64,000 nucleotides of DNA. Source: Candidatus Binatia bacterium. Lineage in GTDB: Bacteria; Desulfobacterota; Binatia; Bin18. Location of the stretch: contig OY761159.2 in assembly GCA_963664395.2 (NCBI GenBank), positions 1,120,001-1,184,000 of the forward strand, in the 5' to 3' direction. Of the stretch, positions 1-64,000 are shown piece by piece; within the stretch, counting starts at the first letter, position 1; the number at the start of each line of letters is the position of its first letter. Below the pieces are notes generated by a model. That model was not told the DNA's origin. It saw nothing but the letters and a program-made list of their open reading frames with translations, and did not search any database. The position numbers and the translations under genes were made by a program.

Positions 1-87
1 CTTCAATCCAGGATAAAAACAAAACGGAAACGTTCCAAGGTTCACAAGCGTCCCATGATTAAGTCTCAAAAATAAGGAGGTGTCCGT

Positions 88-537
88 ATGAAAAAAGAAG
101 CGATCAATCCCGACAATGTGTGGAAGCCGGAAGACTACTTCAATATCTACCACTCTCCCGGTTTACCCAAAGTCCCACCCGAAAAATCAGGCTGGGAACA
201 AGCCGTTAAAAAGGGCAACTGGCTGTTTATCTCGGGCCAGACGCCAACCACGCCAGACGGAAAAACGATTGCCACCGATATGCATGCCCAACTCCGACAG
301 GCGCTACAAAACACCCGGAATATTGTCGAGACCGTGGGCGGCACGATGGATGACATTGTGTCGATCCGCTACTACTTTAAGGCGGGATATGTGGAGGAAG
401 GGCTGGCTGCGCTGCGGGATTTGGGCGGTGAATATTTTCAGAGTCCCTACCCCTCTACCACATGTGTCGAAGTCGTGCGGGTGGCGTGGGCCGATCATCT
501 TTTGGAAGTTGAGGCCATCGCCATATTGGATGAGTGA
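88..537 (+). CDS. RidA/YjgF/YER057c/UK114 family protein
   Basis: LFISGQ, QLRQALQN, PSTTCVEV, LEVEAIA motifs; strong RBS TAAGGAGGT upstream. Confidence 0.9.
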   Translation: MKKEAINPDNVWKPEDYFNIYHSPGLPKVPPEKSGWEQAVKKGNWLFISGQTPTTPDGKTIATDMHAQLRQALQNTRNIVETVGGTMDDIVSIRYYFKAGYVEEGLAALRDLGGEYFQSPYPSTTCVEVVRVAWADHLLEVEAIAILDE

Positions 538-564
538 GGAAAAAGCACACGTTCTTGCTACATA

Positions 565-1362
565 CTAATCGGTAAACGTCGCCTCGACGGTTCCGAGTGA
601 ACCGAAGTCTCCCAGAACCCGGGTCCCCGGTGTGATCTCAGTCGGCTGAATACACGTTCCGGTGGTCACGATCTGTCCGGCCTTGAGACCGCCGGCCCGG
701 ACCGTTAGCTCATTGGCCAGCCAGGTAAGAGCAATACGTGGGTCGCCGAGCACGTTGGCGCCGCATCCCTCGCCAGCCCGGGCGCCGTTCAGGCTGAGCG
801 ACACGGGATGGGCGGCAAGGTCGATAGTTCCCCAGTCAGATGCTGCCTCGCTTCCCCATACGAATAGCCCGGCACAGGCACTGTCCGCGATCAGCTGGGC
901 GGGACCGGCAGTGCTGAAATCCAGGAATCGCGAGTCAGGGACCTCGATAGCCGGATGCAAGCTTGCGACACTGGCCATGACCTCGTCCATCGAGTATTCA
1001 TGATCGCGCGGTGGCAGGTCGCGCGCCAGCCGGAAGGCAAACTCCAACTCCACCACGCGCATCCCGTTCGCGCCGAGTGAGAGCGTTGCCGGGCTGCGGC
1101 TGATCTTCTCTGCCAGTAGCCGCCCCGCCAGCGGCCCGTCCACACCAATATGCGCCTGTCCGGCCTGACTGGTGGCGGCAATCTTCCAGCCCGAAACGGC
1201 CTGTCCCGAACAGGCGGCCAGCCTTGCCTGAACCGCATACCCATCCTCAATGGTCTGCGGCCGACACTCACCAGGTAATCGTTCGAGCTTTCGACCATCC
1301 TGCCAGGCGTTCCAGAGTAACTGGGCCGCCTCGTGTATTTGTGCTTGGTCCATGAGCTTCAT
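565..1362 (-). CDS. 2-keto-4-pentenoate hydratase / FAH-fold hydratase-decarboxylase
   Basis: GYAVQ, GWKIAATS, ELEFAF, PAIEVPDSR, GQIVTTGT motifs of the MhpD family. Confidence 0.88.
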   Translation of the reverse strand: MKLMDQAQIHEAAQLLWNAWQDGRKLERLPGECRPQTIEDGYAVQARLAACSGQAVSGWKIAATSQAGQAHIGVDGPLAGRLLAEKISRSPATLSLGANGMRVVELEFAFRLARDLPPRDHEYSMDEVMASVASLHPAIEVPDSRFLDFSTAGPAQLIADSACAGLFVWGSEAASDWGTIDLAAHPVSLSLNGARAGEGCGANVLGDPRIALTWLANELTVRAGGLKAGQIVTTGTCIQPTEITPGTRVLGDFGSLGTVEATFTD

Positions 1363-1417
1363 CCAGTCTCAATACGGAACCACGCTAAGATCCTCAGAGG
1401 GTGCCGGGGTGATATCA

Positions 1418-1897
1418 CTATTGCGCAGCGTTTACTTGCCATTCCTTCGTAATCCGCCCCTCTTCTCCACCAGGAGTCCAGATCACTAATGCGTGCACTG
1501 GCTCCTTGGATTTCACTGTGTGACGTGTCGTCGTGTTGGCCGGTACCAAACAGGCCATACCAGCGCTGAGCGTCTGTACCTTTCCCTCACTCGTCTGTTC
1601 CATCTCTCCAGACAGAATATAAAAAGTTTCGGTCGCCTGATGGATGTGGTCGGGTACGTCAACCCCCGGCGGCACGACTAAATACCCAAGAGTCAGCTCT
1701 GTCGTCCCCCCGAGGTGTTGATCGATCAAGATGGTAATTTCTGTCTTCGTGACCGGGTCGATGTATGTCGTTGCCTGTTCGGGGCGGACGAATCGCGACG
1801 GCTCCTCGGCCAGAGTTACCGCAGACGGGAAAGTGTAAACGAGCCCCACCAGTAGCACAGGAATACTCATCCAACGTGAGAGACGCGGGGTAGGCAT
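1418..1897 (-). CDS. cupin domain protein with probable signal peptide
   Basis: PDHIH..ETFYILSG and VPANTTTRH cupin motifs; hydrophobic N-terminus ending TLA-EE. Confidence 0.8.
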   Translation of the reverse strand: MPTPRLSRWMSIPVLLVGLVYTFPSAVTLAEEPSRFVRPEQATTYIDPVTKTEITILIDQHLGGTTELTLGYLVVPPGVDVPDHIHQATETFYILSGEMEQTSEGKVQTLSAGMACLVPANTTTRHTVKSKEPVHALVIWTPGGEEGRITKEWQVNAAQ

Positions 1898-1912
1898 CGT
1901 TTCAATCTCCTT

Positions 1913-1941
1913 TTGACATTGCCCCCTTTTGGCAGGATAAT
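1913..1941 (+). promoter_or_regulatory. sigma70-like promoter for the 2037 operon
   Basis: TTGACA (1913-1918), 17 bp spacer, GATAAT (1936-1941). Confidence 0.6.
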
Positions 1942-2036
1942 ACCAGCCCGCAAGGAGGGGGATCGCGCCGGGGTCACCATAGGACGGTCAGCCATAGAAC
2001 TGCAAGAGCAACACAAGGTTAAAAGGAGGGCAAACC

Positions 2037-3140
2037 ATGGCAGGCAAAGATAGCAGTGATCGTAGCCTTCGCATCGCCTCAATGACGACGATGCTGGATT
2101 ATCATTGGATGTTTCTGCGGACACTCTCTTCTTCAGTCCGAGAATACTTGGGCGAGGCAGGGCTTGCAGCGCTTGAGCGCGGCTTCCGGCGGGCGGGCTA
2201 TTCTCGTGGCCAGCGCATTCGTGACCGCCCGGAGACCTTTGCCCAAGGACGTGATGCCCTGTCGCTGATCCGCAACTGGGATATGGGTGATCACGCGATG
2301 GGCGCGGAGACGGGTTCGTTTGCAGTCAACGGCACCGCGGCCCGAGCAACCGTCAGCCTCCCCCACGTTCCCGGCGCGGACTACTTCAGCGCCCATGCCG
2401 GGGGTGACATACTGGAGCCCTATTGGCGCAATACCTTGGCCGGTATGGCGGAAGGCTATGATGCGGCAACCGGGGTCGAGTTCTCTGCCGTGACATTGGA
2501 CCTGAACACGCCCTGGCAGCTCACCTGGACCTACCAGGGCGAATCCGAAGAGGTCACTGCTGGGCCAGTGGAGGATGTTTTTGCTCAGCCGTCCAAGGCT
2601 ATCCAACTCACCCGGAGTACCTTTGCCGCGTTTGCAGTCATGCAGATGTATGTCGGCTTTGAGCTGATTGATCGGTTTGATGCGTCAGGCGAGCGCGCGC
2701 TGCGCGAGGCCCTGTATCAGTTCGGGGTTGAGCGCGGCCAGGGCATGCGCGAACAGGCGCTGAGCCAAGGACGGCCGCTGGACTTTCAGTCCTGGTTCGA
2801 CGTACTCCAAGAACGCGACCCGGCCGAATCGGTTTTTGTCTTTCGCGGCGATACCCATATTTCACCAGGCGTCATGCAGGCCGAGTGCACCTACTGCCCG
2901 CTGGCTGAGGTCTGGTCGGGAGAGGGCGAGCGCGGTCTGAAGCTTGGCTATATGTACGATGTCGAAGTCCACCGGGGGTTGGTTGAGTCCTATCATCCTG
3001 GTGGCCGGATTGGCTGGAATACGGTTAAGACTCGCGGTGACCGGACCTGTAAATTCCATTTCTCGATTCCAGAGCTTGTGACGGCTGATGATCCCGATTG
3101 GGCCCAGCCGCGCCGCCAGAACAAAACCGAGCCAGACTAA
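2037..3140 (+). CDS. L-2-amino-thiazoline-4-carboxylate (ATC) hydrolase-like protein, two-domain
   Basis: C-half GERALREAL..FGVERG, CTYCPLAEVW, GDRTCKF; N-half repeats the GEAGLAALERG..AGYSRG pattern; RBS AAAGGAGG. Confidence 0.7.
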   Translation: MAGKDSSDRSLRIASMTTMLDYHWMFLRTLSSSVREYLGEAGLAALERGFRRAGYSRGQRIRDRPETFAQGRDALSLIRNWDMGDHAMGAETGSFAVNGTAARATVSLPHVPGADYFSAHAGGDILEPYWRNTLAGMAEGYDAATGVEFSAVTLDLNTPWQLTWTYQGESEEVTAGPVEDVFAQPSKAIQLTRSTFAAFAVMQMYVGFELIDRFDASGERALREALYQFGVERGQGMREQALSQGRPLDFQSWFDVLQERDPAESVFVFRGDTHISPGVMQAECTYCPLAEVWSGEGERGLKLGYMYDVEVHRGLVESYHPGGRIGWNTVKTRGDRTCKFHFSIPELVTADDPDWAQPRRQNKTEPD

Positions 3141-3182
3141 ACCAAAACGACGCGGTTCATGACTATGTAGAGGAGGCCCATC

Positions 3183-4130
3183 ATGCTCGATATGCTCAAT
3201 ATGCTCGAGAACCCCGTTCCGTGGCCCAACGGCGCGCGCTGTGCGGCATCCATTACGTTCGATATGGATACGGACAGCGCCTTACATCTGTCGCATGCCG
3301 ATGCGTATAAACGTGTGGCCGCCCTGTCGTGGTTACGCTACGACGAGGTCGCAGTGCCGCGGATTGTGAAGCTGTTTAACCACTATAATATCAAGGGGAC
3401 CTTTTTCGTGCCGGGCTGGTGCGTCGAACGCTATCCGGCCACGGTCGAGACGATTGTCGCCAGTGACCACGAACTGGCCTATCACGGCTATCTGCACGAG
3501 AACCCCATGGACCAGACGCGCGAAGGCGAGCGCTACTGGCTGGAGCGCAGCATTGAGGCGATTGAGCGCCTCAGCGGCAAACGACCGGTGGGCGGGCGGG
3601 CGCCGTATTACAACTACTCGCCCCATTCCACCGGGCTGCTGGCCCAGGCCGGCTTTGTGTACGATTCGAGTCTCATGGCCGACAGCCAGCCCTATGTCAT
3701 GCGCGCGACCGAGGGCGAGGTCATCGAATTGCCGACCGACTGGGCCATGGACGACTGGCCGCAATATGCGCATAGCCCGGACTTTCATTATCTGATGCCC
3801 ACGCGCGCGCCGGACAAAGCCATGGAAGTCTTCATGGCTGAGTTCGAGGCGGCCTATGCCTTCGGCGGCCTGTGGGTCACGGTCTGGCATCCGTTTGTGA
3901 CCGGGCGGCTGGCCCGCCTCGCCCAGGTCGCAAAGATGATAGAAGAGCTGCAAAACCGGGGCGACGTGTGGTTTGCCACCATGGAGGAAATCGCCCTGCA
4001 CGTGCGGCGCTGTATCGCGGACGGGAGCTACACGCCGCGCGTTGTTGCCATGCCCTACTATGAGGAACCCATTCCGGAATTGACCGCAGGATTTCCCGCA
4101 GGCCTGGAACTCAGAAAGCCGAGCGGTTAG
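3183..4130 (+). CDS. polysaccharide deacetylase family (PuuE/HpPgdA-like)
   Basis: PWPNGARCA.SITFDMD, TFFVPG, HELAYHGYLHE, YDSSLM, WHP. Confidence 0.88.
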   Translation: MLDMLNMLENPVPWPNGARCAASITFDMDTDSALHLSHADAYKRVAALSWLRYDEVAVPRIVKLFNHYNIKGTFFVPGWCVERYPATVETIVASDHELAYHGYLHENPMDQTREGERYWLERSIEAIERLSGKRPVGGRAPYYNYSPHSTGLLAQAGFVYDSSLMADSQPYVMRATEGEVIELPTDWAMDDWPQYAHSPDFHYLMPTRAPDKAMEVFMAEFEAAYAFGGLWVTVWHPFVTGRLARLAQVAKMIEELQNRGDVWFATMEEIALHVRRCIADGSYTPRVVAMPYYEEPIPELTAGFPAGLELRKPSG

Positions 4131-5536
4131 ACGGGATGCCGTGTATGCCAGGTTGTGCTTTGCTCGTAGGCATACGCGAGGTGCAGGACCGTGGCTTCCT
4201 CAAACGGTCGCCCAACGAGTTGGAGCCCGATCGGGAGACCGGCGGGCGTAAACCCGCACGGTACCGAAATGGCGGGTAGGCCCGTCATATTAAACGGTCG
4301 GGTCGCCCGAGCGATATGAGCCGCAACGGGGAATTCCTTGTCGCCTATGGTGACGGTCGGCTGGTCTATCCTGCTGGCCGCCAGGACGGTCGTGGGCGTC
4401 ACCAACGCATCGACCCGGCCGAGCAGGTCGAGCATCTCCTGGCGTAACAGCGACCGAAAACGTTGGGCCTTGAGATATTGGGCGGCCTGCACGCAAGCGC
4501 CCAGCAACAGCCGGGTGCGCACGTCAGCGCCATAGTCCTGGCTGCGCGTCTGCATAGTCCGGGCATGAATCTCATACGCCTCCGCCGCAATAATAGCAGT
4601 CGAGCTGGCAATCACATGCTGAATGCTGGGAATCGAGACGGCTTCGACCGTCGCTCCCAGGCCAGACAAATGCTGTATGGCCGCCTGTACCCCCTCGCGG
4701 ACCGCCGGCTCAACGTCTTCAAAAAAATACTCTTGCGGCACACCGAGACGGAGCCCACGGATGTCCTCCTTCAGAGCCGCCGTATAATCCGGCACCGCTG
4801 TCGCGCTGGCGGTCGGGTCGTTGGGGTCGGGGCCGGCGATGGCGTGCAGCAACACGGCCGCGTCGGCCACCGTTCTGACCATAGGACCGACATGGTCGCA
4901 TGAATGGCTGAGCGGATAGACCCCGAACCGACTCACCCGCCCATACGTCGGCTTGAGACCGACAATGCCGCTGAGCGAAGCCGGAATACGGACCGAGCCG
5001 CCCGTATCCGTTCCGAGCGTCCCCAGGGCCAGTCCGGCCGCCATGGCCACCGCCGAGCCGCCGCTCGACCCACCGGGAAGACGGGTGCGGTCCCACGGAT
5101 TGCGCGGGGTACCGTAGTGCGGATTGAGCGAAGTCCCTCCCCAGGCGAACTCGTGCATATTGAGTTTCCCCAGCAGAATCGTGCCGGCTTGCTTGAGTCG
5201 GGTGACAACCGTGGCATCGCTGTCCGCGATATGATCGGCCATGATTTTTGAGCCGCAGGTCATGCGGACGCCCTTGACCGCAAACAGGTCCTTGAGCGCG
5301 ATGGGAATGCCGTGGAGCGGCCCTCGATATTGCCCGTGCACAATTTCCTGTTCCGCGGTGTGCGCTGCGGCCAGCGCTTCATCTCTCAGGATGGTGAGAT
5401 AGGCCAGGTATTCGTCGTTCAATCGGTCAATCCGGTCAAGATACACACGAGTCACCTCTACGGGTGAGACTTCTTTCTTTTGGATGAGAGGCGCTAACTC
5501 GGCAATGCTCGTAAAGACTAACTCTTCAGTCTTCAT
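4127..5536 (-). CDS. amidase signature family enzyme (GatA/AtzE-like)
   Basis: PIALKD, PGGSSGGS, GTDTGGSVRIP catalytic Lys-cisSer-Ser motifs. Confidence 0.92.
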   Translation of the reverse strand: MKTEELVFTSIAELAPLIQKKEVSPVEVTRVYLDRIDRLNDEYLAYLTILRDEALAAAHTAEQEIVHGQYRGPLHGIPIALKDLFAVKGVRMTCGSKIMADHIADSDATVVTRLKQAGTILLGKLNMHEFAWGGTSLNPHYGTPRNPWDRTRLPGGSSGGSAVAMAAGLALGTLGTDTGGSVRIPASLSGIVGLKPTYGRVSRFGVYPLSHSCDHVGPMVRTVADAAVLLHAIAGPDPNDPTASATAVPDYTAALKEDIRGLRLGVPQEYFFEDVEPAVREGVQAAIQHLSGLGATVEAVSIPSIQHVIASSTAIIAAEAYEIHARTMQTRSQDYGADVRTRLLLGACVQAAQYLKAQRFRSLLRQEMLDLLGRVDALVTPTTVLAASRIDQPTVTIGDKEFPVAAHIARATRPFNMTGLPAISVPCGFTPAGLPIGLQLVGRPFEEATVLHLAYAYEQSTTWHTRHPV

Positions 5537-5744
5537 TGCGTTCGCCCTCCGACATCACAAAGCTCACCGCCGGCTCTATATGACTGAGGTTCAAGGCGTC
5601 CAGCGCGTCCAGTCCCGCAGACAATTGTGCATACAGCGTCGTCAGCTCTTTGAGAGCATCCTCACTCAGCGGTTCTGCGAGCTTGTCTCGGAGAAGAGCC
5701 GCCACGAGTTCTCGATCTCTCACAGGAATCGCTCTTTTGTCCAT
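5526..5744 (-). CDS. small helical amidase partner (GatC/AtzG-like), 72 aa
   Basis: ATG at 5744 preceded by GAGGGAGG RBS; overlaps amidase start; ends in the ..L.L..IEPA..F pattern. Confidence 0.6.
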   Translation of the reverse strand: MDKRAIPVRDRELVAALLRDKLAEPLSEDALKELTTLYAQLSAGLDALDALNLSHIEPAVSFVMSEGERNED

Positions 5745-5860
5745 TTCGCCTCCCTCAGAAGCTGTTGCCCATGGATCAGCGCCTGGTGGTTCATCGCACG
5801 GATTTTGCGAACTTGTCATTCTGAAGAGCGCAGGTGAAGAACGACACCAGACATATTCGA

Positions 5861-6256
5861 CTAGAGTAGGTCTGCCCCAGCCTGAGCACAGTCTTCGTCC
5901 TGCTGACCAGTCCCCCCACCAACGCCGCACGCGCCCTCAAGTACCCCGTCGCGCATGATCGCAACGCCCCCCTGGCTGGCGATCATGTGGCCCCCTTCTG
6001 CCGCAACAATCCCACGTACAATCGGGCTGTCGGCCATTTGTTGGAGGGCGCCACTGGGCCGGGCAAAGCCGGCTGAAGCGACGGCCTTACCCTGGGAGCC
6101 GTAGACGCCGGCCCACAAGGCACCATCCATGCGGTTGAAAGCCACGAGGCGTCCCCCAGCGTCACACACGGCTACGCTGATCTTGATGTTGAGCTCTTGC
6201 GCCTTGGCTATGGCCCCGGCAGCAATGCGGTTCGCTTCTTCCAATGTCAGTACCAT
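5861..6256 (-). CDS. GlcG/HbpS family heme-binding protein
   Basis: LTLEEA, VAVCDAGG.L.AF.RMDGA, GGV, GACGVGG...QDE. Confidence 0.9.
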   Translation of the reverse strand: MVLTLEEANRIAAGAIAKAQELNIKISVAVCDAGGRLVAFNRMDGALWAGVYGSQGKAVASAGFARPSGALQQMADSPIVRGIVAAEGGHMIASQGGVAIMRDGVLEGACGVGGGTGQQDEDCAQAGADLL

Positions 6257-6378
6257 ACGGCAAACCCTCCTCTCTCAATATAAAATTGAACTTGCAAATT
6301 ATGGGCAATTTTGCAAACGATGCAGATACAGAAGATAGCAGCGTTTGGCCGAGAAACCCACAGGAAAGGAGCAGTCAT

Positions 6379-7092
6379 ATGAGGGCAGAGAGTCTGGAAT
6401 ATAGAGATGGGGATGTCACGCTCAAGGGATTTGTGGCGCTGGATGACCAGAGCAATCATAAGCGACCCGGGATTCTGGTGATGCCCGAGGCATTTGGATT
6501 GGGCAAGCAGGCCAAGGACCGTGCCCTGCGACTGGCCTCACTCGGCTATGCCGCACTGGCGGGCGACCCGTATGGCAACGGCCTGGAGGTCAGCGATCTT
6601 CAGGAAGCGATTAAACACGCCGGAGCCATACGCGAGGATAACACCAAGTTTCGTCAGCGCATCCGCGCCGGACTCGACGCGCTGACGGCGCTGCCACAGG
6701 TGGACACTGACCGGCTTGTGGTCATGGGCTATTGTATGGGCGGCTCCTGTTCCCTGGAAATGGCGCGAGACGGCGCACCGCTCAAGGGCGTGGTCTCATT
6801 TCACGGCGCCCTGGAAACGCAGAGTCCGGCAGAGCCGGGCAAAGTACAAGCAAAGGTCCTGGTGTGCCACGGTGCGGATGACCCCTTTGTCCCGGTCGAA
6901 CATGTCACTGCCTTTGAAGAGGAGATGACCAAGGCCGGAGTTGACTGGCAGGTCATCAGCTATGGCGGCACGGTGCATAGCTTTACGAATCCGGAGGCCG
7001 ACGGCTCCATAGAAGGCATTTGCTACAATAAGCAGGCGGATGAGCGCTCGTGGCAGGCGATGCAGGCATTCTTTGACGAGATTTTCGCCTAG
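6379..7092 (+). CDS. dienelactone hydrolase family protein
   Basis: MPEAFGL, GYCMGG, SFHG, HGADD, HSFTNP; start moved to ATG 6379 after AAAGGAG. Confidence 0.9.
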   Translation: MRAESLEYRDGDVTLKGFVALDDQSNHKRPGILVMPEAFGLGKQAKDRALRLASLGYAALAGDPYGNGLEVSDLQEAIKHAGAIREDNTKFRQRIRAGLDALTALPQVDTDRLVVMGYCMGGSCSLEMARDGAPLKGVVSFHGALETQSPAEPGKVQAKVLVCHGADDPFVPVEHVTAFEEEMTKAGVDWQVISYGGTVHSFTNPEADGSIEGICYNKQADERSWQAMQAFFDEIFA

Positions 7093-7104
7093 CCCTTATC
7101 CTGA

Positions 7105-7755
7105 CTAAATTTCATACACATCGACCTCTTCACGTCCAGCCATCCATTCCGTCTCGCGGTGCTGGACCTGGACGTGAAGGCGCGAGGCCGCAAGCTGTTC
7201 CAAAAATTTTTCGACACCCTCCCGTCGCGGGTCGCCAAAAAAAGCCCTGCCGCCCGTTTTAAGCGTGGCCGCCAAGAGCTTATACATCCAGCCGCCATCG
7301 ACCGCCTCGTACAGCACGTCAGCACCGACAAGGACATCGTACTGGCCAAGCTGCCGCACGCTGTTCTCATCCAGCCAGCAGCGGCACAGTTCCTGAACAC
7401 GGGGGACAGTATTGAGTTCACAATTGCGCTGGACCAGCCGCAGAGCCTCAGGAATATGGTCAAGCGCGGTGACCTGCGCGCCCAGCGAAGACAGCACCAC
7501 ACTCTCCAGCCCGACCCCACAGCCAATCACCAAGGCATGCTTCTCGCGCCACCACTCGGCCGGATAGGTCGAGGCAAGATACTGCGACAGGGCGAGGCTC
7601 GCCGGCCAGGCCAGATGCCAGTAGTCGTTCGCGCCACAGTACGGACAGCGGGAAAATTCGGGCTGGACGTTGCGGAGTTCAATCAGACGCACGACGAGCT
7701 GCGGCGTGACCCGATACGGGAGAATGCTTTCTTCGAAGAGTGGACGTTCGCTCAT
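7105..7755 (-). CDS. class I SAM-dependent methyltransferase (Methyltransf_16-like)
   Basis: YW.LAWPASLAL, IGCGVG, LDW, GADVLYE, DPRR. Confidence 0.85.
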   Translation of the reverse strand: MSERPLFEESILPYRVTPQLVVRLIELRNVQPEFSRCPYCGANDYWHLAWPASLALSQYLASTYPAEWWREKHALVIGCGVGLESVVLSSLGAQVTALDHIPEALRLVQRNCELNTVPRVQELCRCWLDENSVRQLGQYDVLVGADVLYEAVDGGWMYKLLAATLKTGGRAFFGDPRREGVEKFLEQLAASRLHVQVQHRETEWMAGREEVDVYEI

Positions 7756-7969
7756 ACCCCAGCGATCCTTTCACGCAGGACACGAAGACACAGTTCTGTC
7801 TTTCCCCCCTACGGCTCTCAGCTCCTCTCTATTATCAAGAAAAAGGCATGTAGTGAGAGATACGTTTTCACTTGACAGCTCGTATGACAGTGCATTAGGA
7901 CGGAGGCACGAGGAAATCTCTGGGAGTACACACCATTAAGTAAGAACGTTTGCCGTAAGGAGGGACACT

Positions 7970-8566
7970 ATGGCACGGCTCAGTCTCGTTGACCGCAAGC
8001 AGATGAGTCCACAGTATGCGCAACTGGTGGAACGGGTAAAGGACGCGGACGGCTATGTCAATTTTTTGAGCATGATGGCCCACCGCCAGGAGGTCGTTGA
8101 GCCCATGTGGCGAGCCTATGTTGACATGTTCGAGGGCGGCATCGTCGAGCCACCACTCAAGGAGCTGGTGCGTATCAAAATTGCCTATCTGAACGGGTGT
8201 TTATTTTGACAGGGCTTTCGCTATGCATCGGTGATGCAAAAAGGACTGACCGAAGAAAAAATCGCCCAACTCGAGGATTATGAAAACAGCCCCGCCTTTA
8301 CTCCCCGCGAGAAGAGCGCCCTCCGCTATGCCGAAAAGCTGGCCGTTGATGTCGACGCTATGGATAATGACGAGTTCTTTAGCGGGCTACAGCAACATTT
8401 TACCGACGCCGAGATCGTGGAGCTCGGCATTGTGATTGGATATGACATCGCCTTTGGTCGGCTGCTGCGCGTGTTTGACGCCGACCCGAAGGTGTGTGAA
8501 GTCCCGGAGCATCGGGAGGTTGGTATAGACGTTAGCCAATCCCCCGCTCTGTCCGCAGCAAAGTAG
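7970..8566 (+). CDS. AhpD/carboxymuconolactone decarboxylase-like peroxidase, putative selenoprotein (CxxU), 198 aa
   Basis: ORFs 7970-8209 and 8231-8566 are in the same frame, separated only by TGA 8207-8209 in N-G-C-L-F-*; both halves are CMD-like (LKELVRIKIA; FTPREKSALRYAE..HFTDAEIVEL); SECIS-like hairpin follows. Confidence 0.82.
8210..8248 (+). promoter_or_regulatory. bacterial SECIS-like hairpin
   Basis: upper stem TGCATC (8224-8229)/GATGCA (8233-8238) with GGT loop 20 nt after the UGA; lower pairing CAG/CTG and CTTT/AAAG. Confidence 0.72.
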
Positions 8567-8576
8567 TGAGTGCTAC

Positions 8577-8610
8577 GGGTGGGCCAGCAGACGGCCCACC
8601 CTCTTCTCTT
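8577..8610 (+). terminator. intrinsic terminator
   Basis: GGGTGGGCC-7nt-GGCCCACCC followed by TCTTCTCTT, right after stop 8566. Confidence 0.7.
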
Positions 8611-8655
8611 GGCTAGCTTACCGGAACGTCTCGGCGCTGTCGTCAGACAGCGCCC

Positions 8656-9897
8656 TCAGATCCGTTCGATAATCGTGGCAATGCCCATGCCGCCGCCGAT
8701 ACACATGGTGACCAGCCCGGTGGTTTTATCCTGACGTTCGAGTTCGTCGAGGACGGTTCCTATGAGCATGCTGCCGGTTGCGCCGAGCGGATGACCGAGA
8801 GCGATCGCCCCACCGTTGACGTTAACCGTGTCCGGGTCCATGTCACAGCCGCGCATGGTTTTCAGGGGGACAACCGCAAACGCCTCGTTGATCTCAATCA
8901 GGTCAATATCAGTGATTGTCATACCGGCTTTCTTGAGCACCTTTTTGGTAGCCGGAACCGGTGCGGTCAACATAATAATAGGCTCATCCCCCGCGGTTGC
9001 GGTGGCGACAATCCGAGCGCGCGGTTTCATACCGTGGCTGCGGGCATACTCCGGAGAGGTAAGCAGCAGGGCTCCCGCACCGTCAACGATGCCTGAAGAA
9101 TTGCCGGCGTGATGGACATGGTTGATCTCTTGCACATCCGTGTAGCGTGACAGCGCCTTTTCGTCGAAACTCAGCGTGTCGCCCTTTTGGACATACTTTC
9201 CCAGTTCCGCAAAGGAAGGGGGCAGTTGGCCAAGCCCTTCAAGCGTCGTGCCTGGTCGCGGGTATTCATCGTGTTCGAGGATCACGTTGCCTTCAGCATC
9301 GCGCACGGGGATCAGGCTCTTTTTCAGACGGCCCTCTTTGTGAGCACGGGCATAGCGCTGCTGGCTCGACAGCGCGAATGTGTCACAATCTTCGCGGCCA
9401 AACCCCTCTCGGGTGGCAATCAAATCACCTGAGATGCCTTGCTGTACAAGCGGATGGAGTTGGCGCAGATGGCGATTATGGCCGTCGATCCCACCCCGGT
9501 CCGCATTCATCGGCACGCGGGACATGGACTCCACACCACCGGCAACCACCACGTCCTGCTCGCCGGACTTGATGCCCATAGCCGCAAAATTCACCGCCTG
9601 CTGTCCTGAGCCGCAGAAACGGTTAATCGTGACACCCGTCGAATCGTTCGGCCACTCGGCTGCCAGCACAGACATCCGGGCGATGCACATCGCCTGTTCA
9701 CCATACGCAGTCACACAGCCCACCACCACGTCTTCAACGTCAAGCGGGTCCAAGTGGTTCCGTTCTTTTGTGGCATTCAGGACTTGCGCCATAAGCTCCT
9801 GGGGATGGAGTCCTGCCAGCGCCCCGTCTTTCTTGCCCCGCCCACGCGGGGTGCGAACTGCATCAATAATCCAGGCTTCGCCCATGACTTCCTCCAT
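8656..9897 (-). CDS. acetyl-CoA C-acyltransferase (thiolase)
   Basis: [36 protein letters not shown]. Confidence 0.95.
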
Positions 9898-9980
9898 CGT
9901 TTCCTATCAGACAACTCAGTTGGGAATTCTATAGCGGTGGCCGCGGGCGAGAGGGGATTGTCCGTGTTTCAGCGACATCC

Positions 9981-10021
9981 GCCAAGTCGGGGGGACAGAC
10001 AATTGCGCGTCCCGACTTGGC
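9981..10021. terminator. inverted repeat, probable terminator after GPP34 gene
   Basis: GCCAAGTCGGG (9981-9991) / CCCGACTTGGC (10011-10021). Confidence 0.45.
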
Positions 10022-10046
10022 TCCTGACACCGCTGGCGTAGTCGGT

Positions 10047-10700
10047 TCAGCGCTGCGCCAGCGCCATCGCCGTCATGACTGCCTGTTCAATTTCAGCGAT
10101 CACGCTGCCGACTTCGCGGCCGATCAGATCCATCTTGCGGAGCTGCTCGATACGGGGACCGGACCGCTCAAGCTCGCGGGCGGCGAATATGTCGCCCAGG
10201 AAGCCACAGGCATCGACCAGACAGATCAGGGCGACATCCCTGGGATCGGGGATATCGTCGGACAGCAACACGTCCTCAATCCGCAATTTGACCTCGCGTT
10301 CGACGCGCCCGTCGATCGTCGGATAGCGCCGTGAACGGAAGACCCACAGGAATTTCTTGTCCTGGGACTCCAGAATGCCGCGCTCGATCAAACTGGCCAG
10401 CGCCTGCTGCCGGATTCCGGTCGTCTCCTGGCCGGCCAGTGTCTCTATCCAGCCCTTGGTATTCTTTGTCTCGCCGGAATTCGCAATATACGCCAGGGCC
10501 TGATCGAACATCGGGTTGCCGGTCGGCGTCGAGTCGAGACTCACGAGTTGCTCGGGGTCGGTGTCGATTCGGTTGGCGAAGGCCAAGTCCATCAGTACCG
10601 CGCCGGCAAGGATGTATTCCACGGCTCCCCCACGGATTGGCAGGAACGCCCCGTCATCATCCAGCATCAACAGCAGTATCTCTTCAGCGAATGTCAGCAT
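10047..10700 (-). CDS. GPP34/GOLPH3/Vps74 family protein
   Basis: LTFAEEILLLMLDD, LAGAVLMDL, L.ERGIL....KFLWVF..RRYP, PDPRD.ALI.L. Confidence 0.85.
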   Translation of the reverse strand: MLTFAEEILLLMLDDDGAFLPIRGGAVEYILAGAVLMDLAFANRIDTDPEQLVSLDSTPTGNPMFDQALAYIANSGETKNTKGWIETLAGQETTGIRQQALASLIERGILESQDKKFLWVFRSRRYPTIDGRVEREVKLRIEDVLLSDDIPDPRDVALICLVDACGFLGDIFAARELERSGPRIEQLRKMDLIGREVGSVIAEIEQAVMTAMALAQR

Positions 10701-10710
10701 AGCGCCGTCC

Positions 10711-11046
10711 TCAGGACCCCGCGGCCAGGGCGGCAGCGCGGGTGTCGTAGTAGTCGAGCATCGTCAGGAACCCGCTGACCTCCATGACCGCTTTGCACGT
10801 AGCCCTGAGCGCGCAGACCGTCAATTTGCCGCCGCCCTGTTGGCATTTTTTGGCACCAACGAGCACGACGCGCAGGCCGGCGCTGCTGATGTAATCCATC
10901 TTGCTGCAATCAAGCAGCACGCGGGTATCGCCGCGTTCGACGATGGCCGAAATGCACTTCTCCAGATCCGGCGCGGTAGAACCGTCAACGCGCCCGTCCG
11001 GCGCGACGACCACCACGGAGTCTATCGTTTGCTCTTCAATTTTCAT
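10711..11046 (-). CDS. STAS domain anti-sigma factor antagonist
   Basis: GRVD, LLDCSKMDYISSAGLRV, VMEVSGF; start at MKIEEQ. Confidence 0.9.
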   Translation of the reverse strand: MKIEEQTIDSVVVVAPDGRVDGSTAPDLEKCISAIVERGDTRVLLDCSKMDYISSAGLRVVLVGAKKCQQGGGKLTVCALRATCKAVMEVSGFLTMLDYYDTRAAALAAGS

Positions 11047-11257
11047 TGGGCAGCCTTTCTCTTCAATCTCGACCGAATAGCCGCGTTCAGCCGTCTGGCT
11101 GAGGCAGGGATAGCACAGCGGCCGGTAGGCGGCAACCCTTTCTTGACCGCCAGCGAAGCCCGCTCGTGGCAAGCCTCACTCTTGGCGAGGGCGATAATTG
11201 CTGGCAGAATGTCCTAAATTCAAGAGGCTGGACACCAAATCAAAAAGGGAGATGCGT

Positions 11258-12478
11258 ATGGACAACGGAATTTTATCAGGACTGCGAGTGATCGACTGCG
11301 GGACCTATGTTGCCGGACCGGCCTCGACGACCATTATGTCGGATTTCGGGGCCGAGGTATTGAAGATTGAGCGACCCCAGGGCGGCGACCTCTACCGCTC
11401 CATGTCGGATTTACCCGGCTTTGCCAAGGCAGACCTCAACTGGGGCTGGATTCTGACCAGTCGGAATAAGAAGAGCGTCGCCCTCGACCTGGCTTCACCC
11501 CAGGGCAGAGAGGTGCTCATTCGGCTGGTCAAGACTGCGGACGTGTTTGTCTCCAACTACCAGCATCCGCTGCTCGAAAAGTTCCGGCTGACCTGGGCTG
11601 ACCTTCAGCCGGAAAACGAGCGACTCATCTATGCCCATCTGAGCGGCTACGGAGATGCGGGCGAGGATGCCGACGCACCAACCTTTGACGCGCTGGCCTA
11701 TTGGGCGCGCTCGGGCCTGATGATGAGCGTCGTGGGCATGGACGGCACGCCCAGCGGCCCACGCCCCGGCATGGGCGACCACCCGACCTCGGTCTCTCTA
11801 TTTGGCGCGATTATGCTCGGCCTGTATCAGCGCGAACGCACCGGACGGGGCTTAAAGGTCGGGACCTCGTTACTGGCCAGCGGAGCCTGGGCCAACGCCT
11901 GCGACCTCCAGGCCAAATTCTGCAACGCCACGTTTCCGGAACGCGGCGACGACGGCACGCCGCCCAACCCGCTGGCAGCCGGCTATCGGAGTCGTGACGG
12001 CAAAGCCTTCTTGGCTATCCTGCTCGACCCCGACAAGGAATTTCCCAATCTGTGCAAGGCTCTCGGCCAAGCCGACCTGGCCACCAACCCGCTGTTTGCC
12101 ACCAACGAGGCCAGAGCGGAGAATGCCACAGCCCTCTTTGCCATTTTACAGGGCCAGTTTGAATCGCGGGACCTCGATGAATGGCGGGGGCTGTTCAAGC
12201 AGTCTGATATCAAATGGGCGCCCCTGCCGGTGCGAGACGAGGTGGTCGAAGACCCGCAGATGCGGGCCGCCGGCGCCTTTGTGGATATGGAGTACCCTGG
12301 GCACGGCACGCTGACGACCATCAACAGCCCCATTTTTACGACCGCCGGTGACAAGCGAACGCCCACCCCGGCGCCGCAGTTGGGCGATCATACCGGCGAG
12401 ATCCTGCGCGACCTGGGGTATGACGAAGCAGCCATAGCCGCGCTGGTGCGTGACGGCGTGGCCGCGGTGGGTGAGTAA
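11258..12478 (+). CDS. CaiB/BaiF family III CoA transferase
   Basis: LSGLRVID, AGP, DFGAEVLKIE, RNKKSVALDL, APQLGDHT. Confidence 0.93.
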   Translation: MDNGILSGLRVIDCGTYVAGPASTTIMSDFGAEVLKIERPQGGDLYRSMSDLPGFAKADLNWGWILTSRNKKSVALDLASPQGREVLIRLVKTADVFVSNYQHPLLEKFRLTWADLQPENERLIYAHLSGYGDAGEDADAPTFDALAYWARSGLMMSVVGMDGTPSGPRPGMGDHPTSVSLFGAIMLGLYQRERTGRGLKVGTSLLASGAWANACDLQAKFCNATFPERGDDGTPPNPLAAGYRSRDGKAFLAILLDPDKEFPNLCKALGQADLATNPLFATNEARAENATALFAILQGQFESRDLDEWRGLFKQSDIKWAPLPVRDEVVEDPQMRAAGAFVDMEYPGHGTLTTINSPIFTTAGDKRTPTPAPQLGDHTGEILRDLGYDEAAIAALVRDGVAAVGE

Positions 12479-12487
12479 CTTCAGCCA

Positions 12488-12529
12488 GTAGTGTCGGATG
12501 ACGCCTGTGGCTCATCCGGCCTACGGACT
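12488..12529. repeat. GTAG-class REP-like palindrome, copy 1
   Basis: GTAGTGTCGGATGACGCCTGTGGCTCATCCGGCCTACGGACT; related copies at 15561, 16080, 46975. Confidence 0.8.
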
Positions 12530-12578
12530 GGGGAGTTGGGTGATGCTGCACGTATCATTCTGAGAAAGGGGGAATACG

Positions 12579-13220
12579 ATGAGCGATCCATCCAATATTG
12601 ATCCATCACTTCGAGATTTCATCAAGGACGAAGCAGACAGAGCTCGGGGCGAAGCGATAGCTGATACTGATCGCTTGCGTCGCGACTTCAAAGTGGCAGG
12701 TATCGTCATCACCCCTCTCCTGGCTCTGGCAGCTTTCTTTGGCATCCCGACGCTGATCAATAACGCGGTCGAAAAAGCCATGAAAGAATATGCTATCAAG
12801 GAAGTCAGTGAGAGGGCGGAGGAAATTAGCAAGAATTTGGAAGAGACGAACGATAAAGCAGGAATGCTCCTCAATAATATTACAGAAGCCGCTAACAAGG
12901 TGGCGGAAGAAAAAAGACTCTTCCTGGAAGAGTTGGTTGGTCTGGGCATCGAAACTCGTCGCTACCGGCTAAACTTACCCCAAAGACAAGGAACTTACTC
13001 TTACGAGACCGGTCTGAAGAAGACCAAATTCGAGGCAGCCATAGTGAGTAGTTGGAGACTTTCGGGAGCGCGCTGCTCATACTCTGACTTGGAGGAGACT
13101 TGGCGAATCAAGGTTACCAAACCGCTAGGCTGTCCAAGACTGGATGTACGGATCGTGTATTTGCCTACTGCAATCGTAAAGAAGGCTTATGATAGCGTAA
13201 CACTGAATCCCATCAGGTAG
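12579..13220 (+). CDS. hypothetical protein, single TM helix + coiled coil + beta-rich C-terminus
   Basis: 213 aa ORF with RBS AAAGGGGG; hydrophobic VAGIVITPLLALAAFFGIP; E/K-rich helix. Confidence 0.65.
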   Translation: MSDPSNIDPSLRDFIKDEADRARGEAIADTDRLRRDFKVAGIVITPLLALAAFFGIPTLINNAVEKAMKEYAIKEVSERAEEISKNLEETNDKAGMLLNNITEAANKVAEEKRLFLEELVGLGIETRRYRLNLPQRQGTYSYETGLKKTKFEAAIVSSWRLSGARCSYSDLEETWRIKVTKPLGCPRLDVRIVYLPTAIVKKAYDSVTLNPIR

Positions 13221-13389
13221 GGGCGATGCGTCGTGATGAAGCACATCCTCGATACGGGAGAAACGCTTATAGATTACTTGATCGTCCTTCAAAATCCTGT
13301 TGAACTCAATGAATGCCTGACATCATGAAGACCCCACAATATACCCTAGGCCGCCATGAACGTGGAGGAATTTCCGTCTTCCATATTTC

Positions 13390-14739
13390 TTGAGCCCCAT
13401 ACCGATGCCAATAGCGACTGAGACGCTTCCCCATACGAGCGGCGCCCGGAATAACCAGAACAAGCTCCGGCCCGAAGACCAGCCGGTTCACGACTGGTAT
13501 CGGTTTGTACTGTCATTCCCACCCCACTTGGTCCGTGACTATCTTGGACGGTTTGGCGTTCGCCCCTCCGAGACGGTTCTCGATCCATTCTGCGGAACCG
13601 GCACCACATTGGTTGAGTGTAAGAAACTCGGCATTCGGAGTGTCGGAATCGAGTCGAACCCCATGGCGCACCTCGCAAGCTCGGTAAAAGTCGATTGGTC
13701 AGTCGATCGTACCGGACTTCTGGACTATGCCGAGCAGGTTGTCACGTCAGCGAGAAAAACTCTGGAACAACAGGGCATAAGTGAATGGACCGGCCTCCCG
13801 CTGTTTACCGCTACTAGACCGGAACACTCACCGCTGGCCGAACTGCGTCCTGAGCAGTTAAAATTGCTATTAAAGGACTCAATCAGCCCTCTCCCCCTGC
13901 ACAAGACCTTAATGTTGCTGGACGCAATCGACCGACAGGGCGACCGGCAGATGCAGCAATACGGACGGCTCGCACTGGCCAGTGCGCTGGTACAGCGTAT
14001 CGGCAACCTGAAGTTTGGCCCGGAAGTAGGGGTTGGGAGGATGAAGGATGACGCTCCGGTCTTCGATGCCTGGCTTGACCGTGTCCGGTCCATGGCAAGC
14101 AACATTGGTCTCGTCGGAGACCGAGCTGACGTGACCGCCCGAGTCATTAAGGCCGACTCCCGACAGATCGGCCAGATTCTGGAGCCGCAATCGGTCGATG
14201 TGGTCATCACGTCCCCGCCATACCCAAACGAGAAAGACTATACGCGCACGACGCGCTTGGAGTCCGTCATCCTTGGATTGATACGCAACAAACAGGACTT
14301 GCGGGCGCTGAAACAGGGCTTGGTCAGATCCAATACGAGGGGTGTGTACAAATCGGATACGGACGATCTTGAGGTTGCGGACAATGTCGAAATACGAAAC
14401 ATCGCCGAGGCCATTGAGCAACGTCGGGTTGCGTTGGGAAAAACCTCCGGCTTCGAGCGGCTCTATCCACGCGTCACCCGGCTGTACTTTGGCGGTATGG
14501 CACGACATCTGGCTTCCCTCCGGCCCGTCCTCAAACCGGGGGCGCGACTCGCTTATGTGGTGGGCGACCAGGCGTCCTATCTGCGGGTCATGATTCGGAC
14601 AGGGCGTCTGCTGGCCGAACTGGCGCAATCGTTGAACTACACTGTTGCTGGCATTGACCTGTTTCGGACCCGGCTGTCAACGGTGACCGGCGAGCAGCTT
14701 CGGGAAGAAGTCGTTCTGCTCGAATGGCCGGGTCACTGA
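13390..14739 (+). CDS. amino-DNA methyltransferase (probably N4-cytosine) of a Type II R-M system
   Basis: VHDWYRF, motif I LDPFCGTGTT, motif IV VITSPPY, LKPGA...VVGD. Confidence 0.88.
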   Translation: MSPIPMPIATETLPHTSGARNNQNKLRPEDQPVHDWYRFVLSFPPHLVRDYLGRFGVRPSETVLDPFCGTGTTLVECKKLGIRSVGIESNPMAHLASSVKVDWSVDRTGLLDYAEQVVTSARKTLEQQGISEWTGLPLFTATRPEHSPLAELRPEQLKLLLKDSISPLPLHKTLMLLDAIDRQGDRQMQQYGRLALASALVQRIGNLKFGPEVGVGRMKDDAPVFDAWLDRVRSMASNIGLVGDRADVTARVIKADSRQIGQILEPQSVDVVITSPPYPNEKDYTRTTRLESVILGLIRNKQDLRALKQGLVRSNTRGVYKSDTDDLEVADNVEIRNIAEAIEQRRVALGKTSGFERLYPRVTRLYFGGMARHLASLRPVLKPGARLAYVVGDQASYLRVMIRTGRLLAELAQSLNYTVAGIDLFRTRLSTVTGEQLREEVVLLEWPGH

Positions 14740-15554
14740 CCGAGAGGGGGTACGCTATTCCGTCCCGGAACCGCTATGTGGCGATCATTGAGGCGATTTT
14801 TCACGCCAAGTATCAACCTGGACAACGGGCGGTGGCTTTCGAGCGAGAAGATATCGTCACGTTCGCATCCAGACTGAATATCCAGCTTCCCAAAAATCTG
14901 GGCGACTTGGTCTACAGCTTCAGATATCGAACTGCGCTCCCGTCGAGCATTCTTGCCGAGGCTCCTGCAGGAGAAACCTGGATCATTCGTCCCGCAGGAC
15001 GGAGTCGATACCAATTTGTCTTGGTGGCCGACAGGCCGCTCATTCCTAACCCGAACCTTGCGGTGACGAAGGTCCCCGACGCGACTCCCGGAATCATCGC
15101 GAAATATGCGTTCAATGATGAGCAAGCTGTCCTGGCTCGTATTCGTTACAACCGATTGATCGACATCTTCTTGGGGATAGTCTGCTATTCGCTCCAAAAC
15201 CATCTGAGGACGACTGTGCCTCAAATGGGCCAAGTAGAGACGGATGAAATATACGTGGGTGTGGACAAGAGCGGCTCTCATTACGTCGTACCTGTCCAGG
15301 CCAAGGGGGAGAAGGATACGCTCAGCAGAGTTCAGATTGAGCAAGACATAGGGCTGTGCGCCGATAGACTCCCGTCTCTGATCTGCCGGCCCGTTGGAGC
15401 GCAGCCCATGCGGGACAACCTGATTGTGCTCTTTGAGTTTGAGCACGCGAGTGGCGATGTGAGAGTAGTTTCGGAAAAGCATTATCAACTGGTGCCACCG
15501 GACGGCGTAACCGCCGAAGACCTGACCGCCTATCGACAACGACTGTCGGATTGA
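14724..15554 (+). CDS. putative Type II restriction endonuclease (PD-(D/E)xK-like)
   Basis: overlaps the MTase; QVETDEIY...PVQAKG catalytic-like motif. Confidence 0.72.
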   Translation: MAGSLTERGYAIPSRNRYVAIIEAIFHAKYQPGQRAVAFEREDIVTFASRLNIQLPKNLGDLVYSFRYRTALPSSILAEAPAGETWIIRPAGRSRYQFVLVADRPLIPNPNLAVTKVPDATPGIIAKYAFNDEQAVLARIRYNRLIDIFLGIVCYSLQNHLRTTVPQMGQVETDEIYVGVDKSGSHYVVPVQAKGEKDTLSRVQIEQDIGLCADRLPSLICRPVGAQPMRDNLIVLFEFEHASGDVRVVSEKHYQLVPPDGVTAEDLTAYRQRLSD

Positions 15555-15560
15555 TAGCCC

Positions 15561-15601
15561 GTAGGTCGTATTACGCCTGCGGCTCATCCGACCTACGGAC
15601 T
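15561..15601. repeat. GTAG-class REP-like palindrome, copy 2
   Basis: GTAGGTCGTATTACGCCTGCGGCTCATCCGACCTACGGACT between convergent genes. Confidence 0.8.
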
Positions 15602-16028
15602 ACCAGCCGGCCACATCTTTTCTGGCGATGATCCGGGTCGGCGTGACCCGGACGATCAGTTCTCCCGGTACGCTGTTGCGCTTGCCGTAAGCCGCGGATT
15701 GGTCGGCGCCCATATAGCGTCCACCAATCCGCGTTGCCCAGTACAGGAGTTGCTCAGGGTCATCGCTCAGGCTGGCCGTGCCGTCGATCTGGACAAACGC
15801 AAACGGCGGAGTTTCATCGTCAACGCACAGGCTGACTCGCGGGTCACGCCGCAGGTTGGCCGCCTTGACGCTGGCCTGCCAGGTGGAAAAGACCAGCGTC
15901 TTGCCGTCCACATCGAACCAGACCGGGACAACGTGGGGATGGCCGTTTGCTTTGACCGTAGCGCACTGGGCGGTGCGAGCCTGTTCGGTCAGAAAGGTCC
16001 AGACTTCGTCAGTCGTCATCCTTTTCAT
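15600..16028 (-). CDS. PPOX class (F420-dependent-like) oxidoreductase
   Basis: ATV..NG.PHVVPVWF, K..NLRRDPRVSLCVDD..PPF. Confidence 0.88.
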   Translation of the reverse strand: MKRMTTDEVWTFLTEQARTAQCATVKANGHPHVVPVWFDVDGKTLVFSTWQASVKAANLRRDPRVSLCVDDETPPFAFVQIDGTASLSDDPEQLLYWATRIGGRYMGADQSAAYGKRNSVPGELIVRVTPTRIIARKDVAGW

Positions 16029-16079
16029 GACCGGAATTATGACTGCTTTCTCATGCTGAAGCAAAGCAGCCGCAGAAAT

Positions 16080-16116
16080 GTCGGATTACGCCTACGGCTA
16101 ATCCGACCTACGGACT
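16080..16116. repeat. GTAG-class REP-like palindrome, copy 3
   Basis: GTCGGATTACGCCTACGGCTAATCCGACCTACGGACT. Confidence 0.82.
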
Positions 16117-16159
16117 TACGCGGCCTGTCGTCCCGTATGGCGGGCTGAATCAACCAGAC

Positions 16160-17044
16160 TCAACGTGGATCGTTGGGGAGGCTGCGCTGAGTAAAGCCCA
16201 CTACCATACCAAAGGCTTGCTCCGGCCCGAGAATGATGGTGTCTGCGCCGTCCGGTTCGGGCCGGAGCTGCTTGTCTCTCAGAAAATCCTGGGCTTGGCC
16301 AAGGTCGGCAGTCTTGAATATCAGGGAATAAATGCCCTCACCGTTTTGCTCCAGCTCACGGCCTTCTGGACTGGTCGAAGAAAGAGGCTGGGCCAGTTCC
16401 ACGACCGTATCTTCACCAACGGCGACAAAGGCACTCTGCTTGCGACCCTCGGTGTGCTCCTCGTGGAGCAGGCTCCCGTCCAGAATGTCGCAATACAGCC
16501 GCTTAGCCGAAGGCAGGTCTCTGACAACGACACCGATGTGCGAGGCGCGCTGGATGCCGAGCGGATGCTGGCGCCAGGGGTCGCTTGACCAGCCCGGTTC
16601 CAGGCGTGGGTCGGCAATGTAATCGCCGGACAGGGCAAACTCCAGTTGGCCGGGTGTCTGTCTCGGATGCGTCCAAATGGCCGCCGTCTTGTATGGCGGC
16701 TGCACCTCTTTGCCGACAAGATTATAGAGCCGCAGGCCGGCCGTATCGAGCCGGGCGGAGATGGCCGCAACATCGTCCACATACCAGGCAATGGAGTGGA
16801 AGTGCTGTCCGAAACGCTCGTGAAATCTTTTCACCGACGGATTCCTGAGGTTCGCTACGCGGGCGGGCATCATCGGCTCCATGATGACGTCGCCGATGGC
16901 AATCAGGGAGGCATTACGGCCGGCCAGCTCTTCATAGCCGTTATAGAAGCGCGTGACGGAGAACACGTCGTCATACCACCGGTCAACGGCTTCGAGGTCG
17001 TCCACAACGTGGGTGAGATGAAACAGCTTGCCTATGGTGAACAT
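16160..17044 (-). CDS. VOC/glyoxalase family protein, two domains
   Basis: FHLTHVVDDL, HSIAWYVDD, SHIGVVVRDL, VELAQP. Confidence 0.85.
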   Translation of the reverse strand: MFTIGKLFHLTHVVDDLEAVDRWYDDVFSVTRFYNGYEELAGRNASLIAIGDVIMEPMMPARVANLRNPSVKRFHERFGQHFHSIAWYVDDVAAISARLDTAGLRLYNLVGKEVQPPYKTAAIWTHPRQTPGQLEFALSGDYIADPRLEPGWSSDPWRQHPLGIQRASHIGVVVRDLPSAKRLYCDILDGSLLHEEHTEGRKQSAFVAVGEDTVVELAQPLSSTSPEGRELEQNGEGIYSLIFKTADLGQAQDFLRDKQLRPEPDGADTIILGPEQAFGMVVGFTQRSLPNDPR

Positions 17045-17061
17045 GGAGCCTCCTTTCAGCC

Positions 17062-17664
17062 TCAGAGAGAATTTAGAGCTCTCACCCGCCCGGCAAACGG
17101 TGCAAATCCGTTAGGACAGCGGGCTTCAAGTTTCTCCATATCAGTTCTTTTTGCTATCTCCGCATACATCGCTCTTGGACTGAGTTGAGAGCGAGCCTCA
17201 TTTCTCAAACTTTCACATCTGCTCTTGGGATCGTCCTCAGACTCAGGATTCGGTGAGAGATCAATATGCGTCCCTAACACCGCTGATAAGGCTTGCTCAT
17301 CGGCAAGCATCCAGGCATCAAAAGTCTTGATCGCCACGCCGAGCGCTCGCGGGAGCGGCAATCGGAGGTCGTCCTGAGCTCGGTCGAATTGCTGTTTCCT
17401 CTCCCTCTTACCGTCTTGGTCAATGACGAGAATAATCGCATCATACCCTTCGCGTTCAGCCAGACGAATCCAGCCCAAAGCCCGCTTCTCATAGCCATCA
17501 CCCTTCCCGGGCTGGAGATGTACACGAACTCGTGGGCTCTTCACTCTATCCCGATTAAAGATTACGTTTTCGCCGAGCAGTCTGCGCGACAGAACGACCA
17601 AGGCGCCTTCAAGATTGTCATCTCCCAATTCGTGTGCTCCTTCGGAGACAATGAGAATTCTCAT
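17062..17664 (-). CDS. DUF4276/RloB-like TOPRIM-fold protein
   Basis: IVSEG, LVIDQD, FDAWMLADE motifs; overlaps the ATPase stop (ATGA). Confidence 0.7.
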   Translation of the reverse strand: MRILIVSEGAHELGDDNLEGALVVLSRRLLGENVIFNRDRVKSPRVRVHLQPGKGDGYEKRALGWIRLAEREGYDAIILVIDQDGKRERKQQFDRAQDDLRLPLPRALGVAIKTFDAWMLADEQALSAVLGTHIDLSPNPESEDDPKSRCESLRNEARSQLSPRAMYAEIAKRTDMEKLEARCPNGFAPFAGRVRALNSL

Positions 17665-18866
17665 TTACTGGCTGCCACACGGGGAGGAGAGGTTTCGGCC
17701 AGAGCTTCATCACCTTCGGCTGTCCAGATCTCACCTAACGTGAATATGTCAATTTGTTCTTTGACAGTTCGGCTCTCGGAGAGCTGATGGACTACGACCG
17801 ACCCATCCTTTTCCTTATGACACAGAGAGACCTCGTCAGGCTGGAATTGATCAACAACATAGGGGGAATGTGTGGTGAGAATAATTTGCGTATGCCCTTG
17901 CTCAGTGATCAGTTCACGAAGAATCTGGAGCACATCCTGCAGGCGTTTGGGGTGAATACCATTCTCCGGTTCTTCGATAAGGAGAACACGGGGTGGGTAG
18001 GGTAAATATAAGATAGTGAGGTAGGCCAAAACCAGGAGCATCCCATCGGAAACCTGAGCGGCTGGAAGCTCTTGTTTGTTTTTTTTTAATCTGAAGTAGA
18101 GTCCTTTTCCGTCAGCGTGCTCAAGTATAGGAATCTGTTCCGGATCGTCGATTGGTCCGGTGAATGCCTGTTCCCGAATGAGCAGAATGGAATCTACTTC
18201 TGGAAAAATCCGCTTAAAATGGTTCTCCAGATTATCGAATTGTCGTCTGTCATAACCAAGAATGTCGTCCAGGCAGAGCGCTAATCCAAAACCGGTCGAT
18301 TCCATCCGAAACCGACGTTGAGATTGTGCGGCAACAGGCAGGGAGAGCAGTCTTGGCACCCAGCGGTACAGGTGAACCCCAGAGAAAACGTGGTAGAACT
18401 CTCTCGCGGCAGCGCGTTGCTCGTCAGACATTTGATTCGCGAATGCGTCGCCGTCACGTGTAGAGATGTCATACAACACAGTCCAAGAGATGGGTAAGTT
18501 CTTCCATACTGCTGGCTCCGACACGGGATCAAATTTTAATAGCTCTTCTTTGACTTTGACATTCCGCCCCTTTTGCGCGAATCGACATCCGAGCCGGTAT
18601 TTCCAATCTTTCTCCCCGGTATTCCCTTCTGCTTCAAGAGCAACGATCTGATCAATATCTCCTTTCCAGACCAAATCGGCTCCTTGCCAGGACCCAACAA
18701 ATGCTTGTGGCAGTTCATGATCCACACTTCGGCATAAAGAAGCGAGGGCTTCCAGGATGCTCGTCTTGCCAGAGTCGTTCGGGCCAATCAGGACATGTAT
18801 TGGCGTCAGGTCCAGCGTCACATCGCGCAGGGCTTTGTAGTTTTGGACCCGAAAACGGGTGATCAT
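17661..18866 (-). CDS. ABC/AAA_21-type ATPase
   Basis: VQNYKAL, Walker A GPNDSGKT, signature VSDGM, Walker B LIEEPENGIHP, TTHSP. Confidence 0.9.
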   Translation of the reverse strand: MITRFRVQNYKALRDVTLDLTPIHVLIGPNDSGKTSILEALASLCRSVDHELPQAFVGSWQGADLVWKGDIDQIVALEAEGNTGEKDWKYRLGCRFAQKGRNVKVKEELLKFDPVSEPAVWKNLPISWTVLYDISTRDGDAFANQMSDEQRAAAREFYHVFSGVHLYRWVPRLLSLPVAAQSQRRFRMESTGFGLALCLDDILGYDRRQFDNLENHFKRIFPEVDSILLIREQAFTGPIDDPEQIPILEHADGKGLYFRLKKNKQELPAAQVSDGMLLVLAYLTILYLPYPPRVLLIEEPENGIHPKRLQDVLQILRELITEQGHTQIILTTHSPYVVDQFQPDEVSLCHKEKDGSVVVHQLSESRTVKEQIDIFTLGEIWTAEGDEALAETSPPRVAASK

Positions 18867-18938
18867 TTTCCGCTCCCTCGTATGGAATGGATTGGCTGCT
18901 TCCAGGATAACATGAGACCTCGCGCCGTACCCCTTTGC

Positions 18939-19397
18939 TCAGTCGTTATTGGCCCAGCTCTCTTCGTAGTTCGTGCTCATGCGGCCACGCGCGCGGAGGT
19001 GCTGTATCTTCCACTCTCCGTTCACTTTGACGTAATCGTCTTCATAGCGCGCCGCCAGCCACTTGGCCTGATTGTTCTTATAGAACGTGAACGGCCCAAA
19101 GAAATACCAGATACCTGTGGCCCGCTCGCCATCGATTTTGATGATCGGGTTCATCACCTGGTGCTGGGAGAAACTGATCAGCGTCTGGAATTTTTTGAAC
19201 AGCTCGCGAATGGCCGCATGGCCCTGGGCCTTGCCGAAACCAGCGCCTTCCCAGATACCGTCTTGGGCAAAAATCGTGGTGATGCGGTCCGGGTTGTGAT
19301 CGTCATCGCAAATATCACAATAAGTTGCCTTGAGCTGTTTGATGGCCTCAAGGTCCTCAATACGGGTTAATCTCTGTTCGAGTGCAGCTATATCCAT
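18939..19397 (-). CDS. NTF2/SnoaL-like (LinA/BaiE-type) protein
   Basis: EDLEAIKQLKA.YC...DD, NPIIKIDGERA.G.W, RYEDDYVKVNGEWKI. Confidence 0.88.
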   Translation of the reverse strand: MDIAALEQRLTRIEDLEAIKQLKATYCDICDDDHNPDRITTIFAQDGIWEGAGFGKAQGHAAIRELFKKFQTLISFSQHQVMNPIIKIDGERATGIWYFFGPFTFYKNNQAKWLAARYEDDYVKVNGEWKIQHLRARGRMSTNYEESWANND

Positions 19398-19424
19398 TGT
19401 CTTTCTCCTTCCCGTGTTTCAGAC

Positions 19425-21128
19425 TCAGTTCTCACCAGCCCGGAGCACCTGCCCCGGCAGGCCGCCGACATGTTCTCCCTCTTCGTACAGCACTTGTCCG
19501 TTCACAATCGTGTATATAATACCTTCCGACTGCGTCACGAGCCGACGCCCGCCACCGGGTAGATCATGGCGTACTTCCGGGCGTTCCGGAGAGCGAACGG
19601 TGGTCAGGTCAAAAATTGTGATGTCAGCCGCCATTCCGGGCTGCAGCAGGCCGCGCCGGGGAAGACCAAAATACTGCGCCGGCTCGGAGGTGATACGCTT
19701 CACCGCATGCTCCAGCGTAATCGCCTGTTTGTCGCGTACGAACGTGCCTAACAGATAGGTTGGATAGCCCGCGTTACACAGCATGTCGACGTGCGCACCA
19801 CCGTCAGAGATGCCAATCAGCGTACGTGGGTCGCTGAACTTCTTTGCCACCCGTTCCTCATTGATATCGAGCCGCGGCAGCATGTAGTCGAGCTGGAGCC
19901 CATCTTCAAGCGAGAGATCAAAGAAGGTGTCGAGTGGCGCCACGCCACGATCATGGGCTATCTGTGCGATCGTTTTCCACTCAAGCGCCTTGAGGGCGGG
20001 CTGCGTCGCCTCCTTCACCTGAGTATTCTTCCAGATGTCACGCAAAAGCGGGCGGTGTTCCAGGTCAACAGCAAACGCGCGGCGAAACTCCGCGTCCGCA
20101 TAGGTCCGCTTTTGATCTGCGAGCGAGGCATCACCGAATACCGGTTTCATCGAGCGCATACTGGCGAACAAGAACGGGTTGCGCAAATTAAACTCAACAG
20201 TCAGTGGCCGCACCGCAACTTGCGGGCGGCAACCGCGGGCGAGCAGCGGCGCAACCTGGTCCAGGGTATCAGTCCACGCTTCGGGTGCGTCATCCCGGTC
20301 GCGCAGATTGAGCCAGGTGACGGGCCGTCCGCTCTCCGTTGCGAGCAGCTCAAGCAGCGCGTATTCTTTTGCGGAAATCGTGCTCGGCTGTTTCGTCAGC
20401 GCAATTTCAATTGTGCCCCGACCCCGTTGTCCGAGCAGCCTGGAATAGGCCCGCAATTCAGCCTGGCTGGCCAAACGGCAGGCCAGCGGTTTCGCTTTGT
20501 AGCCGATATGCTGTGGCAGGACCGTGAGAGAGAAGCCCAGGGCGCCGGCGTCAAGCGCCTCGCCCAGCAGCGCGCTGATCTTGCCTGTTTCAACCTGTGT
20601 GGCCTCACGCTCCATAGCGTCGTCCCCCATGACGAACTGACGGAACGGAGACAGGGCGGCCAGGAATCCGACGTTGATACCAATCCCACGCCGAGCGGCC
20701 GCGTCCATATACTGCGGGAAACTTTCCCAGTCCCACGGCAGGCCCTGACTGAGGACCTCGTAGGGAATGGCCTCAACGTGGACAAGGTTCGAGGTCGCAA
20801 TATCGCGCTCCTCGGGCTTGCAGGGGGCCAGTCCGACACCGCAATTGCCCATGATCACGCTGGTCACGCCATGCCAGGATGAACAGGTGACGAGCGGGTC
20901 CCAACAGATTTGGGCGTCGTAGTGGGTATGCGGATCAATAAAGCCCGGCGCAACAATGAGATCTGAAGCGTCGATTACGCGCGCGGCCCCAGCCGTGATC
21001 CTGTCCGAGCCTTTGCCTATCTCGACGATACGACCAGCGTGGACTGCCAGGTCGGCACGAAAAGCGGGCTTCCCGCTCCCATCAACGACCGTTCCATTTT
21101 TTACGAGTAGATCGTATACCACTGCCAT
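19425..21128 (-). CDS. N-acyl-D-amino-acid deacylase family amidohydrolase
   Basis: VAPGFIDPHTHYD, HGVTSVIMGNCG, SDGGAH, ADITIFD. Confidence 0.9.
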   Translation of the reverse strand: MAVVYDLLVKNGTVVDGSGKPAFRADLAVHAGRIVEIGKGSDRITAGAARVIDASDLIVAPGFIDPHTHYDAQICWDPLVTCSSWHGVTSVIMGNCGVGLAPCKPEERDIATSNLVHVEAIPYEVLSQGLPWDWESFPQYMDAAARRGIGINVGFLAALSPFRQFVMGDDAMEREATQVETGKISALLGEALDAGALGFSLTVLPQHIGYKAKPLACRLASQAELRAYSRLLGQRGRGTIEIALTKQPSTISAKEYALLELLATESGRPVTWLNLRDRDDAPEAWTDTLDQVAPLLARGCRPQVAVRPLTVEFNLRNPFLFASMRSMKPVFGDASLADQKRTYADAEFRRAFAVDLEHRPLLRDIWKNTQVKEATQPALKALEWKTIAQIAHDRGVAPLDTFFDLSLEDGLQLDYMLPRLDINEERVAKKFSDPRTLIGISDGGAHVDMLCNAGYPTYLLGTFVRDKQAITLEHAVKRITSEPAQYFGLPRRGLLQPGMAADITIFDLTTVRSPERPEVRHDLPGGGRRLVTQSEGIIYTIVNGQVLYEEGEHVGGLPGQVLRAGEN

Positions 21129-21160
21129 TGCCTCCTTTTCTTTTGGCTCTGCCCGGTACT

Positions 21161-22951
21161 TTAATACTCACTGCCTGTGGCAAGAGAGAGTGCAGGTCTT
21201 TCCCCGAGCTGCCCGATGTGCCATTCGCGCGAGAGGTCCTGGGCACGCACCATGCGCGCATAGTAACCGTCATGGACCAGCAGACTCTCGTGCGTGCCCT
21301 GCTCCGCAATACGTCCGTTGGCGAGAACAACGATGAGATCCGCGTCGCGGATGGTGCTGAGACGATGGGCTATTGTCACGGTGGTGCGCTGCGCGGTGAG
21401 GCGCGAAATCGCTTCTTGGATCAGATGTTCGGTTTCGGTGTCCACCGAAGAGGTCGCCTCATCAAGGATCAAAATCGGGGCGTCTTTGAGCAGTGCCCGC
21501 GCAATGGACACGCGTTGCTTTTGCCCGGCGGATAATCGGACCCCGCGTTCCCCAATGAGGGTGTCATAGCCCTGGGGCAAGGCCAGGATGAATTCCTCTG
21601 CATTGGCCGCCCGAGCCGCGGCGTGCAGCTCAGCCTCCGAGGCGTCCGGTCGGCCAAAGAGGAGATTCTGGCGGACGCTGCCGTGGAAGAGAAAGACATC
21701 CTGCAGCACCATGGCAATATTGCCGCGCAGAAAGTCGAGCTCCAAAGACCGCACGTTGTGTCCGCCAACGCGGACAGAGCCGTGTTGTGGGTCGTAAAAG
21801 CGGGGGATGAGGTTGGTTGCCGTCGTTTTTCCCGCACCAGTCGTGCCAACCAACGCGACCATAGTCCCCGCGGCGACGGTGATGTTGATGGCGCTGAGGA
21901 CGGGCCGGGCCGGCTGATAGCCAAAGGTGACGTCTCGGAGCTCCACGTCCCACGTCATCCGGGCTGGCCGCACGCCGTGTGGTGGGCTGACAATATCGGG
22001 CTGGAGGTCGAGCAGCTCAAACACACGCTCCGAGCTGACCGCGGCTTTTTGGAGCGTGTCGTTGATATTGGCGAGTTGCAAGAAGGGTTGATAAATCTGG
22101 GTCAGATACACAATAAATACGAACAAATCAGCCGCACTCACACGACCGCCGAGCGCCATGGCACCACCCAGCAGCGCGATCAGCACCACCCCGACTCCGC
22201 TGGTGACTTCGATCACGCCGACCGGAACGAACGACAGGGTACTGGCCCGCAGCATATCGTCCCGCAGCCGTTTGCTGCGATTTTCGATCGCGTACGCCTG
22301 GAGCTTTTCCTGAACAAACGACTTGATCACCGTCACACCGGACAGGTTATCCTGGACCTGCGCGGTGAGGTCTTCGAGGCGCTGCCGTACCGGGCGCCAC
22401 TCGGTACGGACTTTTGAAACCGAGCGAAAGACTACCCAACTGGCTACCGGCAGCGGCAGGAGGGCAACCAGGGCGAGTTGCCAGTTCAGATAGAACAGGA
22501 CGCAGATCATGGCCGTCGGCAGAACAAAAGCGTTGATCGCTTCCGGAATCCCATGAGCGATAAAATCTTCGATGGCCTCAATGTCGTTGATCGAGCGGGC
22601 GATCAACCCTCCGGTGCGTTGCGTATGGAAAAAGCTGTGGGGCAGACTCTGCAGATGGGTATACACTCGGACCATGAGGCTGTGCAGGACATCGAAAGAC
22701 ACCTCGTGGGAGAAACGGCCATAGCCATACCGAAACAGCCCCCGCCCGATATACACCACCAGCAGCAGCCCGCTAATGCCGATTAAGGCCGGCAGCGTTC
22801 CGCCCCCTTCGGTGATCCACTGGATAATCCGGCGGATGAGCAGGGGCGGCACCAGACCGGTGCCGGCAAAGAGGAGACCGCAAGCGACCGCCATCATCAT
22901 TTTCTTTTGGCTTCCGCGCAACAATTGCAGCAGACTCAGCAGAACATGCAT
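21161..22951 (-). CDS. ABC transporter permease/ATP-binding fusion (exporter type)
   Basis: multiple TM helices, GTTGAGKTT, LSAGQKQR, ILDEATS; start at MHVLL after AAGGAGG. Confidence 0.92.
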   Translation of the reverse strand: MHVLLSLLQLLRGSQKKMMMAVACGLLFAGTGLVPPLLIRRIIQWITEGGGTLPALIGISGLLLVVYIGRGLFRYGYGRFSHEVSFDVLHSLMVRVYTHLQSLPHSFFHTQRTGGLIARSINDIEAIEDFIAHGIPEAINAFVLPTAMICVLFYLNWQLALVALLPLPVASWVVFRSVSKVRTEWRPVRQRLEDLTAQVQDNLSGVTVIKSFVQEKLQAYAIENRSKRLRDDMLRASTLSFVPVGVIEVTSGVGVVLIALLGGAMALGGRVSAADLFVFIVYLTQIYQPFLQLANINDTLQKAAVSSERVFELLDLQPDIVSPPHGVRPARMTWDVELRDVTFGYQPARPVLSAINITVAAGTMVALVGTTGAGKTTATNLIPRFYDPQHGSVRVGGHNVRSLELDFLRGNIAMVLQDVFLFHGSVRQNLLFGRPDASEAELHAAARAANAEEFILALPQGYDTLIGERGVRLSAGQKQRVSIARALLKDAPILILDEATSSVDTETEHLIQEAISRLTAQRTTVTIAHRLSTIRDADLIVVLANGRIAEQGTHESLLVHDGYYARMVRAQDLSREWHIGQLGERPALSLATGSEY

Positions 22952-23111
22952 GGGCCTCCTTTTCCTCCTCACTTACCACATACAGGCGGAGGAATGGTAG
23001 CTGACGTTTCTCTTTTAACAAAAGAACAAATCGGTTAGGACAAGTGAAGACACTGTGTTCGTCGAAGAACACACTCACCCGTAGGCACTGTATGAGAAAG
23101 GGAGCAGCAGC

Positions 23112-23990
23112 ATGACAGCCGACCAGACGTATGACATCGATGTAGAAGACGTTGAATATATCCGTCACGGGGACAAGCCTTTACTGGCACGTTTGTTCAA
23201 GCCGCGCGGGCCAGGGCCGTTTCCAGCCATTATCGAACTCCACGGTGGAGCCTGGTGTTTAGGCGACCGGCTGATGGACGTCGCCATCAACGAACCCCTG
23301 GCAAAAAGTGGTGTGGTCGTGGCCGCACTCGATTTCCGGGTGCCGCCCGAAGCCTCGTATCCCGGCTCACTGGCTGACATCAACTACGCCATCCGCTGGT
23401 TCAAGACGCAGGCCACGGAGTTTGGCAGCCGCCCGGACCTCGTGGGCGTATTGGGCAGCTCCAGTGGTGCCCACCAGGCTATGCTGGCTGGCATGCGACC
23501 GACCGATGCCAGATACGCAGCGCTGCCACTGCCGGCACTCTCCGGTGGAGCGCCGGACGTTGATGCGAGTCTGGGCTGCGTCGTCCTGTGCTGGCCGGTT
23601 ATTGATCCGTTGGCGCGTTATCACTATGCCAAGAAGTTGAAAGCGGGTGGGAAACCCTACCCCGATTTAATAGACCTGGTGCTGCCCCTGCACGACAAGT
23701 ACTGGAAGACTGAAGAGGCCATGGCCGAGGGCAACCCGGTGCTTGCCCTGGAACGCGGCGAGCAAGTCGAACTGCCGCCGGCACTCTACATACAAGGCAC
23801 CAACGACCGAGCCCATCCCCGGCCTGACCTTGACCGTTTTGTCGAACACTACCGCAAGGCTGGCGGGCAGGTCGCTCTGGAGCTGTACGAGGGTGAGGCG
23901 GAGGGGTTTATTATCAGGAATCCATCTTCACCGGCTTCCGAACAGGCGCTTGAGAAAATCATCGCATTCGTCCACGCACAGCTCCGCTAA
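23112..23990 (+). CDS. alpha/beta hydrolase (HSL/BD-FAE-like)
   Basis: HGGAW oxyanion motif, GSSSG nucleophile elbow, QGTND. Confidence 0.85.
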   Translation: MTADQTYDIDVEDVEYIRHGDKPLLARLFKPRGPGPFPAIIELHGGAWCLGDRLMDVAINEPLAKSGVVVAALDFRVPPEASYPGSLADINYAIRWFKTQATEFGSRPDLVGVLGSSSGAHQAMLAGMRPTDARYAALPLPALSGGAPDVDASLGCVVLCWPVIDPLARYHYAKKLKAGGKPYPDLIDLVLPLHDKYWKTEEAMAEGNPVLALERGEQVELPPALYIQGTNDRAHPRPDLDRFVEHYRKAGGQVALELYEGEAEGFIIRNPSSPASEQALEKIIAFVHAQLR

Positions 23991-24018
23991 ATCCGCTAAA
24001 GAAGATGGGCTACTCCAG

Positions 24019-25446
24019 ATGACAACCTCTGATTTCGTGCAGTTGGGCATTGCTGACGTGGTCGGCCTGATTCGGGCCCGCCAGCTCTCGCCGCTGGAAC
24101 TCGTTCAGTCCTCCCTCAACCGCATCGAGTCGCTCAATCCTTCCTTGAATGTCTACCTCACCGTCATGGCGGACGCAGCGCGTGCTGCCGCCAGCGCTGC
24201 GGAACAAGCTGTGACTGCGGGAGACGCAGTAGGGCCACTCCACGGCGTTCCCATTGCGCTGAAGGACAACTGCGAAGTCGCCGGGGTGCGGATGACAGGG
24301 GGGAATACCTTCTTGAGAGATCACGTGGCGACCGCCGATGCCGAGGTCGTCGCGCGCCTGCGCCGGGCGGGCGCCATTATTCTGGGCAAGCTCAATATGC
24401 ATGAGTGGGCCATTGGCGGCACGACGCGCAATCCGCACTATGGCCCGTGTCATAATCCCTGGGATCCCACACGCATTCCCGGCGGTTCCAGTGGGGGCTC
24501 GGGCGCTGCCGTTGCTGCGGATATGGCGTTGGTAACACTAGGCACGGATACGGGCGGGTCGGTGCGTATTCCAGCTGCGCTGAACGGCGTCTGCGGTCTT
24601 CGGCCTACAATGGGTCGAGTCAGCAATCGGGGCGTAATCCCGGTCAGTTGGACCTTTGACACGGTTGGTCCGCTGGCCCGACGGGCAGAAGACATCGCGC
24701 GTGTGCTCCAAGTCCTGGCCGGCTATGATCCGCACGATTTGACTTCTCTCGATCAGCCGGTCGGGAATTATCTGGCCGAACTCAACGACGGAGTCAAGGG
24801 CTGGCGCGTAGGATTACTCGGCGGACATTTCCGGACAGAGCCCCAGCCGGCGGTGGTGACGCTCGTCACGCAAGCGGCCCGTGTGTTTGAAGAGCTGGGG
24901 GCTAACGTAGAAGAGGTGGAGCTGGACGGCGCAGCAGGGACGATTGAACGCGCGAGTGAAATGCTCCTGGCTGATGCCGCAGCGTTTCACCAGGCGCGGC
25001 TTGCGGAGCGAGCGGAAAGTTTCGGACCGGACGTACGGACGCGGTTACAGATTGGCGCCCTGGTCAGCGGCAGCCAGTATGCCCTCGCCCGCCAGGAGCA
25101 GCGCCGCTGGCAACGCCAGCTCAATCAGACCTTCGAGCGCTACGATATCCTCCTGGCACCGACCTGTGGCATTCCGGCTCCGCTTATTGAAGAAAGCGAG
25201 GGGGTAGAGACAACTCGACTCCTGACCCGTTTCACCTATCCATTCAGTTTAGCCCAAGTGCCGGTGCTGAGCGTGCCGTGCGGATTTACGGAAGGCCGGC
25301 TACCGGTTGGCATGCAACTCATAGCCCCGGCCTGGGCGGAAGCCGGTCTCCTGCGCGCAGCGCATTCCTATCAGCAGGTCACAGACTGGCATCTACAGCG
25401 GCCTCCCATCAAAACCCAGCCGTCAAAGGCAGAGACCTCCATCTGA
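24019..25446 (+). CDS. amidase signature family enzyme
   Basis: PIALKD, PGGSSGGSG, GTDTGGSVRIP; start at MTTSDF. Confidence 0.92.
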   Translation: MTTSDFVQLGIADVVGLIRARQLSPLELVQSSLNRIESLNPSLNVYLTVMADAARAAASAAEQAVTAGDAVGPLHGVPIALKDNCEVAGVRMTGGNTFLRDHVATADAEVVARLRRAGAIILGKLNMHEWAIGGTTRNPHYGPCHNPWDPTRIPGGSSGGSGAAVAADMALVTLGTDTGGSVRIPAALNGVCGLRPTMGRVSNRGVIPVSWTFDTVGPLARRAEDIARVLQVLAGYDPHDLTSLDQPVGNYLAELNDGVKGWRVGLLGGHFRTEPQPAVVTLVTQAARVFEELGANVEEVELDGAAGTIERASEMLLADAAAFHQARLAERAESFGPDVRTRLQIGALVSGSQYALARQEQRRWQRQLNQTFERYDILLAPTCGIPAPLIEESEGVETTRLLTRFTYPFSLAQVPVLSVPCGFTEGRLPVGMQLIAPAWAEAGLLRAAHSYQQVTDWHLQRPPIKTQPSKAETSI

Positions 25447-25503
25447 CGTACGCCGAGCCCTTTCCTTGTCTATGCTCTGCCCTACACCATTAAGGAGAAC
25501 ACC

Positions 25504-26571
25504 ATGATCGAACCGTATAATGCCGTTGGCTTGATTCCGACGTTTTGGGGTATCCGCAAGCGTGCGGATATGCAGAAAAATATCGACCATATCCGCAGTC
25601 TGACCAAAGCCGCTTTCTGGCTCTCCAATCTGGATATTCCGGTCCGCCTGCTCGCCATCCCGGAAGGCGCCTTACAGGGATTCAACGACGAAGTCCTGGA
25701 CGTCGATCACACTGAGTTTGCGCAGACCTGCGCGATTGATATCCCCGGTCCGGAGACCGACCAACTCGGCCAACTCGCGCGTGAGTACGGGGTCTTCATT
25801 ATGGCCCAGGCCAAGGCACGGCATGAAGACTGGCCCAAGCTGTTCTTCAATGTCGGCTTTATTCTTGATCCGGATGGTCAGCTTATTCTCAAACACTATA
25901 AGATATCCTCTTTGTTGCCGTGTGAGCGCTCGGTGTCTCCACACGATCTCTTTGATTGGTGGATTGAAAAATATGGCCGAACCTTGGATGCCTTTTGGCC
26001 GGTAGCCGACACGGAGATTGGCCGTCTCGGCATCATGATGGCCATGGAGGGCAACTACCCGGAGAACGGCCGCGGGCTGGCGATGAACGGCGCGGAAGTC
26101 GTCTACCGTGCCTCTTTGCCAGGTCCGTTCACCCAGAACGATGTCTTTGAAATCTCCAACCGTGCCCGGGCACTGGAAAACAATATGTATGTTGTTGCTC
26201 CCAATATTGGGGGCTATCACCTCTACCCGGACAGCGAGACGCCGATTGATGCCGGCAGCGGTCAGTCCATGGTCGTTGACTACAAGGGGACGATAGTTGG
26301 CAAGCAGCGCGACACCAACGGGTCAACCTATGTCAGGGGTGTGATCGACATCCAAGCCTTACGCCACCACCGGGCCAACGCCCAGGTCACGAACTGGCTG
26401 AAGGACGTGCGGGCAGAAATGGCGCAACTCATTTATGAAAAGCCAATCTACCCCAAGAATCGCTATATCGACAAAATCCCCGGAAACCACGCCCAGTACA
26501 AAGAGGAGGTCATCGACCAACAGATTGCCCTGATGCAAGCCCGCGACATTTGGAAAAAGCCGGCGAAGTGA
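25504..26571 (+). CDS. nitrilase-like carbon-nitrogen hydrolase (nucleophile Cys apparently absent)
   Basis: IPEG, KHYK, GRLGIMMAMEGNYPE..R.LAMNGAEV, RARALEN..YVV. Confidence 0.8.
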   Translation: MIEPYNAVGLIPTFWGIRKRADMQKNIDHIRSLTKAAFWLSNLDIPVRLLAIPEGALQGFNDEVLDVDHTEFAQTCAIDIPGPETDQLGQLAREYGVFIMAQAKARHEDWPKLFFNVGFILDPDGQLILKHYKISSLLPCERSVSPHDLFDWWIEKYGRTLDAFWPVADTEIGRLGIMMAMEGNYPENGRGLAMNGAEVVYRASLPGPFTQNDVFEISNRARALENNMYVVAPNIGGYHLYPDSETPIDAGSGQSMVVDYKGTIVGKQRDTNGSTYVRGVIDIQALRHHRANAQVTNWLKDVRAEMAQLIYEKPIYPKNRYIDKIPGNHAQYKEEVIDQQIALMQARDIWKKPAK

Positions 26572-26601
26572 GGGGATAGGAAGTAGGGCGCAGGATGAAC
26601 C

Positions 26602-26823
26602 ATGAAAGATTACCATATTAACGTCTTTTATAGCGAAGAAGACGCGGGCTATATTGCTGATATTCCTGATCTACCCCATTGCGCAGCTTTCGGTAAAAGC
26701 CCGGAAGAAGCCTTGCAAGAAGTGCTCAAAGCAAAAAAAGCGTGGCTAGAGGCCGCCCACGCAAATGCCAAGCCTATCCCAGAACCCCGGTATCGCCCGG
26801 TCATCTCTCAGACAGGCCAATAA
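26602..26823 (+). CDS. hicB: HicB family antitoxin (orphan)
   Basis: YHINVFYSEED.GYIADIPDLP.C.AFG.SPEEAL...PIPEP. Confidence 0.85.
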   Translation: MKDYHINVFYSEEDAGYIADIPDLPHCAAFGKSPEEALQEVLKAKKAWLEAAHANAKPIPEPRYRPVISQTGQ

Positions 26824-26826
26824 GTT

Positions 26827-26880
26827 CAGCAGATTGCCCTGATGCAAGCCCGCGATATCCAGAAGAAACCGGCGAAGTGA
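26827..26880 (+). pseudogene. second, diverged copy of the nitrilase gene 3' end
   Basis: encodes QQIALMQARDIQKKPAK* vs QQIALMQARDIWKKPAK* at 26518-26571. Confidence 0.88.
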
Positions 26881-27021
26881 TTGATCGGTTTTCTCCAACT
26901 AAGGACTCAATCTGATCCTTCATAACGGAACCGCATCATCTCGCACGGTCTCAAGAAAAGGGCTGTGGCGAGTTTCAAACCCTTGGGGCGAAATCGGGTA
27001 TAGGGAAATCTAATGATACAT

Positions 27022-28074
27022 CTAATAATGCGCAATAATCTCCCGCGCAAACTCGACAATGCTCTCCTCAACATAGCCCCACGGCGGAGAAATCACCATT
27101 TGGGTCAGACCGACGGCTTCTAATTCTTTGAGGCGCGTAATCACTTCCTCTCGGGTGCCGGTCACACTCATGGCTCGAATCACCTCCGGGGTAATGAACT
27201 CTTCTTCGCCCGGATGCAAAAACCGTGAGTGGGTCACATGAATGTCATCCCAGCGTTCGTCCAGATACGCTCGGTATCGCGGAGTGAGGAACGGCTCAAA
27301 ATAGGCGGGCGCGTTCTTGCCCTGCCGCACGACTTCATACGCATAGTGCAGCCCAACGGCAATACGTGGCCCGACTCGGCTGAGGACCCGAGGACTATTG
27401 AGCGTTTCGCCCGGACGCATTACGCATGCGACGCCAACGGTGACGACCGGATAATCTTTGTGTTGCCCCGATGCTTGCTGCCTGCCCTTGGCCGCTTTGT
27501 CTAATGTCGCCGTCAGTGCGTCGGGGGTAATCGTACTCACCGTAATCAACCCATCACCGAGTTCCCCAGCCAAGGCCAGCGCTTTGGGATAGGAAGCGGC
27601 GAGATAAATCGGGACAGGATCGTTGACGTTAATATATCCGCGCTCGCGGTCGAGGAAACGGATCTGACTGTGACGGCCGCGTTCATGGTATTCAACCGCT
27701 TCGCCGCGCAGCAGTTTTCGACACACATCGATAGTATGCCGGAATGTATCCAAGCGGACGGGCGGCATATTCATAGCGCGCCAGGCAGTGTGGCCGGTCC
27801 CCAGACCCAGGATGGTCCGGCCTGGCGCGAGTTGGTTCACCGTGGCGATCGAGTGGGCAATGACCGGGGCAATACGGGTGCCGGCAATCGCCACCGCTGT
27901 CCCAAGCTGGATGGTGCTCGTATGCTCAGCCGCCAGGGCCATACACGCATACACGTCCGAGGCCAGCATCTGGGTATCGACAAACCACGCGGTGGTGAAG
28001 CCCATTTGTTCGGCCAGCACGGCATGCTTCCAACTGTTTTGAATATGCGACTGAAAACTCACACCAAAGTTCAT
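27022..28074 (-). CDS. LLM class flavin/F420-dependent oxidoreductase
   Basis: AEQMGF..AWFVD, IQLGTAV, APGRTILGLGTG, PIYLAA..PKAL.LAGE.GDG. Confidence 0.9.
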   Translation of the reverse strand: MNFGVSFQSHIQNSWKHAVLAEQMGFTTAWFVDTQMLASDVYACMALAAEHTSTIQLGTAVAIAGTRIAPVIAHSIATVNQLAPGRTILGLGTGHTAWRAMNMPPVRLDTFRHTIDVCRKLLRGEAVEYHERGRHSQIRFLDRERGYINVNDPVPIYLAASYPKALALAGELGDGLITVSTITPDALTATLDKAAKGRQQASGQHKDYPVVTVGVACVMRPGETLNSPRVLSRVGPRIAVGLHYAYEVVRQGKNAPAYFEPFLTPRYRAYLDERWDDIHVTHSRFLHPGEEEFITPEVIRAMSVTGTREEVITRLKELEAVGLTQMVISPPWGYVEESIVEFAREIIAHY

Positions 28075-28083
28075 GGCAGGTCC

Positions 28084-28434
28084 TTACCCAATCTCGACGT
28101 CTTCGACAATAAACATTCGAGAGCTGGCAAAGTCCACAAATTTTGCCTCATCCGGGCGAATGATTTCGAGATAGCGCGGCTGGGTAAACGCCTTGCCAAT
28201 ATCCTCCACGCTGTCAAACCACAGCTCGGCGATTCCATCGAACGGGGCATCGTCTGAGGGTGGGAACCCCGGCACGGGAGTGCTGACCGTGTGGCCCTGG
28301 ACATATTTTCGGACGTACTGCCAGAACTCCGGCACACTTCTGACCAGCGGACCGTGATTGTTTTTCCAATAGTCCTGAAACTCAACCGTTGTCATCCCAG
28401 CCTTGCGGCGTGCACACCCAACAAATTTGACCAT
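28084..28434 (-). CDS. EthD domain protein
   Basis: RRKAGMT..EF..YW...HGPLV, FDGIAELWFDS, DEAKFVD. Confidence 0.9.
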   Translation of the reverse strand: MVKFVGCARRKAGMTTVEFQDYWKNNHGPLVRSVPEFWQYVRKYVQGHTVSTPVPGFPPSDDAPFDGIAELWFDSVEDIGKAFTQPRYLEIIRPDEAKFVDFASSRMFIVEDVEIG

Positions 28435-28531
28435 GCGTTACCCTCCTCCATAAAAAATCAGACAAAAATAATCGTTGGCATGGTCCGGTAAATCCTTGTA
28501 AGAGTCAAGCTGTGATCCCGAAGGAGGATGT

Positions 28532-29353
28532 ATGCCCTACGCGAACGATAGCGGAGTCAAGCTGTGGTACGACCTGAACGGAGTTGGCGAGCCGCTGGTT
28601 GTCACCGGCGGTTTCGGCCTGCTGCACGACCAGTTCGCCCATGTCCGTGAGCTGCTCACACCCCACCTTCAAGTGATCGATTGGAATTACCGGGGCGCTG
28701 GACGGTCGGACCGCTCGTGGCCCGGCGGTTATCCTTTTGATCGATGGGTCGATGACCTTGGGGTCATTCTGGATCAGGCCGGTCTCGATGCGGTTCATCT
28801 ATGGGGCACCTCGACCGGCGCACTCCTGAATGTCCGCTTTGCCGCCCGGCATCCCGAGCGTGTCAAAAGCCTTATCACCTATCCTGGGATTTCCTTTAGC
28901 CCCGAGAGCCGCCGCATGTTTCAGGTCTTTCAAGACGTAACCGAAACGTTCGGCTACGAGGCGCTGGGACGTCTGACCCAATGGATAGGCAGCGCCGAGC
29001 ATAACGTATTCGGCGACAGAGCCAATGAAATAGCTCTTTTTGAAATCGAGTCTTTCAAGCGTAATTTCTCCATTCCATCTTTGGCAAAGACGCTGGAAGT
29101 TTTTTCCCACTGTGACCTGTCTGCCGATGTCGCCAAGCTCACTATGCCGGTCCTGGTGTTAATGGGGAACTCTGGCCACCTGGGAGCGGCCACGCCGGGG
29201 CAAACCGCGGCAATCGAGGCTTTTACTACCCTGTGCCCACATGCCGAAGTGACACTCATTGAGAACGGGGGCGGGACCTATCACATGATTGAACAGCCCG
29301 AACAGACGGCTGCCATTGTCGTTGATTTTGTGAACAAACACACAGGAGCCTGA
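28532..29353 (+). CDS. alpha/beta fold hydrolase
   Basis: YRGAGRSD, WGTSTG, HPERVKSLI, EQPE; RBS AAGGAGG. Confidence 0.88.
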   Translation: MPYANDSGVKLWYDLNGVGEPLVVTGGFGLLHDQFAHVRELLTPHLQVIDWNYRGAGRSDRSWPGGYPFDRWVDDLGVILDQAGLDAVHLWGTSTGALLNVRFAARHPERVKSLITYPGISFSPESRRMFQVFQDVTETFGYEALGRLTQWIGSAEHNVFGDRANEIALFEIESFKRNFSIPSLAKTLEVFSHCDLSADVAKLTMPVLVLMGNSGHLGAATPGQTAAIEAFTTLCPHAEVTLIENGGGTYHMIEQPEQTAAIVVDFVNKHTGA

Positions 29354-29361
29354 GCGAGGCC
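29224..29361 (+). repeat. 138-bp perfect direct repeat, left copy (hydrolase 3' end + stop)
   Basis: identical to 36628-36765 base by base (offset 7404). Confidence 0.95.
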
Positions 29362-29407
29362 AAGAAGGAGGAAGGAGATTTATTATGTGTTGCGTTTGTG
29401 TCACATT

Positions 29408-29674
29408 ATGGACATGAATAAATCAGCCGTCGTACACGCGCGCATAGAGCCCCAAACAAAGAAGCAGGCTGAGGGCGTTCTCCAGCAGCTTGGACTCAGT
29501 CCCACGGAAGCGATTCGGCTCTTCTATCGCCAGATCTGTTTGCGCGGTGGCCTCCCGTTTCCAGTCCTTATTCCTAACAAATTGACGGCCAAGACGCTGA
29601 AGAAAAGTCAGCGGGGAGAGGACGTCGACACATTCGACTCACTGGAGGATATGCTTGAAAGCTGGGAGAAATGA
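29408..29674 (+). CDS. dinJ: RelB/DinJ family antitoxin
   Basis: KSAVVHARIEP..K..AE.VL..LGLSPTEAIRLFYRQI....GLPF..IPN..T. Confidence 0.9.
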   Translation: MDMNKSAVVHARIEPQTKKQAEGVLQQLGLSPTEAIRLFYRQICLRGGLPFPVLIPNKLTAKTLKKSQRGEDVDTFDSLEDMLESWEK

Positions 29675-29940
29675 AAAAGCTCTCCCAGACAAAGCAATTC
29701 GTGCGGGATATCAAACGAATGCGTCGCCGCGGGAAAGATATTGGCAAGCTCAAGGCCGTAGTGGTCCAGTTGGCCCAAGGGAGGGCTCTTGCTGCAAAAC
29801 ACCGCGCTCATGCACTGACAGGGGTGTGGAAGCATTACCGCGACTGCCACATAGAGCCTGATTGGATTTTGATCTATTCAATGGACAGGAACAGTCTTCG
29901 ACTTGAGCGTACAGGCTCACATAACGACCTTTTCGAATAA
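29671..29940 (+). CDS. yafQ: YafQ family mRNA interferase toxin
   Basis: F.RDIKR, HAL.G.W..YRDCHIEPDWILIY, LERTGSH.DLF; ATGA overlap with dinJ. Confidence 0.92.
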   Translation: MKKLSQTKQFVRDIKRMRRRGKDIGKLKAVVVQLAQGRALAAKHRAHALTGVWKHYRDCHIEPDWILIYSMDRNSLRLERTGSHNDLFE

Positions 29941-30014
29941 CGGGCGCATCCAACGAATTTGACCATGCGTTCCCCCTCCATCGAGAGTCGGACAAAAATA
30001 ATCGTTGGCATGGT
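29941..30014 (-). pseudogene. diverged second copy of the ethD 5' end and its upstream region
   Basis: minus strand encodes MVKFVGCA(R) as at 28434; block GACAAAAATAATCGTTGGCATGGT identical to 28461-28484. Confidence 0.88.
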
Positions 30015-30094
30015 GAGGACGAGGGAACACGTTCACGACTCGACCGCCGGAACCTATCAGAAATCGTTCCAGGCTGATACGTACCCGAAAAATA

Positions 30095-30320
30095 GGTAGT
30101 ATCTCACTTTGAAATTGCTTCTCCTCGCCACTGATTGCCTGCCCATCTTTTTCGACGCCCGCGTCATTTTTTTTCATTTCCTACCAATTTTGGTAGGGAC
30201 AAGGGCGGCAAATTATATATATAATTCCTTCCTACCAGTGAAGCCAAAACACTGCGGCAGGCGGAGTCAAGGTCCGCCATACGAGAGCGAAATCCAAAGG
30301 ATTCAAACTGAGACACTACC
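30095..30320. mobile_element. 226-bp MITE with 19-bp terminal inverted repeats and 8-bp target duplication (IS1595/IS1-like ends)
   Basis: left GGTAGTATCTCACTTTGAA, right TTCAAACTGAGACACTACC (17/19 complementary); GAAAAATA at 30087-30094 and 30321-30328. Confidence 0.85.
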
Positions 30321-30366
30321 GAAAAATAAGCGTCTTCGTATCGACACTTGGTAATAGGTCTCGTCT

Positions 30367-31689
30367 ATGAAATTGAATATGAAAAGAAGAAAGATTGCTA
30401 TTACCGGCATAGCCTCCGGCGGCAAGACCGTATTCCTGACGTCACTGTTATGGCAGTTGAAGGAATTCAAAAACTCGAAGTTCTATAAAGAAGTAAAGGA
30501 AGTGACAATCAGCAATTTTAGCAACGTTTCGTCGCACGGCGACAAGGAATTTCGGTTCTATAAACATCGGGACGCCTTGGCGAAGGGACGCAAGTGGCCA
30601 GAGAAAACTAATGATATTCATCGGTTTCATTGCGAGTTCGAACGTGGTGATCGGAAGTTGTTTAAGAAGCAGCAACTGAACTTCCTCGACTTTCCCGGCG
30701 AGCGCATTGCCGATGCTGCGATTGCTGCCTATACCGATTTTGATGATTGGTCCGACCACATTTTCGACTGCTTCAGCGATCGCGCAGATTACAGCGAAGC
30801 GACCTGTCAATTCCTGCGGGAGGTCGAGTCCACGGACTTGAGTGCGGATGAAGCTACGCGAGCCTATCGACGGGCGTTGGCACGTTTCGTTTTAGATTAC
30901 AAGCCGCTGATTTCACCATCCGTTTTTCTTTTGGATGAGGAGGGAGATAAAGCTACATATAAATCTTTGGAAGACTTGGCGGAGGAACGAATATGTGGGT
31001 TGGATGAACAGAGTCAGTTTGCGCCATTACCGGAATCGGTGCGCAAGACCAATAGGAAGTTAGCCAAGGAGATGCGTCGACACTACCAGCGTTACCGTAA
31101 AAAGTTGGTCATCCCGCTGTTTCGCGAAGTGGCGAATTCCGACAGCTTGATCGTACTGGTGGACATACCCTCGCTGCTAGTCGGGGGTGTAGAGCGCTAC
31201 AACGACAACCGGCAGATCGTGCTGGACTTGGCTGATGTTGTGGCTGGTACTGCCATCGGCGGGCGGCTTAAGCGGATGTTCGGGTTAAATTCACTGCAGC
31301 GAGTTGCCTTCGTTGCGGCCAAAGCCGACTTGGTCGCGCCGAACGACTTGAAGAATGGTCGCTTGTGTTCCCTGCTTCGAGAAATGACCGAACAGGCGGA
31401 GGATCGGTTACCAGGGAAAGTGGACATCGACTGGTTTGTTTGCAGCGCCTGCCACTCGACTAGGCCCAGCAATGCGGAGAATACGTTGGTTGGCGCACCG
31501 CTGTCGGATAATCCCGAGCGGCTGGAAAAGGAGTTTACGGTTTCGCCGTTGCCGGAGGCTTGGCCGGGCGATTGGGGGGTTCAGGATTACCTGTTCCCCG
31601 AGGTCCATCCTAAGACGGCGCGGAATCTCCAACAACCTCCAGAACACAGAGGACTCGACAAAGTGTTCGACTTCGTCGCGCTTCGTTGA
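30367..31689 (+). CDS. ycjX: YcjX family GTP-binding protein
   Basis: IAITGIASGGKTVFLTSL, WPE.T, LDFPGE, IVLVD, FVAAKAD, RGLDKVFDF. Confidence 0.85.
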   Translation: MKLNMKRRKIAITGIASGGKTVFLTSLLWQLKEFKNSKFYKEVKEVTISNFSNVSSHGDKEFRFYKHRDALAKGRKWPEKTNDIHRFHCEFERGDRKLFKKQQLNFLDFPGERIADAAIAAYTDFDDWSDHIFDCFSDRADYSEATCQFLREVESTDLSADEATRAYRRALARFVLDYKPLISPSVFLLDEEGDKATYKSLEDLAEERICGLDEQSQFAPLPESVRKTNRKLAKEMRRHYQRYRKKLVIPLFREVANSDSLIVLVDIPSLLVGGVERYNDNRQIVLDLADVVAGTAIGGRLKRMFGLNSLQRVAFVAAKADLVAPNDLKNGRLCSLLREMTEQAEDRLPGKVDIDWFVCSACHSTRPSNAENTLVGAPLSDNPERLEKEFTVSPLPEAWPGDWGVQDYLFPEVHPKTARNLQQPPEHRGLDKVFDFVALR

Positions 31690-31699
31690 AGGAAGGGCC

Positions 31700-33004
31700 A
31701 TGGATACCAAACTTGACAACAAGCCGGAAAACCCGCCACGCGAGGGCGATGATGGGCTTGGCATTCCTCAATCTCGCGTAGAAGGTGCACGGATACTCAC
31801 CGACGCGGAGGGCGAGGGCCACCCGCGCCAGCGTGCTGGAGAACTCCGGCGTGAGTCCGAGAAGAAGCCAAAAGAAGACGTCAATTCAACGATAGCTGCG
31901 CCTGACAACGGGCCGGGAAAGTCTCTACGCGAGGGCGATGATGGGCTTGGCGTTCCTCAATCTCGCGTAGAAGGTGCACGGACGCTCACCCTTGAAGAGA
32001 TCAAAGAATACGAACACCGGCAAGACGAAGAACTTCGGCACGAGTTCGAGAGGAAGCTGGAAGAGCTTGGAGCTGCTGACACGTCGTTCAACATACCAGC
32101 GGGCGTTCTGCGCGTTATTACCTGGATTGGTTGGGGCGTGGCATCAGTGTTGGGGCTGTTCCTTGTGGCTCAGGGGGCGGCGTTGGTTGACGACATCCGA
32201 GTGTTATCGACACCGTTCAACTGGATCGCAGGTGTAAGCGCCTCGGCTTTCGCTACAATTCTGACAGTGTTGATCCTGAAGTTGGGGATAATGCTGGCTC
32301 GTCTGCACCGTAGTCCTGCGATCCCCCTGCGGTCATTGGCTGCATTGCAGCAGCGCGAACGATGGCAGCAGTTGGCCAAGCAGCATATCGAACGCGCGAA
32401 AGGCGAACTGCAAGACTATCTGAAAGGATATGAACTTGGCGGTGATGCGCGAAAACGACTGCGAGTCTTCGGAGTCAGCGAAGACGAATACGATAAGCTC
32501 GTAGAGGCGCATGAATTCCTGCTCGGAGATGAGCCGCTGTCCCCGGACGAATGGCTTAAAGCGTTCTCCCTCAGGTTTCAGTCAATTCTGGATGCAGCAG
32601 CAGAACGCCGCGCCAAGAGCTATGCCATGAAAGTCGGGGTCGCCACCGCTGCTACACCGGTGGCGGTGATTGATCAGCTCATCGTGCTGTACTCGTGCGT
32701 AGCCTTGACCAAGGAACTGATGGCCATTTACGGGCTGCGTCCTGCATTCGGTCAGACGGCGACACTCTTGGCGCGTTCCATCGTGGCCACGTACCTGAGC
32801 GGTCTGGCGCAAGAACTGTCAGAGGGTGGTGTGGATATGGTTGTGGACGGGACCGCCCAAGAACTGCTAGGTCCATCCATGCTAGGGCTTACTGCCAAGA
32901 TAGGTGCCGCCAAGATGGCTGAAGGGATATTTAATGGCGTCCTCATCCGGCGATTGGGGAAACGCACCATTTCCCTGCTTCAGCCGGTGCGACCGGAAGG
33001 ATGA
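31700..33004 (+). CDS. ycjF: YcjF/DUF697 family membrane protein with duplicated N-terminal segment
   Basis: two TM helices, ATAATP.A.ID, IYGLRP, EG.FNG.L..RLG; directly follows ycjX. Confidence 0.8.
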   Translation: MDTKLDNKPENPPREGDDGLGIPQSRVEGARILTDAEGEGHPRQRAGELRRESEKKPKEDVNSTIAAPDNGPGKSLREGDDGLGVPQSRVEGARTLTLEEIKEYEHRQDEELRHEFERKLEELGAADTSFNIPAGVLRVITWIGWGVASVLGLFLVAQGAALVDDIRVLSTPFNWIAGVSASAFATILTVLILKLGIMLARLHRSPAIPLRSLAALQQRERWQQLAKQHIERAKGELQDYLKGYELGGDARKRLRVFGVSEDEYDKLVEAHEFLLGDEPLSPDEWLKAFSLRFQSILDAAAERRAKSYAMKVGVATAATPVAVIDQLIVLYSCVALTKELMAIYGLRPAFGQTATLLARSIVATYLSGLAQELSEGGVDMVVDGTAQELLGPSMLGLTAKIGAAKMAEGIFNGVLIRRLGKRTISLLQPVRPEG

Positions 33005-33078
33005 TACGGAGGCTTTCCCTGCCTCGCCCATCTCTTTTTGAAGAGTCCGGCACTATCACGACTATGCCGCCTTTTTTC

Positions 33079-34995
33079 CTAATGATTCGTTCGCAGGTAA
33101 CGGACAATTTCCATCATGACCTTGCAGTCAACTTCGTTGTAGCGAGCAATCTCGTTCATCAGCGGCAACTCGGCCATCGACACGCCTTTCTGCCGAGCCT
33201 CTTCGTCACAGCGCCACGCACCGACCATCGCCCCCAAGCCGTCAACGGGACTATCGGCCCAACTCGTTTCTATGAAACCGTGGGCGTGCATGGCGTTAGC
33301 AACCGCTTTCAAACCGAAACCCAACGCACCCCGTACTGTTACGGGCTCCTCACGCATCACTTTCTGTAGGAAATCGTACCAGTCCAACCAGCCCAACTCG
33401 GGCCAGTCAGATCGTTTCCGGTGCCTGACTTTGGCAGAATTGTAGGCGTTCTCCAGCGCAGTTCGTTCAGCGGCTGACCAGTGGAAAATGCACGGATTAC
33501 GGTTTTGCGGGTCTAGTTGGTCGCGGACTACGGACATGTACTCAACCCATTCCTGAATGATGCGGAATTCTTCCTCTTCAGACAGCTCATTGGTGACCAG
33601 CGACTTAAACTGCCACTCCCCTTTGTCTACATGGCCGCAGCCAATCATAAAGATGAGCGGTTGCCCTCCCTTCTCCGGCAGTGTGGAAAAGTCATCGTTC
33701 AGGTCGCTGCAAAACTCGAAGTCTACGTAGAACTCAACACCGGGTGTAGGATACCACTGTTCCCGCTCGGTCTCGACCTGTAAAGGCAGAACCAACGAGC
33801 CGTCGTATTCAGGTTGGTTTACGACCAGAATCTGGTCCAGTATGCGGCTCGGCTTTTCTCCACCAACCCCCACTTTTATCGGTGTCACCCGCGGGTCATC
33901 CCAACGGTAGATGCCGTCTTCATGTGCTTGTTTGCGCTTTCCAACTCCGACTTGCCACAGTTGGGTCAGCTCTCTCAACTCACCCGCCAGCCACTTCTTG
34001 ACGCCTACCCACTGCTCGGCAGGTTCATCGTCCTCGGTACCAGGCTCCAGTTCAACGGGACCGTCATCCAACATCATGCCACCGTCGTCTGCATTGCCCA
34101 TATTAGGATAAAGTTCAGGAACCGATGGATTCGGGAGCAGTTGCCAGTCCAGACCCTCGGTCCGTACTCGCCGGACCCAACGAAGGGCATCCTCCACAGC
34201 GTCGGCAATGAGAACTCCATTGGTGACCGTACCATTCTGCGGAATCGGTCCCAACCGCTCCAGTGCGTTCGTTCCTCTGTCTCTTCGCTGTTGCCAACCG
34301 CGCCCCAACAGATACGATTCGGGCGGCTCGAAGCCCTGAAGGCGTCCCAGCATTCGGTTATAGATATATAACTGTGCCTTGTACGCTGGCCCGCTGCCAC
34401 TGTTGCTAACCTGGGAGCCGCTGGCATTCAGGTGCAGCGTCGTAAATTTGGTGTCTACCACGCGGTAGTGCCAACCATCGGCTCCCAGGTCAGGCGCGAA
34501 CACCGCCGCTTCATTCTCCGAAAAAGACTCGGCGGACAGAGTATGAAGCACATCACTCCGTATCAAGAAGTCCGGCGAACCATAGTTCATATTTTGGGCA
34601 TCCCATAACACGGCTTGGTAAATGATGGGCACGCCCTGCTGCATCGCTGCAAAGGTTTCCTCCGCCTTGTCCAGCCTGCTTATCTCCCGATAGTCTTGGG
34701 CTATCGTGGTAACGTCATACCACTGCCTGAATAGACGGAGTATGCCGGCCTCGAATTCTCTCCCCCGTTCAAAGATAAACTCCAGGAAATCTAAGTCCTT
34801 CTCGTAGCCAGGCCATGCTGTCTTTGGGATGTAGTCACAACTTTTTCCGTACAGTTGCAGCCAGTCTATGAGTGGGTCGCCCAACATCCAGTTCCGGGTG
34901 CGACCCGCACTCACCCACTGCTGCCAATCGTCGTGGGAAACGGGAAGCGGAACTTCGGAACCGTCGTCTCGGTGTGTTAGCGCGTTGATACCCAT
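33079..34995 (-). CDS. TM0106-like RecB-family nuclease with C-terminal RNase H-like domain
   Basis: GSPDFLIRSD..VVDTK..QLYIY (PD-(D/E)xK); HhH-like WQVGVG; FYVDFE, FHWS.AE, FGLK.VA, YNEVDC. Confidence 0.78.
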   Translation of the reverse strand: MGINALTHRDDGSEVPLPVSHDDWQQWVSAGRTRNWMLGDPLIDWLQLYGKSCDYIPKTAWPGYEKDLDFLEFIFERGREFEAGILRLFRQWYDVTTIAQDYREISRLDKAEETFAAMQQGVPIIYQAVLWDAQNMNYGSPDFLIRSDVLHTLSAESFSENEAAVFAPDLGADGWHYRVVDTKFTTLHLNASGSQVSNSGSGPAYKAQLYIYNRMLGRLQGFEPPESYLLGRGWQQRRDRGTNALERLGPIPQNGTVTNGVLIADAVEDALRWVRRVRTEGLDWQLLPNPSVPELYPNMGNADDGGMMLDDGPVELEPGTEDDEPAEQWVGVKKWLAGELRELTQLWQVGVGKRKQAHEDGIYRWDDPRVTPIKVGVGGEKPSRILDQILVVNQPEYDGSLVLPLQVETEREQWYPTPGVEFYVDFEFCSDLNDDFSTLPEKGGQPLIFMIGCGHVDKGEWQFKSLVTNELSEEEEFRIIQEWVEYMSVVRDQLDPQNRNPCIFHWSAAERTALENAYNSAKVRHRKRSDWPELGWLDWYDFLQKVMREEPVTVRGALGFGLKAVANAMHAHGFIETSWADSPVDGLGAMVGAWRCDEEARQKGVSMAELPLMNEIARYNEVDCKVMMEIVRYLRTNH

Positions 34996-35421
34996 ATGAT
35001 GCCCTCAAAGTCTTGTCGGTTACTGGACTGGTGACTTCCATATGTAAAAAGAACCCTTAATCTGAGGGAGGGGACATATGTCCAGCCTTTGGCCTTATTC
35101 AGAAGCTGACAGTATACAGCCTTTCTTTTGAATTGATTACGTAGGTGAGTGAAACAGAAGACGGAAACATCAGCAACCCGCCCCCAGACGGATAGGGCGG
35201 CAGAGTATTATTGCCAGTTATTCGGGAGGTCAGATGATACAATGTTATTCTAATTCCCTTGTTATCTGTCTGCTTGTTATCTGTTTAGGCGTGGGAGCAT
35301 GTTCGGAACCTCAGGATGTCGCTGGTTCATGTAAAGGTGATTTAGAGGAAACGACCAACGCGAATACACACCTCTTGGCTAGGGCGTGTTCAGCCGCTAT
35401 CTGCCTATGCTTGAGGTATCT

Positions 35422-36456
35422 CTAACGCTGTCTTCCGACCTTCAAACGATCCGGGGTTTGACTTGTAATGAGGCTCACACCTCCTCCGTGTTCCTTGTGT
35501 GCAACCCTAACCCCATAATCGCGGACGCCCTTTATCCATACATGACAGAATCTTTTTGAGAGATTGAACAAGGCAGCATGAATCTCTTCGTACGGCGAAT
35601 TGAGGAATGGCTTACGTAAATCCTCTAGGAATTGGTCTGGCTTACCGGAACGATTTGATACGTTGCAACCGTCACAGATAAGCTTTTCTAACGCACTGAC
35701 CAGACAGCTCGTCAATGGCGAGAGATTTTCACGGAAGCCCGCGAGGTTGATATCCGCTCCGTTATCGCCTGGGGAGATTCCCATATCGGCTAGAGCTTCC
35801 CAAAATTTCCGAGTGGCATCCTCGCCAAAGAATTCATCAAGCGGCCGGTCTCGTCGTGTGCTTGCCTGTAGATGCGTGGGAGACGATATTGTGTTACGCA
35901 CGTAATGCTGATGCTGCTTCCATAGTTCGTTGCCATCCCAGGAGATGTCAGCCACGTCAAGCCAACTCACGTGTCGCGCATGCGCGCAGGGGTAGCATTC
36001 ACAGAAATCCTCAAACTCTTTGACGGCCTTGAGTATAGCGGCTGTATCGGCATCTTCTGCACGGTCCCGATTGAACGGTGTCAGATACCCTATGGCTACG
36101 GATTGAGCAGCATCCTCTACCGTGAGGCTATCATAATATTTCTTTAACTGACCGTATTCGACCGAGTCATCATCTGTCTTGACTTCGATCCCCAAGACCC
36201 TGTGGCTACCTTTGTCGTGTATGCAGACGTCAATCCGCCCAGTCTTTATGTCCTTCTCAGATAAGATTTCAGGCCGATCTGGAGTATTCCATTTGAGCGG
36301 TGCAGCCAGCTTCCAGACCGTATCGAACAACGAGCGGTTTCCCGTTAAGCTTTCTATCAACGCATCCGCGAGAAACCGCGAATGGAATGGCTCCGTACGA
36401 CTTGTGACCTTCCCAATGGTCTTGAATATATTAACGCTTCGGTTGTATGTACTCAT
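35422..36456 (-). CDS. PD-(D/E)xK superfamily nuclease
   Basis: EPFHSRFLA, SEK...GRIDVCI....LGIEVK....GQLKKY, YLTP, HVSW. Confidence 0.8.
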   Translation of the reverse strand: MSTYNRSVNIFKTIGKVTSRTEPFHSRFLADALIESLTGNRSLFDTVWKLAAPLKWNTPDRPEILSEKDIKTGRIDVCIHDKGSHRVLGIEVKTDDDSVEYGQLKKYYDSLTVEDAAQSVAIGYLTPFNRDRAEDADTAAILKAVKEFEDFCECYPCAHARHVSWLDVADISWDGNELWKQHQHYVRNTISSPTHLQASTRRDRPLDEFFGEDATRKFWEALADMGISPGDNGADINLAGFRENLSPLTSCLVSALEKLICDGCNVSNRSGKPDQFLEDLRKPFLNSPYEEIHAALFNLSKRFCHVWIKGVRDYGVRVAHKEHGGGVSLITSQTPDRLKVGRQR

Positions 36457-36627
36457 TAGTAGCTACCTCTTATTTCAGACTATTTCATTTTTCAGCCAGG
36501 TCTTTTTGTTATGACCGACTATCATTGTGGAATACTCCACACGGACGAAACAAGCTCCACAACAGGGTAGCGATCTGACATTACAAGGACTCTCCCCATG
36601 GTGAGGGCGCAGCACGGTGAATCTTTA

Positions 36628-36765
36628 TACTACCCTGTGCCCACATGCCGAAGTGACACTCATTGAGAACGGGGGCGGGACCTATCACATGATTGAACAG
36701 CCCGAACAGACGGCTGCCATTGTCGTTGATTTTGTGAACAAACACACAGGAGCCTGAGCGAGGCC
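36628..36765 (+). repeat. 138-bp perfect direct repeat, right copy (orphan hydrolase 3' end)
   Basis: identical to 29224-29361. Confidence 0.95.
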
Positions 36766-36854
36766 GTGCAAAACCTTGCAAAACATTGACAGAACCTTGA
36801 CGAAACGCTGAGAGCTTTGCGATAAAGGTTTATCAATACCAAAGGAGGGGTCGT

Positions 36855-38294
36855 ATGCTCGATTGTGTCATCAAAGGTGGTCAGGTCGTTACTCCCCAAG
36901 CAGTTGGTGAAATGGATGTCGGCATTCAGGGCGAAAAGATCGTCGCCGTAGGCTGGTCAGGGACGCTGTCGGAACAGGCCGCTCGTGTGATTGACGCCAG
37001 CGGCAAAATTGTCATCCCGGGTGGCATCGAGCCGCACGCGCATATCGGCATTCCCGTGCCGAGTGAGTGGTCAGGTCAGCCGGATATCATGACCCAGCCG
37101 CCCCAGGACGCCAGCCGGGCCGCCGCGTTCGGGGGGGTCACAACCATCGTCGATTTTGCTGGGGATCTGAGTTTTGCAGAGGTGGAGGACGCAACACCCA
37201 AATCCATCATGAGTGTCGTGGAGGAACGCCGCAGTGTGTTTCGCACCCATGCCTACACCGACTATACCTTTCACTACATTCTGGCGGGTGAGGTCGCGCC
37301 GGAGACGATCAGCGAGATTGGCGAGGCCATACAAGAAGGCGTAGCCAGCTTTAAGATCTTTACCACCTTCCATCCCATCCGGGTTCCATACGGACATCTG
37401 TGGACCATATTTGCCGAGGTGGCCAAGCACGGCGGCATTATGGCGGTACACGCCGAAGAAGATGAAGTCGTGCGCTATATGACCGCAAAGCTCAAGCGTG
37501 AGGGCCGCGACCAGGGGTATAACCTCCACCTCGTTCACAACAACATCTCTGAAGATCTGGCCTTCCGTCATATCATCCGTCTGGCCCAGCATACTGAGGC
37601 GGGTATTTACTTTGTGCATACGACCGCCAAAGAAGGCGTGGCCGCCATCGCCGAGGCACGCGCCGCCGGTCAGCCAGTGTATGGCGAGGCGCTCCACAAT
37701 TATCTCCAATTCACCTGTGAGGATTACAAAAAGCCTGGCGGGACAGCGATTCACACCTATCCGGCCATTAAGTTCGCGGATGACAGAGACGCGTTGATCG
37801 CCGGCTTGATGGACGGCCGTTTGGCGACCACGGCCACAGATGAATACACGACCCATAAAGGACCCAAGCTGTGGGGCGATACGATCGAGACCGTCTGCGG
37901 TGGGCATAACGGCATTGAGACCCGTATGCCGGTCGCCTTCACCAAGTTTGTGGCAGAGCGCAACATGTCGCTCCAGCGCTTTGTTGACATTACCTCGGCC
38001 AACGCCGCCAAACTCCTCGGGCTTTATCCCCGGAAGGGAGCGATTCAGCCGGGGAGCGATGCCGATCTCGTTTTGATTGATCCCGACATGAAAAAAACGC
38101 TCACCATGGACGATCTGCACGCCGACGCTGACTACAGCATCTGGGAGGGCTTTGCCTGCCAGGGCTATCCGGTGCTGACCATGCTGCGCGGTAAGGTGAT
38201 TGTCGATCAGGGACAACTGGTCGGGAGTTCGACTGACGGCCAATGGCTCAAACGGCGGGTGTCGGGCGATGTCATCTCCCGGCCAGTGGTGTAG
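36855..38294 (+). CDS. dihydropyrimidinase/D-hydantoinase family amidohydrolase
   Basis: PGGIEPHAH, AAAFGGVTTIVDF, GVASFKIF, VHAE, GLYPRKG.IQPGSDADLV. Confidence 0.88.
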   Translation: MLDCVIKGGQVVTPQAVGEMDVGIQGEKIVAVGWSGTLSEQAARVIDASGKIVIPGGIEPHAHIGIPVPSEWSGQPDIMTQPPQDASRAAAFGGVTTIVDFAGDLSFAEVEDATPKSIMSVVEERRSVFRTHAYTDYTFHYILAGEVAPETISEIGEAIQEGVASFKIFTTFHPIRVPYGHLWTIFAEVAKHGGIMAVHAEEDEVVRYMTAKLKREGRDQGYNLHLVHNNISEDLAFRHIIRLAQHTEAGIYFVHTTAKEGVAAIAEARAAGQPVYGEALHNYLQFTCEDYKKPGGTAIHTYPAIKFADDRDALIAGLMDGRLATTATDEYTTHKGPKLWGDTIETVCGGHNGIETRMPVAFTKFVAERNMSLQRFVDITSANAAKLLGLYPRKGAIQPGSDADLVLIDPDMKKTLTMDDLHADADYSIWEGFACQGYPVLTMLRGKVIVDQGQLVGSSTDGQWLKRRVSGDVISRPVV

Positions 38295-38318
38295 AGCCCC
38301 GAGGACCGGGAGGGTTGA

Positions 38319-38921
38319 ATGAAAAAAGTAGGCGGGGTACTGGCCTGGCATCCCGAAGTGGCCATGACCCAAGACGAGATCGACGATTTTCTGTCCGGGC
38401 GCTGGGTTGTGCGCCTGGCAACGCTTGCGCGGGACGGATATCCGCACGTGACGCCGCTGTGGTACTACTGGGATGGCCAGTGTCTGTATCTCGCCCTGAC
38501 CCGGAATCGACGCGCCTTCAAACACCTCAACCGAGACCCGCGCTGCTCGGCTGCCATTGATATGGACGACCGACCGCTTATGGGTATGCGCACCAATCTG
38601 GCCAAGGCGGTGGTGATCAAAGGCGATGCCGAAATGGTAGAGCTTGGCTCGGGTCAAACCGTGCGCATCGAAGCCGGCCCGTGGCAGGGTGAGCATACGC
38701 CGGAGCAAGTGCTTGCCCTGCTTGGTAGCCGCTATAGCCTCTCGGCCCGTGACGGCGCCCTCGGCTTCAGTCACGAGTCGTTTGGCGAGGTCTTCGCGCG
38801 GCCGGAGGGACGAGACAGCCAGCTCTTTAAGGACAACGAAGGCCGCGTCATCACAAAAATTCGACCTCAAAAGATCCAAGCCTGGGACTTCTCGAAAGCA
38901 CCTATGGGCTATGTAGAGTGA
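38319..38921 (+). CDS. pyridoxamine 5'-phosphate oxidase-like split-barrel protein
   Basis: MTQDEIDDFL, RLATL..DGYPHVTPLWY, RDPR, AWDFSK. Confidence 0.85.
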   Translation: MKKVGGVLAWHPEVAMTQDEIDDFLSGRWVVRLATLARDGYPHVTPLWYYWDGQCLYLALTRNRRAFKHLNRDPRCSAAIDMDDRPLMGMRTNLAKAVVIKGDAEMVELGSGQTVRIEAGPWQGEHTPEQVLALLGSRYSLSARDGALGFSHESFGEVFARPEGRDSQLFKDNEGRVITKIRPQKIQAWDFSKAPMGYVE

Positions 38922-38939
38922 AGCGCAAGGAGACACGGC

Positions 38940-39848
38940 ATGACACGTTCTTTCACTGTTGCGGCGGCCCAGCTCGGGCCGAGTTCCAACACCAAGGCCC
39001 AGACCGTCGAACGCATGGTCGCACTGATTCAAGAAGCCGGACGGCGCGACGTCGAACTGCTGACCTTTTCCGAACTGTCCCTGACCCCATATTTTGCCAC
39101 GCGGGTGCACGCAGCCTGGCAGGATTTCCCCGAAGACGGTCTGCCTTCAGCCGTGACCCAGCCCCTTTTTGAGGCCGGGCGTCAGGCGGAATTACACTGG
39201 ATCTTTCCCTTTGCAGAGCGCGAAAACGGCCAAGTTTATAATACGGCGGTGCTCATTGATCCGGCGGGAATAATTGTCCAGAAATACCGCAAGGCCCATA
39301 TTCCCGGTGTAGTCGAGCCGCGGGGGCAGGAGCTCGATATTTTTGAAAAGCGCTATTTTACGGAAGGGAATCTGGGCTTTCCCGTGACGGCTTTGCGGAC
39401 CGGCGAGTCGGCCAAGCTTGGTATGCTCATCTGTTATGACCGGCGGTTCTCAGAGGCATATCGGGCGCTCGCGCTCGACGGGGCTGAGCTGATCTGCATT
39501 CCCTACAATACACCCACGTTTGGCCGCCCCCCAAAAGAAGGCCATGAAACCGCTGAAATTCTCCTGCGTGCCGCCGCCATAGAGAATCAGGTCTTTATTG
39601 TCGCGGCCGGAAAGGCCGGCGTTGAAGACGGCGTCGAGTATATCGGGGGCAGTGAGGTCATCTCCCCTGAAGGCAAAGTATTGGCCAAAGCCCAGACCGA
39701 CGGAGATGAACTGGTCGTCACCACGATTGACCTGGACGCGCTCACAAAACTCAAAGCCCGCTGGGATTTCATGCCGGACCGCCGGCCGGAGCTGTATCAA
39801 ACCCTTGCCGACAAGGACCGTACCGCCGTTGCGTCAACGGGAAAATGA
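38940..39848 (+). CDS. N-carbamoyl-amino-acid amidohydrolase (nitrilase family)
   Basis: AAAQLGP, FSELSLT, KYRKAHIPG, EKRYF..GNLGFPV, LICYDRRF (E-K-C triad). Confidence 0.88.
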   Translation: MTRSFTVAAAQLGPSSNTKAQTVERMVALIQEAGRRDVELLTFSELSLTPYFATRVHAAWQDFPEDGLPSAVTQPLFEAGRQAELHWIFPFAERENGQVYNTAVLIDPAGIIVQKYRKAHIPGVVEPRGQELDIFEKRYFTEGNLGFPVTALRTGESAKLGMLICYDRRFSEAYRALALDGAELICIPYNTPTFGRPPKEGHETAEILLRAAAIENQVFIVAAGKAGVEDGVEYIGGSEVISPEGKVLAKAQTDGDELVVTTIDLDALTKLKARWDFMPDRRPELYQTLADKDRTAVASTGK

Positions 39849-39895
39849 AGCCATCATCATTCGCGCCCGCGTGTAAAAAAGTGGAAGAAACGACG

Positions 39896-40915
39896 ATGCA
39901 AGCCGAGCAGAACACATCCGACCGCCGAGCGCGCCGGCCCGTGGCTGACGAAGACATCCCGATCCTCGACCTTGGTCCATTCCTCGCGGGCGAATCCGGA
40001 GCGGCCGAAAAGACTGCGGCGGAACTCCGCTCCGCGCTCGAACAGATCGGCTTCTTCTATATTCTGAACCACGGCGTTCCCGAAAATCTGCGAGACCATC
40101 TGATTGAGCAAACCGCGGCGTTCTACCGCCTGCCGCTTGAGCGGAAGCTGCCGCTCAAGATAAATGCCTACGGGGTCGGCTATGTACCCAGGCGGGGCGA
40201 GTTGCTCAAAACCTCGCCGTATTACACCGGCACGAAAAAACCCGATGTGTGTGAAGTCCTGATTTTACAACGCGACTGGGGACCGGGCTCGGAAACACGA
40301 CACAACCCGTGGCCAGACCATCTGCCGCTGTTTCGGCAGGCGGTTCAGGATTTTTTTGAAGCCGCGGAGGACTTGGCGATTCAGATGCTACCCCTGTACG
40401 CCTTGGCGCTCGGGCTTGAGCGCGACTTCTTTGCGCACAAGTTTCGCAAATATAAAGCCCTCAACGCCCTGCGGGTTTCGTATATGCCGCCAGATAGGCT
40501 GGATGACGACGAGTTCAACGTCGGCCCGCATACGGACGGTTCCTTCATGACTCTGCTGGCAACCTCGGATCAGCTCGGCCTGGAAATTCTGTCGCCGTTT
40601 GGTCGGTGGCTGAAGATGCCGCTCATTCCCAACGCCTTTGTGGTCAACGCGGGAGACCTGCTCACTCGTTGGTCCAACGGGCGGGTCCGGTCCACACCGC
40701 ACCGGGTCATCAACACCTCAGGGGTGGACCGCTATTCGATCCCCCTCTTTGTGCAGCCCACGGCGAACACGATCATTGACTGTCTGCCAACCTGCTGCGG
40801 CCCGGACAATCCGCCCCAAGAGCCGCCTATCGCCTGTGTCGATTACCTCCGGTGGTTTATGGAACAGAATTTCGCTCTGGGAGAGCGCAGCTACGACAGG
40901 CCGGAGTCGGCATAG
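39896..40915 (+). CDS. 2-oxoglutarate/Fe(II) dioxygenase (IPNS-like)
   Basis: IPILDL, GFFYILNHGV, HTD, NAGDLL.RWSNG..RSTPHRV, RYSIP. Confidence 0.92.
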   Translation: MQAEQNTSDRRARRPVADEDIPILDLGPFLAGESGAAEKTAAELRSALEQIGFFYILNHGVPENLRDHLIEQTAAFYRLPLERKLPLKINAYGVGYVPRRGELLKTSPYYTGTKKPDVCEVLILQRDWGPGSETRHNPWPDHLPLFRQAVQDFFEAAEDLAIQMLPLYALALGLERDFFAHKFRKYKALNALRVSYMPPDRLDDDEFNVGPHTDGSFMTLLATSDQLGLEILSPFGRWLKMPLIPNAFVVNAGDLLTRWSNGRVRSTPHRVINTSGVDRYSIPLFVQPTANTIIDCLPTCCGPDNPPQEPPIACVDYLRWFMEQNFALGERSYDRPESA

Positions 40916-40950
40916 GTCACTCAGGAAAGGGACAGACTTCCGCTACCATC

Positions 40951-41268
40951 ATGACTCATACCCCCATCGGACGACTGCGTCGGGTCGGCATTCTGGAAGG
41001 TGTCTCTTTTCTCGTGCTGCTCGGTATCGCCATGCCGCTCAAATATCTGTGGGGACAGCCGCTGGCGGTGCGGATTGTCGGTTTGATTCACGGCGTCCTG
41101 TTTCTTTGGTTTTGCGGCGTATTGCTCACCGCAAAAGACGCGGCCGGCTGGGACCTGAAAAAAGCCGGTCGAATTCTCGTTGCCGCGCTGTTGCCTTTTG
41201 GACCCTTTGTGATTGATAGTGGCTTGCGGAGAGAGGATGAGGCGTTGAGAGGAAAAACACCGGACTAG
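40951..41268 (+). CDS. DUF3817 membrane protein
   Basis: EGVSFLVLLGIAMPLKY, G.IHGVLF, LPFGPF. Confidence 0.88.
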   Translation: MTHTPIGRLRRVGILEGVSFLVLLGIAMPLKYLWGQPLAVRIVGLIHGVLFLWFCGVLLTAKDAAGWDLKKAGRILVAALLPFGPFVIDSGLRREDEALRGKTPD

Positions 41269-41282
41269 GAAAGGAAAGAGCT

Positions 41283-42150
41283 ATGCAAACAATCAGTAAA
41301 GAACACATTGTCCGTACTTTTGATGCGACCCATCCGCCGGCCGGCCCGCGTCCAGCCGGGAGAAGTCTTTGTCATGGAAACCAACGATCGCTTCCGTGAT
41401 TGGAACGATGGCAGTCAGTGGCCGATGGAGCAGCTTTCCGTTATGACCGGACCCGTGTGTATCGAAGGCGCCCAGCCCGGCCACACACTGGCAGTCGAAA
41501 TTCTGGATATCCGTCCCACTCAGGGCTTTGGCTATGTGGTTGCGATTCCGGGCTATGGGTTGCTCAAGGACCAGGTCGAGTTCTGCAAAAAGGTTGTGCC
41601 GATCGAGGGCAATCGTATTCGCTACAACGACACGATCAGCCTGCCGTTTATTCCCAACGTCAGTAAAATTGGTCTTGCTCCTGCCGATGGAGCCCTGCCC
41701 AGTAACGCGGTCGGTGCTTTTGGGGGTCAACTCAGCAATGGTCAGTTGGGCCCCGGTTCAACTGTTTTCTTGCCGGTGAGTGTCGAGGGCGGGATGCTGA
41801 CAATCGAAGATGTCCACGCCAAAATGGGCGATGGCGAGGCCACGGCTTCGGCGGTTGAAATCGCGGCGGAAGTGACGCTACGCTGTCGTGTCGCGACCGA
41901 ATTTCCGTTGCAGCGACCGCTGGTGATCACGCAAGATGAAGTCCTCACCATGGGCGACGGGGAGACGGCCGAAGTCGCCGCCCGTCAGGCCCTGGAAGAC
42001 CTGTCTCAGCTCTTAGTGGAGCGTGCCGGGGTCAACCAAACAGAGGCCGCTATGCTGGCCAGCGTGGCCGCCGACCTGCGCATTTCAGAAATGGCGGGCT
42101 CCCCGTGTCATGTGCGGGCCGCAATAGACCGGGCCATTCTCAATTTATAA
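41283..42150 (+). CDS. acetamidase/formamidase family protein, with a +1 frameshift near 41343
   Basis: RBS + ATG 41283 gives MQTISKEHIVRTFDATHPPA; one extra G shifts to ARVQPGE..TGPV.IEGAQPG..DVHA.MGDGE. Confidence 0.8.
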
Positions 42151-42171
42151 GTATCCGACCCAACCGCTTCC

Positions 42172-42477
42172 TCAGCCCTGGGGCGGTGTGAATGCCGGCG
42201 CCATCACGGCGCTGGCATTGGTCGTAATCGCCAGACGGATATCTTTGACCGGCTTGTACTCCGGGTCATCCATAAAGTCCTGGATTGCATGCTCGGAAGG
42301 GAATTTGATCACCACTACACCCTTGGCGGGCTCACCCTGGAGTGGTGTCGCGTTAAAGTCGGCCACCACGACTTCGGCCTTATACTTGGCCAGAAAAGGC
42401 AATACTCCGGGGATGTACTCTTTCTGGTATCGCTCTGGATCTGTAATCGTCTGGGTCAAAATAAAATAGGCTGACAT
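42172..42477 (-). CDS. DUF1330 domain protein
   Basis: MSAY..., DPERY..Y, VVVIKFPS...., PEY; RBS AAGGAGG. Confidence 0.85.
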   Translation of the reverse strand: MSAYFILTQTITDPERYQKEYIPGVLPFLAKYKAEVVVADFNATPLQGEPAKGVVVIKFPSEHAIQDFMDDPEYKPVKDIRLAITTNASAVMAPAFTPPQG

Positions 42478-42479
42478 CG

Positions 42480-43115
42480 TTATCCTCCTTGAATAGTGTT
42501 TCCCTCTTTTGGGGCCTGCCCGAACGAGCCGCTGCCGGAGTCCAGAAACGCCTGCTCTTCCGGTGTGGACGTTCGTCCGAGCAGGACGTTGCGGTGCGGG
42601 AAGCGACCGAAGCGCTGAATAATAGACAGATGCTTGCGGGCCGAGCCCTGAAAATCCTCGATCAGTGCGGTCCACTCTGGGGGAGCAGTCGCCAGCACGG
42701 TATCGCCTCGACGCACCGCTTCCGCCTGGAGGGCCAGGTCCTCAGCGTGCTGGAACGGCATCAAACAAAACAGTTGCTCCAGCACGCTCAAAGAGGCAGG
42801 AAAGGCGCGCTCAAAGCCGCGCCGGGTGACGTGTTGCGCCAACGGGTCGGCCGCAAAGGCCGCGGCCGTGCCGCGATAGAGATTACGCGGCAACTGATCG
42901 AGGGCGAGAATCAGCGCCAGCCACCCGCGGGGGCGGGATTCCCAGGACGCCAATCCGCCGGACCGGGCCTGCCTGACGAGATCGGCAAAGCGGGTGCGGA
43001 TGACGGCATCGGTTTCGGGTGTAGCCTGAAACCAAAAAGGATAACGCTCTTCGGCCTTGTGCGCGTCCGAAGCCGCATCGGCGAACCAGAACTGGAGCAG
43101 TTGTTCGGGGTCCAT
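42480..43115 (-). CDS. DUF924 family protein
   Basis: LQFWF, LALILALDQLPRN.YRG, MPFQHAE, RFGRFPHRN..LGR.ST.EE..FL. Confidence 0.92.
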   Translation of the reverse strand: MDPEQLLQFWFADAASDAHKAEERYPFWFQATPETDAVIRTRFADLVRQARSGGLASWESRPRGWLALILALDQLPRNLYRGTAAAFAADPLAQHVTRRGFERAFPASLSVLEQLFCLMPFQHAEDLALQAEAVRRGDTVLATAPPEWTALIEDFQGSARKHLSIIQRFGRFPHRNVLLGRTSTPEEQAFLDSGSGSFGQAPKEGNTIQGG

Positions 43116-43135
43116 AGGCGTCCGGGTTATCCACT

Positions 43136-43789
43136 TTACTGGAGAATTCTGACGGCCTCACCGTCTTGAACCAGCACGGTCGGGGCCATCCCCACAAACA
43201 GTCCGGTGCCCACGACGCCGGGGATCGACAGAATTTTTTGTTCAAATTCGGCAGGCTTGGCAATCGGACCGATTGCGCAGTCAATAATGGCGTTGCCGTT
43301 ATCGGAGACAAACGCACCCGATTCGGTCTGCCGCGGGGTTGGCTCGCAGGACAAGGCGCGCAGACGCCGACAGCAGGCCGCGACCCCAAACGGCACGACT
43401 TCAACTGGCAGCCTGCCCCGCTCTCCGAGCACGGACACCAGCTTTTCAGTGCCCACCAGAACGATGAATTTTTCGGCCGCGGCAGCTACTATTTTCTCGC
43501 GTACCATGGCACCGCCATAGCCTTTGATGAGGTTCAGGCTGAGATCAACCTCGTCTGCACCATCAACGGCAATATCAATGATATCGACTGCGTCAAAAGT
43601 CGTGAGGGGAATGCCAAGCTCCTGGGCGAGAGCCATCGTTACTTGAGATGTTGGGAGCCCACGAATACGTAAGCCGGCGCGCACCCGGGCGCCAAGCGCA
43701 CGCACGAAGGCGGTCGCGGCCCGGCCCGTGCCCAGGCCGACGACATCTCCGTCTTTCACAAATTCGAGCGCGCGTTCAGCGATAGTCAT
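43136..43789 (-). CDS. rpiA: ribose-5-phosphate isomerase A
   Basis: VGLGTG, DGADEVD, LIKGYGGA..REKIVA, PVEV, SDNGN, GVV..GLF. Confidence 0.95.
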   Translation of the reverse strand: MTIAERALEFVKDGDVVGLGTGRAATAFVRALGARVRAGLRIRGLPTSQVTMALAQELGIPLTTFDAVDIIDIAVDGADEVDLSLNLIKGYGGAMVREKIVAAAAEKFIVLVGTEKLVSVLGERGRLPVEVVPFGVAACCRRLRALSCEPTPRQTESGAFVSDNGNAIIDCAIGPIAKPAEFEQKILSIPGVVGTGLFVGMAPTVLVQDGEAVRILQ

Positions 43790-43818
43790 GCCTTGCTCTG
43801 CTGTGTCAGGAGAAACCC

Positions 43819-46800
43819 CTAGGCCAGGGCTTGCGTAATGGTCTCGCGCAAGGTTTGCAAGCCCGCGTGTACGTCTGGTCCGAGATGCACCCGCAGCGCT
43901 CGCCGTCCCCGTTCGGCCAGGACCTCAAGGTCGCCTTGGGCTTGGAAGCGTTTCAGGGTGCCAAAACTGTAGCGTTGGTCCGGGATGGCCAGGTCGTTGG
44001 CATCATCTGACGTAATCTGCAAAAAAACGCCGGAGTTTGGGCCACCCTTATGCAGTTGGCCGGTAGAATGCAGAAAGCGTGGGCCAAAACCGAGGGTGGT
44101 GGCCACTTTCTTCGCGTCCCGCACGGCGTGCCGCATGGCTTGCAGTTCGGCGCGGGTTTCCTCGTTCATGGCAACATAGGCGTTGATGGCAAAATAATCG
44201 CCAGCCTGAATACGTCCGAGATGAGCGCCAAGACACGCCACCGCGTCGGATGCCGTTGCGCGCAGGGTTTCAGTATTTGCGGAATCTGAGAAGAAACGCA
44301 GACCCCGGTCTTCTAAAAACGGTATTTCGTCCGGCAATTGACCGGTCTCTTCAAACGCCGCGGTCAGCTGTTGGGTTGCCCTTTTACTGGCTTCCACGTC
44401 GGGCTGGTTAAACGCATGAATCCCGAGCAGAGAGCCGGCCACGGCGGTAGCCATTTCCCAACGGAAAAATTCCTGACCAAGGCTGAGCGTATCTTCGAGA
44501 CTGATACGCACAACCGGCTGGCCGGCTTTGTCCAGCGCGTCCAGCGCCGCATCCTGTTCAGCCGAAGGCACACTGTTGAGTCGAATATAGATAAAGAGCC
44601 GGTCACTCCCGTAGGCGGCGGGCGGGCCCAGGGTCTCTGCGTCAACCGGAATAAGTCCGCGCCCCTCCTTGCCGGTCGATTCTGCGATGAGTTGCTCAAG
44701 CCACGCCCCCAAGGCGCTAATGCCCGGCGAGGCCACAATGGTCACTTTGTCTCGGCCGTGTTGCGCCAGGGTTCCCATAATCGTCCCCAGCGTGACACCG
44801 GGATTGACCTCGGGCGGAACACTCGTCGAGCAGGCTTGGACCATCAGGGCGGCACTGTCCAGAAAGCGCTGGACATCTATTCCCATGATGGCGGCCGGGA
44901 CCATGCCAAAAATTCGACAGGGCCGAATACCGGCCGCCAATGCTTGGCAGCCCCGGAAAGATGGAGCGGAACTGGCGCTGTTGGGCGAGCTGTTGGAGCG
45001 GCTGGCGGGGTCAGTAATCGCAATAAATCGCGCGCCGGCTTTGTCCGCGCCAATAGCCTGGGCGGGACCATGCCAAAATTCGACAGGGCCGAATACCGGC
45101 CGCCAATGCTTGGCAGCCCCGGAAAGATGGAGCGGAACTGGCGCTGTTGGGCGAGCTGTTGGAGCGGGCTGGCGGGGTCAGTAATCGCAATAAATCGCGC
45201 GCCGGCTTTGTCCGCGCCAATAGCCTGGGCAACCTTGTCAAAGAAGTACTGCCTCAAGACATTCGGCTCAGTCGTCCCACCCGACTTTGAAGAGATAATA
45301 AACAGCGTCCTGCTTGGGTCAATCTTTTGCGCACACGCTTCGACCTGGGCCGGCACTGTCGAGTCAAGAACCAGCAGTTCAGGACAGCCCCCAATAACGC
45401 CAAAGGTACGTTTCAAGACCTCCGGGCACAAACTCGAGCCGCCCATGCCAAGCAGGAGGACATGCTGAAAATCGCCAGCCCTGATCTCTTCGGCTATCTG
45501 GGTGAGGTGGCTCGTGTTTCTCCGCTGCTCGTCCACAATATCGAGCCAACCGAGCCACTCGCCCTCGTCCCTCCCCGACCAGAGCCCAGAGTCCTTTTGC
45601 CATAAGCGCCGGACTTTCCCCTGTGTCCGCCAGTCTTTCAAACTGGCTTCGACGAGAGCGGAAGCACCGGCCAGACTATACGTCTGCTGAGCCAGTTCAG
45701 TGCCCAGCATGGCTTGGCGCTTGCGCTCGATTGAGCCGAGCAGAGCGTCAAACGGCTCAACAAATTTACGCACGGCTTCATCCAGGAGTTGGTTGGTTGC
45801 ATTTTCAAGCGATACCCCAACCTCAGCCAGGGTTTGGATGATGGTACGCGCGCCGGCTAAATTTTCTTCCCAGTTGTTGGTCAGCCTTGACTCGGCCCGG
45901 CCCCCATCACGGAAGGCCGTAAAGGTTTCAGCCGGCATGGTATTGACCGTGTCCGGTCCAATCAGTTCGTCAACGTAGAGCGTTTTGGAATAGTGCGGAT
46001 TTTTCGTACTCGTACTTGCCCATAAGAGTCGTTGGGGCCGAGCGCCGTTCGCTTCGAGAGCATGCCAGCGTTCACTGGCCATCAGGTTTTTATACGCGGC
46101 GTAGGCAATTTTTGCATTCGCAATAGCGACTTTTCCGAGCAGGTTTTCAATCTTGGCCTTTTGCTCGGCGCTGTCTGCGGCCTCAATGGCCTGGCTGAGT
46201 TTTTCGTCGATCAGGGTGTCGATGCGACTGATAAAAAAGCTGGCCACACTCGCCACTGTGCTCAGGTCCCCACCCCTTTGAGAGAGTTGCTCCAAGCCGT
46301 CCAAATACGCCTCGGCGACCGCTTCATACGCTTCAACCGCAAAGAGTAGGGTCACATTGATATTGATCCCCTCGCCGATTAACTGGGCGATGGCCGGCGC
46401 GCCGGCTTGGGTGGCCGGCACCTTAATCATGACATTGGCCCGATCAACCATTGTGTACAAACGCCGGGCTTCTTCGAGGGTCGCCTGGGTGTCATGGGCC
46501 AGATAGGGAGAGACCTCAAGGCTGACATAGCCGTCTTTGCCCTCGGTTTTCCGATAGACCTCAAACAGCACGTCCGCGGCCAGCCGGATGTCCTGGATCG
46601 CCAGACGCTCATACACGTCTATGGCTGACCCCACCCCCTGTTCGACCAGGGCCTGCATGGGTTGATCGTAATCGGCACTGCCCGTCAGCGCCTTCTCAAA
46701 AATAGCCGGATTCGACGTCATGCCGAGCAAGCCGTCATGCTCGACCATGGCCTGGAGATCACCAGAAGTGATAAGGCTGCGCTGGATATTGTCATACCAG

Positions 46801-46844
46801 ATACTTTGACCCAATTGCTGGACAGCAACCAATGGATTTTCCAT
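43819..46844 (-). CDS. tal-pgi: bifunctional transaldolase/phosphoglucose isomerase, interrupted by a 167-bp tandem duplication
   Basis: TSNPAIFEKA, VMIKVPAT, QRLLWAST; GMGGSSL, SKSGGT.E, GGRYSALS, FNQPDVE, GPRFLHSTGQ; removing one repeat copy gives a single 952-aa frame. Confidence 0.88.
44897..45230. repeat. 167-bp tandem duplication inside tal-pgi
   Basis: 44897-45063 and 45064-45230 differ only by two homopolymer indels (AAAAA/AAAA, GG/GGG). Confidence 0.92.
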
Positions 46845-46974
46845 GCTCTTCCTCGTCCTTCCCCTCACCCCAGGCACTCGTTCCTACCGGGTAGGGCCTG
46901 AATGGCATTGGCGATCTGCGCGACCCACCCTCTTCTAGCATAGCTCCTTTCTCGTCAGCAAAGGGGGCGGGGAT

Positions 46975-47010
46975 GTCGGCTTACGCTCCGCTAAGCTGAC
47001 CTACGGGACT
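46975..47010. repeat. GTAG-class REP-like palindrome, copy 4 (diverged)
   Basis: GTCGGCTTACGCTCCGCTAAGCTGACCTACGGGACT with compensatory stem changes. Confidence 0.7.
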
Positions 47011-47225
47011 TGGCAATATCCAGTCCCGATACTGCCTCTTGCATCTCGTTTCTCTCAATCGAAAACTCTCTGCCCATCCTGGGCTCCTCCAAACTCGGAT
47101 AGAAAGAGAAAACGGGAGGGACCATCTCATCGACCTGAGAAACTGGCCGTCCTAAATAGGCCATACGTGCAGTTCTTGACACGCGCGGTCGGGCTGTGGA
47201 CAAGATGTCCGCGCTCCCAGGGGGT

Positions 47226-47699
47226 TCAGTCGGAAATATCGGCTTGTGCGCCTGCGACCTGGGCGAGTCGGCTTTCCTGCTGCGAAACTGCCTGGGGACG
47301 GTCGCGCTCTGCATCGACGATGCAGAAAAAACCAAAGGGCTCATCGCCGTCGGCCAGAAACTGATGGGGGGTCCAGGGAGCAACGTACACGGTGTCAAGC
47401 GCCTGCATCTCCCGGGCTTGATCGTTCAGCACCACCCGCCCCTGTCCGCGTACCGCAATCACCACATGCGCATGGGCATGTTTCTCTAAACTGGAGTAGC
47501 CGCCCGGTTCGATTTCAAAATAGCGCAGATGGAAGCTGGTCGCTTCGGCCTGTTTGCCGACCAGAACCTGGCGGATAATGCTTTTCCATTCTCGTCCCGC
47601 TTCCTGCCCCTGCTTGTAGGCTTCGCATTCGACCTCGGACCAAGTATACGGATCGTGGTCTTTTTGAGAATGGATGAGACGGCTTTTGGGGGCAGACAT
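47226..47699 (-). CDS. cupin domain protein
   Basis: LRYFEIEPGGYSSLEKHAHAH, VAPWTPHQF, GFFCIVDAERDRP. Confidence 0.85.
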   Translation of the reverse strand: MSAPKSRLIHSQKDHDPYTWSEVECEAYKQGQEAGREWKSIIRQVLVGKQAEATSFHLRYFEIEPGGYSSLEKHAHAHVVIAVRGQGRVVLNDQAREMQALDTVYVAPWTPHQFLADGDEPFGFFCIVDAERDRPQAVSQQESRLAQVAGAQADISD

Positions 47700-47707
47700 G
47701 GCCTTCC

Positions 47708-48733
47708 TTAGGCAAACTCAATAATCGTCTTGAGGGAATCCCGCGCTTCAGACGCATTGCGATAGGCGTCGTGCAGTTTGTCAAATGGAAAACGATGGGT
47801 GATGAATTTCTCGGCAGTAATTACGCCTTCTTGAATCAAACGGAGCGCCTCGCGTGTATCGTTCGGTCCGCAGGAATAGCTGGGAATCAGCCGGACTTCA
47901 TTAAAATACAGATCGTTGGGCGAGATGGTCAGCCTGTCTTCAGGTTTACTGGCCGTAAACAGCACCACGCTTCCGCCTTTGGCCGCACAGCGCAGACCAA
48001 GCTGCATCGCTTCAATCGACCCTGGGCCGACTATCACGACTTCAGCCATCTCGCCCTTGGTATATTCACGCAGCGTGTCTTCGACATTCCCATCTCCTGG
48101 ATTCAGTGCAATATCAGCCCCAAGTTCAACCGCTTTCTCACATCGATACGGAACAAAGTCCGTCCCAACGATAGTGCGCGCGCCAGCATGTTTCGCCAGT
48201 GCGACATGCAACTGACCCATAATACCAAGTCCAATCACGAAGACACTTTCTCCAGGGAGAAAGCCCGAGCGCCGCATGGACTTGACCGCACAGGCCGTGG
48301 GTTCGATCAAAGAGCCCTCGGCAAACGACATATCTTCAGGCAGGCGTAAGGTATCGCCGGATAAATTATCTTTAGGTACGACAAAGTACTCAGCCATCCC
48401 GCCGGGAACAATCTTCGTCGCCCGCCACGTCCGGCACTGCACAAACTCTCCGCGTTGACACGCTCGGCACGAGAAACACGGCGCGTGATGATGGACGAAT
48501 ACCCGGTCGCCGGGCTGAAAGTCCGCCACTCCCTCGCCGACTTCAACAATTTCACCCGCGGGTTCATGCCCAAACACCAGCGGGGCCTTTTTCTTCATAT
48601 ACCAGCCCATCACATCGCCCGAGCAAATCCCGCACGCCCGAGTCTTCACTAATGCCTCGCCCGGTCCAACAGCGGGAATGGGGTCGTCTTCAAAACGAAT
48701 ATCGGTTGAGTCGTACAAACGAGCGACTTTCAT
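47708..48733 (-). CDS. zinc-dependent (MDR) sugar-alcohol dehydrogenase
   Basis: CGICSGD, GHEPAG, HHAPC..C..C.......C, EPTAC, GLGIMG. Confidence 0.9.
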   Translation of the reverse strand: MKVARLYDSTDIRFEDDPIPAVGPGEALVKTRACGICSGDVMGWYMKKKAPLVFGHEPAGEIVEVGEGVADFQPGDRVFVHHHAPCFSCRACQRGEFVQCRTWRATKIVPGGMAEYFVVPKDNLSGDTLRLPEDMSFAEGSLIEPTACAVKSMRRSGFLPGESVFVIGLGIMGQLHVALAKHAGARTIVGTDFVPYRCEKAVELGADIALNPGDGNVEDTLREYTKGEMAEVVIVGPGSIEAMQLGLRCAAKGGSVVLFTASKPEDRLTISPNDLYFNEVRLIPSYSCGPNDTREALRLIQEGVITAEKFITHRFPFDKLHDAYRNASEARDSLKTIIEFA

Positions 48734-48864
48734 GCTGGGCATAATGCTGAGAACTTCCTTTCTGCCGAGCGGACCTGAACCATTATGCCAGGCGAGGAAT
48801 TCACGGCAAGCCGGACTGAGTTCTTGTGAAATCACCCGCAAGGAAGGGAAGTTATACCTTTGAT

Positions 48865-49074
48865 ATGAAAACGACGATCTCAATTCCCGATTCCATATAC
48901 ACGGATGCGGAACGCCTCGCCCAACGCCTGGAGAAATCTCGCATGCAGACTGTTCAGGCTCCCTTAGATAGTGGAGCAGAGCAAGAGGAAAAACAGCGGG
49001 CCGGTTACTTGCGCAAACCTGTTAAAAAGGGCGAGTTCGATATTTGGGAAGGTGAACAAGCCTGGGACATATAA
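48865..49074 (+). CDS. ribbon-helix-helix antitoxin (ChpI/MazE-like), possibly chimeric
   Basis: MKTTISIPD.I...AERLA.RL..SR and C-terminal GY.RKPVK.GEFD.WE.EQAW. Confidence 0.65.
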   Translation: MKTTISIPDSIYTDAERLAQRLEKSRMQTVQAPLDSGAEQEEKQRAGYLRKPVKKGEFDIWEGEQAWDI

Positions 49075-49142
49075 TGAAACGCGGGGAAAGTATCACTACT
49101 CAAGGGACATTTATACGCCTGTCAAAAAATATTACACCATGA
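49074..49142 (+). pseudogene. remnant of a PemK/MazF toxin start (MKRGE...)
   Basis: TAATG overlap with the antitoxin stop; MKRGE then unrelated sequence; its TGA overlaps the ATG of the next gene. Confidence 0.5.
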
Positions 49143-49558
49143 AAAAAATAGTTCTCATCTCATGCGGAAAAGACAAGCGCAACCAACGTGCCAAGGCCCG
49201 TAATATGTACAGAGGTAGTTTATTCAAAAAGAGCCTGAGATATGCGCAGAAGCTTAGCCCGGATAAGATATTCATATTATCGGCAAAGCACGGACTCCTG
49301 GAGCTTGATACAGAAATAGAACCTTACGATATGACCCTCAACAACATGAATACGTGCAAAAGGCGCCAGTGGGCGGACCGAGTGTTGGGGAATCTACGAG
49401 CCCGTTCGGATATTGACAATGATGATTTTGTCTTTCTTGCCGGCAGTAAGTACCGTGAATTCCTGATCTGCCATATCCGACATTCGTCTGTTCCTATGAA
49501 GGGTCTAAAACAAGGAGAGCAGTTGAGATGGCTGAATGAGCAGATCAATGAGTGGTGA
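49139..49558 (+). CDS. DUF6884-like protein
   Basis: IVLISCGK.K, A..MY.GSLFK, FILSAKHGLL, IEPYD.TL, LAG..Y, P.KGL..GEQL.WL; AT-rich. Confidence 0.78.
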   Translation: MKKIVLISCGKDKRNQRAKARNMYRGSLFKKSLRYAQKLSPDKIFILSAKHGLLELDTEIEPYDMTLNNMNTCKRRQWADRVLGNLRARSDIDNDDFVFLAGSKYREFLICHIRHSSVPMKGLKQGEQLRWLNEQINEW

Positions 49559-50147
49559 GTGTGAAAGGCTGCACAGGGAATTTTCGTTGCTGCCCAGGTT
49601 GTCCATTGGTTATCAAGAAAAGCAAGTGCCGCAGAATGGCATCTACGTCGTGTTTGAAAATGGCGAAGTCGCACATAACACTGACAGAATCGTAAGAATT
49701 GGTACACATACGGGCAAAGGCAATCTGCCAAAGAGAATCAACGAACACCTTTGTGCCCCCAATAAGGACCGCAGCATCTTCAGGAAGCATATCGGGAGGT
49801 GCATTCTTGCAAAACGAAATGATCCATTTCTGGAACAGTGGAACATCGACCTGACCCCACGCGCTAATCGTGACGAATATGCAGGAAAAATTGACTTTGA
49901 AAAACTCGAGAAAATAGAACAAGAGGTCAGCGATTACATAACACACAACCTGTCCTTTGTCGTGATCGCAGTAGAGGGAGGAAAGCAGAAAAGGCGTACC
50001 GTGGAGTCGGAAATGATTTCCGTTATAGCAGTATGTTCTGATTGTCGTCCTTCAAAAAATTGGCTGGGCCTCCATCATCCCAACCGCAAGATTCGCAGTG
50101 CCGGATTATGGAACGTGCAGGGACTACCAAGGTCCTTAAAAACCTAG
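49548..50147 (+). CDS. GIY-YIG-like nuclease
   Basis: NGIYVVF...IVRIGTH...L.KRINEH, SIFRK.IG, VESEMI, WN; overlaps the DUF6884 stop. Confidence 0.7.
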   Translation: MSGECERLHREFSLLPRLSIGYQEKQVPQNGIYVVFENGEVAHNTDRIVRIGTHTGKGNLPKRINEHLCAPNKDRSIFRKHIGRCILAKRNDPFLEQWNIDLTPRANRDEYAGKIDFEKLEKIEQEVSDYITHNLSFVVIAVEGGKQKRRTVESEMISVIAVCSDCRPSKNWLGLHHPNRKIRSAGLWNVQGLPRSLKT

Positions 50148-50298
50148 CCAGTCCGCAACAGCCAACGGGTTGCCGGCTTCATCAAGAAGAGGAAGTAGCG
50201 AAGGACTTGTCGGAGGTGACTCAACTGATCGAGAAACGGCTGGCGACCAAGCCGGATGGAGCGCTTATCGGATACCCTGCCCCATTGGTCCTGGCTCC

Positions 50299-50751
50299 CT
50301 ACAACAGATCATCTAGAATTAGGGTCTTAAACTCTTTCACTTTCCGAAAAGCGGTATCATTCGAGATAAATCCAGTCGCTTGACTGATGAGGCTCGTAGC
50401 AGCTTGCAGTGCATCGGGCGTTTGGAGATTGTATTCGGCACGCAGTCGTGCCGCACGATCTGCAACTATCAAGGTCGGTGCAACCCACTCAAGGTGCGGA
50501 TAGGTTGAGAGCAGCGCGTAGAATGTATTGACTCGGTCAAGGTCTGCGAAGCGATACGGTTGGACGAGCAGTTCCAGCATCGTAACGGTCGAGGTCACTG
50601 CTTGCGCCTGCGGTCCTTCCAGCCAAGTAAAAATGAGGTCTGTGAGTTCGCTATAGCGTGGGTTCTCTTCGAGCTGGAAGATAAAAACATTCGTATCGAG
50701 GCCAATCTTTTGATGGCGTCCGAGAAATTGTTCTAGCCTTTTTCGCTTCAC
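50299..50751 (-). CDS. vapC: PIN domain VapC toxin
   Basis: GLDTNVFI, TS.VT.LELLV.P, AARLRA.Y.L.TPDALQAAT, ISND. Confidence 0.92.
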   Translation of the reverse strand: MKRKRLEQFLGRHQKIGLDTNVFIFQLEENPRYSELTDLIFTWLEGPQAQAVTSTVTMLELLVQPYRFADLDRVNTFYALLSTYPHLEWVAPTLIVADRAARLRAEYNLQTPDALQAATSLISQATGFISNDTAFRKVKEFKTLILDDLL

Positions 50752-50975
50752 TGCCAACTGTCTCGTTCGGTTGAAAGATAATCCTTCGGATAGAGGTCTT
50801 TCCCTATTCCGGCAATGGCCTTGGCATACTTCTTTGGCTTGGGGAGCAGGACAACCGTCTCGCCTCGCACGACAACGAGCAGCCGGTCGCCAGCCTTCAC
50901 TCCGAGCGTTTCCCGCGCCTCACGCGGAACAACGATTTGGTTCTTCGTGGAAAGTTTTACTTCGTTCATAGTCAT
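50748..50975 (-). CDS. vapB: AbrB/MazE-type antitoxin
   Basis: KLSTKNQIVVPREARE.LGVKAGDRL; overlaps vapC start (GTGA). Confidence 0.9.
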   Translation of the reverse strand: MTMNEVKLSTKNQIVVPREARETLGVKAGDRLLVVVRGETVVLLPKPKKYAKAIAGIGKDLYPKDYLSTERDSWQ

Positions 50976-50981
50976 TCTATA

Positions 50982-51006
50982 CTTTACTTTTATAATAAAA
51001 GTAAAG
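50982..51006. promoter_or_regulatory. operator palindrome of the vapBC operon
   Basis: CTTTACTTTTA-TAA-TAAAAGTAAAG, perfect 11-bp inverted repeat just upstream of vapB. Confidence 0.7.
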
Positions 51007-51059
51007 GTTTTAAATCTTGCGTTGTCGAGTTCGTCATGACAACCGGAAGGCCGATATCC

Positions 51060-51464
51060 CTACGACACTCCAGCCTCCCCTGCGGGATGACGGAGATCAA
51101 GGCTCAAATCTAATCGATCATACGGAACGACCGGGGCGCGGGCATTGCCGTGAGCTGTGCTTGCCCGGAATTCGACGAGGCCGACTTGACGCAGGTATTC
51201 AATATCTCCACTCACATTCTTTACCTCTCGCCCAAGGAGCGAGGCTAATGCTCGAACCGACTGCGGGTGTTTCTCGGCCACTACCCACAGAAGGGTGAGA
51301 CGTTTTGGCGTCAGGCATTTCCGGAAGGTTTCGATATCAACGAAGAAGAGAGACTCCTCTGCCGGCAGAGTGGATTTCTCTTCTGCTCGTCGAAAGACAG
51401 ACTGCAATTCTTTTTTATTCTCTTCCCAGCTTTTGATCCCGACCTTCACACGTTTGACTTTCAT
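51060..51464 (-). CDS. HVO_A0114-like wHTH antitoxin/regulator
   Basis: F..CLTPKRL.LL, PQSVRALA..LGR..KNV..D...L..VGLVE, P.VPYD. Confidence 0.8.
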   Translation of the reverse strand: MKVKRVKVGIKSWEENKKELQSVFRRAEEKSTLPAEESLFFVDIETFRKCLTPKRLTLLWVVAEKHPQSVRALASLLGREVKNVSGDIEYLRQVGLVEFRASTAHGNARAPVVPYDRLDLSLDLRHPAGEAGVS

Positions 51465-51757
51465 AATTCACCTCGGAGAACGGCTTCTACATCCCTGACA
51501 AAAGTATTCCATAATTGTTCAGGACTCGTAAAATGATACAGTTCCTCTTTCCCACGGATGTGGCGGTGATGTGGTTTGCCCGGATGAATATCGTATAAGA
51601 TGATGATTTCTCGTGTCCGGGGATTTCCAAGATAGCAGCGATATCGAACGCCTTCAGGATAATCTGGACTCTCGGGGACAATCCGAATATCAACTTCCAG
51701 CAAAAGATCCTCTCGAAGTTGGATTTTACGGTGAAAAGGTCCGCCTGAAAGATTCAT
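51461..51757 (-). CDS. DUF6516 (TumE-like) toxin
   Basis: VP.S..YPEGVRY, YD.H.GK.HH.H..G.E..Y.F.S.E.L...F. Confidence 0.78.
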   Translation of the reverse strand: MNLSGGPFHRKIQLREDLLLEVDIRIVPESPDYPEGVRYRCYLGNPRTREIIILYDIHPGKPHHRHIRGKEELYHFTSPEQLWNTFVRDVEAVLRGEL

Positions 51758-51786
51758 ATTTTGTAGGCACCGTACACCTACAAAAT
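51758..51786. promoter_or_regulatory. operator palindrome abutting the DUF6516 start codon
   Basis: ATTTTGTAGG-9nt-CCTACAAAAT, perfect 10-bp inverted repeat. Confidence 0.68.
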
Positions 51787-51805
51787 TGGCCTATCAAGCA
51801 AGTCA

Positions 51806-52237
51806 CTACGGCCCGCTCGTCACATAGGTGGCGAGGTTGACCGGGCCGAGCGGAGCGGCCAGAGCGGCCAGGCGGGTCATTTCTTGGCGAAAGCGTGGGC
51901 CGTGGTGCACGTTGGTCGCTACATGGGCCATTTCATGCAGCAGAATGCCTTCTGCCTTGGGGAAGGGAAAAGCTTCCAACAAAATACGGTGTCTCTTTTT
52001 ATCGCAGTAGCCGGCTATGTATTTACTCATTGCGGCAGGTACTCCGGGCACGATGAGCGGGTCGTGGAGCGTGATGCGGTACGGTGGGAGCGCATTGGCG
52101 AAGTACTGTCGGTTGAACTGTTCGAAGTGGTGCTGGTACTGCTTCTCCCACTCGGCGAGTTGGGTGGCGGTGGCTGGGCGAGACTTACGATCTTTCCAGG
52201 TGGAAAAGGTGGAGAGGGTGGATATTTTGGCTCCCAT
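51806..52237 (-). CDS. SprT-like zinc metalloprotease domain protein
   Basis: FNRQYF...LP, LLHEMAH...HGPRF. Confidence 0.75.
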   Translation of the reverse strand: MGAKISTLSTFSTWKDRKSRPATATQLAEWEKQYQHHFEQFNRQYFANALPPYRITLHDPLIVPGVPAAMSKYIAGYCDKKRHRILLEAFPFPKAEGILLHEMAHVATNVHHGPRFRQEMTRLAALAAPLGPVNLATYVTSGP

Positions 52238-52291
52238 GTATGCTTTCCCCGTCTTGGTCTGTGATTGTATACAGGGGGGAGAAGAGCCCTC

Positions 52292-52314
52292 TCCCTCTCC
52301 CGCTGGGAGAGGGA
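52292..52314. repeat. CCCTCTCCC/GGGAGAGGG palindromic element after hpnH
   Basis: TCCCTCTCCC-GCT-GGGAGAGGGA; a degenerate relative lies near 36590-36607. Confidence 0.6.
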
Positions 52315-52337
52315 AACGAGATGAGGATGGGAAGGGT

Positions 52338-53336
52338 TTACGCCGCCAGCATCCACTTGGCCATGCGGAGCATATCCTGAGGGCTCTCGGGCAGTTTGCG
52401 CATAACGGAGGCTTCAAAGCCGGAGTGCATGAGACAGTTCTGACACAAGGCGTCTTCGCGTTTTTCCCAGTAGTCCCAATCCACGCCGTTCCAGAACTCG
52501 TCCCATGTTTTGAAGTATTTCTTGCCGATTAAATAGCATGGGTCTTTCCAGCCAAAGGGCGTCCGGGTGACATTACCCCATGGGGTACAAGGATAATCGC
52601 GCTCGCCGGCCGCAAATTCGAGAAAAAGTGGGGTGAGCGAGATTTTATAGCGCTCGGACAGTTCCAGGACACGTTTGAACTTTTGGTGAATCTCGTCCCG
52701 AAACATGAAATGCTTGGCCTCAAGCGCTTCGTAATGATAGCCGGGCGAGATCATGATGCCGTCCACGCCGAGTCCGGTCAGCAGCTCACACATCTCTTCG
52801 ATCTCTTCCATGCTGGTTTCGCGGAACACCGTAGTGTTGGTGCACATGGAGTAGCCGAGCTGTTTGCCGAGCTTGATCATTTCAATGGCTTTATCAAACA
52901 CGCCTGGCTTGTCGCATACAAAGTCATGCGTGTCACGGAGCCCATCGAGATGGACGTTGATGGACAGGCGCTTATGCGGCTTACCCTTTTCGTAAAACCG
53001 TTCCAGCAAGATCCCGTTGGTACACAGGTAGATGTGCCGCTTCCGGTCAATAATGCCACTAACCAACTCCGGCAGCTCTGGATAAACGGTCGGTTCTCCA
53101 CCGCAAATTGACACAACCGGCACACCGGACTGATCCACCGCTTCAAAGCATTGATCCAAAGAGAGCCGATCTTTGAGCTCGCCTTGGTGCCGCTCCGGCG
53201 TACAGCCCACACAGGCCAGATTACAGGTGTATAACGGCTCAAGCATGAGCACGACCGGGTAACGAGACTGGCCTTGCAGCTTGTTCTTGAGCTGCCACTT
53301 CACCATGTCGGTAGTAATATGTAATGGAAACCGCAT
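52338..53336 (-). CDS. hpnH: adenosyl-hopene transferase, radical SAM
   Basis: YPVVLMLEPL..CNLACVGC, GGEP, HLDGL, SPGY.YE, CTPWG, PCYL, CQNCLMHSGFEAS. Confidence 0.88.
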   Translation of the reverse strand: MRFPLHITTDMVKWQLKNKLQGQSRYPVVLMLEPLYTCNLACVGCTPERHQGELKDRLSLDQCFEAVDQSGVPVVSICGGEPTVYPELPELVSGIIDRKRHIYLCTNGILLERFYEKGKPHKRLSINVHLDGLRDTHDFVCDKPGVFDKAIEMIKLGKQLGYSMCTNTTVFRETSMEEIEEMCELLTGLGVDGIMISPGYHYEALEAKHFMFRDEIHQKFKRVLELSERYKISLTPLFLEFAAGERDYPCTPWGNVTRTPFGWKDPCYLIGKKYFKTWDEFWNGVDWDYWEKREDALCQNCLMHSGFEASVMRKLPESPQDMLRMAKWMLAA

Positions 53337-53371
53337 ACTCTTCCTCTCTACCGCTCAGACCCGGTATCTTA

Positions 53372-53391
53372 CTGTCTGACCGGTCAGTCAG
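53372..53391. promoter_or_regulatory. TetR-like operator palindrome upstream of hpnH
   Basis: CTGTCTGACCGGTCAGTCAG with perfect core CTGACCGGTCAG. Confidence 0.5.
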
Positions 53392-53490
53392 GGAATACTA
53401 CCGACCCGTAGAAAAGCCCGCAAGGGGGAGAGTCAGAATACTGGCAGTTTGGTGCTTTACAATTTTTCGGACCTTGGTCACAATATATAT

Positions 53491-53826
53491 ATGGTAAAGA
53501 AGAAGGCAGTTGGGAGAGGAAGTGGAAGTGGGGGGAGAAAAGAGAATGCCACACTCGGGGCGCTCAAAGACGTAGCCACACAGCTGGGCATCCGGGTCCG
53601 AGAGGAAAAGCTGCTGCGTGAAGGTGGGTATCGCGTGCGGGGTGGAGGCTGTCGCGTGCACGATCAAGACATCGTCTTCCTCGACCGAGACCGCCCAGTG
53701 ACCGAACGGATTGACATCCTGCTTGATGAGCTCTCGCACCGTGAGGTTGATACGCAGGCGCTCTCGCCATCAGTTCGGCGTCTCTTCACAAGAGCGCCGG
53801 GAATAGAAGGAGACCCTCCATCATGA
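53491..53826 (+). CDS. hypothetical protein, co-transcribed with fur
   Basis: LGIRVREEKL...GGGCRV.DQ..VFLDR pattern; ATGA overlap with fur. Confidence 0.65.
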   Translation: MVKKKAVGRGSGSGGRKENATLGALKDVATQLGIRVREEKLLREGGYRVRGGGCRVHDQDIVFLDRDRPVTERIDILLDELSHREVDTQALSPSVRRLFTRAPGIEGDPPS

Positions 53827-54287
53827 GTGACCGGCTGGACACCTTTCGGCTCTGGATCAAAGCGCAGGGGCTCAAGGCCACCGCGCAACGAGAAGACATC
53901 GCCCAAGTCTTTTTCTCGACAACCCGTCACCTGAGTGTGGAAGAACTCTATGGAGAAGTACGCCAGATCAATCCGCGGGTGGGCTATGCCACCGTCTACC
54001 GGACCCTCAAACTACTCAAAGAATGCGGACTCGCTGAAGAGCGCCACTTTGCCGATGGACAGGCCCGCTTTGAGAACATTGAAGCCGAACGGCATCATGA
54101 TCATCTGATCTGTGAACGGTGCGGGCGCATTATCGAATTCGTCCAGCCGCGTATTGAAGAGCTTCAAGAAGAACTCGCTCAGCGCTACGGCTTTGTGGCG
54201 ACCACGCACAAGATGGAGATCTACGGTATCTGCAAAGAATGCCGAGAAAATCCCGACCTGCGCCAGGGGCGACTCTTGAACGGCTAA
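53823..54287 (+). CDS. fur: Fur family transcriptional regulator
   Basis: GLK.T.QRE.I, HLSVEELY, ATVYRTL, HHDHLICERCG, G.CKEC. Confidence 0.93.
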   Translation: MSDRLDTFRLWIKAQGLKATAQREDIAQVFFSTTRHLSVEELYGEVRQINPRVGYATVYRTLKLLKECGLAEERHFADGQARFENIEAERHHDHLICERCGRIIEFVQPRIEELQEELAQRYGFVATTHKMEIYGICKECRENPDLRQGRLLNG

Positions 54288-55063
54288 GCCTCAAGCCGAA
54301 ATAAGCGGGCGGTATTGTGCCACGTGGCCTGAGCCACCTCTTCAAGCGGCACTGCTTTTATTTGTGCAATCGTTGCTGCCACCCGGGAGACATACGCCGG
54401 TTCGTTCCGCTGGCCGCGGTATGGGATAGGAGCCAAATACGGGCAATCTGTCTCGATGAGCAGGCGGTCCATTGGCACGCCGGGAACGACAGCGCGCAGC
54501 TCCTGCGCATTCTTAAACGTCACAATCCCACTAAACGAAATAGACAAACCAAGCGCAAGCAGGGCCTGGGCTTCCGGCACAGTGCCCGTAAAGCAGTGCA
54601 GCACGCCTCGGACTCGACCGCCACCCTCGTGGCGAAGTATATCAGCGGCTTCAGCATAGGCCTCACGGACGTGCATGGAGAGCGGCAGGGCGAGTTCGAG
54701 CGCGAGTTGGATAAAGGCTCGAAAATGCCTCCGTTGCGCTTCTCGTGGGGAATACTCGTAGTAAAAATCCAACCCGGTTTCACCTAAACCGACGACCTTC
54801 GGCTCCTGCGCTAATTGTCGCAGTTGGTCATAGGTCTCCGGGGTAATGGTTTTTGCATTATGTGGGTGTACGCCAACCGTGGCAAAGATATCGGGATGCT
54901 CCCGCGCCAAGGCGACGGCTTTTTCATTGTGCCAAAACTCTCCCGTGGCTCCAATCGTGATAAAGCGCGCAATGCCGGCTTCACGCGCCCGGGCGAGTAT
55001 AGTGTCCCGGTCCTCATTAAATTGCGTGTCCGTCAGATGGCAGTGTGAGTCGGCGAAGTGCAT
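54284..55063 (-). CDS. tatD: TatD family nuclease
   Basis: DSHCHL, GVHPH, GETGLD, HCFTG, ETDCPYLAP, NEP. Confidence 0.95.
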   Translation of the reverse strand: MHFADSHCHLTDTQFNEDRDTILARAREAGIARFITIGATGEFWHNEKAVALAREHPDIFATVGVHPHNAKTITPETYDQLRQLAQEPKVVGLGETGLDFYYEYSPREAQRRHFRAFIQLALELALPLSMHVREAYAEAADILRHEGGGRVRGVLHCFTGTVPEAQALLALGLSISFSGIVTFKNAQELRAVVPGVPMDRLLIETDCPYLAPIPYRGQRNEPAYVSRVAATIAQIKAVPLEEVAQATWHNTARLFRLEA

Positions 55064-55081
55064 GCAGAGATTCCTACCACT

Positions 55082-56845
55082 CTAGTGTGCAGCCGCCTCT
55101 GCCTCTTTCTCCGGGACATCTTCGTCCAACTTGACAAACAGGGGCTTGGGTTGCCTGAGCGCTTGGCCCGGGGTAAGCGTACCCGGCTCCCACTTGCCGC
55201 TGGCTTCGCTGTTATCGTGGCGGAGGACCACATGTTCGCCTCGTTCGTCTTTGACTGTCTCGGTATACTGCCGTCCAAAAAGCTGACCGTCATAGCCCAA
55301 GAACTCGTGGAGCTGCTGGCTGGTGTGGGGCAATATGGGTGCCCAGAGAATCTTCAACCAGTCAATGGCTTGCAACGCCGTATGGACCGAAGTCGCCGCT
55401 TGGTGCGGGTCGGTCTTAATCGTACTCCAGGGGGCCGCGTCGTGCAGATACTGGTTCACCCGTTGGCTCAGCCGCCGGGCTTCATGCATAGCCGCTTTCA
55501 GCTTGACGCTTTCGTATAAATCCCCCACGCTTTGGAAGCCAGCTTTGACTTCGTCAAGCAAACCCTGATCTTTTTCACTCAACGGCCCCGGTTCAGGAAC
55601 GACCCCATTCCAACGTTTATAGGCAAAGCCTAACACCCGGTTGACCAAATTGCCCCAATTCGCCACGAGTTCGTTGTTCACGCGTTCAACAAAATCGTCC
55701 CACGTAAAGTCAACATCGTTCGTTTCCGGCGCGATGGCGGTGAGCGCGTAGCGCCAGGCATCCGCCTGGTAGCGTTCGAGGACGTCCAGGATGCCAATAA
55801 TACGGCCCTGGCTTTTGCTGAACTTCCGGCCGTACATGTTAAGGTATTCGTTCGCCGGGACATCATAGGGCAGATTCAGGCTTTGGTGGGCAATGAGCAT
55901 CGCCGGCCACATCATGGCATGAAAGGGGATATTGTCCTTCCCGATAAAGTTATAGATACGGGCGTGCGGGTTGGTAGTGGCGTCCCACCACTGACGCCAT
56001 TGTTCAGCATCGTTATTGAGGTGTGCCCACTCCCGGGCAGCACTCAGATAGCCGATGACGGCGTCATACCAGACATAGATACATTTCCCTTCCGTCTTCG
56101 GCAGCGGAATTGATACGCCCCACTCCATGTCACGGGTAATCGGGCGGCCACGTAACACCGTCTGTTCCACCTGGGTCCGCGCAAAATGGATAACATTCGG
56201 ACGCCAGTGCGTTTTGCCGTCTCGCAGCCAGGACAGCAGCGGTTCCTGAAGTTTCGACAAGTCCAGGAAATAGTGCTCGGTCTCACGGACTTCGAGTGCG
56301 GTGCTCCCGGTAATCCGTGAGCGGGGGTTTTTGAGCTCAATAGCTTCGTAGGTGCGCCCACACTGATCACACTGATCCCCGCGTGCTTCGTCAGAGTCAC
56401 AAAACGGGCAGTTGCCCTCAACATAGCGATCGGGCAAAAAACGCTGCGCGGTGGCGTCATACAATTGCTGCTGGCTGTCCTGATAGATATAGCCGCCCTC
56501 AAGATGGGTGCGAAAAAGATCCTGCGTCACCTCCCAGTGGTTTTGCGTATCCGTATGCGTGAAAAGGTCGAACGTCAGACCCAGTTTGAGGTAGCTGTCA
56601 ATAAACGTGGCGTGGAATCGATCAACAATTTCAGCCGGGCTGACCCCCTCAGCCTCAGCCCGGACCGTAATAGGCGTGCCGTGCGTGTCGGAGCCACTGA
56701 CCATCAGGACATGATTCCCGCGCAGACGCTGGAAGCGGGCAAAAATATCGGGCGGGAGATAGGCACCGGCAATATGGCCAATGTGTTGTTCGCCATTCGC
56801 GTACGGCCAGGCGACTCCGACAAGTATATGCTGTGGTTGATCCAT
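55082..56845 (-). CDS. metG: methionine--tRNA ligase (no C-terminal dimerisation domain)
   Basis: AWPYANG..HIGH, GSDTHG, Zn knuckle [27 protein letters not shown]. Confidence 0.95.
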
Positions 56846-56911
56846 AGTATGTCTCTCCGAACTGTCTCCTCGCATCTCTCTTCCCTTCATTCCTAGCGGG
56901 CGGGCGCCGCC

Positions 56912-57931
56912 TCAGCAAGTTCCGGCAAGTTCCAGCAGCATATCTTCCACTGCGAGTCGAGGATTTGCGTTCCGGCCCAACGCCTGAATCGTATCGTGGA
57001 CGACGTTGAGATCGTGTAAGGCCCGGGAGACGCTCACCGTCGTCCGGGCCAGGGTCGGCAGGCAGTCCTGATAGCGCACGACCGCCGCATTGCCGAGCAA
57101 GAGATAGCGCAGGGCCTCTTCATACCAGGCGAGGACGAGTTCCAGGCGTGCCCCCCTCTCCAGTGCCTCTGGCGTCTCGGCTTTCTTCTTTGTCTTGGAG
57201 CTCCGGTCGGCCACCAGCCATTCAGCCAGTTGGGACAAGGTTGAAAAAGAAGCGCCGTGTACAGTAGAGAGATGCTCGACAACCTGCCGGCGCTCCTCAA
57301 TCAGTATCTGTGGGTCAAGACTGAGGGCGCGACCAATACTCCCACGACTATAGCGGGCGAGCAGACTCGCCGTGTCAGCCTCCAGACCGGCCTCCTGCCT
57401 CAGGATGAGTGCAACGTCCTGGACCGGCAAGGGCGCAAAGCGCACGTGTTGGCAGCGCGACAACAGGGGCAGCGAAAGCGTTGCCCCGCTCACGGCAAGC
57501 AGCAGGACAATCGCATCGCCGGGCGGTTCTTCAAGAACCTTCAGCAAGGCACTCTGCGCCTGGGCTGTCAGGGTATGCGCCGCATTGAGGATGCAGATTT
57601 TCTTGCCGCCGCGAACGGGTCGCAGAGCTAAAAACCGCTGCATCGCACGAATCTGATCAATACCCATGCTCTGCTTGCCGGGGGGAGGCGCAGTAAAATG
57701 ATAGTCTGGATGAGAACCCGCCTGCACAGACGCGCAGGCAGGGCAAGAGCCACACCCGTGCTGAGGGGCCTCCTGGCACAACAACGCGTGAGCCAAGGCA
57801 ATGGCGGTACAGCGCTTGCCGATGCCATCCGGTCCTGTAAAGACATAGGCATGGGCAACCCGGTCATTGGCCAACGCATTGCGGAGTATGGCAAGCGCTG
57901 CCGCCTGACCCTGTATCTGATCCAACAGCAT
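56912..57931 (-). CDS. holB: DNA polymerase III delta' subunit
   Basis: HAYVF.GPDGIGK, CG.C..C, HPD, IDQIR, ALLKVLEEPP, SRC; tmk-holB-metG-tatD synteny. Confidence 0.93.
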   Translation of the reverse strand: MLLDQIQGQAAALAILRNALANDRVAHAYVFTGPDGIGKRCTAIALAHALLCQEAPQHGCGSCPACASVQAGSHPDYHFTAPPPGKQSMGIDQIRAMQRFLALRPVRGGKKICILNAAHTLTAQAQSALLKVLEEPPGDAIVLLLAVSGATLSLPLLSRCQHVRFAPLPVQDVALILRQEAGLEADTASLLARYSRGSIGRALSLDPQILIEERRQVVEHLSTVHGASFSTLSQLAEWLVADRSSKTKKKAETPEALERGARLELVLAWYEEALRYLLLGNAAVVRYQDCLPTLARTTVSVSRALHDLNVVHDTIQALGRNANPRLAVEDMLLELAGTC

Positions 57932-57952
57932 GGTTTTCCCTACGGTCTGTCC

Positions 57953-58657
57953 TTATGACAGGCGTTTGTGGACACCTTCAAGAATGGCAGCGTGCACAGC
58001 CTCGATATCCTGGGCGGCATTGATAAGACAGACCCGCTCGGGCTCGGCGCGGGCAATGGCTAGGAACCCCTCGCGCACCCGCTCGTGAAACGCGAGCGGT
58101 TCGGCTTGAAAGACGTCCTTCCGCTCGTATCTGCGCCGTGCCAGGCCGTCTTTGATCGGCAGGTCCAGCACAAAAGTCAGTGCCGGCCAACAGCCACCAC
58201 AAGCAAACGTATTGAATTCAGCAACAACTTCGAGATCGATTTCCCGCCCGTAGCCTTGGTATGCCGTGGTTGAGTCTGCAAACCGGTCGCATAACACGAT
58301 CCGACCCGCGTCAAGATTGGGCCGTATTAGATCTTGTACGTGTTGGGCCCGGTCGGCCAGCATAAGGAGCAGTTCGGCCTGGGGTACCGTCCCAGTTGGC
58401 TCAGTAAGGTCGTTTGACTCGGCCGGTCCGGGGAATAGAGGATGCTGAAGAAGGTCGTTCCGAGACGGGCCTCGCGGTTGCCTAGGCTTGTTATGCAAAA
58501 GTAACTGACGCAGCCCGCGCCCCAGCCGCGTGTCACCCGGTTCGCGCGTTTTGACCACTTCATGACCACCTTCGCGCAGGACGTTGGCCAGCCGCTTAAT
58601 CTGGGTAGTCTTGCCGCTGCCTTCGCCCCCTTCAAATGTAATAAAAAATCCGGTCAT
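57953..58657 (-). CDS. tmk: thymidylate kinase
   Basis: FITFEGGEGSGKTTQ, REPG, ADRAQH, CDRF.DST.AYQG.GR. Confidence 0.95.
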   Translation of the reverse strand: MTGFFITFEGGEGSGKTTQIKRLANVLREGGHEVVKTREPGDTRLGRGLRQLLLHNKPRQPRGPSRNDLLQHPLFPGPAESNDLTEPTGTVPQAELLLMLADRAQHVQDLIRPNLDAGRIVLCDRFADSTTAYQGYGREIDLEVVAEFNTFACGGCWPALTFVLDLPIKDGLARRRYERKDVFQAEPLAFHERVREGFLAIARAEPERVCLINAAQDIEAVHAAILEGVHKRLS

Positions 58658-58696
58658 GCTCTGTACTCTTTCCGCATGGGGAATATAGCGAAAAAG

Positions 58697-60568
58697 TCAG
58701 CCGACTTCCAATCCGACCGATCGCATCAGCGCCAAGGCATTGCTCCTTTGGACGACACCGGTCTTCATGCGGTAGTCGAAGCGCAGCTCGCCGTCTTCGA
58801 ATTGATCTTCAAAGCAGACATTCACCACTCGCGGAGCCAGGGCTTCGGCAATCTGCGCCAGGGCAAGATCGTGCGTTGTCACCAAACCGATTGCATCCCG
58901 TTCAAGCAGACCCCGGACCACGGAGGCCGCGCCAATTTGGCGGTCATGTGAATTCGTCCCGTGGAAAATCTCGTCCAGAAGAAAAAGCAGGGGAACCGGA
59001 CCGGCCGCGACATCCATTAGCTGCCGGACGCGCATCACCTCTGCGTAGAAGCGGGAGGTCCCGGCATGCAGGGAGTCCTGTACACGCAGGTTTGCACCCA
59101 GCGTCAACGGGGAGAGGCGGAGGTGCCGAGCCCGCACCGGGGCACCGGCCAAGGCCAGGACGGCGTTCACCCCAACGGTCCTGAGCAGCGTACTCTTCCC
59201 CGACATATTTGACCCACTGACGATCAAGGCCTGAGGACATTGGTTCAGGGCAACATCATTGCGCACACAGTGCTGTTCAGGCAGCAACGGATGGCCGAGT
59301 CCCGTTCCTTCAAAACAGGCGACCCGTTTTCCATCTTTTTGCTGTGGCACGAGTTCCGGGAAGGGGTCTGCCGGATGCTCATACGCATAGCCGGCAAGCG
59401 CATTCAGGGCCTCGAATTGGCCGATCGCACTCAGCCATTGGGCAATGCGCTGCCCCGACCCGGCGCGCCAGCGTTCGATGCCACAGGCAATCTGCGTCGT
59501 CCAGAGCAACAGGGCGGCAAGCGGCCCAAAAAGCTGATTCTTGCGAGATTCGAGCAGGGTAATCAAACGATTGAGACGGGCAATCTGGCGCGAGGGCGGC
59601 AAGCCGTTTGTGGCAATCATCGCCTGGAGGCGGACCAGCCACGGACACGAAAACGACTCTTGTTCGAGACACAGCAGGACTTCGGACAGCAGGCTGAGTT
59701 CGCGTCCGACCCGCTCGATATTGATAATGGCCTGACAGACCCGCGGCCGGACGCTGGCGGCAAAAAGGCATTGCACCACACTCGCCACGACAAACGGGAC
59801 CGGACCGATAGCCGTCAGTCCCCAGGCGGCCAGGCTCATAAGAGAAAGAAACGAGAGGACGCCGGCAATAACAGGCAGCCACCGGCCGGATAGATGGAGC
59901 AGCGATTGTCCCCAGTCTTGCAGTGTGTGGGGCGAGACACCGGCGTCAATATCGTCGCCACGGATGGCCAGCTCTTCGCGCAGATCGAGGCGGAGACACA
60001 ATTCATCAATGGCCGCCTGACGAGCGCGAATCTCCTCAGGCGGCGCGGGTGTCGTCAGCCAGGCGGCCAAGGTCTGTCGGCCACTCGAGGTCCGCGCGGT
60101 GCACAGCAACGCAAACACCGAGCCCGGACCAAACAGGTCGAGGTCGGCGGCATAGGGATGACCATCCCGCTGACTCTCTTGCAGAAATTCGGTCCCAGGC
60201 TCTCCAAGGGTTGGAGAGCCTGCCCAACGATCTTCAAGCCGGGCTAATCCCTGGGTGTAAAACGCCACACTCCGTTCTGCCCGCAACCGCTGGCGTTTGA
60301 CCCGCTCATGGAACAGCACGAGTCCGGCAAAGCCGATACCAAAAGGCAGCAGCCAGCCCCACGACACTGTTCCGGGCCGAAGAAAAAACCAGGCAAAGCC
60401 ACAGCCGGCAAGAAAGAGGAGGAGACGCGCGGTGCCAATCATGCGGTCCCGCTGCATGCAGCGTTGGGACTTTCTTTCGCGTTTACCAAGCCGCTCAGCA
60501 TACGCGGCATGCGGGTCCACGGGACGCGGGCGGGCGCCAGTATCCCGCGACAGGTCGGCCGACATCAT
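58697..60568 (-). CDS. membrane-anchored MutS-related ATPase (domain V only)
   Basis: N-terminal TM helices, DLDLFG..S.F, GHPLL, SGSNMSGKST, SRFYAE, LDEIFHGTNS, TTHDL. Confidence 0.9.
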   Translation of the reverse strand: MMSADLSRDTGARPRPVDPHAAYAERLGKRERKSQRCMQRDRMIGTARLLLFLAGCGFAWFFLRPGTVSWGWLLPFGIGFAGLVLFHERVKRQRLRAERSVAFYTQGLARLEDRWAGSPTLGEPGTEFLQESQRDGHPYAADLDLFGPGSVFALLCTARTSSGRQTLAAWLTTPAPPEEIRARQAAIDELCLRLDLREELAIRGDDIDAGVSPHTLQDWGQSLLHLSGRWLPVIAGVLSFLSLMSLAAWGLTAIGPVPFVVASVVQCLFAASVRPRVCQAIINIERVGRELSLLSEVLLCLEQESFSCPWLVRLQAMIATNGLPPSRQIARLNRLITLLESRKNQLFGPLAALLLWTTQIACGIERWRAGSGQRIAQWLSAIGQFEALNALAGYAYEHPADPFPELVPQQKDGKRVACFEGTGLGHPLLPEQHCVRNDVALNQCPQALIVSGSNMSGKSTLLRTVGVNAVLALAGAPVRARHLRLSPLTLGANLRVQDSLHAGTSRFYAEVMRVRQLMDVAAGPVPLLFLLDEIFHGTNSHDRQIGAASVVRGLLERDAIGLVTTHDLALAQIAEALAPRVVNVCFEDQFEDGELRFDYRMKTGVVQRSNALALMRSVGLEVG

Positions 60569-60608
60569 GCTGTAGTCCTTTTCACGTTCTCCACAGGTAG
60601 GGTCCGGG

Positions 60609-61394
60609 TCAGCGCAGGCCGAGATACCAGGCGATCAGGGATTCCCCGATGAAGAGATAACACCCGGCGCCAAACGCCAAGAACGGACCAAACGGTAAGA
60701 TGAGTTTGGAGTCGGCCCGACGGCGTAGCATGGTGGCAACCCCAATCACCGATCCGGTGCAAGAAGCAAGCAGCAGGGTAAAAGGTATGGCGCGCCAGCC
60801 CAGAAAAGCGCCTATCATGGCCAACAGTTTGATATCCCCCCCGCCCATGCCCTCACGTCTGGTCACGGCCCAATAGCCGAAGGCCACTATCAGCAGGATG
60901 CCGGCTCCGAGTCCAGCGCCTATAAGCGACTCCCAGAACGTCAGGTGTGGAGAGATCGCGGAAAAGAGCAGACCGAGGATAATCCCAGGCAGACTGATGA
61001 CATCGGGAATAATTTGATAATCCACATCAATAAACGTGATCACGACCAAGGCCGCGGCAAAAACGAAATATCCCAGGGTTACCAGGGTGACGCCAAATTG
61101 AATCACCAGCAGACCGGCAATACAGGCGGTCAGGAGTTCGACATAGATGTAGCGGACAGAAAATTGAGCGCCGCACATCCGACAGCGTCCGCGTCGCATC
61201 AGATAGGCAAACAGCGGAATATTATCGTACCAGACAAGGGGCGTTGAGCAGCTGCGGCAGTAGGAGCCTGGGGAGATAACCGACTCGTCAAGGGGGAGAC
61301 GGTAGATACACACATTCAGGAAACTCCCGATACAGGCGCCGCCGACACACGCAAGCAGGCAAACAAACAGCGGGGGGAGGTCAATGGGTAGCAA
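60609..61394 (-). CDS. pilD: prepilin peptidase
   Basis: IGSFLNVCIYRLP, C..C, DNIPL, FID..YQIIPD, GMGGGDIKL, PFGPFL. Confidence 0.95.
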   Translation of the reverse strand: MLPIDLPPLFVCLLACVGGACIGSFLNVCIYRLPLDESVISPGSYCRSCSTPLVWYDNIPLFAYLMRRGRCRMCGAQFSVRYIYVELLTACIAGLLVIQFGVTLVTLGYFVFAAALVVITFIDVDYQIIPDVISLPGIILGLLFSAISPHLTFWESLIGAGLGAGILLIVAFGYWAVTRREGMGGGDIKLLAMIGAFLGWRAIPFTLLLASCTGSVIGVATMLRRRADSKLILPFGPFLAFGAGCYLFIGESLIAWYLGLR

Positions 61395-61404
61395 CCACTA
61401 TAGT

Positions 61405-61887
61405 CTAGTTGATCCGAACCCGACCGGCAAGATTGATCACAATGCGCTTTGAGAACGTTCCGTCAGGAGACGCAAGCGTGAGCGTCATCCCACCGTCAAC
61501 ATGGCCACGTGGGACAAAAATCACATCGCCGCGCGAATTCGCGGCCGAGACGATCACACTCGTTGGCAAGAGGATACTGCCTGATCCATCGCCACCGCTG
61601 TCATGACTGTGGAGACGATGGTCCTGCCAGCGTCCGTTTTCTCTTTTTTCGACGAGATAGGTATCGAAACCAGGCTGGAACGTCACGCGTAAGCGGCGGT
61701 TATGCGCGATGGCTTGCATCCGAACGAGTTGGAGATCGGCAGCCACCTGTCGGACCCCACTATTGACCGCGACACGCTGGAGGAGTGGGGCGAGTTGAAG
61801 CGAGGCTATTCCAGTCAGAATGCCCAGCAGCGCAAGGACACACAGGAGTTCAAGCAGGGAAAAACCTCGGCAGCCCCGGCTAGGCAT
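61405..61887 (-). CDS. FimT/GspH-like minor pilin
   Basis: G-FSLLELL prepilin motif, DLQ.VR..AI, F.PRG, GRVRI. Confidence 0.85.
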   Translation of the reverse strand: MPSRGCRGFSLLELLCVLALLGILTGIASLQLAPLLQRVAVNSGVRQVAADLQLVRMQAIAHNRRLRVTFQPGFDTYLVEKRENGRWQDHRLHSHDSGGDGSGSILLPTSVIVSAANSRGDVIFVPRGHVDGGMTLTLASPDGTFSKRIVINLAGRVRIN

Positions 61888-63295
61888 CAAACTGCTCCGT
61901 CCAGGACACTGTTCGGTGCAGGAGCATCAGCGCCCGAACAACAGCTTCACAACTGTAATTCACGGCAAACGGCGCGCAGGCGCTGCTACGTTGCACCCGG
62001 TCAAAATCCAGCTTTTGGCCTGGGGTTCCATTGTCTTGGATCAGCACAGCCCCAAGGATCTGGCCACACACATTCGGCCCCACAGCGCGCAGGTCGCCCT
62101 CACCCACGATCACGACTATGCCCTGCCACTGAAACGTCACATTGTTGAGCAGCACGACACGCGGAATAATCAGGACACCGGCTCCGGTCACCTGGGCATT
62201 GTTGCCCATCCGAAGGGAACTGGGGTCGGCTTGGATCTGTGTCACACGCGGCTGGACTGCCGTTCCATAGGCGTATGAGCCATCCTCAAGGTGCTGCGTA
62301 ATCTCCAGGACCTGATCCGGCTCCAGCCTGGCGATTTGCTGCTGTATCTCCGCCCGCGCGGTCTGGAGTTGACGTCGCTCTTCCGCGGATAACAGATAGG
62401 AGAAGGGTGTGGTTGCAGAACTCGGGGTAAACGGTCCTCGGTCATTCGGGGCTGTAGGGAGGTGGACGTGGGCAGGCTGAGCGGTTGCCCGCAGAACGGC
62501 TGCCGACAGGTCGAGGCGCAGGAAACACGTCGGTTCTTCCGGCCGACAAGGCCGGGGATCAAAACGCGGTAGCAGCGTCGGCCCGCGCACCCAGGCAAGG
62601 CCGGGGGTACACACACCAAAGGTCGTACTATTCCCATCAGCCTGACAGAAGAGATTGGCCCGGGTGACGATACGTTGTTTCAGAGAATGCTGCGCGCTGA
62701 TGAGATCGGTCTGCGCCTGGATTTGGCTGACCGCAAATGGAGCAATATCGGGACAGCGGGCAGACAGGCCGCCTGCAAGCGCATGATTTCTGCCGTCTAT
62801 GCTGAAGTCCGGAATACGATGCCCCGACCCGACCGGACTAGTTGCCGGGTCGGTAAAATCCGGCCGGAGCCCCGCACCGAGACTGGTGACCGCACCCCAG
62901 GGCGTAAACGGGGGAAGAGCGATCACTTCTTCGACCACTCGACGGGACGCCTCAGCCCCAACCCCGGTTGCGGTAATCCGGTAGCGCCTGGCATCAAGCT
63001 CCTCAATGCGGACCGTGTACGTTCCCTCGCCAAGCGCTTGAGGCCCGAGCGTTACGGGAAAAGTCTCTCCAGACACATTGGCTTCGAGCCAGTTCTTTCC
63101 CACTTCGGCTCCGGCCTGGGCGAGCCAGAACGCCTGGACGCCGCTCCTGAGATTCTGTGAGATAAACAGGTCAACCCGGCTGAGTATGGTTCGGCTGCTT
63201 CCAATGGCGGCCAGCAGGGTCATCAGGAGGAGAGTGGTCAGCAACACCACGCCGCGCTCTGAACGAAGGACACTACGCCGGAAGAGTATACGCAT
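61880..63295 (-). CDS. PilX-like pilus assembly protein
   Basis: ERG-VVL..TLLLM, AFWLAQAG, G.Y.VRI, ITATG, C-terminal SWTE. Confidence 0.78.
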   Translation of the reverse strand: MRILFRRSVLRSERGVVLLTTLLLMTLLAAIGSSRTILSRVDLFISQNLRSGVQAFWLAQAGAEVGKNWLEANVSGETFPVTLGPQALGEGTYTVRIEELDARRYRITATGVGAEASRRVVEEVIALPPFTPWGAVTSLGAGLRPDFTDPATSPVGSGHRIPDFSIDGRNHALAGGLSARCPDIAPFAVSQIQAQTDLISAQHSLKQRIVTRANLFCQADGNSTTFGVCTPGLAWVRGPTLLPRFDPRPCRPEEPTCFLRLDLSAAVLRATAQPAHVHLPTAPNDRGPFTPSSATTPFSYLLSAEERRQLQTARAEIQQQIARLEPDQVLEITQHLEDGSYAYGTAVQPRVTQIQADPSSLRMGNNAQVTGAGVLIIPRVVLLNNVTFQWQGIVVIVGEGDLRAVGPNVCGQILGAVLIQDNGTPGQKLDFDRVQRSSACAPFAVNYSCEAVVRALMLLHRTVSWTEQFDA

Positions 63296-63320
63296 GGGAT
63301 TCGCCGAGAGCCGGTTCGTC

Positions 63321-64000
63321 TCAGTTCGGTGGATTCGCCAGAAAGATAGCCGAGCTCAGTCTGGCCGTAATGGGTTCGACGACCTGAGGGTCAGGATGTG
63401 GCTGAGCGGTACGAACAACCAGGTCAATCAAAAAGACGGCTGCCCGCTCAGCCGGGTTGAGCGGTGGCAGGAGCTGGGTGCCGTCCCGATCAAAATAGGA
63501 CAACAGAAAACCGTCCGCAGGAATATTGCCGATAAAGGGCTGAGCAGAGCCACGCCCGGTCGCACGGCGGAGCATCTGATCCGGGGCATCGTAGGTATAT
63601 CTGACCCGTTCGCTCGGATCATCCGGGCAGCCGTCTGCAGGCGAGTCAATACGATCTCCGCGAAAGTCATACTGTAAAGAAATCGCCTGCGCCTCGGCTA
63701 CTAAGAGCCGTTCGAATCCGTCACACGTCCCGTCCCGGACCGGGCGTGCACCGGCCATACGCAGCTCTCTGACCAAAAAATCAATGGCCAATCGACCGCC
63801 CTGGCGTACGCTCAGCCGCGCTGTTTCCGCACTCAGGGTCTGCAGATTGAAACGGTAAAACCCATACAGCGCGAGCAAGAAAAGACTCGACACGCCCATA
63901 GCCACAAGCGTTTCGAGCAAGGTCCAGCCGGCTTGTCGCCAGGGAGAACGACGCTGAAGAACGAACGACAGCCCGCTCTTTTGATATCTGCGCAGTGTGG
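63321..64000 (-). CDS. PilW-like minor pilin (5' end beyond the window)
   Basis: frame open to the window edge; QAG-WTLLE prepilin motif; RELRMAG. Confidence 0.8.
   Translation of the reverse strand, partial: TLRRYQKSGLSFVLQRRSPWRQAGWTLLETLVAMGVSSLFLLALYGFYRFNLQTLSAETARLSVRQGGRLAIDFLVRELRMAGARPVRDGTCDGFERLLVAEAQAISLQYDFRGDRIDSPADGCPDDPSERVRYTYDAPDQMLRRATGRGSAQPFIGNIPADGFLLSYFDRDGTQLLPPLNPAERAAVFLIDLVVRTAQPHPDPQVVEPITARLSSAIFLANPPN

Follow-up and report, generated by a model that had tools for sequence, protein, structure and literature searches.

The segment at positions 7970–8566 on the plus strand of the window, by which we mean the whole 64,000-nucleotide stretch analysed, is best explained as one stand-alone gene in which the UGA at codon 80 would be recoded as selenocysteine (Sec). 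Its predicted product is a thiol/selenol oxidoreductase of the AhpD/CMD fold, and we put the probability of this reading at roughly 0.88. Sec read-through at codon 80, taken by itself, appears close to certain from the comparison of related genes.

The interrupted reading frame and its protein

Translation of the window revealed an ATG at 7970, 79 codons, a TGA at 8207–8209, 118 further codons and a TAG. As an earlier note on this DNA had pointed out, the two open reading frames are in the same frame and parted solely by that TGA. The protein context across it is NGCLF*QGFRYAS (the asterisk marks the TGA), and the predicted read-through protein of 198 amino acids contains the motif E65...C77-x-x-U80-x-x-x-R84 plus C176. 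A Shine-Dalgarno sequence, AAGGAGG (7957–7963, plus strand), is located 6 nt 5' of the ATG. The duplex with the anti-Shine-Dalgarno sequence amounts to −12.6 kcal/mol at ATG 7970, compared with −2.6 at the internal GTG 8231 and +1.9 at ATG 8234. The single ribosome-binding site proposed before the first half is therefore present, with no Shine-Dalgarno sequence at the internal starts. The terminator proposed after the second half is also there, as an intrinsic-terminator-like hairpin and tail (8577–8611, hairpin 8577–8601, plus strand) between the gene and the convergent thiolase gene, but it was recognised by consensus match and is weak evidence by itself, since shuffled sequence yields 0.8 ± 0.9 such sites.

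The read-through protein scored 42 bits against the Pfam CMD domain PF02627 (gathering cut-off 23); the N-half gave no CMD match, and the C-half reached 17.2. With this score above the cut-off and the CxxU motif, it is a predicted member of the known AhpD/CMD CxxU kind of selenoprotein. Residue 80 faces Cys51 of PA0269 (NGCAYC) in pairwise alignment and also aligns with the Cys of NGCLFCQ homologs, which bears out the claim that the TGA occupies the place of the second Cys of the AhpD-family CxxC. In the first two homolog searches, which yielded 224 aligned segments, 167 segments have Cys at column 80, 27 have a gap there and 30 another residue (Trp in five). At column 84, Arg occurs in 150 segments and His in 17. 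Of 251 matches to a profile search, 120 were listed, and 118 of these were new, comprising 96 full-length proteins and 22 halves. Cys stands opposite the UGA, in a C-x-x-C-x-x-x-R motif, in 93 of the 96 full-length homologs among the matches listed, and the remaining three have Trp at column 80. Stored proteins at least 70% identical to the read-through protein numbered 15 of 320, and none of the 15 spans residue 80. The databases hold close copies as pieces, a clean case of systematic mis-annotation, which supports the proposal of one 198-residue CxxU protein split by gene callers.

An AlphaFold model, with Cys placed at residue 80 (pLDDT 92.2, pTM 0.83), predicts the all-helical AhpD/CMD fold and contains the helix-hairpin with Glu and CxxC, as E65, C77 and U80. 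AhpD-like structures matched the model with Z of 16–19, among them 6k40 (Z 18.8, rmsd 2.7, 173 aligned), PA0269 (2ijc, Z 17.1) and S. pneumoniae AhpD (6E8L, Z 16.4, 14% identity). The Bmp8 debrominase (6OHI) also ranked near the top (Z 17.0, rmsd 2.8, 169 aligned, 14% identity), and M. tuberculosis AhpD (1lw1) gave Z 10.2. No solved structure with an Arg-type site was present among the structural alignments viewed. In the protein tree, the full-length database protein nearest to the Binatia clade, P0058, keeps the first Cys; it has a 6-residue insertion at the position of the second Cys/Sec and neither residue there.

Codon 80 in related loci and translation past the UGA

The first broad alignment contained no stretch conserved enough for a genome scan. 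The GTDB genome scan matched 105 stretches, of which 83 were confirmed and 80 loci kept. The closest 15 loci (80–97% identity) are mostly labelled Candidatus Binatia, where the closest relatives of the window gene appear to reside by sequence; the others come from Binataceae, other deltaproteobacteria-like MAGs, uncultured Gammaproteobacteria/Pseudomonadales and Sphingomonadaceae. Codon 80, the predicted Sec80, is TGA in 75 of the 80 loci, TGC in four and TGG in one, counts that do not represent independent events, as the loci are related by descent. None of the 15 close relatives lacks the TGA, and another 60 loci, as remote as about 38% identity, have it too; in 74 of these 75 the frame is open to either side of it, as had been expected of a genuine Sec codon. 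The start codon lies exactly 79 codons upstream of the UGA in 74 of these 75 loci, the exception being the frameshifted L080. Intact genes have one internal TGA apiece, at the Cys column, and the stop at codon 80 of the TGA loci is never TAA or TAG (75/75 TGA). The first Cys of the CxxU motif, Cys77 (8198–8200, plus strand), is Cys in all 75.

The idea that the window holds a pseudogene or a sequencing error might draw on the decay of two of the 80 relatives (L023 and L080). It is refuted by the conservation of the TGA across the 15 close and 60 more distant loci, with frames intact on both sides in nearly all of them, and we assign it only the slightest probability. L023 (10001–10600) is a decayed copy in a Binatia chromosome with the gene order of the window. 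It has several frameshifts, TGG at codon 80 and a broken hairpin; it is a pseudogene and could mark a loss of Sec use. The database fragment P0129 matches it by eye. L080 (840–1410) is a frameshifted copy in which the TGA is kept and the hairpin weakened. The records labelled Enterobacteriaceae (L080, L014) and Klebsiella (L048) carry genes resembling those of Binatia, deltaproteobacteria-like or Pseudomonadales MAGs, and on this resemblance their taxon labels look doubtful.

In a protein tree, the TGA loci were scattered over several clades, TGA and hairpin together. This tree was a quick version with long-branch warnings, and L023 and L080 were left out of it, so we draw no direction of Sec/Cys change. 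One mostly Cys-type clade (L073, L075, L077–L079) has a single member with TGA plus SECIS, L075, which is sister to the TGC member L073 (SH-aLRT 88); the two appear to form a natural Sec/Cys pair, and L075 has no C-terminal Cys. One Binatota MAG contains two paralogs (L015 and L033), which share about 80% and 45% identity with the window protein and differ in SECIS register, with a GGU loop at +21 and a GGA loop at +19. A second, distant AhpD-like gene with CxxU (NGCRY-UGA) is located at 15178–15726 of L058 on the minus strand, about 5 kb from the first. Its hairpin has the same geometry, with an 8-bp stem and a GGC loop, and its product passes TIGR00778 (29.8 against a cut-off of 27.8).

We considered whether the gene is truly split, with a 79-residue N-half ending at the UGA and a C-half restarting at GTG 8231 or ATG 8234, the hairpin controlling re-initiation. 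Databases do store the halves as separate proteins (P0055; P0002–P0009), and ATG is found at codon 89 in 71 of the 75 TGA loci. However, Arg84 (8219–8221, plus strand), which lies between the UGA and any restart, is Arg in 75 of 75 TGA loci through five different codons. An invariant residue written with five codons is selected at the amino-acid level and argues that the codons past the UGA are translated. Where ATG89 has become ACG or AAG, its pairing partner has changed too; Met89 is lost in four of the 75 loci, and codons 81–95 of two loci offer no in-frame start. The absence of Shine-Dalgarno sequences at the internal starts and the invariable use of TGA as the stop also speak against a split, and in the AlphaFold model the break would cut the active-site helix H78-82. 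A split gene is thus very improbable.

We give an equally small chance to the UGA being decoded as Trp, Cys or Gly, whether by leaky read-through or under a changed genetic code. This would fit the Trp at column 80 in three of the 96 full-length proteins listed, in P0057 and in L023. A changed code is made unlikely by TGA serving as the ordinary terminal stop in 41 of the 75 genes at these same TGA loci, and within the window TGA ends 30 of 65 long non-overlapping open reading frames (a crude set). The single internal TGA of each intact gene, placed at the Cys column, and the decayed state of the TGG copy L023, frameshifted several times, point the same way. The Trp-bearing database proteins, namely the full-length P0212, P0232 and P0233 (three of the 96 listed) and the degenerate fragment P0057, would on their face count against Sec. 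P0232 has a second Trp at the family's terminal TGA site and runs on into the downstream domain of the next gene, which suggests, from the protein alone, a table-4 gene call. In all three full-length proteins Trp is probably a TGA read under table 4, and they may possibly have a different SECIS type; the stretch past the Sec column is remodelled in them, and longer in two.

The downstream hairpin and the Sec machinery

Sec insertion at codon 80 would call on the hairpin described in the earlier note, with a G-containing loop 20 nt past the UGA. It is present at 8224–8238 on the plus strand, with arms TGCATC (8224–8229) and GATGCA (8233–8238) around a GGT loop (8230–8232), and would represent the upper stem-loop of a bacterial SECIS element. 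It folds with 6 bp and a GGU loop at −10.0 kcal/mol. The further lower-stem pairing that had been proposed did not hold up: it appears in the minimum free energy fold and is missing from the centroid, and codons 81, 83 and 84 vary freely at the third position (entropy 1.3–1.8 bits; 0.42 for codon 82).

On the window sequence alone, the hairpin by itself is weak evidence. Folding energy was discarded as evidence, as the 60-nt fold gave no signal against shuffles (z = 0.01). UGA80 fits the generic bacterial SECIS model in our own implementation (not bSECISearch) of the relaxed bSECIS model, as set out in PMC13188914, and 15% of random TGAs likewise pass. We rejected this model too as evidence because of its permissiveness, 313 of the 2085 TGA triplets in the window passing it. 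When a GG triloop at +21 and at least six stem pairs were both required, a strict geometry, two of the 2085 remained, UGA80 and one out-of-frame site. The second site, at 43536 on the minus strand, is inside a gene at 43136–43789 that looks like ribose-5-phosphate isomerase from its sequence; the TGA there is out of frame, so that hairpin is attributed to chance. An Rfam scan of the window returned no match. A further 36 TGA-plus-hairpin candidates in the window and loci, nine of which fit a loose redox-motif pattern, were rejected because none was protein-like by eye.

Conservation across relatives sets the hairpin at codon 80 apart from chance. At +21, 72 of the 75 TGA loci have a GGN triloop closed by a stem of 6 bp or longer, compared with none of the four TGC loci; in the remaining three TGA loci the hairpin has 7 bp and its loop, GGA, comes two bases sooner. 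The hairpin is conserved in relatives, as the earlier note would require. Stems in the loci that keep it are 6–9 bp long. One search pattern overlaps the 3' arm of the hairpin and could bias these counts; among loci matching only the non-overlapping pattern, the stem is present in 25 of 25 TGA loci and in none of four TGC loci. Covariation was examined in 77 rows (71 distinct), shifted hairpins included. Pairing was kept in 93.3%, and 29 cells were changed on both sides; shuffles gave 4.1, with none of 500 reaching that number, and slid registers 0–4. Synonymous sites in the stem-loop are frozen, with TCG at codon 87 in 73 of 73, GCG at codon 88 in 60 of 60 and CCA at codon 86 in 52 of 55. In comparison, 86 other four-fold columns had a mean of 1.44 bits, the two lowest being 0.23 and 0.42. 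The comparison of sequences strongly suggests that the hairpin is under selection at the RNA level.

The hairpin had been called an fdhF-like SECIS, which holds for its general position. Like the E. coli fdhF element, it is a short stem-loop in the coding region with a G-rich loop, and in the Binatia clade a UGCA/UGCA stem starts at an equal distance from the UGA. It differs in loop type and detail. A side-by-side fold with E. coli fdhF showed a GGUC tetraloop at 18 nt and a bulged U below it in fdhF, whereas the element here has a GGN triloop at 20 nt, no bulged U and no conserved lower stem. The position equivalent to the bulged U is paired in 55 of the 71 distinct rows; in the window it is an A. 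The GGUC loop and the bulged U are important for SelB binding in E. coli. The generic bacterial model describes the element better than the fdhF type does.

The earlier note took the selenoprotein to imply that the genome encodes SelA, SelB, SelC and SelD. We found no selA, selB, selD or tRNA-Sec gene in the window or the 80 flanking regions, which cover 1.34 Mb in all. In this sequence, tblastn with E. coli SelA, SelB and SelD gave no match, and the sole tRNA found was one tRNA-Asn. A tblastn search with E. coli FdhF matched three loci, at distantly FdhF-like (24–26%) molybdopterin oxidoreductase genes on the minus strand (L071, 7935–9857; L079, 8338–9846; L026, 99–1580). All three are long open frames with no internal stop, and those of L071 and L079 are divergent and directly upstream of the CMD gene. 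According to the BSepDB paper, 11 Binatia genomes were among those surveyed (PMC13326102). Our literature search, whose coverage lay mostly outside subscription journals, showed among the matches listed no paper on Sec in Binatota/Binatia or on this subfamily.

Active site, proposed function and family placement

As described in PMC3141380, the proton relay of AhpD consists of Glu118, Cys130, His132, Cys133 and His137. The window protein shares with M. tuberculosis AhpD and PA0269 the fold, the two-helix hairpin and the equal spacing of Glu and CxxC/U. Aligned to PA0269, its Glu65 (8162–8164, plus strand) is the equivalent of AhpD Glu118 and PA0269 Glu36, and it is Glu in 74 of 74 intact TGA relatives. 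It departs from them in that Sec replaces the second Cys, a further, C-terminal Cys is present and ahpC is not a neighbour. The relay His (His137/His55), four residues past the second Cys, is replaced by Arg84 in 74 of 74 intact TGA relatives, and AhpD His132 (Tyr50 in PA0269) corresponds to Phe79, which is Thr in 57 of 75 relatives. Since Cys homologs share the Arg, Arg84 is a trait of the subfamily and not an adaptation to Sec. The C-terminal Cys176 (8495–8497, plus strand), a possible relay residue, is kept in 71 of the 74 intact TGA relatives; of the three misses, one is a contig end. Among CxxC homologs of 140–240 amino acids, a C-terminal Cys is present in 69 of 110 Arg-type versus none of 12 His-type proteins, by a rough pattern match in related sequences. 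S. pneumoniae AhpD (6E8L) and Bmp8 (6OHI) have the same long AhpD-like fold, and the former reportedly has a three-cysteine site, to whose third Cys Cys176 may correspond.

We propose that SelB would bind the in-frame stem-loop, 20 nt past UGA80, and recode this codon as selenocysteine. In AhpD it is the second Cys that attacks; here the selenolate of Sec80 would be the nucleophile, held or stabilised by Arg84 where AhpD has its His base. Sec80 would attack an oxidised substrate, most likely a hydroperoxide, or else a disulfide on a partner, Cys77 would resolve it to a selenenyl-sulfide, and Cys176 may relay the oxidation to a reductant of the cell. For both Arg84 and Cys176, we infer the role. 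On the conserved motif, a redox enzyme using C77/U80 is highly probable. Of the name peroxidase given in the earlier note, the fold, the Glu and the CxxU stand, but with Arg84 in place of the catalytic His the peroxidase activity is likewise something we infer. Reduction of peroxide, as the physiological substrate, is likelier than any other single function, at about even odds.

A selenoprotein whose E/CxxU/R/C-terminal-Cys site carries out other chemistry, such as Bmp8-like reductive dehalogenation, disulfide or sulfoxide reduction, or binding of a soft metal or metalloid, has somewhat poorer odds; it would dispute the function alone and not the recoding. The invariant Arg at the His137 position, the C-terminal Cys confined to Arg-type homologs in the count above and the place of Bmp8 among the best structural matches favour it, as does PA0269, which is a weak peroxidase in spite of its full relay (PMC3141380). 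A selenolate would have no need of a His base, however, and no conserved pathway neighbours hint at another substrate. Sec in CxxU motifs is moreover mostly ascribed to redox roles (PMC13188914).

Monocistronic, the gene is flanked by a divergent methyltransferase-like gene (7105–7755, minus strand) and the convergent thiolase gene (8656–9897, minus strand). Together with genes for a dienelactone hydrolase (6244–7092, plus strand) and an HbpS-like haem protein (5861–6256, minus strand), all named by Pfam on the relatives' copies, these are kept in most close Binatia relatives and are not co-transcribed with the selenoprotein gene. Neither ahpC nor a reductase gene is a conserved neighbour in the 80 loci. 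In a survey with Pfam run on 64 of the 70 largest clusters, singletons left out, neighbours were conserved within close clades only, so the context gives no substrate. Elsewhere in the window, 13390–15554 on the plus strand holds what looks from its sequence like a DNA methyltransferase gene and, after it, a 276-aa gene that overlaps it; the two may be a restriction-modification pair.

AhpD-like and CMD-domain selenoproteins with CxxU were predicted in Sargasso Sea data in 2005 (PMC1088965) and again in the GOS data, where 299 AhpD-like 1 sequences placed them among the commonest selenoproteins of ocean metagenomes (PMC2398784), and a 2026 review lists them as high-confidence predictions (PMC13188914). 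The window protein resembles the predicted AhpD-like (COG2128/TIGR01926) and CMD-like (PF02627) families in its CMD domain, a CxxU with Sec second and an in-frame SECIS. It scored 39.8 against the TIGR01926 cut-off of 81.8, however. Its subfamily may overlap with the Sargasso and GOS members or with BSepDB entries. For TIGR00778 the score was 14.5 (cut-off 27.8). The best NCBIfam match was NF053654 (GroundWater_YciW, YciW-related (seleno)protein), aligned over residues 1–167 on 1–170 of 179, but at 85.4 bits compared with an equivalog cut-off of 310, and the 27 relatives scanned all stayed at or below 97.5 bits. The GSU3128 family NF041047 and the AhpD-related selenoproteins NF041238 gave no match to the read-through protein (P0001) at E up to 0.1, and relatives reached at most 26.2 on NF041047 (cut-off 110). 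Two of the 27 relatives passed any NCBIfam cut-off, both on the small TIGR00778 domain, the distant paralog of L058 and the Cys protein P0061. By these scores, the window protein appears to be outside every curated NCBIfam family, below all cut-offs.

An uncatalogued selenoprotein subfamily, below all NCBIfam cut-offs, with an E/CxxU/Arg/C-terminal-Cys site, a mechanism other than the His relay and a substrate other than peroxide is a more speculative and on balance unlikely reading. Its range would take in Binatia, other deltaproteobacteria-like MAGs and uncultured Pseudomonadales, nearly all of it stored as split halves in databases.

AhpD/CMD selenoproteins with CxxU are already known, and the window gene leaves that known biology unchanged. 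What it adds is a gene in a branch that databases store as pieces, with a predicted active site of the Arg type and three chalcogens, and it extends predicted Sec use to Candidatus Binatia. The natural Sec/Cys sister pairs and the covarying GGN-triloop SECIS would be useful for tests of SelB specificity.

Follow-up and report, generated by a model that had tools for sequence, protein, structure and literature searches.

Homology-facilitated illegitimate recombination (HFIR) was reportedly described by de Vries and Wackernagel in 2002 and, in the same year, by Prudhomme et al. As set out in the available portion of a plasmid study (Amarir-Bouhram et al., 2011, PMC3240628), textbook HFIR couples insertion with deletion of recipient DNA, and 56 of the 60 clones there carried duplications of the homologous segment that arose from a single crossover of a recircularized molecule. 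For prophage e14 in icd of E. coli, the part of PMC6379469 dealing with this site describes a 163-bp pseudo-icd duplicate, with the prophage supplying the 3' codons of the gene. A circular intermediate and homologous recombination are proposed for displacement of rhs C-termini in the available portion of Jackson et al. (2009, PMC2935791). What PMC3119063 describes for Haloquadratum is insertion coupled with deletion, along with short-repeat deletions, and thus something other than gene-end duplicates.

Set beside the available portions of the rhs study and of work on CDI/T6SS orphan arrays (Kirchberger et al., 2017, PMC5361080), the locus described here is alike in that an intact gene has detached pieces of its own end behind it, each of which stands for an earlier arrival of a new end with neighboring genes and no integrase, and in that homologous recombination would act in the conserved part of the gene, by a circular intermediate for rhs and by HFIR for T6SS. 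Unlike those polymorphic toxins, the hosts here are ordinary enzymes and housekeeping genes, the cargo consists of toxin–antitoxin (TA) and anti-phage systems, most loci hold a single relic rather than a long array, and both 5' and 3' ends are affected; unlike in rhs, what arrives is another allele of one and the same protein end and not a different toxic tip. With HFIR, as far as the sources consulted portray it, the locus shares integrase-free capture of foreign DNA, a one-sided homology anchor and occurrence in bacteria with DNA-uptake genes, but the anchor here is duplicated and the host gene loses nothing. Campbell-type single crossover likewise leaves a portion of the homologous segment (109–950 bp there) directly duplicated around the insert, although the observation comes from a laboratory assay with plasmids in E. 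coli whose available text includes neither natural cases with defense cargo nor homology of 35–150 nt (PMC3240628). The e14/icd arrangement, in the same partial account, is similar in its duplicated gene end, its replacement end from incoming DNA and its pseudo-gene fragment on the far side, whereas e14 is a phage with its own integrase, no scanned cargo here contained an integrase, and the 7.4-kb block of case (c) below appears to be chromosomal DNA of a sister lineage.

Three duplicated gene ends within 10 kb

The window analyzed here comprises 64,000 nt (contig OY761159.2, 1,120,001–1,184,000, assembly GCA_963664395.2, Candidatus Binatia bacterium), and all positions are given in its numbering. 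The genome under study, G000, is 5.04 Mb in size and 95.93% complete, with bin contamination of 5.37%; other G-numbers (G002, G004–G007, G012, G018, and G037) denote genomes of relatives used for comparison. An initial annotation had reported three gene-end repeat pairs within 10 kb, all of which proved real and correctly placed (Table 1). Pfam also supported its gene names for CN_hydrolase, EthD, the alpha/beta hydrolase, RelB/DinJ, and YafQ, with the HicB match falling below its cut-off. Rfam at gathering thresholds returned no match in the window.

Table 1. Genes, gene-end copies, and other features of the three duplications, in window numbering.
Feature	Position	Strand	Basis
Nitrilase-family (CN_hydrolase) gene, intact; host in case (a)	25504..26571	+	Pfam PF00795, 97.7 bits
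Gene-linked nitrilase 3' end copy, 54 nt	26518..26571	+	Self-comparison
hicB-like antitoxin gene (orphan), cargo of case (a)	26602..26823	+	Pfam HicB_lk_antitox, 25.3 bits (cut-off 27)
Relic of nitrilase 3' end, stop codon included	26827..26880	+	Self-comparison
ethD gene, intact; host in case (b)	28084..28434	-	Pfam PF07110, 89.6 bits
Gene-linked copy: ethD codons 1–9 and ~50 nt upstream	28409..28484		Self-comparison
Intact alpha/beta hydrolase gene, cargo of (b), host gene of (c)	28532..29353	+	Pfam Abhydrolase_1, 59.7 bits
Gene-linked hydrolase 3' end and 8 nt past stop, perfect 138-nt repeat	29224..29361	+	Self-comparison
dinJ (RelB family) and yafQ pair	29387..29940	+	Pfam RelB, 51.7 bits; YafQ_toxin, 109 bits
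Relic of ethD 5' end and upstream DNA, abutting yafQ stop	29941..30014		Self-comparison
MITE, ~228 nt, 12-nt terminal inverted repeats, 8–9 nt target duplication	30095..30324		Repeat comparison
Island YcjX-like (DUF463) and DUF697 genes; start of second gene uncertain	30367..33004	+	Pfam, 142.8 and 60.1 bits
Island genes, 638 aa and 344 aa, no assigned function	33079..36456	-	Weak RNase_H_2 match, 18 bits
Relic of hydrolase 3' end, perfect 138-nt repeat	36628..36765	+	Self-comparison
Amidohydrolase (hydantoinase-like) gene, conserved right flank	36855..38294	+	Pfam Amidohydro_1

At the nitrilase gene (case a), whose orthologs are 88–92% identical in the loci of 11 relatives, the hicB-like ORF sits between both copies of the 3' end, which agree at 47 of 54 positions (87%). 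Five of the seven differences are synonymous, and the other two together make, on direct reading, one W-to-Q change. The relic matches the functional copies of G006 and G018 at 51 of 54 positions, vs. 47 of 54 for its own gene copy, and the gene-linked copy carries GAC..ATT states found elsewhere only in the relics of G006 and G007. Both of those genomes have hicA directly upstream of hicB (HicA_toxin, 33.5 bits), whereas in G000 hicA is absent at a 4-nt AGGA microhomology. Because hicB stands alone in G000 while G006 and G007 keep hicA, the G000 gene is an orphan antitoxin.

The two copies of the ethD 5' end (case b) align over ~76 nt at 84% identity with one gap, and the first nine ethD codons differ at four positions, all third positions and all synonymous. 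In agreement with the initial annotation, the relics start 3 nt past the TAA of the hicB-like gene and 0 nt past the yafQ stop. The cargo includes adjacent RelB/DinJ- and YafQ-family ORFs with a 4-nt overlap. In the relatives, dinJ-yafQ follows the hydrolase complete in 5 of 12 loci and cut down in two more, and degraded remains of the ethD relic lie 3' of yafQ in G002, G004, G005, G006, G007, and G012; the G000 relic is nearest to the G004 copy (67 of 74 positions, vs. 63 for its own gene copy). Given that relatives still carry hicA and that the yafQ–relic joint recurs, cases (a) and (b) are old and shared with other species of the genus rather than recent captures, hicA having later been lost from G000.

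The hydrolase 3' end copies (case c; 29221–29361 and 36625–36765) had been called identical, which applies to the 138-nt perfect repeat but not to the whole alignment, where 140 of 141 positions agree and the single mismatch falls on base 3 of the alignment. DNA 3' of the hydrolase relic corresponds to the downstream DNA of relatives without dinJ-yafQ, and the amidohydrolase gene there is 89–91% identical in relatives, in which it lies directly 3' of the hydrolase locus. Among the same-genus genomes compared, the 7.4-kb block was found in G000 only. It starts with dinJ-yafQ and the ethD relic, both native to the same locus in sister species, for which reason its donor would be a homologous chromosomal locus and neither a phage nor an ICE. 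The YcjX-like, DUF697, and 638-aa genes of the island matched no named system in PADLOC, and the 344-aa protein had a weak PDC-S26 match (E 1.6e-7). HFIR would in most cases leave 3–10 bp of microhomology at its illegitimate joint. The joint between island and hydrolase relic shows ~4–5 nt of homology and none is evident where hicB or yafQ meets its relic, these being old joints possibly reshaped by deletions.

A 230-nt dispersed repeat at the left-hand end of the island was considered as its boundary and rejected, as it is a MITE with its own target duplication. It is present in 10 copies in G000 with differing flanks, and in unitigs it has very high depth with loose ends at either border. 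The MITE is an insertion into the island and has no role in the duplication mechanism.

A chimeric contig, fused from co-assembled strains, had been named as an outcome that would overturn these observations; bin contamination of 5.37%, small contigs resembling alternative haplotypes and a second, more abundant strain without the island in runs X8 and X10 would fit it, and chance similarity could be invoked as well. However, unitigs from three other studies span the joints of yafQ with the ethD relic and of the island with the hydrolase relic, those of X6, X8, and X10 passing from the island 33 nt into the hydrolase relic. In X6 the unitig of the 138-nt repeat has a depth of ~11, while flanks and island are equal at 5–6. 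With the joints bridged in other studies, the repeat at about twice flank depth, the same joints of (a) and (b) present in independent assemblies of other species, and direct short repeats far outnumbering inverted ones (see below), an artefact is extremely improbable. The close strain that dominates X8 and X10 (1–2% different) has a clean empty arrangement and no island. One unitig joint that skips 8125 nt (29223 to 37349) was not counted as an empty-site read, one side being only 22 letters long.

Genome-wide recurrence and cargo

Gene-end duplicates near their genes recur throughout G000, as self-comparison of the whole 5.04-Mb genome confirmed, and they do so around TA and defense cargo. 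Short repeats (≤400 nt, ≥80% identical) numbered 171 direct vs. 25 inverted at spacings of 60–20,000 nt and 1099 vs. 1117 beyond 20 kb; the nearby direct-repeat pattern exceeds chance. Counted from crude gene calls, nearby pairs that combine a copy at a gene end with a copy that no gene call covers numbered 37 direct and 0 inverted, and gene ends accounted for 37 of the 69 gene-versus-relic pairs, vs. 13% for random fragments. Of these 37 pairs, 25 have the relic on the outward side of the intact gene, and 12 had other geometry (paralog arrays, a multicopy 378-aa gene). The affected hosts include nitrilase, hydrolase, EthD, Nramp, LptE, and UvrD-like helicase genes, at both 5' and 3' ends; one nested pair was seen (pairs 146 and 147), and most loci had a single relic.

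Pfam and PADLOC scans of cargo ORFs took in 20 loci, which together account for 21 of the 37 pairs, and the three pairs of the window were scanned separately by Pfam. Elsewhere in the genome the enclosed genes included Cas9, a type I-F CRISPR-Cas system, two type IIG restriction systems, an OLD/GajA-like ATPase, and several PIN/Phd pairs. A rule that cargo always ends exactly at the relic was rejected in favor of a tendency: in the 12 co-directional cases the distances were 2, 3, 3, 9, 17, 30, 46, 73, 91, 95, 113, and 391 nt.

Neither Pfam nor PADLOC found an integrase or transposase in the cargo of the window region or of the 20 other loci, whereas an integrase-borne island would hold a site-specific recombinase gene. 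Genome-wide searches for tyrosine recombinase, resolvase, DDE_Tnp_1, and rve placed no match inside the window, which also holds no tRNA, in agreement with the initial annotation. The whole genome contains five tyrosine-recombinase matches, none of them between the members of a pair, one partial resolvase match and no rve match; a search for Ku end-joining gave no match (genome 95.93% complete). The repeats of the window are host gene ends, not attC-like elements as in integrons, and the duplications are of variable length (35–361 nt) and lack the inverted ends of transposons, the MITE being the only transposon-like item.

Decayed integrative elements could nonetheless have produced such loci, through integrase-mediated entry at a gene end with a surrogate end and later loss of the integrase or its action in trans. 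The scar is the same as that of e14 in the portion of PMC6379469 consulted, the gene copy looks foreign and the relic resident, and there is a perfect repeat of 138 nt in (c) and a repeat of 44 nt at the I-F CRISPR-Cas block. We regard this as quite unlikely, however, in view of the integrase-free cargo in the window and the 20 scanned loci and of 25 different target genes set against so few recombinase matches. Cargo as small as 255 nt, repeats whose differences are spread along their length, and a block in (c) that consists in part of what sister species natively carry at this locus also speak against it.

Alleles at the duplicated ends

The extra copies had been interpreted as alleles and not decayed duplicates, a view upheld when nine segments were polarized against 11–23 relatives. 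At 93 of the 121 differing columns the relic base is seen in functional genes of relatives, whereas in simulations of neutral decay in place the number averaged 33.8 and never rose above 49, none of 2000 runs reaching 93. Under the strictest null, in which changes fall only at sites variable among relatives, the excess was modest (observed 83, mean 69.3, with 13 of 2000 runs reaching 83). In seven of the nine segments the relic was closer to the functional copy of another species than to its own gene copy. At the Cas9 locus, relic plus flank and gene copy plus flank match two different haplotypes of the genus, and at the MaoC locus the two copies carry the states of different haplotypes. Over 30 pairs there were 69, 48, and 145 differences at codon positions 1, 2, and 3, the third position accounting for 145 of 262.

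Not all loci conformed. In pair 1a, 12 of 18 changes were private to the relic, as in-place decay would give, and the helicase-locus relics of G000, G006, and G037 resemble the gene copy of their own genome, so that gene conversion or independent events are needed there and the allele inference is blurred. Between species, the cargo of cases (a) and (b) and of pair 97 has diverged roughly as far as the genes beside it, and thus nothing points to recent transfer at those loci.

Pair 1a and the helicase relics, which resemble local decay with gene conversion, would suit an insertion that duplicated the recipient's own gene end, through a staggered break or a tandem duplication trapping foreign DNA, after which the copies diverged in place. 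The 138 identical bases in (c) and an age of (a) and (b) sufficient for divergence in place are compatible with such a history, and a single tandem duplication running from the ethD start to the hydrolase end, with dinJ-yafQ at the joint and differing deletions afterwards, could give rise to the hydrolase locus. It is very unlikely all the same, since it would account neither for relic states that match functional alleles of relatives far more often than simulated decay, nor for relics nearer to the gene of another species, nor for the different haplotypes at Cas9 and MaoC, nor for the third-position bias. Because 93 of 121 relic states match functional genes of relatives, vs. 33.8 in simulation, the two copies are different alleles that existed beforehand, with one of the nine segments (pair 1a) behaving otherwise.

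Route of entry and implications

The loci show the rhs-type order of an intact gene followed by directly oriented, truncated copies of its end with different neighboring genes, the attached and displaced ends being distinct alleles that predate the event. We tentatively favor, with a probability of roughly 45%, a history in which DNA from a related lineage, carrying part of a host gene's end and adjoining cargo genes, recombined with the resident gene through short homology. Most likely, a circular or circularized molecule would have entered by a single crossover in the short shared stretch, leaving the host gene whole but ending (or starting) in the incoming version, with the cargo next to it and the resident gene end moved outward, where it would remain as a silent relic. 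By recombining with each other, the two copies could then loop out the cargo as a one-copy circle, able to enter a naive relative, and leave a clean empty site; the empty allele of the close strain is compatible with such loop-out. Later changes to the scars would include deletions (loss of hicA, trimming of the spacer before the relic), MITE insertion and gene conversion between copies. The anatomy, its recurrence in the genome, the integrase-free cargo, and the allelic difference between copies are observations; that a circle was involved, which way each event ran, and how the DNA entered are what we infer from them. Neither a circular form nor a donor genome was observed, and this history leaves the first joining of the cargo to the host gene in the donor unexplained.

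The mechanism originally proposed, in which linear transforming DNA enters by HFIR, crossing over homologously within the host gene on one side and forming an illegitimate joint on the other, is in keeping with copies that are different alleles. It would account for inner joints with little or no homology (~4–5 nt between island and hydrolase relic, none evident between yafQ and ethD relic), and in the available portion of PMC5361080 it is proposed for T6SS effector-immunity displacement. The type IV pilus genes noted earlier were confirmed as a prepilin peptidase and a GspH-like pilin at 60.6–61.9 kb, and ComEC and DprA, suggested as a check on natural transformation, are present; they also match in 10 and 11, respectively, of 14 control genomes and so are not diagnostic. 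As stated, though, HFIR does not fit the scar, which in the three cases and the 25 outward pairs is a duplicated gene end and not a loss of recipient DNA beside the anchor. In the plasmid assay, as far as its available text goes, HFIR products delete recipient DNA, ~1 kb on average, without duplication, and HFIR gave only 4 of the 60 clones, against the 56 single-crossover duplications (PMC3240628). The old end would be kept only if the illegitimate joint fell upstream of the homologous exchange, which requires a second chromosome copy (cf. merodiploids made by transformation, PMC3784515). We therefore consider linear HFIR unlikely; a scar that is a duplication, where HFIR gives a deletion, is better explained by recombination of circular DNA, or by HFIR bridging two chromosome copies. 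The interpretation of the initial annotation is in this respect partly supported, and the data suggest that new genes arrive with a replacement gene end through ordinary recombination.

It is more doubtful whether gene-end repeats serve as a general recombinase-free vehicle, looping out as one-copy circles and re-entering at the same gene, and whether this, not integrases or transposons, is the main route by which CRISPR-Cas, restriction, and TA systems spread in the genus. Relics may perhaps be retained as an attachment site for cassettes or as a source of signals for neighboring genes.

How defense islands and chromosomal TA genes move without a visible integrase or transposase is a long-standing puzzle. 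This one genome holds ~25 scars of one kind, some enclosing whole CRISPR-Cas or restriction systems, and they speak for ordinary homologous recombination by way of a few dozen bases at the end of a host gene. If general, this would be a route that escapes island finders based on integrases or tRNA targets, and the relics would form a dated record that sets the resident allele against the arriving one.

Duplicated gene ends in the window and in related genomes

The repeat finder and a self-BLAST of the genome alike recovered the three repeat pairs proposed in the initial annotation, in each of which cargo genes lie between the end still attached to an intact host gene (the gene copy) and a second, left-over copy of that end (the relic). 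In case (a), at the nitrilase 3′ end, direct reading showed five of the seven differences to be synonymous, the other two making a single W-to-Q change, with the stop codon retained; the relic begins 3 nt past the TAA of the hicB-like ORF. It is in frame with hicB, with only the TAA and one codon between. The case (b) repeat comprises ethD codons 1–9 plus ∼50 nt upstream, and its two copies enclose the alpha/beta hydrolase and dinJ-yafQ; the four differences within the codons are all third-position and synonymous, and the relic abuts the yafQ stop (0 nt). These readings bear out the claims that relics (a) and (b) start 0–3 nt after a toxin-antitoxin (TA) gene stop codon and differ almost only synonymously. 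The case (c) copies, at the hydrolase 3′ end, had been called identical, which is true of a perfect repeat of 138 nt (29224–29361 = 36628–36765) but not of the full 141 nt; the sole mismatch, at the third base, leaves the 138-nt stretch as the true repeat. The 7.3-kb interval holds dinJ-yafQ, the ethD relic, a MITE, a YcjX-like gene, a DUF697 gene, and two further genes (638 and 344 aa) of no secure family. The MITE has 10 copies in this genome, more in relatives, and very high metagenome unitig depth; no matching transposase was identified for it.

Positions of repeats and associated features in the window
Feature	Position	Description
Case (a) repeat	26518–26571 vs. 26827–26880	54 nt, 7 differences
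hicB-like ORF, case (a) cargo	26602–26823	73 aa; Pfam 25.3 bits (cut-off 27)
Case (b) repeat	28409–28484 vs. 29941–30014	84% identity, one gap
Case (c) repeat	29221–29361 vs. 36625–36765	140/141 positions match
MITE in island	30095–30324	∼228 nt, 12-nt terminal inverted repeats, 8–9 nt target duplication
DUF697 protein, N-terminal region	31714–32064	two tandem copies of ∼162 nt, spacing 189 nt
TGCAAAACCT-type short repeated motif	36766–36800	downstream of hydrolase relic
Prepilin peptidase and GspH-like pilin	60.6–61.9 kb	

As annotated, the window contains no integrase, transposase, or tRNA; the genome-wide recombinase matches (five tyrosine-recombinase, one partial resolvase, and six DDE_Tnp_1) all fall outside it, and no rve match was found in the genome. 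The pilD/minor pilin genes read at 60.6–64 kb were also recovered. ComEC and DprA are both encoded in the genome and a genome search returned no match to Ku, neither of which decides the route of DNA entry.

We searched 30 other genomes, including 18 congeneric ones with ∼90% DNA identity, and aligned 12 fetched loci. The comparison yielded the empty arrangements sought: relative G001 carries neither hicAB nor HSDR_N cargo at the nitrilase locus, and in three relatives (G011, G016, and G018) the hydrolase runs directly into the downstream DNA. Between the nitrilase end and its relic, G006 and G007 carry hicA plus hicB (HicA_toxin, 33.5 bits in G006; a matching piece occurs in G008), and their relic includes 9–25 nt past the stop, followed by an HSDR_N-domain gene that lies directly 3′ of the nitrilase in seven other relatives and is missing from the genome under study. 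There, hicA was deleted at a 4-nt microhomology (window 26572–26601 vs. loci L031 of G006 and L040 of G007), so that only an orphan hicB antitoxin remains; from these comparisons, the capture in case (a) is old. A synonymous marker, GAC, is confined to hicAB-linked copies, in the relic of G006 and G007 and in the gene copy here, where the relic resembles the common allele. Crossovers at different points in the repeat would give this swap, whereas vertical descent alone would not.

Downstream of the hydrolase, dinJ-yafQ is complete in five of the 12 loci and truncated in two more, and yafQ is followed by a degraded ethD/intergenic relic that includes the hydrolase's own ribosome-binding region; since several species share this relic, the joint between yafQ and relic is older than these species. 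The case (c) island had no match at the hydrolase locus in any of the 30 other genomes searched. Its block starts with dinJ-yafQ and the ethD relic, DNA native to the locus in sister species, and ends in the hydrolase-end relic, with the downstream context of genomes without dinJ-yafQ; this genome therefore joins two arrangements of one locus. This combination points to homologous chromosomal loci having recombined rather than to a phage or ICE.

Assembly soundness and a co-occurring strain

The window is part of a 4.8-Mb contig in a 5.04-Mb bin, and public runs of several studies contain this stretch; we compared unitigs from four of them (X1, X6, X8, and X10), each from a different study. 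Unitigs from X6, X8, and X10 span the hydrolase end, dinJ-yafQ, the ethD relic and beyond (29332–30176; 0 differences in X6) and, on the island side, reach 33 nt past the border of the hydrolase relic. In X6, flanks and island have the same depth of 5–6 and the 138-nt repeat unitig 11.2, a doubling predicted by two copies in one genome. In X8 and X10, backbone depth is 50–100 and that of dinJ-yafQ plus island only ∼4; a close, more abundant strain (1–2% different) therefore lacks the whole block, and in it the hydrolase end is joined directly to downstream DNA. Given the bridging unitigs, the X6 depths, and the recurrence of the case (a) and (b) joints in independent assemblies of other species, a chimeric contig from co-assembled strains, raised initially as one threat to the reading, is very unlikely to be the source of the pattern.

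The X8 and X10 strains also have a DUF697 tandem region shorter by 193 nt (31803 connects to 31997 through 4 different letters), and the abundant strain carries one extra 10-nt unit of the TGCAAAACCT-type repeat. Two small contigs, C11 and C14, repeat C1:4463087–4463893 and C1:1287154–1287379 of the main contig together with the flanking DNA, at no less than 94%. They resemble alternative haplotypes contributed by a co-occurring strain, which probably explain the 5.37% contamination.

Recurrence across the genome and origin of the copies

Self-comparison of the genome (BLASTN, word size 11) gave 247 direct and 3 inverted HSP pairs 0–1 kb apart, 155 and 17 at 1–5 kb, 58 and 12 at 5–10 kb, 53 and 31 at 10–20 kb, and 3766 and 3934 beyond 100 kb. 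For repeats of ≤400 nt and ≥80% identity, direct pairs outnumbered inverted ones 171 to 25 at separations of 60–20,000 nt, with 1099 and 1117 beyond 20 kb. The recurrence predicted for the genome was found: classified with a crude custom gene caller that missed some foreign genes, 37 direct and 0 inverted pairs combined a gene-end copy with a copy outside every called gene (not all independent, one being counted twice where a small contig repeats a C1 region), and 32 direct and three inverted had a gene-internal copy instead. This gene-end share, 37/69, compares with 13% for gene-overlapping random fragments of equal length (2277 against 15208). Of the 37, 25 place the relic outward from its intact gene (16 at 3′ ends, nine at 5′ ends); in the remaining 12, among them paralogue arrays and a multicopy 378-aa gene, the copies enclose the gene body, which is a different thing from displacement scars. 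At 3′ ends the duplicated stretch ends 0–15 nt past the host stop codon, and for the 12 co-directional cases the distances between the final cargo stop and the relic are 2, 3, 3, 9, 17, 30, 46, 73, 91, 95, 113, and 391 nt.

Coding differences fall 69/48/145 on codon positions 1/2/3 (30 pairs; chi-square p = 1e-13), a bias that by rough estimate exceeds that of a neutral relic beside a constrained gene and falls short of that of two constrained copies. We polarized nine segments (repeat pairs 47, 48, 97, 105, 108, 1a, 1b, 16, and 14) against functional copies from 11–23 relatives each. Both states occur among relatives at 83 of the 121 differing columns; 27 are private to the relic (12 of them in segment 1a), 10 to the gene copy, and at one neither state occurs. 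The relic state is present among relatives at 93/121 columns, whereas 2000 runs of random transition-biased mutation averaged 33.8 and never exceeded 49, which makes duplication in place improbable, even with the mostly relic-private changes of segment 1a in its favor. Under the strictest null, with changes only at columns varying among relatives, the mean is 69.3 and 13 of 2000 runs reach the observed 83. In seven of nine segments a functional copy from some other species matches the relic better than the relic's own gene copy does (104 vs. 96 of 111 matches for pair 108; 64 vs. 56 of 68 for pair 105). At the Cas9 locus the genus has two haplotypes, one matching the relic and its flank (TGA stop and its downstream sequence), the other the gene copy and at least 11 nt downstream; at the MaoC locus, common states and the ancestral upstream context go with the relic, and private states with the functional 5′ end. 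Segment 1a runs the other way, as does the helicase locus, where each relic in this genome, G006, and G037 is similar to the gene copy of the genome that carries it, implying that gene conversion took place or that events were repeated. Weighing all of this, the proposal that the extra copies are orthologous alleles rather than decayed duplicates holds.

Cargo and proposed route of displacement

Pfam and PADLOC scans of 143 ORFs at 20 further loci, representing 21 of the 37 pairs, revealed TA and defense genes beyond the window, as had been expected, and metabolic cargo at some loci (cupin plus glyoxalase; FMN-binding protein).

Cargo and host gene ends at other loci
Cargo	Host end or setting
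PIN + Phd pair	short ORF
PIN + Phd pair	UvrD-like helicase
PIN protein alone	zinc dehydrogenase
DUF2283 + DUF4258 pair	luciferase-like oxidoreductase
Cas9 + CRISPR array	Nramp transporter
Complete type I-F CRISPR-Cas system	LptE
Type IIG restriction-modification enzyme (PADLOC E 1e-250)	MaoC dehydratase, cargo in front of gene
Split MmeI-like type IIG enzyme, second scar nested at its own end	CMD-family gene
HTH protein + OLD/GajA/AriA-like ATPase	pair 9: SDR gene body between copies, not displacement geometry
Type II methyltransferase block	between two Phd-antitoxin-like fragments, 68 and 77 aa

At the Cas9 locus (C1:2953001–2960000), the gene lies beside a repeat array with matches in relatives at ∼330-nt offsets, and no cas1 or cas2 was found in the 3.9-kb cargo; Cas9 also adjoins the Nramp gene in G034 and lies ∼8 kb from it in G011. 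The MmeI-like enzyme (C1:4086001–4092500) is split into ORFs of 288 and 635 aa, and the relic of its 3′ end abuts that of the host CMD gene end, so that one displacement scar is nested in another. G001 has two copies of the helicase-Phd-PIN locus (C1:80416–82418 and 5134379–5136381), near both ends of its single contig, which may reflect untrimmed overlap in a circular assembly.

Prophages in icd leave the same scar in integrase-mediated form, and decayed elements of this e14/icd type (PMC6379469) would account for the relics; with no integrase or transposase family matched among the 143 ORFs, we regard that origin as quite unlikely. The initial annotation had invoked homology-facilitated illegitimate recombination (HFIR), which, as described in the literature, fits the duplicated gene ends poorly. 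As described by Amarir-Bouhram et al. (2011; PMC3240628), HFIR couples insertion to a deletion of similar size, usually at 3–10 bp of microhomology; 56 of their 60 clones had a 109–950 bp duplication of the homologous segment, attributed by the authors to a single crossover of a recircularized molecule, and four were HFIR. Jackson et al. (2009; PMC2935791) argue for displacement instead of replacement of rhs tips, through a circle of core plus new tip that recombines with the chromosomal core. Together these accounts favor circular displacement over HFIR, and we tentatively prefer, at a probability of roughly 45%, a homology-anchored displacement in which a circular or circularized piece of a related chromosome would recombine at the host gene end, its cargo already beside that gene. 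HFIR across two chromosome copies is unlikely given its coupling to deletion and the 4:56 ratio of clones, although transforming DNA can bridge sister chromatids and produce tandem duplications (Johnston et al., 2013; PMC3784515), so that linear DNA could yield the same scar.

Scar type and proposed mechanism are already known from rhs, CDI, and T6SS loci, and for T6SS effector-immunity displacement Kirchberger et al. (2017; PMC5361080) invoke HFIR, citing the rhs case. A limited literature search on HFIR duplications, TA gene-end duplicates, and integrase-free islands, covering parts of the sources, found no description of gene-end displacement as a genome-wide route for defense genes. Unlike in those systems, the host genes here are ordinary, both gene ends are used, and the cargo consists of TA and anti-phage systems of up to 11 kb; the scale also differs from known cases, with ∼25 scars in one recombinase-poor genome.
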